32,000 bases of DNA from Vibrio cholerae ATCC 14035 (GCF_000621645.1 NZ_KK211323.1:192517-224516), one strand, 5' to 3'; counted from the stretch's first letter, positions 1 through 32,000 are shown. Numbers and translations are program-made. The notes: generated from the sequence alone by a model not told the origin.

Positions 1-1149
1 AGACGCTTGCGCACCTTCAGTCAGAGAGTCTACCCATGGGCCGTCAATGTGGCTTGCCACGTGTTCGCTGATGAATTCGATACGCTCTTTGTCATCGGCT
101 GGAACTTCAAGGCTGAAGCTTTGTAGGTTCAGCGACGTTTGCCAAGTGTTACCTTGCGCTTTGAAAATGGGCAGACCCGTGTCAAAAGCAGGCTTACATA
201 GGCTAACCAGTTCACGTGGGATGTCGTAGCCGCCAGTCAGCAGTACGGCACCGATTTCCACACCGTTCATTGCTGCGAGTGCCGCAGCCACAATCACGTC
301 AGGACGATCAGCGGAGGTTACTAGGAGTGAGCCTGGTTTGAAGTGCTCAATCATGTTCGGGATAGAGCGAGCACAGAAAGTGATGCTCTTGATACGACGA
401 GTATTGATATCACCTTGGTTGATGATCTCAGCTTTCAGGTGCTTCGCCATATCGATAGCACGAGTCGCAATCAGGTCGATGCTCCATGGTACACAGCCCA
501 GCACACGAATTGGGCTGGTGTTGAAGATCTGCATCACTTCAAGGTTAGCTTGTTTCGCATGGTCAGCATCATCAAAGATCTCTGACAGGTCAGGACGAGT
601 ACGGCCAGCTTCATCAACAGGGGCATTCAGCTTGTTGATGATAACGCCAGAGATGCTCTTGTTCTTGGTGCCACCAAAGTTAGAGCACGCGACTTCAATG
701 CGCTCTTTCAGTTGCGTTGGGTTATCAGTACCCGGAGTGGCAACGAACACAATTTCTGCACCGAGAGTGTTGGCGATCTCCGCGTTCACTTGGTTAGCAA
801 AAGGGTGCTTACGCGTTGGAACCAGACCTTCGATCAGAGTCACTTCTGCATCTTTGTTGATCTGGTTGTAACGCTCAACCACGGTTTCCAGCAGAACGTC
901 CATCTTCTCGCTACCGATCAGAGTCTCGGCGGCAGACATACTCATCGGCTGGCCGATCTTGATGTCGCTGTTGCGGCTCATGACAGTAGACGTCAGGTCA
1001 GGTTGATCATCGCCAGTACGTGGCTGCGCGATAGGCTTATAGAAAGAAACGCTAACCCCTTTACGCTCCATGGCGCGCAGGAGACCCATGCTCACGCTGG
1101 TCAGACCGACGCCAGCGCTGATTGGGATAAGCATAATAGTACGGGACAT
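1..1149 (-). CDS. pta: phosphate acetyltransferase Pta, N-terminal 383 codons (3' end lies beyond the window start)
   Basis: Absent from the ORF track because it runs off the window. The reverse complement from ATG (1149-1147) reads [43 protein letters not shown]... and stays open to base 1 (...[48 protein letters not shown]...). This is colinear with the E. coli Pta N-terminal region. It lies directly downstream of ackA, as in the ackA-pta operon. Confidence 0.93.
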
Positions 1150-1248
1150 TGGTAAAGTACCTCAACACTATTGATACCAATCTAAGGTGCTTAGATTGAA
1201 AGTGACAAAGCTCAAACGCAGGACAGGCTTACGCTGAGCCCCTAAATG

Positions 1249-1276
1249 ACACTGGCTAACCTGAGTTAGCCAGTGT
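1249..1276 (-). terminator. intercistronic 12-bp stem-loop between ackA and pta (partial terminator or mRNA stabiliser)
   Basis: ACACTGGCTAAC (1249-1260) pairs perfectly with GTTAGCCAGTGT (1265-1276) around a 4-nt loop, 9 nt after the ackA stop. No U-run follows on the minus strand, so this is not a canonical intrinsic terminator. Confidence 0.4.
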
Positions 1277-1284
1277 AAGTCGTA

Positions 1285-2481
1285 TTAGATGTTCGTCAGA
1301 CGAGCTGTATCTTCTGCAATCACTAACTCTTCGTTAGTCGCGATAACCATCGCTGGGATACGGCTGTCTGCAGTGGTGATCACACCTTCACCGCCGAAAC
1401 GGGCTTTCAGGTTTGCTGCGCTGTCAACGGTGATACCGAAAATCGCTAGACGGTTCAGAACCATTTCACGGATTGGCGCAGAGTTTTCACCGATACCACC
1501 AGTGAAGGTGATCGCGTCCAGACGGCCGTCTAGGCTTGCTGTGTAGCCAGCAACGTATTTCGCTAGGCGGTGACAGAATACGTCCATTGCGCGAGTTGCT
1601 TCTTCTTTTTGGCCGTAGTTGTCTTCAACGAAACGGCAGTCAGAAGTCACTTCAGTCAGACCCAACAGACCCGATTCTTTGGTCAGCATGGTGTTGATTT
1701 TCTCAACTGAGTAACCCAGCGTGTCGTGCAGGTGGAAAATGATCGCAGGATCGATATCACCACAACGAGTACCCATCACCAGACCTTCCAGTGGAGTCAG
1801 ACCCATAGATGTGTCAACCGATTGGCCGTTTTTGATCGCACACACAGAAGCACCGTTGCCTAGGTGGCAGTTGATGATGTTCAGTTCGTTTGCAGGTTTG
1901 CCCAGACGCTCAGCCGCTTCACGTGCGATGAACAGGTGAGACGTACCGTGCATGCCGTAGCGACGAATACCGTGCTCTTTGTACAGGTTGTATGGCAGAG
2001 CGTACAGGTACGCTTCTTCTGGCATTGTTTGGTGGAACGCAGTGTCGAATACCGCAACATTTTTCAGCTCTGGGAACGCTTTTTGCGCCGCTTTGATACC
2101 GATGATGTGTGCTGGGTTGTGCAGTGGAGCGAGTGCTGCACAATCTTCGATGCCTTTCAGTACAGCGTCGTCAATCAGTGCAGATTGAGTGAACTGCTCA
2201 CCACCGTGTACCACGCGGTGACCGATCGCTTTCAGTTGAGCTGCCAGTTCTGGTTTAGAAGCAAGAATAGTTTCAACGATGAAAGACAGAGCTTCATCGT
2301 GTGCAGCGCCTTCGCCCAGTTGAGCTTCGTGCTTGCCGTCCAATTTCCACTTGATACGAGCTTCAGGAAGGTGTAAACATTCAGCGAGACCTGAAAGATG
2401 TTGTTCACCGCTTTGAGCGTCAACAACTGCGAACTTAAGTGAAGAACTACCGCAGTTTAAAACTAAAACCAGCTTAGACAT
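1285..2481 (-). CDS. ackA: acetate kinase
   Basis: 398-aa ORF. It starts [21 protein letters not shown] and is colinear with enterobacterial AckA along its whole length ([46 protein letters not shown]). It lies upstream of pta. Confidence 0.97.
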
Positions 2482-2833
2482 GAGTGACTACCTGTAATAA
2501 TCGGTTGGGATAAAAAAATCAGTACCAAGAGTAGATGACGCCTCGATGAATGCGCCCTAATCTCGGTCAATAAAACGTCAATTTCCGTATCGTGAAGACG
2601 TGACAAAGTCAGTATAAGTCGTCGATGCAATCCGTGCAGGAATCGTCTCAACGTTGCCTAAATTGTAAATAAGGGCAACAATGAGATTGAGAGTCCGCAA
2701 AGCATAGCGATAATGGACAAATATAACAAAAAAAATTTGAATCAATATTAGCTTTTGTCAAATTTTTGCGTCTTTTGTTGAATCATTCAACTAAATTTCA
2801 GTGGGTTGAGCAAAGAGCAGCGAGGAAGTGGAT

Positions 2834-3286
2834 ATGAATAATAAAGTCGGCATAGTGCATAGCCTAAAAGATGGCCAGAAGTACATGGATATTTGGCCGA
2901 TGCGCAAAGAGTTAAATCCACTGTTCCCTGAGCAACGCGTGATTAAAGCCACACGCTTTGCGATTAAAGTGATGCCTGCGGTTGCGGCGATCAGCGTGCT
3001 GACACAAATGGTGTTTGCCAACACGCAGGCCATGCCTCAGGCGATTGTGGTCGCTTTATTTGCTATGAGCTTGCCACTGCAAGGCATTTGGTGGCTCGGT
3101 CACCGTGCCAATACCCAACTACCTCCGGCGCTTGCGAGCTGGTATCGCGAACTCTATATGAAGATCGTCGAAACTGGTTTTGCACTGGAGCCGATCAAAA
3201 GCAAACCGCGCTATAAAGAGCTCGCGCAAGTGTTGAATCGTGCGTTTCGACAACTGGATGATACTGCGCTAGAACGCTGGTTTTAA
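2834..3286 (+). CDS. yfbV: UPF0208 / YfbV-like inner-membrane protein
   Basis: The track ORF is 2828-3286 (GTG). The likelier start is ATG 2834, preceded by GAGGAAG (2822-2828). It has two central hydrophobic helices ([16 protein letters not shown] and [19 protein letters not shown]). It is divergent from ackA, as E. coli yfbV is. The family call rests on synteny and memory. Confidence 0.75.
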
Positions 3287-3316
3287 GGCTACCGAGTAGG
3301 CTATTTGTCCCATCAG

Positions 3317-3360
3317 TGTGACCAACGAATATCGAATAGCATATCGAATCGTTGGTCACA
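3317..3360. repeat. 12-bp perfect inverted repeat with an internally repeated loop, between convergent genes
   Basis: TGTGACCAACGA (3317-3328) and TCGTTGGTCACA (3349-3360) flank a 20-nt loop, ATATCGAA-TAGC-ATATCGAA. It sits between the yfbV stop (3286) and the stop of the minus-strand gene (3409). Neither side has a U-run. Confidence 0.6.
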
Positions 3361-3408
3361 GAAACTTGCCGCGTGCCAAGGCAACCTATCCCATGAGATC
3401 AAGATCAG

Positions 3409-3819
3409 TTAGCGCTGATTGTAGCGACTGCGAGACGTTCTTTCTTTATGAGCAGAGGCCGCTTTCGCCTGAGATTTCAAAATAGAGTCTACCGTTAATG
3501 CCATCGGCTCTTTAGGGTGTAGGCCGTGAGGGAAAGTTCTTGCGCGTGGCGGGAGAGTAAACTCTTCACTGGAAGCGCGAGGCATGCGTTTAAAGCGATA
3601 GAGATAAAAATTTTCTAGTTTTTCTCGTGCCCACTCGGTCTTGTTTAAATATTTGACACTGCTGGCAATCGAAGGCTTGGTATGAAAGCAGTTAAAGCGC
3701 ATTGCAGTATCTAAAATATCCCAGCCATAAAAATCCACCAGCTCTTGTAGCAAGGTTTCTAACTTAAGGCCGTGTAGTGGATTGTTCTTTTGTAGTTCGA
3801 TTCTTTCTTGATCGGTCAT
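3409..3819 (-). CDS. VF530/DUF2132-family small protein with a basic C-terminal tail
   Basis: 136-aa ORF. The N-terminal part (NPLHGLKLETLLQELVDFYGWDILDTAMRFNCFHTKPSIASSVKYLNKTEWAREKLENFYLY) matches my recollection of the VF530 four-helix domain. The tail is rich in K/R/S. Confidence 0.7.
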   Translation of the reverse strand: MTDQERIELQKNNPLHGLKLETLLQELVDFYGWDILDTAMRFNCFHTKPSIASSVKYLNKTEWAREKLENFYLYRFKRMPRASSEEFTLPPRARTFPHGLHPKEPMALTVDSILKSQAKAASAHKERTSRSRYNQR

Positions 3820-4256
3820 AATAATCGGCTCCTAAGGGTAAATAGAGTAGGTATACCAAGATTTGGCAGAGATGAGCCATGTACTTGTTGACCTCTGCGC
3901 GGCGGCGCATTCTAGCAGAGTTGATCTTACATCCCTATGGTTATCTGTTATGGGGATCATCTTTTATGGGGTCACCTTAATCATAGCGTTTATCTGGGTT
4001 CATGAGAGTGAACTTGCCTACCATCCTCTGTCGCTCCACGTCGTTTGGGAAGAGAGATAGTTAACTTCACTTCCATTTTCGACATTGACCAAATTCTGAG
4101 CTTTTTTCTGTTATCTAACTGTTAAATCCTACTTCCCTTTGCCTAAAGTTACTGGTAATAATGTTGTCAGCGACACCCTAAGTGTCCAATAACAACTATT
4201 AAAGCTACACCCACACACAACATCATAAAAACTATGCTTTATATCAAGGAGTTAAG

Positions 4257-5222
4257 ATGAGAGCAGGCAAAGTTATTGCTACCGCCGTTCTAGCCGGAGC
4301 TGCACTACTGTCTTCCCAGAGTATCATGGCCAAAACAGCCAAAGTCGCGGTATCACAAATTGTGGAACACCCCGCTTTAGATGCGACACGTCAAGGGCTA
4401 CTCGATGGATTGAAAGCCAAAGGCTATGAAGAGGGCAAAAATCTAGAGTTTGATTACAAAACCGCGCAAGGCAACCCTGCCATTGCGGTCCAAATTGCCC
4501 GTCAATTTGTCGGTGAAAACCCAGATGTTTTAGTCGGTATTGCGACACCTACCGCCCAAGCACTGGTTTCTGCCACAAAAACCATACCTATTGTGTTTAC
4601 CGCAGTGACTGACCCTGTTGGGGCTAAGTTGGTGAAACAACTTGAACAACCGGGCAAAAACGTCACGGGTTTGTCAGATTTGTCTCCGGTTGAGCAACAT
4701 GTTGAACTGATTAAAGAAATCCTACCCAACGTCAAATCGATTGGCGTGGTGTACAACCCAGGTGAAGCCAATGCGGTCAGTTTAATGGAGTTACTCAAAC
4801 TCTCGGCGGCAAAACATGGTATTAAGCTGGTCGAAGCGACTGCGCTGAAAAGTGCTGATGTTCAATCAGCCACCCAAGCGATTGCAGAAAAGTCCGATGT
4901 GATTTATGCCCTGATCGACAACACAGTTGCCAGTGCAATCGAAGGTATGATTGTGGCGGCTAACCAAGCCAAAACCCCAGTCTTTGGTGCAGCAACGTCT
5001 TATGTAGAACGCGGCGCAATTGCCAGCCTAGGTTTTGACTATTACCAAATCGGAGTGCAAACCGCTGACTACGTGGCGGCTATTTTAGAAGGTAAAGAGC
5101 CGGGTTCGCTTGATGTTCAAGTGGCAAAAGGTTCGGATCTTGTGATCAACAAAACCGCCGCAGAACAGTTAGGCATCACCATTCCTGAAGCCGTACTTGC
5201 GCGTGCAACCAGTACCAAATAA
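4257..5222 (+). CDS. ABC transporter periplasmic substrate-binding protein (ABC_sub_bind / COG2984 type), substrate unknown
   Basis: Strong RBS AAGGAG upstream. Signal peptide MRAGKVIATAVLAGAALLSSQSIMA. The mature sequence (VAVSQIVEHPALDATRQGLLDGLKAKGYEEGKNLEFDYKTAQGNP...) is typical of this family. The cognate permease and ATPase follow. Confidence 0.88.
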   Translation: MRAGKVIATAVLAGAALLSSQSIMAKTAKVAVSQIVEHPALDATRQGLLDGLKAKGYEEGKNLEFDYKTAQGNPAIAVQIARQFVGENPDVLVGIATPTAQALVSATKTIPIVFTAVTDPVGAKLVKQLEQPGKNVTGLSDLSPVEQHVELIKEILPNVKSIGVVYNPGEANAVSLMELLKLSAAKHGIKLVEATALKSADVQSATQAIAEKSDVIYALIDNTVASAIEGMIVAANQAKTPVFGAATSYVERGAIASLGFDYYQIGVQTADYVAAILEGKEPGSLDVQVAKGSDLVINKTAAEQLGITIPEAVLARATSTK

Positions 5223-5336
5223 GTAAGCTCTATCCAAATGACGAGGGGGTAACGCTTGACGCGCTAGCCCCTCGTCGGAAGCGTATATTCCAAGGAGTTG
5301 GGGTATTTCAACTTCTGTAAGCAGAAAGGAGTATGT

Positions 5337-6281
5337 ATGTCTGCTTTTGCCTTTTTTGGCGCTTTGGAGCTTGGCTTGTTGTATGGCTTAGTAGCTTTGG
5401 GCGTGTATTTAACTTTCCGAGTGCTGGATTTCCCTGATTTGAGCGTCGACGGCAGTTTCCCAATGGGCGCTGCGGTGGCGGCTACTGCGATTGTGGCAGG
5501 AATTAATCCATGGGTGGCGACAGGATTGGCCATTCTTGCTGGCGCCGCTACCGGTTGGGTCACGGCTTTTCTGAGTGTGCGATGTGGTATCTTGCATCTC
5601 TTGGCCTCGATTTTGACCATGATTGCTGCGTTTTCCATCAACATCCGCATTATGGGACGTCCTAATCTGGCCTTATTGGGTGAAGACACCATTTTGACCC
5701 CGTTTGAAGCCTTGGGTGATCCTGTCTTAATTCGTCCTCTCGTTGTCGCAGTATTGGTCGTGATTTCTGCGCTATTGGTTATTCGACTGCTCAACAGCGA
5801 TTTCGGTTTAGGATTGCGAGCCACAGGTGTCAACGCTCGTATGGTGGCAGCCCAAGGGGCAAGCACCGCGTTTTACACGTATTTCTGTTTGGCTCTGTCT
5901 AATGGTTTTGTCGGTTTTGCAGGGGCTCTATTTGCGCAAACCAACAGTTTTGCGGATGTCACTTCTGGCGTTGGTACAATTGTGGTGGGGCTTGCTGCGG
6001 TTATTTTAGGACAAACCCTGATCCCCGGTCGCAAGATCTGGGTCGCTGTCGTGGCGGTCATTGTCGGCTCTGTGCTGTACCGTTTAGCGGTTGCCTTCGC
6101 ACTCAGTTCAGGCATGTTTGGCTTACAAGCGTCCGATCTTAACTTGGTGACTGCCGTGTTAGTGGCTTTGGCGCTGATCATGCCGAAGATTAAAAGGAAT
6201 TTAAAATCAAAAAAGCGTAACGCACCTGCTCAGAAGCCCGAAGTCTCTCAGCAGGGAAGCGTGTCAGGAGATGCAGTATGA
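5337..6281 (+). CDS. ABC transporter permease (COG4120 type)
   Basis: The track ORF starts at TTG 5298. The likelier start is ATG 5337, 5 nt after AAAGGAG (5325-5331). The protein is polytopic and hydrophobic throughout. Its stop overlaps the ATPase start (ATGA at 6278-6281). Confidence 0.88.
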   Translation: MSAFAFFGALELGLLYGLVALGVYLTFRVLDFPDLSVDGSFPMGAAVAATAIVAGINPWVATGLAILAGAATGWVTAFLSVRCGILHLLASILTMIAAFSINIRIMGRPNLALLGEDTILTPFEALGDPVLIRPLVVAVLVVISALLVIRLLNSDFGLGLRATGVNARMVAAQGASTAFYTYFCLALSNGFVGFAGALFAQTNSFADVTSGVGTIVVGLAAVILGQTLIPGRKIWVAVVAVIVGSVLYRLAVAFALSSGMFGLQASDLNLVTAVLVALALIMPKIKRNLKSKKRNAPAQKPEVSQQGSVSGDAV

Positions 6282-7015
6282 TCCGTTTGCAAGATATTCA
6301 GGTGACGTTTAACCCTGGCACGATTCTGGAAAATCGCGCATTACGCGGCGTATCGCTAGAGGTTCCGGAACACCAATTTTTAACCGTGATTGGCTCTAAC
6401 GGGGCGGGGAAGTCGACGCTACTCGGTGCGGTCACTGGTGAAACGCCTATCGTGGGCGGTCAGGTGTTAATTGATGAGATTGATGTAACCAAACAGAGTG
6501 TGGATCAGCGTGCGAATCTGTGTGCTCGCGTGTTTCAAGACCCATTAGCGGGAACCTGTGGAGCCCTGACCATCGAAGAGAATATGGCGCTCGCTTATAT
6601 GCGCGGTAAAAAACGTGGTTGGAGCTTGGCGCTCTCAAACCAGCGCCGGAAGTTGTTCCAAGAACGGATCAGCATCCTCGGTTTGGGGTTAGAAGATCGT
6701 CTCGGTGACAATATTGGTTTGCTCTCAGGTGGTCAGCGTCAGGCGGTGAGTTTGGTGATGGCGACACTGTCAGAAAGCAAGCTCTTGCTCTTAGATGAAC
6801 ACACGGCGGCACTCGATCCTCGTATGGCGGCATTCATTATCGATCTCACGAAAAAAATTGTTAAAGAGTTCAATTTAACCGTGATGATGGTGACCCACTC
6901 GATGAAAGATGCTCTGGCTTGTGGTGATCGCACCGTCATGCTGCATCAAGGTCAGATTGTCTTGGATGTCACAGGGGAACAGCGCGCGAACATGGGCGTT
7001 CCTGAGCTTTTCTAA
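6278..7015 (+). CDS. ABC transporter ATP-binding protein (COG1101 type); the C-terminal tail appears frameshifted
   Basis: Walker A GSNGAGKST, signature LSGGQRQ, Walker B LLLLDEHTAALD, H-loop VTHSM. The ORF stops at TAA 7013-7015, but the +1 frame continues FSKVRGEELADDSLLLS to TAA 7059-7061 (see findings). Confidence 0.9.
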   Translation: MIRLQDIQVTFNPGTILENRALRGVSLEVPEHQFLTVIGSNGAGKSTLLGAVTGETPIVGGQVLIDEIDVTKQSVDQRANLCARVFQDPLAGTCGALTIEENMALAYMRGKKRGWSLALSNQRRKLFQERISILGLGLEDRLGDNIGLLSGGQRQAVSLVMATLSESKLLLLDEHTAALDPRMAAFIIDLTKKIVKEFNLTVMMVTHSMKDALACGDRTVMLHQGQIVLDVTGEQRANMGVPELF

Positions 7016-7116
7016 AGTGCGTGGAGAAGAGTTGGCAGACGATAGTTTGCTACTGAGTTAAGTGCCTGTTTGAATAGAAAACGGTGAGGAAAAAGAGACG
7101 GATGATGAACAAGCGC

Positions 7117-7145
7117 TAACACTGTTTTGTGTTTTTTGGCATAAT
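7117..7145 (+). promoter_or_regulatory. candidate extended -10 promoter upstream of the cdgK leader
   Basis: TGgCATAAT at 7137-7145 fits the TGn + hexamer pattern. The -35 (TAACAC, 7117-7122) is weak. This rests on sequence pattern only. Confidence 0.3.
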
Positions 7146-7166
7146 CGCCGCAACGCAATATCCCTA

Positions 7167-7205
7167 CCCATCATAAGCGTTATCGGTTTATGGTGGGTTT
7201 TTCAT
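7167..7205 (+). terminator. rho-independent terminator located 22 nt upstream of the cyclase start codon
   Basis: CCCATCATAA (7167-7176) pairs with TTATGGTGGG (7188-7197) in 10 bp, including one G-U pair, around an 11-nt loop. TTTTTCATTT follows immediately. Confidence 0.65.
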
Positions 7206-7227
7206 TTCTAGAGGTTAGCAGGCAATT

Positions 7228-8697
7228 ATGAATCAGCGCATGAGTTTAACTTGGATTATCTGTGCGCCACTGTTTATCGTTTTTGTGCTGGCCGCATCGG
7301 TCTTTCAGCAATATCTGTACGATCTTAACCAAGAAATTGACGACGCCTACGCTGACATTCAACAGCAGCTTGAGCGCGCCGAAAAAGTGGTGACAGCGCT
7401 GGATTACACTTTCACGCATAATCAACGCCCGGCAGAGAATATATTGTTTAAACACTCAGCCCGTGTGGTTGCGAATGTTTGCCAAATCAAACCGATAGAT
7501 GGGTTAGTTCTGGCTCAGGGGCTGAGTTCCAGCTTTGCTGTTCCCAAATTAGATCTAAGTTATATGCTGATTGGGGATGCCTCGTTATGCGATTCCAAAC
7601 CAAGTCATGATCCCAGTTTACAAATCAAACTCTCCATGGCTCCTATACTCTCGTTTTTGCATGACATGGATGAATATATTTATGGTGTGCATTATGTGGA
7701 TAGCAGCGGTTATATCATTTCATCGCCGGATACCATCAGCGAAAAGGTAACCTATCAGCAAATTAAAGACTTTATCAGCGAGAGTCCTTTGTGGAGCCAT
7801 GCGATTGCTGCCCCCAATATGATTGCCGTTGATGGGCCTTATCGCTCAGTGATCAGAGAGCAACATGAGTGGTTATTAACACTGATTCTGCCCGTTTACC
7901 GTGACGCGGATTATCAAGGACTCGTTGCGGTAGATATTGGTTTACGCGAACTGCTTAGCCGCATGCCTCATTTAGCATCTCGTTTTGACATGATTGATTT
8001 GAATGAGATGGCTATTCCAACGTTTGCCTATCGTCCACACAAGCTCACCAGTGAATATGCAGACTATCATCAGGTGGTATTTTATAAGTTGGATATTCAG
8101 TCCGAATTGAGCAATTTTCTTACTGAGAAGAGCGGTAATTTACTGGTCGTTGCTCTGGTGTACCTCTTTCTCACAGGCGTACTTATCTATCTCAATACGC
8201 GCTGGGATCGCCAGCATTATGCGCAGCTCGCCGCGCGTGATCCGATGACGGGTTTACTCAATCGACGTGGTATGGAAAGCTTTCTGAAAGGCAAACGCCA
8301 CAGTCAATATTTAGCCATTGCCGTGTTGGATATCGATGACTTCAAACAGATCAATGATGCTTATGGTCATGATATGGGGGATAGAGTGATCTGCTACATT
8401 GGTGAGCAGATTGAAAACCATATTCGTAGCTCAGATGCCGTGGCACGCTTTGGTGGCGAAGAATTTGTGGTTTATGTCACAGCAAAAGAAAAAGAGCAGA
8501 TCACGAGAATTATGCAGCGCATTTTTGATGCGGTTTGCCGCGAGTCCCCTTTAATACTAGAGCCAGGTTTTACCATCTCTGGTGGGATAGAGGTGGTTGA
8601 AAGTACAACCGATCGCAGTTTTGAAGATTTGTTTAAAGCCGCTGATGAAAAGTTGTATGTAGCGAAAACCAGCGGCAAAAATCAGTTGGTTTACTGA
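7228..8697 (+). CDS. cdgK: membrane-bound diguanylate cyclase with a periplasmic sensor domain (GGDEF, intact I-site)
   Basis: 489 aa. TM1 is LTWIICAPLFIVFVLAASVF, followed by about 270 aa of periplasmic region and TM2 LLVVALVYLFLTGVLIYL. The GGDEF domain then follows (RDPMTGLLNRRGMESFL ... RSSD-AVARF-GGEEF, i.e. RxxD five residues before GGEEF). The symbol cdgK comes from my recollection that this position corresponds to VC1104 in N16961. Confidence 0.85.
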   Translation: MNQRMSLTWIICAPLFIVFVLAASVFQQYLYDLNQEIDDAYADIQQQLERAEKVVTALDYTFTHNQRPAENILFKHSARVVANVCQIKPIDGLVLAQGLSSSFAVPKLDLSYMLIGDASLCDSKPSHDPSLQIKLSMAPILSFLHDMDEYIYGVHYVDSSGYIISSPDTISEKVTYQQIKDFISESPLWSHAIAAPNMIAVDGPYRSVIREQHEWLLTLILPVYRDADYQGLVAVDIGLRELLSRMPHLASRFDMIDLNEMAIPTFAYRPHKLTSEYADYHQVVFYKLDIQSELSNFLTEKSGNLLVVALVYLFLTGVLIYLNTRWDRQHYAQLAARDPMTGLLNRRGMESFLKGKRHSQYLAIAVLDIDDFKQINDAYGHDMGDRVICYIGEQIENHIRSSDAVARFGGEEFVVYVTAKEKEQITRIMQRIFDAVCRESPLILEPGFTISGGIEVVESTTDRSFEDLFKAADEKLYVAKTSGKNQLVY

Positions 8698-8730
8698 TCA
8701 GTTGATTTACTGATTCGTTGTTTTACTCAT
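8683..8730. repeat. three tandem 16-nt units spanning the cdgK stop and the whole cdgK/dusC intergenic space
   Basis: CAGTTGGTTTACTGAT (8683-8698), CAGTTGATTTACTGAT (8699-8714; 15/16 identical) and TCGTTGTTTTACTCAT (8715-8730; 12/16). Confidence 0.85.
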
Positions 8731-9701
8731 TAGACAGGTAGCTCGGCCGCAGCATGATGGAGTTGATCGCGATAGCGATGTAACTGATCAACGATCGGCT
8801 CGACTTGAGTCAACGTACGTAACTCACCAAACAGCTCATTAGCCTGAGGGTAGGCGTGGCGCAGATAAGCAAACCACTGCTTAATACGGTTTGGGTAGTA
8901 TTTGCCTTTGTCACCACGGACTTCAAATTGCGTGTAGCGCAGCAACAAATCCACCACTTCATGCCAAGGCATGGCGGCGTGATTGTGTTTGACCACATTG
9001 CCTAAATTCGGCACGTTGAGCGCGCCGCGGCACACCATGAGTGAATCGACACCTGTGGTTTGGATGCAAGCTTGACCATCGGCGTAATTCCACACTTCAC
9101 CGTTAGCAATCAATGGAATACTGCATTTTTGGCGGATCTGGTCAATGTAATGCCATTTGATTTCGCTGGCCTTGTAGCCTCCGGCTTTGGTGCGCGCGTG
9201 CACAGTGAGCTCATCGGCTTTAGCTTACGCAACGGCATCGACAATCTCAAAACAATCTTCCGGATCTTCCCAACCTAAGCGGATTTTCGCCGAAACAGGA
9301 ATGTGCGCCGGTACTGCGTCACGACACGCTTTGACCACCTGATAAATCAACTCGGGATGCTGCAAAAGAGCCGCGCCACCTTTGCTCTGATTGACCATTT
9401 TGGCAGGGCAGCCGAAATTTAGATCGATGCCATAAGCCCCAAGCTCAGCAGCGCGGATCGCGTTTTCGGCCATCCAGTGTGGGTCTTGGCCAAGCAGTTG
9501 TACTTTTACCGGAACACCGGACGGAGTTTTAGAACCGTGCCGTAATTCAGGACAGAGGCGATAAAACACATGATCAGGCAGCAGCAGATTCACTACGCGC
9601 ACAAATTCGGTGACGCAGAAGTCGTAGTCATTGATTTGTGTCAGCATGTCACGCATCAAATGATCTAACACGCCCTCCATCGGGCCTAAAATAACTCGCA
9701 T
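8730..9701 (-). pseudogene. dusC: tRNA-dihydrouridine(16) synthase DusC interrupted by one in-frame TAA
   Basis: Track ORFs 9225-9701 and 8730-9203 are in the same frame and together are colinear with E. coli DusC ([13 protein letters not shown]..., ...[25 protein letters not shown]...). The stop (plus-strand TTA, 9225-9227) aligns with Gln in E. coli ([17 protein letters not shown]), which is consistent with a CAA to TAA change. Confidence 0.85.
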
Positions 9702-9866
9702 AGTGATGAATACCGGCTAGCGCTGAAGAAAAGGGAGCGAGATTGTAGTAGTAGCATCAATAAATGTCACCCATCCTTTCTGATTCAAGTTCAGTGTGAC
9801 AGCCTGCCACTTCTTTCGCTTTGAGTATATAATGCGGCGCAACTTTCCTTGTCTTAAGTGTTTTCT

Positions 9867-10487
9867 ATGAATTATTCCCTGATCGATCTCAGCGCGATTG
9901 AATGCCCTGAGTCGGATCTGTTTATTGAAGGTGTGGTGCTCGCCGCTAATTTTGCGACTCGTCCGCTCGATCCTGAGCAGTGGCTACCCGAGCTGTTTGT
10001 CGAGCAACATCAGGCGCTATTACAACCGGTGACCGAGCAAATTCATCTCCAATACCAGCAACTTAAAGGCAATGGGTACGATTTGTTGACGCTGTTGAAT
10101 GAGCATGCACCCTCGCGTGAGCAAGGTTTGGCAGATTTTTCGGAAGGCTTTATGCAATTATGGCCGCAAGTTGAACCCATGTGGCAGCAAGGCGCATTTG
10201 CAGATGGTTCGATCCGCATGCTGCAAGCATTATTGACCACCTTGATGTTGGCGATTGATGAAGCGCAAACCCAAGCGCAAATGCGCGAAGCGGGCTATGA
10301 ACAAGTTCCTGCGCTCGCCGATTTGATCGAGCAACTGAATTTAATGGTGCACGAAGTCGCGCTTGCGGCGGATGAAGCCATGCTCGGCGCTAAAGCACAA
10401 AGTGTGAATCCGTTTAAAGGCATTGGCCGCAATGATGCTTGCCCTTGCGACAGCGGTAAAAAATTCAAACAGTGTTGTGGGCAATAG
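9867..10487 (+). CDS. YecA/UPF0149-family protein with a C-terminal SEC-C zinc motif
   Basis: The track ORF starts at GTG 9858; ATG 9867 is likelier. The C-terminus GRNDACPCDSGKKFKQCCG is a SEC-C metal-binding motif. The body is acidic and helical, as in YecA-like proteins. Confidence 0.82.
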   Translation: MNYSLIDLSAIECPESDLFIEGVVLAANFATRPLDPEQWLPELFVEQHQALLQPVTEQIHLQYQQLKGNGYDLLTLLNEHAPSREQGLADFSEGFMQLWPQVEPMWQQGAFADGSIRMLQALLTTLMLAIDEAQTQAQMREAGYEQVPALADLIEQLNLMVHEVALAADEAMLGAKAQSVNPFKGIGRNDACPCDSGKKFKQCCGQ

Positions 10488-10582
10488 TTTATTACACATC
10501 ACTGACACGTTAGAGAAGGCAAACGCTTAGGCTTTTGCTTTATTATCTTCCTCATCGCTAAATTGCTTGGAGCAGAGTCAGC

Positions 10583-11179
10583 ATGAACAAATGGTTAGCC
10601 CTGTTATTTTGTAGTTTCTCGGCCATTGCCGCCCCTAAAGATACCTTAAGTGAGCGTTTAGCCATGAGTGAAGGCTTCAGCGCGACCTTTAATCAGCAAG
10701 TATTAAGCCCAGAGGGCAAAGTGATCCTGACCGGAAATGGCAAGGTGGATATTGCTCGTCCGAGCCTATTTCGTTGGGAAACCGAAACGCCAGATGAAAA
10801 CTTACTGGTCTCTGACGGTACAACCTTATGGCATTTCGATCCTTTCGTGGAGCAGGTCACCTTGTACCGCGCCGAAGAAGCCTTAGAGCAGACGCCTTTT
10901 GTGCTGCTGACTCGTAATAAAGCCAGCGATTGGGATGCGTACCATGTGGAAGAAAAGGGTGATGTATTTACCCTGACGCCTACCGCGCTGGATTCAAACC
11001 AAGGCCGTTTCCAAATCACCATCAGTGAGAAAGGGGTGGTGCAAGGTTTTAAAGTGATTGAGCAAGATGGTCAGCAGAGCGAATTTACCTTTAGTAAGGT
11101 GAAACAGCAGAAACCAAACGCTAGCGTATTTAACTACAAAGTGCCGAAAGGCGTGGAAGTTGACGATCAGCGTAACTAA
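10583..11179 (+). CDS. lolA: outer-membrane lipoprotein carrier protein LolA
   Basis: 198 aa. Signal peptide [18 protein letters not shown]. It has the LolA-like body (FSATFNQQV..., [12 protein letters not shown]) and the conserved lolA-rarA-serS order seen in E. coli. Confidence 0.92.
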
Positions 11180-11203
11180 ATCAGCACCAAGGAAGCGAGT
11201 CGA

Positions 11204-12553
11204 GTGAGTAATTACAGCTTAGATTTTTCCGGCGACGAAGATTTTCGTCCGTTAGCTGCCCGTATGCGTCCACAAACGGTGGAGCAGTATATTGGTCAGC
11301 AACACATCTTAGGGCCGGGAAAACCGCTGCGCCGTGCATTAGAAGCGGGGCATATTCACTCGATGATTCTTTGGGGACCTCCGGGCACCGGAAAAACCAC
11401 TTTAGCCGAAGTGGCAGCCAACTACGCCAATGCGGAAGTGGAACGCGTATCGGCAGTGACGTCCGGAGTCAAAGAGATCCGTGCCGCGATCGAAAAAGCG
11501 CGTGAGAACAAACTCAGTGGTCGACGCACTATTTTGTTTGTCGACGAAGTCCATCGCTTTAATAAATCGCAGCAAGATGCGTTTTTGCCGCATATTGAAG
11601 ACGGTACGGTCACTTTTATTGGCGCAACCACGGAAAACCCTTCTTTTGAGCTTAATAACGCGCTGCTTTCCCGCGCGCGGGTTTATAAGCTCACCTCACT
11701 CAATCAACAAGAAATTCTGCAAGCTCTGCATCAAGCGATTGCCGATACTGAATGCGGGCTTGGCAAAGTGGCGGCGGTATTTGCTGATAATGTTTTAGAT
11801 CGCCTAGCCGAACTGGTCAATGGCGATGCGCGCATGTCGCTCAATTATCTTGAGCTGCTGTACGACATGGCTCGCGAAGATGATCAGGGACGCAAGCAGA
11901 TTGATCTGCCTTTATTGGCTGAGGTCGCTGGTGAAAAAGTGTCGCGCTTTGATAACAAGGGCGATATTTGGTATGACCTGATTTCCGCTGTACACAAGTC
12001 GATTCGAGGTTCTGATCCCGATGCGGCTCTGTATTGGGCGGCGCGGATGATTTCCGCAGGCTGTGACCCTTTGTATATCGCGCGCCGTCTGCTCGCGATT
12101 GCCTCTGAAGATGTTGGTAATGCCGACCCGCGGGGCATGCAAGTGGCGCTTTCTGCATGGGATTGCTTTACCCGCGTGGGGCCTGCAGAAGGCGAGCGCG
12201 CGATTGCTCAAGCGATTGTCTACCTCGCCTGCGCACCGAAAAGCAATGCGGTGTACACCGCGTGGAAACAAGCGCTGTCGGATGCGCATAATCTGCCTGA
12301 GTTTGAAGTACCGCCGCATCTGCGTAATGCCCCAACGCGATTGATGAAAGATCTCGGTTATGGTGAGGAATACCGTTACGCCCATGATGAACCGGGCGCT
12401 TATGCTGCAGGGGAGTGCTATTTCCCACCAGAAATGAGTGGAACTCGCTACTATCAGCCTACTCAACGCGGGCTAGAAACTAAGATTGCTGAAAAGTTAG
12501 CGTATCTGGCGGATTTGAACGCAAAAAGCCCACAAAAGCGCTATGAAAAGTAG
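11204..12553 (+). CDS. rarA: replication-associated recombination protein A (AAA+ ATPase)
   Basis: GTG start after [17 protein letters not shown]...PLAARMRP...[16 protein letters not shown]...[26 protein letters not shown] is nearly colinear with E. coli RarA (YcaJ). Confidence 0.95.
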
Positions 12554-12641
12554 TGCCTTTTGGTTATCTTTGGCAGGGTAAATTTCAATACGCGTGGCTT
12601 TGGCTAAAAAGGAAGCACACGCGCTTTCTCGCAACTCTTAA

Positions 12642-13964
<1,323 letters not shown>

Positions 13965-14012
13965 TCCCGTTTTCCTTTAAAGGGAAATTAGCGCTCAAAA
14001 CGTATAAGAATG

Positions 14013-14041
14013 AAAAAAGCCGACGTGATGTCGGCTTTTTT
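14013..14041. terminator. bidirectional rho-independent terminator shared by serS and bioA
   Basis: AAAAAA-GCCGAC-gtgat-GTCGGC-TTTTTT, with an A-run and a T-run flanking a 6-bp GC-rich stem. Confidence 0.8.
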
Positions 14042-14071
14042 ATGCTTGTCGTTTGTTGCGCAGCATATTGT

Positions 14072-15358
14072 CTATTGCTTAAAGCAGTTTGGTTGGCTTA
14101 ACGCGGCTGCCATTGCATCCACCAGCTTTTGCAGATGTTCAGGTTGACTAATATAGGGTGGCATCAGGTAAATCAACCGACCAAAGGGTCGGATCCAAAC
14201 CCCATGCTCCACAAAGAGAGCCTGAATCACTTCCATATTGACCGGAAAATGTGTCTCCACCACACCAATCGCGCCTAGCCAACGAGTCTGTTTCACTAGT
14301 GAAAAATTATTGAGTTTAGGCAGTTGCTCGGCAAAAAACGCTTCAATATTCGCGACTTGCTGTTGCCAATCCCCTTGCTCAATCAGCGATAAACTCGCAC
14401 TCGCCACCGCGCAAGCCAGCGGATTGCCCATAAAAGTTGGGCCATGCATAAAGCAGCCTGCTTCCCCCGCACAAACGGTATCGGCCACTTGTTGGGTAGT
14501 GAGGGTAGCGGATAGCGTCATGTATCCGCCAGTCAGCGCCTTGCCCACACAGAGAATATCCGGTTGAATTCCCGCATGTTCACAAGCAAAGAGTTTGCCT
14601 GTGCGGCCAAAGCCGGTCGCAATCTCATCCAAAATCAGCAGTACACCAAATTCGTCACACAAAGCTCTAACTTGGCGTAAAAACTCGGGGTGATAGATAC
14701 GCATACCACCAGCCCCTTGCACGATAGGTTCAAGGATTACGGCGGCAATCTGGTGGTGATGTTCAGTCAATTTGTGACGAAAATCGGCAATATCACGCTC
14801 ATCCCACGCATCAAAAAATCCGCCTTCTGGCGAATTAGCGAAAATATGCTCGGGCAGAAAACCTTTGTACAGGCTATGCATGGAGTTATCTGGATCGGTC
14901 ACTGACATCGCGGCGAAGGTATCGCCGTGGTAGCCGTGGCGTAGGGTGAGAAACTTTGCTCTCGGTTGACCTTTGCTGTGCCAATACTGCAACGCCATTT
15001 TAAGGCTCACTTCCACCGCAACCGAACCTGAATCGGCGAGAAACACTTGCTGTAAATTGTTGGGCGCGAGCTTGAGTAGCTTTTGGCAAAGCTCAATCGC
15101 CGGTTGATGAGTTAACCCACCAAACATGATGTGTGACATCTGCTCGATTTGCTGGTGCGCCGCTTGATTGAGTTTGGGGTGATTGTAACCGTGGATCGCT
15201 GCCCACCAAGAGGACATGCCGTCAACTAAGCTGCGCCCATCTTCAAGTGTGATCATTACGCCATCGGCTCGGCTTACCGGATAACAGGTCAGAGGTGTCA
15301 AGGTCGAAGTGTAGGGATGCCAGATGTGGCAACGGTCGAAGGCTAAATCCATCATCAT
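14072..15358 (-). CDS. bioA: adenosylmethionine-8-amino-7-oxononanoate aminotransferase
   Basis: 428 aa, colinear with E. coli BioA (DLAFDRCHIWHPYTS, SSWWAAIHGYNHP, LDEIATGFGRTGKLFACEH, GKALTGGYMTLSATL). Confidence 0.95.
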   Translation of the reverse strand: MMMDLAFDRCHIWHPYTSTLTPLTCYPVSRADGVMITLEDGRSLVDGMSSWWAAIHGYNHPKLNQAAHQQIEQMSHIMFGGLTHQPAIELCQKLLKLAPNNLQQVFLADSGSVAVEVSLKMALQYWHSKGQPRAKFLTLRHGYHGDTFAAMSVTDPDNSMHSLYKGFLPEHIFANSPEGGFFDAWDERDIADFRHKLTEHHHQIAAVILEPIVQGAGGMRIYHPEFLRQVRALCDEFGVLLILDEIATGFGRTGKLFACEHAGIQPDILCVGKALTGGYMTLSATLTTQQVADTVCAGEAGCFMHGPTFMGNPLACAVASASLSLIEQGDWQQQVANIEAFFAEQLPKLNNFSLVKQTRWLGAIGVVETHFPVNMEVIQALFVEHGVWIRPFGRLIYLMPPYISQPEHLQKLVDAMAAALSQPNCFKQ

Positions 15359-15392
15359 TCCAAAATTAATAAAAGATTAATTAATAACCACA

Positions 15393-15423
15393 TGTAAACC
15401 TTGTGATTTTCTTATTGTTGACA
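15393..15423. promoter_or_regulatory. candidate BirA operator (bioO) in the divergent bioA/bioBFCD control region
   Basis: TGTAAACC (15393-15400), a 15-nt spacer, then TGTTGACA (15416-15423), compared with the gamma-proteobacterial BirA consensus TGTAAACC-N14/15-GGTTTACA. The left half matches 8/8 and the right half 6/8. The right half contains a TTGACA -35 (15418-15423), with TAGACT 16 nt downstream. Confidence 0.6.
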
Positions 15424-15484
15424 GTCTAACGCCTGTCAGTAGACTAGCCAAGCATAAAACCAATAACCCCAATAAGGATTACAC

Positions 15485-16537
15485 GTGGAAGTTCGTCATA
15501 ACTGGACGGTCGCTGAGGTCAAAGCGTTACTGGATAAACCTTTTATGGATCTGCTGTTTGAAGCGCAGCAGGTGCATCGTCTTCATCATCCGCACAACCA
15601 TGTGCAGGTCAGCACGCTGCTGTCGATCAAAACTGGCGCTTGTCCAGAAGATTGCAAATATTGCCCGCAAAGTGCTCACTACCGTACTGATGTAGATAAA
15701 GAGCGTTTGATGGAAGTCGAGCGCGTATTGGATGCGGCGCAAAAAGCCAAAAATTCAGGCTCGACCCGTTTTTGTATGGGCGCGGCGTGGAAGAATCCGA
15801 AAGAGCGTGATATGCCGCTGCTCAAAGAGATGATCCGCGGCGTGAAGGATATGGGGCTAGAAACCTGCATGACGCTGGGTATGTTGACGCCAGATCAAGC
15901 GCAGCAATTGGCGCAAGCGGGGCTGGATTATTACAACCACAACCTTGATACCTCTCCGGAATTTTATGGCAACATCATCACCACACGCACATACCAAGAT
16001 CGCCTAGATACCTTATCGCACGTGCGTGATGCCGGGATGAAGATCTGCTCGGGGGGCATTATCGGCATGGGCGAAAGCACCAATGACCGCGCTGGGTTAT
16101 TGGTTGAGCTCGCGAATTTGCCGACTCATCCGGAAAGTGTGCCGATCAACATGCTGGTCAAAGTGAAAGGTACACCACTGGAACAAGTCGATGATGTGGA
16201 ACCCTTTGATTTTGTGCGTTTGATTGCGGTAGCGCGCATTATGATGCCGAAATCTGCGGTTCGCCTTTCAGCTGGACGCGAGAAGATGAATGAGCAGATG
16301 CAGGCGCTGTGCTTTATGGCAGGAGCCAATTCGATTTTCTACGGTTGCAAACTGCTGACCACCCCCAACCCAGCGGAAGACAGCGATATGCTGCTGTTTA
16401 AAAAGCTAGGAATTAACCGCGAACAAGTGGCGCAAAAGCCCGATGAAATCACGGAAAATGAGTTGTTGGATAGAGTCGTTGAACGAGTAGCCGCGCGCCC
16501 AACCGCCAGCGATTTATTTTATGACGCTGCGCTTTAA
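15485..16537 (+). CDS. bioB: biotin synthase (radical SAM)
   Basis: GTG start. [26 protein letters not shown]...[17 protein letters not shown] (CxxxCxxC cluster) is colinear with E. coli BioB. Confidence 0.97.
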
Positions 16538-17675
16538 GTCGCGGATTGAGCAAGCTCTGAATGAGCGTGAACATTCAGGGCTGACTCGCCGTCTTCAGCT
16601 TTTAGATCGAAGCGCACAAGGTGAACTGATTCAGCAAGATCGTACTTACCTGAACTTCTCAAGCAACGATTACCTTGGTTTAGCCAATGATGCTGAGTTA
16701 GTGCAGGCTTGGCAAACCGGTCTGGCGCGCTTTGGCGCAGGCAGTGGCGCTTCGCCGATGGTAACTGGTTTTAGCTCCGCTCATGCCGAGTTAGAGCATG
16801 AGTTGTGTCACTGGCTTGGTTACGAGCGAGCAGTCTTGTTCAGCTCTGGCTTTAGTGCCAATCAAGCCCTGCTGTTTACTTTGCTCGAAAAAGAGGACTT
16901 GCTGCTGCAAGACAAACTCAATCACGCCTCCTTGATGGAAGCGGGTATGTTAAGTCCTGCCACCATGAAACGCTTTAAGCACAATGATACTGAGCATCTT
17001 CGCCAATTACTGCATGAGCAGAGCAACAGCTTAGTGGTGACGGAAGGGGTGTTTAGCATGGATGGCGATTGCGCACCCTTGGCGCAAATTGCAACTTTAG
17101 TGAAACAGCGCGCTTGGTTGATGGTGGATGATGCGCACGGCATTGGCGTGCTTGGAGAGGATGGGGCAGGGAGCTGCCAAGCGGCAGGGATTCATCCCGA
17201 GATTCTGGTCGTTACTTTTGGTAAAGCTTTTGGGTTAGCAGGTGCGGCGGTGTTGTGTGATGCGCACGTTGGTGATTATCTGACGCAATTTGCACGCCAC
17301 CATGTGTATTCCACCGCTATGCCTCCGGCACAAGCGCATGCTCTGACTCATGCTGCGCGGATGATCCAAAGTCAGTCTTGGCGCAGAGAACAATTGGCTG
17401 AGCTGCTGGCGTGTTTTGATGAGCAGTGCCGCAATATTCCGGGTTTTGTGGCAACACAAACGCCCATCAAACCTTGGTTGTTGGGCAGCTCTGATTCCGC
17501 ATTGAGTGCATCCCACGAGCTCAAGCAGCAAGGGATTTGGGTGAGTGCCATTCGACCACCCACCGTGCCTGTAGGCAGTGCGCGTTTACGTATCACGATA
17601 ACGGCGGCGCATACCCAAGCGCAGATACGCCGCTTATCGGAGCAGTTAAAACATGTGATGGAGAAGGACACATGA
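16521..17675 (+). CDS. bioF: 8-amino-7-oxononanoate synthase
   Basis: 384 aa. It overlaps the bioB end by 17 nt. PLP-dependent acyltransferase features are present ([29 protein letters not shown] with the PLP lysine). Confidence 0.93.
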
Positions 17676-18475
17676 GCATGACAGCCACGGAGCTTTGTGT
17701 TGAATTAAAAGACAAAAGTGCGATTGCGCAAGCCTTTGGCAAAGCCGCCGCGCACTATGATCAGCACGCGGCTTTTCAGCGCGATGTCGGATTGCGTTTA
17801 CTGCAAAAAATGCCCAGTTGTCTGAAGGGGCTGCGAGTATTGGATCTCGGTTGTGGTACCGGTTATTTTTCAGCCTTGCTACGCGAGCGGGGAGCGCAAG
17901 TGGTGTGCGCCGATATCTCACACGCCATGCTTGAGCAAGCAAAGCAACGCTGCGGTGATGAAGGCATGAGTTACCAGTTAGCGGATGCCGAGCAACTGCC
18001 TTTTGCATCTGCTTGTTTTGACATGGTATTTTCAAGCTTAGCATTACAATGGTGTGAAGATCTGTCGCTGCCGCTGAGCGAAATTCGCCGTGTACTCAAA
18101 CCACATGGTCAAGCCTTCCTCTCCACCTTGTTAGACGGTTCGCTGTTTGAACTCGAGCAAGCGTGGCGCAGCGTTGATCATCATCGTCATATCAATCAGT
18201 TCATTTCCATCAATCAGGTAAAAATTGCGTTAGCGCAAGCCGGATGTTCGCAACATCACTTAGACTTAGCGGCAATTACGGTTTGGTATGAAGCTGCCTT
18301 TATGCTGATGCGCGATCTAAAAGGGATCGGCGCCAATCATGTCAGTGGACGTTCAACGGGGCTAATCAGTCGCCGAACGTTGGCAAAAGTGGAATTGGCC
18401 TACCAATCATTTCGTAACCAACAGGGTCTTGTGCCTGCCACATATCAGGTTTGTTTAGGGGTTATTCACCGATGA
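17672..18475 (+). CDS. bioC: malonyl-ACP O-methyltransferase
   Basis: ATG 17672 overlaps the bioF stop (ATGA). The track ORF extends to 17537, but that stretch lies inside bioF. SAM motif [12 protein letters not shown]. It has the bioC position within bioBFCD. Confidence 0.88.
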
Positions 18476-19167
18476 GAAATGCAATTTTTATCGCAGGGAC
18501 GGATACCGACGTTGGGAAAACAGTCGCTTCGAAAGCGATTCTTCAGGCGCTCGCGACACACAATATCGCTACGATTGGCTATAAGCCAGTCGCAGCGGGG
18601 AGTGATAAAACTGAGTTTGGCTATCGCAATTCCGATGCCTTGCATCTGATGAAAGCCGCGACCGTCGATATGCCGTATGAGGACGTCAATCCTTATGCCT
18701 TAGTACTTCCCACTTCACCACACATCGCCGCTAAGCATGAAAATGTTACGATTGATTATGCGCTGCTAAGCAATAAGCTCTCGAAACATAAGCAAAATGC
18801 AGAGTTAGTCGTGGTAGAAGGTGCGGGAGGTTGGCGAGTTCCTACTTCCGATTCCGATTGTTTATCTACTTGGGTAAAACAAGAGCGTTTACCGGTCATC
18901 TTGGTGGTTGGAATTAAACTCGGTTGTCTGAGCCATGCGATTTTGACCGCAGAAGCGATTCGTGCCGATGGGTTAGAGCTAGTCGGCTGGATTGCCAACC
19001 GGATTAATCCGGGAACTGAACACTATGCGGAGATCATTGAGCATCTAGAAGGGCGGCTTGGTACACCGAAATTAGGGGAGATCCCTTATATGCCTAAGGC
19101 TAAACGTCAAGAGTTAGGCAAGTTCATCCAACTGGATCACTTGTTAGAACCCGACACCGTGGCATAA
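18472..19167 (+). CDS. bioD: dethiobiotin synthetase
   Basis: ATG 18472 overlaps the bioC stop (ATGA). [20 protein letters not shown] contains the P-loop, and [11 protein letters not shown] is present. It is colinear with E. coli BioD. Confidence 0.93.
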
Positions 19168-19181
19168 CGACGCTAAATAAC

Positions 19182-19212
19182 AAAAGGCTGCTCAAACATG
19201 AGCAGCCTTTTT
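19182..19212. terminator. bidirectional rho-independent terminator after bioD and after the small minus-strand ORF
   Basis: AAAA-GGCTGCTC-aaacat-GAGCAGCC-TTTTT: an 8-bp perfect stem with A- and T-runs on the two sides. Confidence 0.82.
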
Positions 19213-19248
19213 AGTATCAGACTGTATGGAAGTTGAGTGTGCGAGAGG

Positions 19249-19419
19249 CTATTTCTCTGCGCTCAAACCCATTAAAGAGTGTTGAGTATCGACGATCTGC
19301 TGCTGCAGCGTCTGCTCTTTGGCTTCCAATCCGAGTTGAGTACGAGCTTCTTGTTCACTGATACCTAAATGACAACAAAGTAAATCAATCGCCATTTGGT
19401 AGCTATGTGCTTCAGCCAT
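19249..19419 (-). CDS. hypothetical 56-aa protein
   Basis: The track ORF is 19249-19458. An internal ATG at 19419 is preceded by AAGGAAAAC, a good RBS, giving MAEAHSYQMAIDLLCCHLGISEQEARTQLGLEAKEQTLQQQIVDTQHSLMGLSAEK. It is followed by the bidirectional terminator. I recognise no family. Confidence 0.45.
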   Translation of the reverse strand: MAEAHSYQMAIDLLCCHLGISEQEARTQLGLEAKEQTLQQQIVDTQHSLMGLSAEK

Positions 19420-19684
19420 GTGTTTTCCTTTGTTTGTGGTTAAATTCCTTCGACTCACGCACTCTATGCCTTCATTACGGCTATCTCAATACGACCAAAG
19501 TCTATACCCTTGTGCCTTCTAGGCTGCTCAGCATTTGCCGAACAGAATCTGGACATTAAATGTTGCAATTTACTACTTAACCTTGTTTTTCAAATGGAAG
19601 AACATATGTTGTAAATAAGAACAAACGATGTGTGGTAAAGTCGCGCATCGCAACCGCTGAGAAGTTTCCTTCGGAGATTAAGTC

Positions 19685-20548
19685 ATGAAACGTATATTGT
19701 TATTCTTAGCAACCAACCTTGCTGTCGTATTGGTGCTTAGTGTTGTTTTGAATATTGTTTATGCCGTCACGGGCATGCAGCCAGGGAGTTTGTCTGGTCT
19801 GTTGGTGATGGCGGCTGTGTTTGGCTTTGGCGGTGCATTTATTTCACTGCTGATGTCAAAAAGTATGGCCCTACGCTCAGTGGGTGGTGTCGTCATTGAT
19901 ACTCCACGCAATGAGATGGAACATTGGCTATTGGAAACGGTACGTCGCCAAGCAAACCAAGCGGGTATCGGTATGCCAACGGTGGCGATTTATGATGCGC
20001 CAGACATGAATGCGTTTGCCACGGGTGCAAAGCGTGATGATTCTCTGGTCGCGGTCTCAACGGGATTGCTGCACAACATGACGCGTGATGAGGCCGAAGC
20101 TGTGTTGGCGCATGAAGTTAGCCACATTGCTAACGGTGACATGGTCACCATGACGCTGATGCAAGGGGTGGTGAACACCTTCGTGATCTTCTTGTCGCGC
20201 TTTATTGCCAATATCGTGGCTTCACGTGATTCGGAAGAAGGTGAAGGTAGCAACATGATGGTCTATTTCGGTGTATCTATGGTGCTTGAATTGGTGTTTG
20301 GTTTCTTAGCCAGCTTCATCACCATGTGGTATAGCCGCCACCGTGAGTTCCATGCCGATGCGGGTGCCGCTCAGTTAGTCGGTAAGCACAAGATGATTGC
20401 GGCGTTAGAACGCCTGAAAATGGGTCAGGAGTCGCATCTTGAAGGTTCGATGATGGCGTTTGGCATCACAGGTAAACGCTCTCTATCCGAATTAATGATG
20501 ACTCACCCACCCCTTGAAAAACGTATCGCAGCACTGCGCAATATGTAA
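19685..20548 (+). CDS. htpX: membrane zinc metalloprotease HtpX
   Basis: 287 aa. [18 protein letters not shown]..., an HEVSH zinc motif ([13 protein letters not shown]), and four hydrophobic segments. It is colinear with E. coli HtpX. Confidence 0.95.
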
Positions 20549-20556
20549 TCTCTTCC

Positions 20557-20584
20557 AACCAGCCTTCGGGCTGGTTTTGTTTAT
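20557..20584 (+). terminator. rho-independent terminator of htpX
   Basis: AACCAGCC-ttcg-GGCTGGTT, followed by TTGTTTAT, 9 nt after the htpX stop. Confidence 0.75.
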
Positions 20585-20629
20585 CTTGATTGATAGTCTT
20601 CTTGAGCTCGTTTTCTTAACGCTCTTTAG

Positions 20630-20656
20630 TGATCCCTTACATTCTGAGTTTCGTAA
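20630..20656 (+). promoter_or_regulatory. candidate ECF (sigma-E/ChrR group) promoter for the downstream 8-gene operon
   Basis: TGATCC (20630-20635), a 16-nt spacer, then CGTAAC (20652-20657). The TGATCC -35 and CGTA(AGA)-type -10 are, as I recall them, the hallmark of Rhodobacter sigma-E-type (ChrR-partnered) ECF promoters. It lies about 100 nt upstream of the first gene. Confidence 0.5.
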
Positions 20657-20668
20657 CATGAAGTATAA

Positions 20669-20696
20669 AGTTGTACAGAAAAAATCTTGTACAACT
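20669..20696. promoter_or_regulatory. 9-bp perfect inverted repeat with a TGTACA core in the operon leader (candidate operator)
   Basis: AGTTGTACA (20669-20677), a 10-nt spacer, then TGTACAACT (20688-20696). Further TTGTAA and TTGTATAAC copies occur at 20715-20720 and 20742-20750. The right arm overlaps a possible sigma-70 -35 (TTGTAC, with TATGGT 17 nt downstream). Confidence 0.45.
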
Positions 20697-20757
20697 TTAC
20701 AAACTCAACTATGGTTGTAATGCATTATACGAATCTTAAATTTGTATAACTTTAGGG

Positions 20758-21186
20758 ATGAGCATTATGGACGTACAACACGTCGCGCAGTTTTATCAAC
20801 AATTAGATAAAAGCCAATTACATAGGCTGATTGAAATCTATCATCCTGATGTGGTGTTTGAAGATGCCGCACATCGCATCGAAGGGTTTGACGCCCTTTA
20901 CCAGTATTTTTTGAATCTTTACCAAAACGTCCATACCTGTACTTTTACCATTCATGAGCAGTATGCGGTCAATGAGGGCGCGTTTTTGGTCTGGACCATG
21001 CATTTACGTCACCCAAAATTAGCCAAGGGCGAACAGGTGGATGTGAAAGGCGTGAGCCACTTGCACTTTGCCGAGGGCAAAGTGACCTACCATCGCGATT
21101 ATTTCGATATGGGGGAAATGCTTTATGAGCAATTGCCTGTGCTTGGGCAAGTTATCCGCGCGATTAAGCGGAGACTAGGACAATGA
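20758..21186 (+). CDS. NTF2/SnoaL-like small protein
   Basis: 142 aa. An alternative ATG at 20767 has better spacing to AGGGA. FYQQLDKSQLHRLIEIYHPDVVFEDAAHRIEGFDALYQYF is the typical SnoaL_2-type N-terminus. Its stop overlaps the next start (ATGA). Confidence 0.78.
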   Translation: MSIMDVQHVAQFYQQLDKSQLHRLIEIYHPDVVFEDAAHRIEGFDALYQYFLNLYQNVHTCTFTIHEQYAVNEGAFLVWTMHLRHPKLAKGEQVDVKGVSHLHFAEGKVTYHRDYFDMGEMLYEQLPVLGQVIRAIKRRLGQ

Positions 21187-21908
21187 CCGCGGTGTTCATT
21201 ACCGGTGCGACCTCCGGAATTGGTAAACAACTGGCGTTGGATTATGCCAAACAGGGTTGGCAAGTGATTGCGTGTGGACGTAATCAGTCGGTGTTAGACA
21301 GCTTACATACACAATATGCCAACATTTTTCCCTTGGCGTTTGATGTCACCGATCATCCCGGTACAAAAGCGGCATTAGCGCAGCTTCCATGTCAGCCGGA
21401 ACTCTGGATTTTAAATGCAGGCGATTGTGAGTACATCGACGATGGCAAGATGGATGTCACACTGATGGCACGTGTGTTCAATATCAATGTGCTTGGCGTA
21501 GCGGCGGTGATTGAAGGTATACAGCCACATTTGTCCTGTGGTCACCGTGTGGCGATTGTTGGCTCGATTGCCAGTGAGCTGGCCTTGCCGCGAGCAGAAG
21601 CTTATGGCGCTTCCAAAGCGGCCGTCGCTTATTTAGCACGAACGCTTCAACTCGATTGGCGTCCACTTGGTATCGAAGTCACCACCATTTTTCCGGGCTT
21701 TGTCGCCACACCACTCACGGATCGCAATACTTTTGCCATGCCCATGATCATCACAGTAGAGCGTGCCGCCCAGGAGATCAAAGCTGGCTTGGCGCGCGGT
21801 GTGTCACAACTCTATTTCCCTAAACGATTTACTTGGCTGATTCGGTTACTCGGTGCTTTGCCTTATGCATGGCAAGGTCGCTTAGTTCGACGTCTGTTGA
21901 AGGCTTAA
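21183..21908 (+). CDS. short-chain dehydrogenase/reductase
   Basis: Cofactor motif TGATSGIGKQLA and the catalytic YGASKAA (YxxxK). 241 aa. Confidence 0.9.
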   Translation: MTAVFITGATSGIGKQLALDYAKQGWQVIACGRNQSVLDSLHTQYANIFPLAFDVTDHPGTKAALAQLPCQPELWILNAGDCEYIDDGKMDVTLMARVFNINVLGVAAVIEGIQPHLSCGHRVAIVGSIASELALPRAEAYGASKAAVAYLARTLQLDWRPLGIEVTTIFPGFVATPLTDRNTFAMPMIITVERAAQEIKAGLARGVSQLYFPKRFTWLIRLLGALPYAWQGRLVRRLLKA

Positions 21909-21921
21909 TAAGGATTTTTTG

Positions 21922-23199
21922 ATGAAAATTGCAATCATTGGCTCGGGCATTTCAGGTTTAACCTGTGGTTACTATCTGCACCGTTATCACGATATCACCC
22001 TATTCGAAGCCAATGACTACATTGGTGGGCACACTGCGACGGTGGATGTTGAGCTTGCGGGTAAGCCGTACGCAGTGGATACGGGCTTTATCGTTTATAA
22101 CGACAGAACCTATCCCAATTTCATCAAAATGATGGATGAGATTGGCGTGCAAGGTAAACCGACGCAGATGAGCTTCAGTGTGCGTAATGATGCTAACGGT
22201 TTGGAGTACAACGGGCATACCCTGACGACCTTATTCGCTCAAAAACGTAACTGGCTGAATCCAAAGTTTTATCGTTTTATCGCGGAGATTTTACGCTTTA
22301 ACCGTTTAACGAAAGCGTGCGTCGATAATCAATTGGCGAATGAGCAAACCTTAGGTGATTTTCTGGCTCAGCATCAGTTTTCTGAATACTTCTGTGAAAA
22401 CTACATTCTACCCATGGGGGCGGCGATTTGGTCTTCCTCTCTGGCGGATATGCGAGCTTTCCCTCTGATGTTTTTCGCGCGCTTTTTCCTAAACCATGGC
22501 CTACTGGATGTCACCAATCGTCCACAGTGGTATGTGATCCCCGGCGGTTCGCGCAGTTATATTGCGCCTTTAACCCAAGGATTTGGCGATCGCATCCGCC
22601 TCAATAGCGCGGTCACTCAAGTGAAGCGTTTACCAAGTGGGGTAGAGGTTGTGGTCAATGGTCGGAGTGAGCGTTTTGATGAGGTGATTTTTGCTTGCCA
22701 TAGCGACCAAGCTCTTGCCATGCTCAGTGATGCAAGTTCCACCGAACAACAACTGCTGTCTGCACTCGCTTATCAGGCGAATGAAGTGGTGCTCCATACG
22801 GATACTCGTCTGCTGCCCAAACGTAAAGCGGCTTGGGCGGCTTGGAATTACTGGTTGAAAGGTGAAGCCAATCAAGAAACGCGTTTGCCATCTTTGACCT
22901 ACAACATGAATATTTTGCAGCATATTGAAGCGCCTGAGACGTTCTGCGTCACACTCAATAGTAGTGAGGACATTGATCCGAGCAAGATACTGCGCCGATT
23001 TACCTATCATCACCCGGTGTTTTCTCGTCCTGCGATTGAAGCGCAGCAGAAAAAAGCGCAGATCAGCGGTGTCAACCATACTTGGTTTTGTGGCGCATAC
23101 TGGCATAACGGCTTTCATGAGGATGGGGTACGCAGTGCGCTGGATGTGGTGACCCAATTGGAAGCTTACGCACAGCGCAGTGAGCAAGGAGCGGCCTAA
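21922..23199 (+). CDS. NAD/FAD-binding oxidoreductase (amine-oxidase / phytoene-desaturase-like, COG2907 type)
   Basis: ATG 21922 lies 7 nt after AAGGA. MKIAIIGSGISGLTCGYYL...FEANDYIGGH is a Rossmann GxGxxG dinucleotide fold. About 425 aa. Confidence 0.9.
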   Translation: MKIAIIGSGISGLTCGYYLHRYHDITLFEANDYIGGHTATVDVELAGKPYAVDTGFIVYNDRTYPNFIKMMDEIGVQGKPTQMSFSVRNDANGLEYNGHTLTTLFAQKRNWLNPKFYRFIAEILRFNRLTKACVDNQLANEQTLGDFLAQHQFSEYFCENYILPMGAAIWSSSLADMRAFPLMFFARFFLNHGLLDVTNRPQWYVIPGGSRSYIAPLTQGFGDRIRLNSAVTQVKRLPSGVEVVVNGRSERFDEVIFACHSDQALAMLSDASSTEQQLLSALAYQANEVVLHTDTRLLPKRKAAWAAWNYWLKGEANQETRLPSLTYNMNILQHIEAPETFCVTLNSSEDIDPSKILRRFTYHHPVFSRPAIEAQQKKAQISGVNHTWFCGAYWHNGFHEDGVRSALDVVTQLEAYAQRSEQGAA

Positions 23200-24008
23200 T
23201 GCCTGTGCCCCAAGATAGCACCGAGTGGCAAAGTTGTTTGATGGTTGGACAAGTCAGACATCGACGTTTTACGCCGGTCGAGCACGCACTCAACTATCCG
23301 CTGTTTATGCCTTGTATTGATTTAGATGAATGGCCACAGTTGGCGGATAAAGTGTGGGGATTGGGTGAGCGTTGGTGGCATTGGGCGCGTTTTCGCCGTG
23401 AAGATTACCTCGGGCAAGGCCCGCTCAAACAAGCAGTACTTGATAAGATCGAGCAACTGACGGGAGAGCGAATAGAAGGCGGCAGAGTGGTGGCTTTGCT
23501 GCACCTGCGCTATCTCGGAATCTATTTTAGCCCAGTCAACTTTTACTACGTCTATGATAGCGAAAAGCGTTGGCGTTATTTGTTGGCTGAAGTCAGCAAT
23601 ACCCCGTGGAATGAGCGCCACTACTATGCGGTTCCAGCACAAGCAGCATTAACCTCAGAAGAGGCTGCCGTGATTGAATGGCAGCATGCGAAAGCGTTTC
23701 ATGTTTCGCCATTCAATCCCATCGAACAGAGATACTGCTGGAAAATTAAACCCTTAACTCGCGCGCTGATGATCCATCTTGAGTGTCATCGTAGTAATAA
23801 AGAGTTTGATGCTACCTTAGCGATGCAGGCTGAACCCTTGAGCGCAAGCAATTTATTACCTCGATTGATCAAAACGCCGATCATGGCAGTAAAAGTGGTA
23901 TTGGGCATTTATTGGCACGCTTTCAAATTGTGGCGCAAAGGTGCCCCGTTTTATGCGCACCCAGACCAAACTCAGAACAATAATAAGGAGCAACCTCATG
24001 TTAAATAG
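23199..24008 (+). CDS. DUF1365-family protein
   Basis: The start overlaps the previous stop (TAATG). GQVRHRRFTPVEHALNYPLFMPCIDLDE is the characteristic DUF1365 N-terminal signature. 269 aa. Confidence 0.85.
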   Translation: MPVPQDSTEWQSCLMVGQVRHRRFTPVEHALNYPLFMPCIDLDEWPQLADKVWGLGERWWHWARFRREDYLGQGPLKQAVLDKIEQLTGERIEGGRVVALLHLRYLGIYFSPVNFYYVYDSEKRWRYLLAEVSNTPWNERHYYAVPAQAALTSEEAAVIEWQHAKAFHVSPFNPIEQRYCWKIKPLTRALMIHLECHRSNKEFDATLAMQAEPLSASNLLPRLIKTPIMAVKVVLGIYWHAFKLWRKGAPFYAHPDQTQNNNKEQPHVK

Positions 24009-25239
24009 CTCGTCGATGGAAATATCCCGCTCTCTCACCAGTTGGCAGAAAGGTGCCCGCAGTATTATTCACCGTGCATTACAGTATCTCGAAGGCAATT
24101 TAACAGTGATAGAACATTTCCCCGATCAAACCCAAACCACGCATGAACAATTTGGCCAAGATAAGCCCGATGCCATTCATGCCGTGATTGAAATTAAACA
24201 CCCGGATTTTTACAGCCGAGTATTGAAGGGCGGGAGTATTGCTGCCGCAGAAGCTTACATGGAAGGGTGGTGGGAAAGCCCTAATCTGACGGCCTTGATG
24301 CAGTTGATGGCTGCCAACCTCGGTACGCTGGATAAGCTAGAAAGTCAAAGTAGTCCTGTGACTCAATGGTTAAACCGTTTCACTCACTGGCTCAAACGCA
24401 ACACCATAGATCAAGCCAAAGATAATATTCACCAGCACTATGATTTGGGGAATGAGCTTTATCAACTGTTCCTCGATGAAGAGATGCTTTACTCCAGCGC
24501 GCTGTTTACCCAACCTGAGCTCTCACTAGAGCAGGCGCAGCAAGCCAAAATGCAGCGTTTGTGTGAGCAACTACAACTGAAACCGACCGATCACGTGTTA
24601 GAAATTGGTACGGGGTGGGGCGCGATGGCGATTTACATGGCGCAGCACTATGGCTGTAAGGTCACCACCACCACCATTTCGGAAGAGCAGTATGCTTACG
24701 CACAGCAAAAAATTACGGCACTTGGGCTAAATAACCAAATTACCCTGCTCAAACAAGATTACCGTTTGCTGAGCGGTCAGTATGACAAGTTGGTATCGAT
24801 TGAAATGATTGAAGCGGTGGGTAAGGCCTACTTGCCGACGTTTTTGAGCCAATGTTATGCGTTACTGAAGCCGCGCGGCAAAATGGCGATTCAGGCAATC
24901 ACCATTGCCGATCAGCGTTATGAAAGCTACAGCAATAACGTGGACTTTATTCAGAAATACATTTTCCCCGGCGGTTTTTTGCCTTCGATCAGTGTGTTGA
25001 CCGAATTAGCCACCAAACGAACTGGGTTGGTGTTGCGTAACTTGCATGACATCGGCATAGATTACGCACTGACGTTGCAACACTGGCGTGACCGATTTGA
25101 GCAGCAATTGCCGAAAGTACGTGATCTTGGGTATGACGAACGTTTCATCCGTATGTGGCGTTATTACTTTTGTTACTGCGAAGGTGGCTTTTTAGCCCGT
25201 AGCATCAGTACCGTGCACATGACTTTTGAACGAGATTAA
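23998..25239 (+). CDS. cyclopropane-fatty-acyl-phospholipid-synthase-like SAM-dependent methyltransferase
   Basis: ATG 23998 lies 7 nt after AAGGAG. The track extension back to 23941 lies inside the previous gene. HYDLGNELYQLFLD, the SAM motif VLEIGTGWGAMAIYMAQHYGCKVTTTTIS, and IFPGGFLPS are present. It is colinear with Cfa and has an N-terminal extension. Confidence 0.9.
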   Translation: MLNSSSMEISRSLTSWQKGARSIIHRALQYLEGNLTVIEHFPDQTQTTHEQFGQDKPDAIHAVIEIKHPDFYSRVLKGGSIAAAEAYMEGWWESPNLTALMQLMAANLGTLDKLESQSSPVTQWLNRFTHWLKRNTIDQAKDNIHQHYDLGNELYQLFLDEEMLYSSALFTQPELSLEQAQQAKMQRLCEQLQLKPTDHVLEIGTGWGAMAIYMAQHYGCKVTTTTISEEQYAYAQQKITALGLNNQITLLKQDYRLLSGQYDKLVSIEMIEAVGKAYLPTFLSQCYALLKPRGKMAIQAITIADQRYESYSNNVDFIQKYIFPGGFLPSISVLTELATKRTGLVLRNLHDIGIDYALTLQHWRDRFEQQLPKVRDLGYDERFIRMWRYYFCYCEGGFLARSISTVHMTFERD

Positions 25240-25241
25240 TC

Positions 25242-25781
25242 ATGGCGTTAGTGGCGATATCATTATGGTTTGACCTGCTCTGGGCACTGGCTGTCTTGGG
25301 GCAGCAAACCTGGTTATGGCTCACCACATTACTGGTGGTTGCCACCTATGGCTTAACGGCAATCCAGCGCCATCCGCTGTTTGAAAAAATGGTTTGGATG
25401 GCGGTGGTTGGCATCATGATAGACAGCAGCAATATGCTGCTTGGGTTACTCACCTTTGCCGACGATCAATTTCCACTTTGGTTGGTGGCACTCTGGTTTG
25501 CGTTTACTTGGTATGCAGGCCACTTACTGCCGCAGCTTAACCAATATTCCCATACTCTTCTGTGTCTCGCCGGAGGCGTTTTGGGAAGTTTAAGTTATTG
25601 GTTTGGTTACCGAATGGGCGCGGTTGGTTGGGAATACCCCACCTTTATCGTCATGTTGGCACTGTTTTTGGAATGGATAGGTATCACTTGGTTACTGTTG
25701 AAGGTAATGAGGCATGAAAAAAGGACTTATAACCCTATTCGTTTTGCTCGCGAGCGGACTTGGTTACGCCGCCGTCGCTAA
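25242..25781 (+). CDS. DUF2878-family integral membrane protein
   Basis: 179 aa, starting 2 nt after the methyltransferase stop. It has 4-5 hydrophobic, Trp-rich helices. The last 68 nt overlap the next gene. Confidence 0.7.
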   Translation: MALVAISLWFDLLWALAVLGQQTWLWLTTLLVVATYGLTAIQRHPLFEKMVWMAVVGIMIDSSNMLLGLLTFADDQFPLWLVALWFAFTWYAGHLLPQLNQYSHTLLCLAGGVLGSLSYWFGYRMGAVGWEYPTFIVMLALFLEWIGITWLLLKVMRHEKRTYNPIRFARERTWLRRRR

Positions 25782-26280
25782 TGCGGCGCAAGCGGAGCAT
25801 AAAACTTTCCAGCGATGGGCAGAATGGCCAGTTGTTGGGCAGGCCACCCTTTCATGGCTGTGGCTGGATATCTACTCCTCGCAGTTGCGAGCGCCTGATG
25901 GCCTGTATCATGAGTCGCAAGATGTCTCGCCACATCCTGTTGCTCTTGAGATCCGTTATTTGCGCGATATCAGCAGTAAACAGTTGGTGGATGCTACTGA
26001 GGATCAGTGGCGAAAACTGGGATTCACCGCACCGCAAACCCAAGCGTGGTTGAAGCAACTGCAGCAAATACTGCCGGATGTCGCGACGGGAGATCGCCTA
26101 GTGTATGTCTCTGATGGGCAGCGCGGAGAGTTTTTCTTTAGTCGCCAACAACAGACGGAACGTTCGGTAGGCCGCATTGATGATGAAGCGTTTAATGATG
26201 CTTTTCTCTCCATTTGGCTGTCGCCGCAAACGGAATATTTAACCTTGCGTAATCAATTGATAGGAATGAATCGACCATGA
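25714..26280 (+). CDS. secreted chalcone-isomerase-fold (Chalcone_3-like) protein
   Basis: RBS TGAGG. Signal peptide MKKGLITLFVLLASGLGYAAVANA. The pattern WLWLDIYSSQL...ALEIRYLRDI...GDRLVY...FNDAFLSIWLSP...LRNQLIGM fits bacterial CHI-like proteins. Confidence 0.72.
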   Translation: MKKGLITLFVLLASGLGYAAVANAAQAEHKTFQRWAEWPVVGQATLSWLWLDIYSSQLRAPDGLYHESQDVSPHPVALEIRYLRDISSKQLVDATEDQWRKLGFTAPQTQAWLKQLQQILPDVATGDRLVYVSDGQRGEFFFSRQQQTERSVGRIDDEAFNDAFLSIWLSPQTEYLTLRNQLIGMNRP

Positions 26281-26804
26281 GATTGGCTAAATGTTGGCTA
26301 TTACTGCTCTGTATCTGGCTTAGTGGATGTTCGGCAGAGATTGATGATTATCGTGCGACGACGCCTAAGTTTGATCTCTTCAATTACTTTGTCGGAACGA
26401 CACATGCGTGGGGTATGGTGCAAGACTATACCGAGAAGCAGACGCGCCGTTTTGAGGTGGTAATTGAAGGTCGGATTGAGAATAACCAACTGATTTTAGT
26501 CGAAGACTTCGTGTTTGATGATGGGGAAAAGGATCAACGGATCTGGACGATTAACCGAACGGCTGATGATGCGTACGAAGGACGAGCGGATGACATTGTT
26601 GGAACGGCTCGCGGTAAAGAAGTGGGTAATGCACTGCAGTGGCAATACGATTTTGTGTTGAAACTCGACAGCGGCGATGTGCAAGTACACTTCGATGACT
26701 GGCTGTATCGACAAGATGACAAGCGGGTATTTAATTTAACCAAAATTCGCAAATTTGGTCTTGAAGTCGGTCGGATTACTCTGTTTTTTGAAAAGCAGGA
26801 GTGA
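26277..26804 (+). CDS. DUF3833-family lipoprotein (lipocalin-like)
   Basis: ATGA overlap with the previous stop. Lipobox LLLLCIWLSGC. PKFDLFNYFVGTTHAWGMVQD...RRFEVVIEG...DDGEKDQRIW...VHFDDWLY...FGLEVGRITLFFEK matches my recollection of DUF3833. Confidence 0.72.
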   Translation: MRLAKCWLLLLCIWLSGCSAEIDDYRATTPKFDLFNYFVGTTHAWGMVQDYTEKQTRRFEVVIEGRIENNQLILVEDFVFDDGEKDQRIWTINRTADDAYEGRADDIVGTARGKEVGNALQWQYDFVLKLDSGDVQVHFDDWLYRQDDKRVFNLTKIRKFGLEVGRITLFFEKQE

Positions 26805-26846
26805 AACGGTCTGGTATAAACCAAGTCGATAAGTCGTCGATAAGTA

Positions 26847-26870
26847 AAAGGGGAGCCGTTGCTCCCCTTA
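26847..26870. terminator. terminator hairpin shared by the 8-gene operon and purB (stronger in the purB direction)
   Basis: AAAA-GGGGAGC-cgtt-GCTCCCC-TTA. On the minus strand the stem is followed by TTTT. Confidence 0.7.
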
Positions 26871-26894
26871 GTCATTTGGTCTCTCTTGTCGAGA

Positions 26895-28286
<1,392 letters not shown>

Positions 28287-28322
28287 TTAAAGGTGTGAGT
28301 AATTCGAGTGGGTAGTCATCAC

Positions 28323-28940
28323 TTAGATTCGCGCTAACAAAATCTGCGCTTGTTCGATCATCTTTTTACGACCGAAAATCAGGTGACGACGGCGTCCACC
28401 AACCTGACGCCACAATACGGCGCAGCGGATCCCTGACAGGAGTAGGGCGCGCACTTTGTGCTGGTTAGCGGTTTGCTGTAATACGGCTGGAGTGCCAGTC
28501 ACTTGAATGCGCGGGCCAATTGGGCTAATCACATCAAGGTAAATGCTGGCGAGGTTACTGATCATTTGATCATCAAATAAGTCAAAATGGTCAAGCTGAC
28601 GCTCAATCATTTGAATGCGGTCACCGAGTTGGCTCATGGCATCGCGGCGACCACTTAATTTACGCTCAAGCGCCATTAGGCTGATCAGGTAACGGGTGAT
28701 TTCGCTACCTGATGGCGTGCTGTCAATCCCTTTGACCAAGCACTCTAAGCCGAGCTTGAGCTGACTTTCGTGACCGAAAACTTCAAGCGTGTTACTTGGA
28801 TTGGTACAAGTAATCGCTTTGAGCGACGTTTCAAACGCATCAGAATCACAGTACCCATTTTTGGCGACTTGCTGCACAAGTGCCACTGCCTGACAAATGC
28901 CAGCGAAAGCGATGGTACGGTCGTAAATTGCGTTAGCCAC
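28323..28940 (-). CDS. hflD: high-frequency-of-lysogenisation protein HflD
   Basis: 205 aa. [17 protein letters not shown]...[12 protein letters not shown]...[16 protein letters not shown] is colinear with E. coli HflD. The mnmA-hflD-purB order is conserved. Confidence 0.9.
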
Positions 28941-28962
28941 GTAAATCTCCTAAAAATTGACT

Positions 28963-30078
28963 TTAAATGCGCTCTTCAATAATGCCGCCACCAAGGCAGA
29001 TTTCACCTTGATAAAAGACGGCGGATTGTCCCGGAGTCACGGCCACTTGTGGCTCGTCAAACATCACCTTGATGCGGTCATCACTCAGGGGAATGATGGT
29101 ACAAGCGATGTCACTTTGACGATAACGCGTCTTCACGCTGCAACGTACAGGTTCTGTGATGGGGGTGCGATCAACCCAATGTAACTGAGCCGCCACCAAA
29201 CCATGCGATTTGAGTAGGGGATGATCCGCGCCTTGTACCGCGATGAGTACGTTGCGTTTGAGATCTTTATCCGCCACATACCATGGCTGTTCGCTGCTCT
29301 CTTTCATACCACCAATGTGCAGACCTTTACGCTGTCCGAGAGTGTGGTACATCAAGCCTTGGTGCTCACCAATCACTTTGCCTTCCGGGGTTTCAATTTT
29401 ACCCGGTTGGGCTGGCAAATAGCGAGATAAGAAGTCGGTAAATTTGCGTTCACCGATAAAACAAATACCGGTTGAATCTTTCTTCTTCGCGGTAATTAAG
29501 CCTTGTTCTTCGGCAATGCGGCGTACTTCAGGTTTTTCTAGTTCACCTACTGGGAATAGGGTACGCGCCACTTGCTCATGACTCAGAGTATAAAGGAAGT
29601 AGCTTTGGTCTTTATTACCGTCTAAACCGCGCAGCATTTGCGGTTTTTCGCCATTCTGCGGGAAGGTGCGACGCACATAGTGCCCCATAGCAATGTAGTC
29701 CGCATCCAGCACTTCATCAGCAAATTCTAAGAAGGCTTTAAATTTGATCTCTTTATTACACAAAATATCTGGGTTAGGAGTACGTCCCGCCTTATATTCC
29801 GCGAGGAAGTATTCAAATACGTTATCCCAGTATTCTGCTGCGAAGTTAATGGTATGAAGTGGGATGCCGAGTTTGTCACACACCGCCTGAGCATCTGCTA
29901 AATCTTCTGCCGCAGTACAATACTCTTCGTTATCGTCTTCTTCCCAGTTTTTCATAAACAGGCCTTCCACTTGGTAACCCTGTTGCTTGAGAAGATAGGC
30001 TGAAACAGAGGAATCAACCCCTCCAGACATACCGACAATCACTTTCTTTTGGCTGTTTGCGCTGTGCTCTACAGACAT
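28963..30078 (-). CDS. mnmA: tRNA 2-thiouridine(34) synthase (tRNA-specific 2-thiouridylase)
   Basis: The track start is GTG 30081; the adjacent ATG 30078 is likelier. [20 protein letters not shown] (PP-loop), [18 protein letters not shown] and [11 protein letters not shown] are present. It is colinear with E. coli MnmA. Confidence 0.96.
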
Positions 30079-30249
30079 CACTTATCTACCACTTGAGGAA
30101 CTTGGACGGGGATTCTAACAGAAAGAATTTTTCGAGGACAGATCCGAGACGCTAATCACACTTCCCCGAACCTAAACGCTATGTTGCTAACCTATTGAAT
30201 CACTTGTGCTCCAAGCGCTAAGAGAAGAGCGCGAAATAAAATCCTCAGC

Positions 30250-30265
30250 GTGCAAACGTTTGCTT
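30250..30265. promoter_or_regulatory. candidate PurR box upstream of gsk
   Basis: GTGCAAACGTTTGCTT matches the PurR consensus ACGCAAACGTTTGCGT at 13/16. The 12-bp core GCAAACGTTTGC (30252-30263) is a perfect palindrome. It lies 12 nt upstream of a possible -35 (TTGCTG 30277-30282; -10 TAGAAT 30300-30305). Confidence 0.55.
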
Positions 30266-30341
30266 TTTTTCCTTTATTGCTGCACTAAAAGGTGCGCGGT
30301 AGAATCGGCGCTCCTTTCATCCTTGAACCCAAGTAACCTTT

Positions 30342-31646
30342 ATGAAATTTCCTGGCCAACGCAAATCTAAGCATTATTTTCCGGTTCACGCGCGTGATCC
30401 TCTGGTCATTCAAGCGCAAGAAAATAAGAAGATGTCGCGCACCCACATTATCGGTATTGATCAAACCCTAGTGGATATTGAGGCCAAAGTCGATTCAGAT
30501 TTGATTGAACGTTATGGTTTAAGTAAAGGACACTCATTGGTCATTGATGATCATGCTGCAGAAGCGTTATACAACGAATTAAAAGAGCAGCGTTTGATTA
30601 CCAATGAATATGCAGGTGGAACCATAGGGAATACGCTGCATAATTACTCCGTGCTTGCGGATGATCGCTCCACGCTACTGGGTGTGATGAGCCAAGATAT
30701 TAAAATTGGCAGTTACGGTTATCGCTATCTGTGTAACACTTCTAGCCGCATGGATCTCAACTATCTGCAAGGTGTAGATGGCGCGATTGGCCGCTGCTTT
30801 GCCTTAATTACCGAAGATGGTGAACGTACTTTCGCGATCAGCGAAGGTCAAATGAACCAATTACGCCCAGACAGTATTCCTGAAAAAATATTTGCTAGTG
30901 CCTCTGCATTAGTGATCACGGCTTATTTAGTTCGTTGTAAAGAAGGCGATCCAATGCCGGAAGCAACAATGCGTGCCATTGAATATGCCAAAAAATATGA
31001 TGTGCCTGTGGTATTAACCCTAGGTACTAAATTTGTTATTCAAGATGATCCGAAATTCTGGCAAGAATTTTTACGTGATCATGTCACTGTGGTGGCAATG
31101 AATGAAGATGAAGCATTAGCTTTAACAGGAGAAAGCGATCCGCTCGCAGCCTCAGATAAAGCGTTAGATTGGGTTGATTTAGTACTGTGTACTGCAGGCC
31201 CAGTCGGTTTATTTATGGCGGGTTACACCGAAGATTCCGCTAAACGTGAAACGTCATTACCGTTATTACCGGGATCGGTCCCAGAATTTAACCGCTATGA
31301 ATTTAGCCGCCCTGCCCGTAAAGAGAGTTGTATAAATCCTATTCGTGTTTATTCACATATTTCACCGTATATAGGCGGTCCAGAGAAGATAAAAAATACC
31401 AATGGTGCTGGAGACGCAGCATTATCCGCTCTACTGCATGATATGGCGGCTAATAAATACCATAAAGAAAACGTCCCTAACTCAAGTAAGCATCAACATG
31501 AGTTTTTAACCTATTCTTCTTTCTCTCAAGTTTGCAAATACTCTAACCGTGCAAGTTATGAAGTATTGGCGCAGCACTCACCACGTCTTTCACGTGGTCT
31601 TCCTGAGCGAGAAGATAGCCTTGAAGAGGCTTATTGGGAAAGATAA
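30342..31646 (+). CDS. gsk: inosine-guanosine kinase
   Basis: 434 aa. MKFPGQRKSKHYFPVHARDPL...GIDQTLVDIEAKVD...NTNGAGDAALSALLHD...SPRLSRGLPEREDSLEEAYWER is colinear with E. coli Gsk end to end. Confidence 0.96.
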   Translation: MKFPGQRKSKHYFPVHARDPLVIQAQENKKMSRTHIIGIDQTLVDIEAKVDSDLIERYGLSKGHSLVIDDHAAEALYNELKEQRLITNEYAGGTIGNTLHNYSVLADDRSTLLGVMSQDIKIGSYGYRYLCNTSSRMDLNYLQGVDGAIGRCFALITEDGERTFAISEGQMNQLRPDSIPEKIFASASALVITAYLVRCKEGDPMPEATMRAIEYAKKYDVPVVLTLGTKFVIQDDPKFWQEFLRDHVTVVAMNEDEALALTGESDPLAASDKALDWVDLVLCTAGPVGLFMAGYTEDSAKRETSLPLLPGSVPEFNRYEFSRPARKESCINPIRVYSHISPYIGGPEKIKNTNGAGDAALSALLHDMAANKYHKENVPNSSKHQHEFLTYSSFSQVCKYSNRASYEVLAQHSPRLSRGLPEREDSLEEAYWER

Positions 31647-31818
31647 CAAAAAGGCTCCTTCGGGAGCTGATAAGAGACTAGAAAAATGAACAAAAAGAAA
31701 GATAGGGATTTGGCGGGAAATTTTGGGATCATTCGGGATCTAAAATAGAGAGAAGATCTAGGAACGGCGCGGGGGTTGAGGGGGGGAGCTTCAAACCCCG
31801 CTTTGTATTTTGGCTTTT
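31647..31818 (+). other. structured gsk-distal region: UUCG hairpin, four GGGA motifs at a 10-nt period, then a G/C hairpin with a U-run (candidate long 3' UTR or 3'-UTR-derived sRNA)
   Basis: The hairpin GGCTCC-ttcg-GGAGCT (31653-31668) has no U-run. GGA motifs occur at 31706, 31716, 31726 and 31736, plus 31663, 31761 and 31785. The stem GCGGGG (31769-31774) / CCCCGC (31796-31801) is followed by TTTGTATTTTGGCTTTT. Confidence 0.3.
31769..31818 (+). terminator. probable rho-independent terminator, about 125 nt after the gsk stop
   Basis: GCGGGG...CCCCGC forms a 6-bp all-G/C stem, extendable by two A-T pairs with one bulged G. The loop is G-rich (GAGGGGGGGAGCTTC). The T-rich tract TTTGTATTTTGGCTTTT follows. 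Confidence 0.55.
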
Positions 31819-31933
31819 GAGCAATTCTTTTGTGTTTTGAGCAATCCTCTTTAAAAGTTCACTTTAAGACTATTGAAATGAGCATTAGAGCGCACATCGC
31901 AAAAAGGCTTTAAAACCGCTTTAAACCTTTAAA

Positions 31934-32000
31934 TCAATCTCCGATGTCTTTGGCGATGTGAACTACCTGACCAACCACATCAAACTGGTGCTGTTCATGC
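31934..32000 (-). CDS. 3' end (22 codons) of an unidentified minus-strand gene running off the window
   Basis: The reverse complement reads ...HEQHQFDVVGQVVHIAKDIGD-TGA (stop at 31936-31934). An AT-rich hairpin follows (31906-31927, GG-TTTAAA / TTTAAA-(G)CC with one bulge), then TTTTT on the minus strand. The fragment is too short to assign a family. Confidence 0.3.
   Translation of the reverse strand, partial: HEQHQFDVVGQVVHIAKDIGD

Follow-up and report, generated by a model that had tools for sequence, protein, structure and literature searches.

A candidate lipid-modification module for photo-oxidative stress at VC1118-VC1125 of Vibrio cholerae

Introduction

Eight adjacent genes of Vibrio cholerae include the three enzyme families of furan fatty acid synthesis, and the question they raise is which lipid they make and whether they act together. 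In Rhodobacter sphaeroides, UfaD (RSP1091), UfaO and UfaM are sufficient for the furan fatty acid 9M5-FuFA. UfaO is RSP1090, a DUF1365 protein, as a sequence-only reading of this DNA had believed. UfaM is RSP2144, encoded outside the operon; RSP1089, the methylase inside it, is dispensable. The regulation and the enzyme families of the Vibrio block are already described; what is proposed below for its lipid product in Vibrio and for the roles of the five partner genes goes beyond published work. By analogy with known systems, we judge that VC1118-VC1125 is probably a photo-oxidative-stress lipid-modification module, which would supply the membrane lipids with methylated or furan fatty acids.

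Layout of the locus

The window analysed is a stretch of 32,000 nucleotides, and the block within it is VC1118-VC1125 of V. cholerae chromosome 1. A published VC1118 qPCR primer matches the window verbatim, VC1125 shows 98% identity to V. cholerae proteins, and the neighbours are htpX, purB, hflD and mnmA. The eight same-strand genes described earlier between 20758 and 26804 are all present as open reading frames on the plus strand, and profile searches (Pfam), the check proposed at the time, confirmed all eight family calls:

20758-21186, plus strand: VC1118, cytoplasmic NTF2/SnoaL-like protein, 142 aa (SnoaL_2 1.6e-19, SnoaL 2.4e-10, weak LEH)
21183-21908, plus strand: VC1119, short-chain dehydrogenase/reductase (SDR), 241 aa (adh_short 6e-32)
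21922-23199, plus strand: VC1120, FAD-dependent amine-oxidase-fold oxidoreductase, UfaD-like (Amino_oxidase/NAD_binding_8, 1e-22)
23199-24008, plus strand: VC1121, DUF1365 protein, UfaO-like (DUF1365 4.6e-78)
23998-25239, plus strand: VC1122, CMAS-family SAM methyltransferase, UfaM-like, annotated cfa (CMAS 1.2e-83)
25242-25781, plus strand: VC1123, DUF2878 polytopic inner-membrane protein, 179 aa (DUF2878 1.2e-32)
25714-26280, plus strand: VC1124, exported chalcone-isomerase (CHI)-like protein with a Sec signal peptide (Chalcone_3 8.5e-9)
26277-26804, plus strand: VC1125, DUF3833 lipoprotein, lipobox LSGC (DUF3833 1.8e-64)

All seven gene junctions were re-read in the sequence and agree with the first description:

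21183-21186, plus strand: VC1118/VC1119, ATGA overlap
13-nt gap before ATG 21922, plus strand: VC1119/VC1120, AAGGA in the gap
23197-23201, plus strand: VC1120/VC1121, TAATG
23998-24008, plus strand: VC1121/VC1122, 11-nt overlap
25240-25241, plus strand: VC1122/VC1123, 2-nt gap
25714-25781, plus strand: VC1123/VC1124, 68-nt overlap formed by the VC1123 C-terminal tail
26277-26280, plus strand: VC1124/VC1125, ATGA overlap

A mechanical list of open reading frames places the VC1120 start at TTG 21919, 3 nt upstream of the ATG. Two hairpins flank the block:

20557-20584, plus strand: htpX (VC1117) intrinsic terminator, hairpin 20557-20576, then TTGTTTAT
26848-26869, no strand assigned: GC-rich hairpin between convergent VC1125 and purB, T-run only on the minus strand

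The htpX terminator, hairpin and T-run, was found as proposed and is the upstream boundary of the unit. The bracketing hairpin proposed at 26850-26867 is also present, but it has no U-tract for the plus strand; the T-run lies on the minus strand, and so the hairpin is scored as the terminator of convergent purB.

Light control and regulatory sites

Blue light induces VC1118-VC1123 7- to 113-fold, under the dual control of ChrR/sigma-E and the MerR-like VCA0056 (Tardu 2017). The cfa-type gene reported to be induced in this way belongs to the same locus (VC1118, VC1122), and the regulators lie elsewhere, at VC2301-VC2302 and VCA0056. Within the unit, light induction is strongest for VC1118. Its published RNA-seq values go from 75 in the dark to 8485 in blue light in the wild type and from 1502 to 3706 in a chrR deletion, and are constitutive (3947/4282) in a chrR merR double deletion, so that MerR-dependent de-repression is visible. 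Three sites lie upstream of VC1118:

20630-20656, plus strand: ChrR/sigma-E (ECF) type promoter, TGATCC-N16-CGTAA, matching the published motif
20667-20698, no strand assigned: perfect 11-bp inverted repeat AAAGTTGTACA-N10-TGTACAACTTT, core TGTACA-N10-TGTACA at 20672-20693
20726-20748, no strand assigned: second, weaker LitR-like site, TATACG-N11-TGTATA, directly 5' of the ribosome-binding site, read from sequence

The first is verbatim the sigma-E motif given for VC1118 at -102 (Tardu 2017, Suppl. Table S8), with a predicted transcription start at about 20662-20665. Its exact pattern occurs once in the window, and TGATC-N15-19-CGTA precedes the first block gene in 9/11 Vibrio-genus loci. New here is the class II LitR-type palindrome downstream of this published motif. 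It lies just past the sigma-E -10, and it is the only TGTACA-N10-TGTACA in the window, where 0.01 would be expected by chance. Its half-sites are those of the class II LitR consensus T(G/A)TACA…TGTA(C/T)A, which was footprinted in Pseudomonas upstream of a homologous cluster, and equivalent palindromes precede the orthologous gene in 6/11 Vibrio loci. We therefore propose 20667-20698 as a candidate operator of VCA0056, a MerR-family repressor of LitR/PhrR type. The weaker site forms a second hairpin and recurs in Vibrio relatives at -39 to -52; P. mendocina likewise has two LitR sites. RegPrecise places VC1123 in its PhrR regulon. Against a LitR-type operator stands the spacer, which is N10-N11 in V. 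cholerae and N12 in Pseudomonas.

The pplR1/pmlR1 region of Pseudomonas is alike in its light-induced gene set (phrB, SDR, FAD oxidoreductase, 'ufaM' and hypotheticals), in its MerR-family class II LitR repressor, and in having palindromes that overlap or follow the promoter. It differs in using a sigma-70 rather than a sigma-E promoter. In P. mendocina, a LOV protein has been demonstrated to act as anti-repressor. In the dark, ChrR holds sigma-E, as published data show, and in our model VCA0056 would occupy the TGTACA palindromes that closely follow the sigma-E promoter. Both controls are lifted by blue light or ROS, upon which VC1118-VC1123 rise.

Core enzymes and the proposed pathway

The three furan fatty acid enzyme families stand side by side here, as first noticed: a FAD desaturase-like protein, a DUF1365 protein and a CMAS methylase. 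VC1120 is 39% identical over 408 aa (E 2e-93) to its ChrR-linked Rhodobacterales positional orthologue, and its nearest solved structure is LkcE (3e-50). The DUF1365 residues that are invariant across classes (H21, R23, E131, K165 and V169-P171) are all conserved in VC1121; N134, T135, H168 and F172 are nearly invariant in the family. An AF2 model of VC1121 (pLDDT 87, pTM 0.85) was compared with the PDB, where no fold neighbour was found. By homology and gene linkage, VC1122 is the predicted cis-vaccenate 11-methylase, which would convert phospholipid cis-vaccenoyl chains to 11Me-12t-18:1; VC1120 is the predicted desaturase, taking this to 11Me-10t,12t-18:2; and VC1121 is the predicted O2-dependent ring-forming enzyme, which would incorporate oxygen from O2 and yield 9M5-FuFA, a monomethyl furan acid that scavenges singlet oxygen and radicals. 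A FufM-like second methylase is absent, and therefore no dimethyl product is expected.

The claim that all three enzyme families share one operon matches the layout of R. palustris RPA2571-RPA2568 and Halomonas sp. YLGW01, where, compared by gene order, ufaD-ufaO-ufaM are adjacent in the same order as in the block. It does not extend to R. sphaeroides, whose layout differs because RSP2144 is unlinked and RSP1089 is dispensable. The in-cluster methylase was experimentally shown to be UfaM in R. palustris and Halomonas, and that of Halomonas gives 11-methyloctadec-12-enoate in E. coli. Beyond what these clusters have, NTF2 and SDR genes precede the triad in the window, and DUF2878, CHI-like and DUF3833 genes come after it.

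The R. sphaeroides operon RSP1091-RSP1087 also begins with UfaD- and UfaO-like genes, and genes for a CMAS paralogue, a lipoprotein and an SDR come next. With RSP2143-RSP2144 it belongs to the core sigma-E/ChrR regulon, with a sigma-E promoter, singlet-oxygen induction and a co-regulated photolyase. It is divergent from rpoE-chrR, whereas the V. cholerae regulators are remote; no NTF2, DUF2878 or CHI-like gene is reported in it, and V. cholerae adds the MerR-type second control layer.

Partner genes, conservation and the lipid product

The view that the five partners have no assigned role needs some correction from the literature: RSP1087 (SDR) and RSP1088 (a lipoprotein) belong to the conserved core sigma-E regulon. 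VC1119 is the family counterpart of RSP1087, scoring 482.8 bits against the NCBIfam equivalog NF004765 (cut-off 406, 1e-145). RSP_1087 is likewise an SDR in a P. syringae comparison, and the last gene of a Rhodobacterales operon is a 241-aa SDR. For VC1118, isomerase, cyclase or hydrolase activity on a lipid intermediate is a candidate role. The partners are the weakest step of our model: VC1118 and VC1119 may act on pathway side-products or oxidised FuFA, DUF2878 may be a membrane partner, and VC1124 and VC1125 may bind periplasmic hydrophobic ligands. Deletion of RSP1087, RSP1088 or RSP1089 leaves the R. sphaeroides fatty-acid profile unchanged; the partners may therefore have no part in synthesis.

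Synteny, sampled in 80 related genomic loci, goes beyond what chance would give. At least seven of the eight genes share a strand in 43 of them, and the block genes present keep the window order in 75. The triad is found in 78-80 (the VC1120 family in all 80), and the VC1118 family holds its position in 59. Gene order is conserved in Vibrionaceae, Enterobacterales, Shewanella, Aeromonas and Pseudoalteromonas, and in these groups photolyase, MerR/LitR or ChrR-sigma genes are often joined to the block. Supra-operons join RudS-MerR-phrB to the same eight-gene order in Salinivibrio, Photobacterium, Grimontia and Aeromonas, and ECF sigma-ChrR-RudS-phrB to it in Shewanella and Pseudoalteromonas. In three such records, seven of the eight proteins are 33-64% identical to those of the window (tblastn); DUF2878 falls below the threshold, though annotated in all three. 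In the genus Vibrio, unlike these supra-operons, the block is detached from regulator and photolyase genes, lies between htpX and purB, and retains cis elements only.

In Vibrio the module might stop at, or be diverted to, another product: only a methyl-branched trans-monoene or diene, products of the more abundant 16:1, or another oxygenated lipid, with the NTF2-like protein, SDR and DUF2878 as required catalysts. Synteny of the five partners is strict in gammaproteobacteria, whereas in alphaproteobacteria they are absent or different, and other lineages place DUF1295, lipocalins or desaturases at partner positions. In Vibrio FAME tables 16:1 exceeds 18:1, and 11-methyl-18:1 is listed as well. 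The earlier statement that no lipid product is demonstrated in Vibrio holds for the furan acid but not for 11-methyl-18:1, the first pathway intermediate and the only Vibrio lipid recorded; V. tritonius, which carries an identical block, contains 7.8% 11-methyl C18:1. A search of the literature for fatty-acid analyses of induced V. cholerae found none. A different end product is nevertheless unlikely, given that UfaM, UfaD and UfaO homologues alone yield 9M5-FuFA in two alphaproteobacteria, that VC1121 keeps every invariant DUF1365 residue, and that production of the 10,13-epoxy-11-methyl furan acid is reported for S. putrefaciens, a member of Shewanella, whose species have this block joined to ChrR-sigma and phrB.

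A signalling role

The main role could instead be signalling and not bulk protection, with the modified lipid, or its singlet-oxygen adduct, as a second messenger that promotes ChrR turnover and full activation of sigma-E, giving positive feedback and perhaps feeding envelope regulators. In R. sphaeroides, singlet oxygen causes rapid degradation of ChrR and induces sigma-E fully only when RSP2144 and RSP1091 are present, and insertion in or deletion of RSP_1090 lowers RpoE activity. In a published VC1123 deletion, ompU rises, ompT falls and colonisation of mice is enhanced, with toxRS transcripts unchanged; the ompU/ompT phenotype is not accounted for by the scavenger model. Signalling is compatible with scavenging and so not exclusive. 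The link from these genes to ChrR turnover rests on R. sphaeroides and not V. cholerae, whose ChrR senses via Cys33, and we consider this role unlikely.

VC1124 and VC1125

Tight gene spacing alone is no proof of a single transcript. The eight genes are indeed tightly spaced, but the proposal of one eight-gene operon is only partly right because VC1124-VC1125 are high in the dark and belong to the FlrBC regulon. In published RNA-seq, dark expression of the first six genes is only 54-86, and strong light induction ends with VC1123 (54 to 363 in blue light). VC1124 (387 dark, 580 light) and VC1125 (1989 dark, 3315 light) rise only 1.5-1.7-fold. The Rockhopper operon call is VC1118-VC1123, and VC1124 and VC1125 are reported members of the FlrBC class III flagellar regulon; a sigma-54 site was looked for upstream of the pair and none was found. 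The pair thus behaves as a separate unit from VC1118-VC1123, and in our model would have its own, largely light-independent, FlrBC-linked expression.

It might follow that two unrelated units abut, the flagellar-regulon pair having no lipid function. The discordant expression and FlrBC dependence speak for this, as does P. syringae, where RSP_1088 finds its best match in an unlinked lipoprotein. We find it very doubtful. The genes overlap, and deletion of VC1125 leaves motility intact. In 48-51/80 loci of several orders, the CHI-like and DUF3833 genes come after those for the methylase and DUF2878, ordered as here (the VC1124 family at this position in 51/80), and this also recurs in beta- and gammaproteobacterial plasmid-borne clusters. 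Both proteins have lipid-binding-type folds. The VC1124 translation shows its signal peptide as …AVANA/AQ. Lipobox Cys18 of VC1125 is invariant in 37 homologues, and its AF2 model (pLDDT 89.8) predicts a 10-stranded FABP/nitrobindin-like beta-barrel, with Foldseek matches including BFA1, FABP-like Ycf58 and nitrobindin (TM ~0.6), which suggests a candidate periplasmic hydrophobic-ligand binder.

The methylase VC1122

VC1122 scores 291.6 bits against the NCBIfam Cfa equivalog (cut-off 400) and stays under the CfaB and Brucella models as well. It groups with methylases encoded in such clusters in alpha-, beta- and gammaproteobacteria and in actinobacteria. Serine replaces Cfa C139 and glutamine replaces Cfa H266, which we take to be bicarbonate-ligand positions of E. 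coli Cfa; the glutamine is present in 21/21 members of the clade. On these sequence features, VC1122 belongs to a DUF1365-linked clade and is not a canonical Cfa. Clade membership alone is no proof of UfaM activity, because the Rhodobacterales in-operon methylase, of the dispensable RSP1089 type by position, shares both the clade and the S/Q signature. That VC1122 is an ordinary cyclopropane fatty acid synthase, the operon protecting membranes by cyclopropanation, matches its annotation and the interpretation of Tardu et al. and agrees with the CMAS domain and with a Halomonas UfaM strain that retained cyclic fatty acids in an E. coli background, yet the sub-cut-off scores, the clade-wide replacements and the obligate linkage to DUF1365 and FAD enzyme genes make it extremely improbable. 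What VC1122 does share with E. coli Cfa is 38% identity over nearly the full length (E 4.6e-64), a two-domain architecture and a SAM-dependent attack on the phospholipid cis double bond.

Gene content and layout of the block

The block corresponds to VC1118-VC1125 of V. cholerae chromosome 1, and the VC1118 qPCR primer of Tardu et al. 2017 is found inside the window. Its last product, VC1125, shares 98% identity with proteins of V. cholerae. The upstream neighbour is htpX (VC1117) and the downstream neighbours are purB, hflD and mnmA, while the other genes of the window serve housekeeping functions (ackA, an ABC transporter, a GGDEF protein, lolA, rarA, serS and bioABFCD), with no regulator gene for the block anywhere else in it. 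The sequence-only reading had described eight plus-strand genes of eight families; the ORF list and the profile searches uphold both the genes and all eight family assignments:

20758-26804 (+), the whole block
20758-21186 (+), VC1118, NTF2/SnoaL-like protein (SnoaL_2)
VC1119 (+), SDR (adh_short)
VC1120 (+), FAD enzyme (Amino_oxidase/NAD_binding_8)
23199-24008 (+), VC1121, DUF1365 protein
23998-25239 (+), VC1122, methylase (CMAS)
VC1123 (+), DUF2878 protein
VC1124 (+), chalcone-isomerase-like (CHI-like) protein (Chalcone_3)
VC1125 (+), DUF3833 lipoprotein

The SDR additionally passes the NCBIfam equivalog NF004765. VC1124 carries a Sec signal peptide and VC1125 a lipobox, the Cys of which is unchanged in 37 homologues. 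Recomputing the junctions returned those first described, namely ATGA overlaps at 21183 and 26277, TAATG at 23197-23201, an 11-nt overlap at 23998, a 2-nt gap at 25240, a 68-nt overlap at 25714, and a 13-nt gap with AAGGA preceding ATG 21922, for which the ORF list places the mechanical start at TTG 21919 instead. The 68-nt overlap (25714-25781) joins the tail of the DUF2878 gene to the start of the CHI-like gene; it is kept in Vibrio relatives (loci L010-L016) at lengths of about 11 to 155 nt, with heuristic starts, and in Salinivibrio and Pseudoalteromonas the pair either shares 4 nt or stands apart.

The htpX terminator upstream of the block is real. The hairpin proposed as the downstream boundary is also present, at 26848-26869, but its T-run lies on the minus strand, which makes it primarily a terminator for purB, with no U-tract for the plus strand. 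An Rfam scan of the whole window returned zero RNA families, and hence no riboswitch in the block's 5' UTR.

Candidate enzymes of a furan fatty acid pathway

In R. sphaeroides (RSP) and R. palustris, the furan fatty acid (FuFA) pathway begins with the SAM methylase UfaM, which converts cis-vaccenate in phospholipids to 11Me-12t-18:1. UfaD (RSP1091) desaturates this product to a diene, and UfaO (RSP1090), with O2, yields 9M5-FuFA; the three proteins suffice for its formation. The belief that UfaO is the DUF1365 protein is confirmed by the published identity of RSP1090. The UfaM of R. sphaeroides, RSP2144, is encoded away from the operon, and neither the operon's own methylase RSP1089 nor RSP1088 or RSP1087 is required there. 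The R. palustris order, ufaD-ufaO-ufaM, is that of the present block, and in Halomonas ufaD, ufaO and ufaM are likewise consecutive. By analogy with these systems, the block most likely makes a monomethyl furan acid through UfaM-, UfaD- and UfaO-type steps.

VC1121 has the marks of a UfaO: it matches PF07103 at 4.6e-78 over the full domain, is encoded beside a desaturase-like gene, conserves the family-invariant DUF1365 residues, and is 29% identical (E 7e-19) to a ChrR-linked Rhodobacterales orthologue. VC1120 has those of a UfaD, matching Amino_oxidase and NAD_binding_8, with its gene immediately upstream of the DUF1365 gene; along 408 aa it is 39% identical (E 2e-93) to its Rhodobacterales positional orthologue. 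A protein search seeded with a Rhodobacterales DUF1365 protein matched other Rhodobacterales alone, none of them named Cereibacter. The AlphaFold model of VC1121 (pLDDT 87, pTM 0.85) has no significant Foldseek neighbour in the PDB (best E 0.03, TM <0.3), and sequence and profile searches of the PDB gave no significant match for the DUF3833, CHI-like or DUF1365 proteins. The fold of the DUF1365 oxygenase family, as modelled, appears structurally uncharacterised.

VC1122, the candidate for the first step, carries the published label of a cyclopropane synthase. A canonical Cfa is rejected. VC1122 is 38% identical to E. coli Cfa, scores 291.6 bits against a cut-off of 400 for the Cfa equivalog NF008686, and also falls below the cut-offs of NF053839 and NF040703. 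At the positions taken as bicarbonate ligands in E. coli Cfa (C139, E239, H266, I268 and Y317), VC1122 has S, E, Q, I and Y, so that both 139 and 266 depart from the canonical enzyme. Q occupies position 266 in 21 of 21 DUF1365-linked methylases, and H is retained in Cfa and in a second clade. In a neighbour-joining tree, VC1122 groups with all DUF1365-linked methylases; E. coli Cfa and a shorter second paralogue fall outside this group. The Rhodobacterales in-operon methylase, of the RSP1089 type by position, falls in the same clade with the same S/Q signature; since it shares Q266, the signature marks the clade and is not proof of UfaM activity. The methylases encoded within the R. palustris and Halomonas clusters are UfaM enzymes, and the Halomonas enzyme expressed in E. 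coli forms 11-methyloctadec-12-enoate.

A second, shorter CMAS-type methylase occurs in some clusters of Acinetobacter, Ensifer, Ralstonia and several MAGs (relatives' loci L003 9784-10833, L006 4423-5460 and L008 9757-10857; also L064, L074, L077, L081 and L082). These proteins are 345-366 aa long, 23-26% identical to VC1122, retain H266 and form their own clade; they may be FufM-like enzymes for dimethyl furan acids. The window holds no second methylase gene, and a monomethyl product is therefore expected.

Lipid records in Vibrio and Shewanella

Published lipid analyses of relatives bear indirectly upon this prediction. V. tritonius, which carries an identical block (L090), contains 7.8% "11-methyl C18:1ω7c" (PMC3873509 Table 4), and traces of 11-methyl C18:1 are reported for V. 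fluvialis and V. furnissii (PMC3873509). A further V. tritonius peak, 'Unknown ECL 20.454', amounts to 5.0-5.6% and co-varies with 11-methyl C18:1 (PMC3873509 Table 4), occurring only in the V. tritonius strains richest in that acid (PMC3873509). It could be a downstream product of the pathway, for example a diene or a furan acid. Shewanella species carry the block, and Shewanella putrefaciens is cited as a FuFA producer. The literature search turned up no study of V. cholerae lipids under inducing conditions.

Promoter, operator and light regulation

One published and two putative control elements precede VC1118:

20630-20656, sigma-E motif
20667-20698, perfect 11-bp inverted repeat, core TGTACA-N10-TGTACA at 20672-20693
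20726-20748, second, weaker putative site, TATACG-N11-TGTATA

The sigma-E motif is unique in the window and is letter-for-letter the one listed for VC1118 by Tardu et al. 2017, "TGATC CCTTACATTCTGAGTTT CGTAA". Both features of the core ChrR/sigma-E regulon are found, namely a TGATC-N16-18-CGTA promoter upstream and ChrR-dependent induction in the published RNA-seq, where deletion of chrR de-represses VC1118 (Tardu et al. 2017).

Table. Published expression of the block genes in the dark and under blue light (Tardu et al. 2017), in the wild type (WT), the chrR deletion and the chrR merR double deletion.
VC1118: WT dark 75, light 8485; chrR deletion 1502, 3706; double deletion 3947, 4282
VC1119: WT dark 59, light 3071
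VC1120: WT dark 86, light 3453
VC1121: WT dark 63, light 1396
VC1122: WT dark 69, light 2127
VC1123: WT dark 54, light 363
VC1124: WT dark 387, light 580
VC1125: WT dark 1989, light 3315

The first six genes constitute a light-induced unit, and the authors' operon is VC1118-VC1123, under dual control by ChrR/sigma-E and the MerR-like VCA0056. The V. cholerae cfa-type gene which the sequence-only reading had cited as induced by blue light, dependent upon ChrR and a MerR-like protein, is VC1122 (69 to 2127).

The palindrome lies directly downstream of the sigma-E -10 and occurs once in the window, against a chance expectation of 0.01; it is a candidate MerR-type operator. A class II LitR operator, T(G/A)TACA-N12-TGTA(C/T)A, has been footprinted upstream of the homologous Pseudomonas cluster. 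The half-sites of the two putative operators match that consensus, whereas their spacers are N10 and N11 and not N12. Other Vibrio species also have the sigma-E motif and the palindrome upstream of their VC1118 orthologue. VC1123 is also cited as a member of the RegPrecise PhrR (MerR-family) regulon.

VC1124-VC1125 and the single-operon question

The proposal of one eight-gene operon stands in part. The spacing of the block leaves no room for internal terminators, and no plus-strand terminator was found inside it. However, VC1124 and VC1125 are expressed in the dark, hardly respond to light, and have been reported to belong to the FlrBC class III flagellar regulon, so that their expression is separate. 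No sigma-54 site (TGGCAC-N5-TTGCA, up to 3 mismatches) that would explain FlrBC control was found in the window, none is conserved in relatives, and a plus-strand sigma-70 scan near the VC1124 start gave no match. A VC1125 deletion strain is motile.

Conservation of the block in relatives

A genome scan with a DUF1365 alignment provided the 80 loci closest to Vibrio, in which genes were counted by tblastn with the window proteins. The core was nearly constant (FAD enzyme 80/80, DUF1365 79/80, methylase 78/80), and the FAD enzyme gene adjoins the DUF1365 gene in 80/80. The NTF2-like and SDR genes were each found in 59/80, the CHI-like gene in 51/80, DUF3833 in 48/80, and DUF2878 in 36/80, an under-count because that family is weakly conserved. 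At least seven of the eight genes lie on one strand in 43/80 loci, and in 75/80 whichever block genes are present follow the order seen in the window. The eight genes belong together despite their split expression.

The regulatory surroundings vary by genus. In Salinivibrio, Photobacterium, Grimontia and Aeromonas, RudS(DUF523/DUF1722)-MerR-phrB is followed by the fused block downstream, and in Shewanella, Pseudoalteromonas and Motilimonas the block follows ECF sigma-ChrR-RudS-phrB. Such a regulator or photolyase gene lies within the flank examined in 50 of the 80 loci. In the genus Vibrio, including V. tritonius, the block stands alone between htpX and purB, retaining cis elements only. The core triad is also present in Acinetobacter, Legionella, Ralstonia, Ensifer and Streptomyces, where its companions are MerR, ChrR, cryptochrome, lipocalin, CHI, DUF2878, DUF1295 and DUF2177 genes.

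Two observations concern these relatives. Aeromonas sp. BC14 (L005 9443-9661) has a small TIGR02450 Trp-rich protein gene, absent from the window, between its DUF2878 and CHI-like genes. In relatives with phrB ahead of the block, a TGATCC-N16-17-CGTA string resembling the sigma-E motif, for example TGATCCAAAAGGGGAATTTATCCGTAA, recurs in the photolyase coding sequence, inside the phrB 3' end and about 170-320 nt upstream of the NTF2-like gene (L002, L005, L020, L024-L027, L029, L031, L039, L041, L048, L050, L060, L063 and L071). The string may simply be the trace of a conserved D-P-x-G-x-F-I-R peptide, or may also serve the eight genes as a promoter inside phrB.

Possible roles of the five partner proteins

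The NTF2-like, SDR, DUF2878, CHI-like and DUF3833 proteins travel with the FuFA enzymes across gammaproteobacteria. VC1124 belongs by profile search to the chalcone-isomerase-like family, and plant fatty-acid-binding proteins are among the members of the chalcone-isomerase superfamily. For VC1125, AlphaFold predicts a 10-stranded barrel (pLDDT 89.8), closest in structure to BFA1, FABP-like Ycf58, nitrobindin, Rv2717c and the OssO/OlmO spirocyclases; this predicted fold suggests binding of hydrophobic ligands in the periplasm. RSP1087 of R. sphaeroides is an SDR, and RSP1088 has a lipoprotein as its best match in P. syringae; the conserved core sigma-E regulon is taken to include both. Deletion of VC1123 is reported to raise ompU, lower ompT and enhance colonisation, and riboflavin down-regulates the same cluster in Aeromonas salmonicida.

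We propose that the partners may act in the processing of oxidised lipid and in periplasmic lipid handling. It is improbable, but conceivable, that none of the five is biosynthetic and that they form a maintenance and trafficking arm for a sacrificial lipid, making the whole a regenerable, compartment-spanning system for quenching singlet oxygen. Singlet oxygen would open the furan ring to give a reactive dioxo-ene acyl chain, which the SDR and the NTF2/SnoaL-like protein would reduce and re-cyclise or detoxify, while DUF2878, the periplasmic CHI-fold protein and VC1125 would shuttle lipid, whether modified or damaged, between the two membranes, inner and outer. As the outer membrane also forms the V. 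cholerae flagellar sheath, such an arm could account both for VC1124-VC1125 being under FlrBC control and for the envelope (ompU/ompT) change seen on deleting VC1123.

Significance and annotation

The sequence-only reading observed the locus correctly and its interpretation points the right way; it is mostly rediscovery. Earlier work on the conserved core sigma-E regulon, on the FuFA pathway, on light control by LitR in Pseudomonas and on the blue-light transcriptome of V. cholerae already takes in this locus, and most of its regulatory story is published. If V. cholerae makes FuFA in light, this would show membrane protection of a non-phototrophic pathogen in its aquatic phase, and V. cholerae would be a genetically easy host for studying the five conserved partners. 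The annotations 'cfa' (VC1122) and 'transcriptional regulator' (VC1118) would then need correcting. Both published labels look misleading on sequence grounds: VC1118 is NTF2/SnoaL-like with no DNA-binding domain detected, and VC1122 fails the Cfa equivalog cut-off.

A minor observation elsewhere in the window concerns a Dus (dihydrouridine synthase) gene split by one in-frame stop codon (…VDAVA*AKADEL…), each of its two ORFs matching one half of the Dus profile:

8730-9701 (-), split Dus gene
9225-9701 (-), first ORF
8730-9203 (-), second ORF

The gene is either a pseudogene or bears a strain-specific nonsense mutation.
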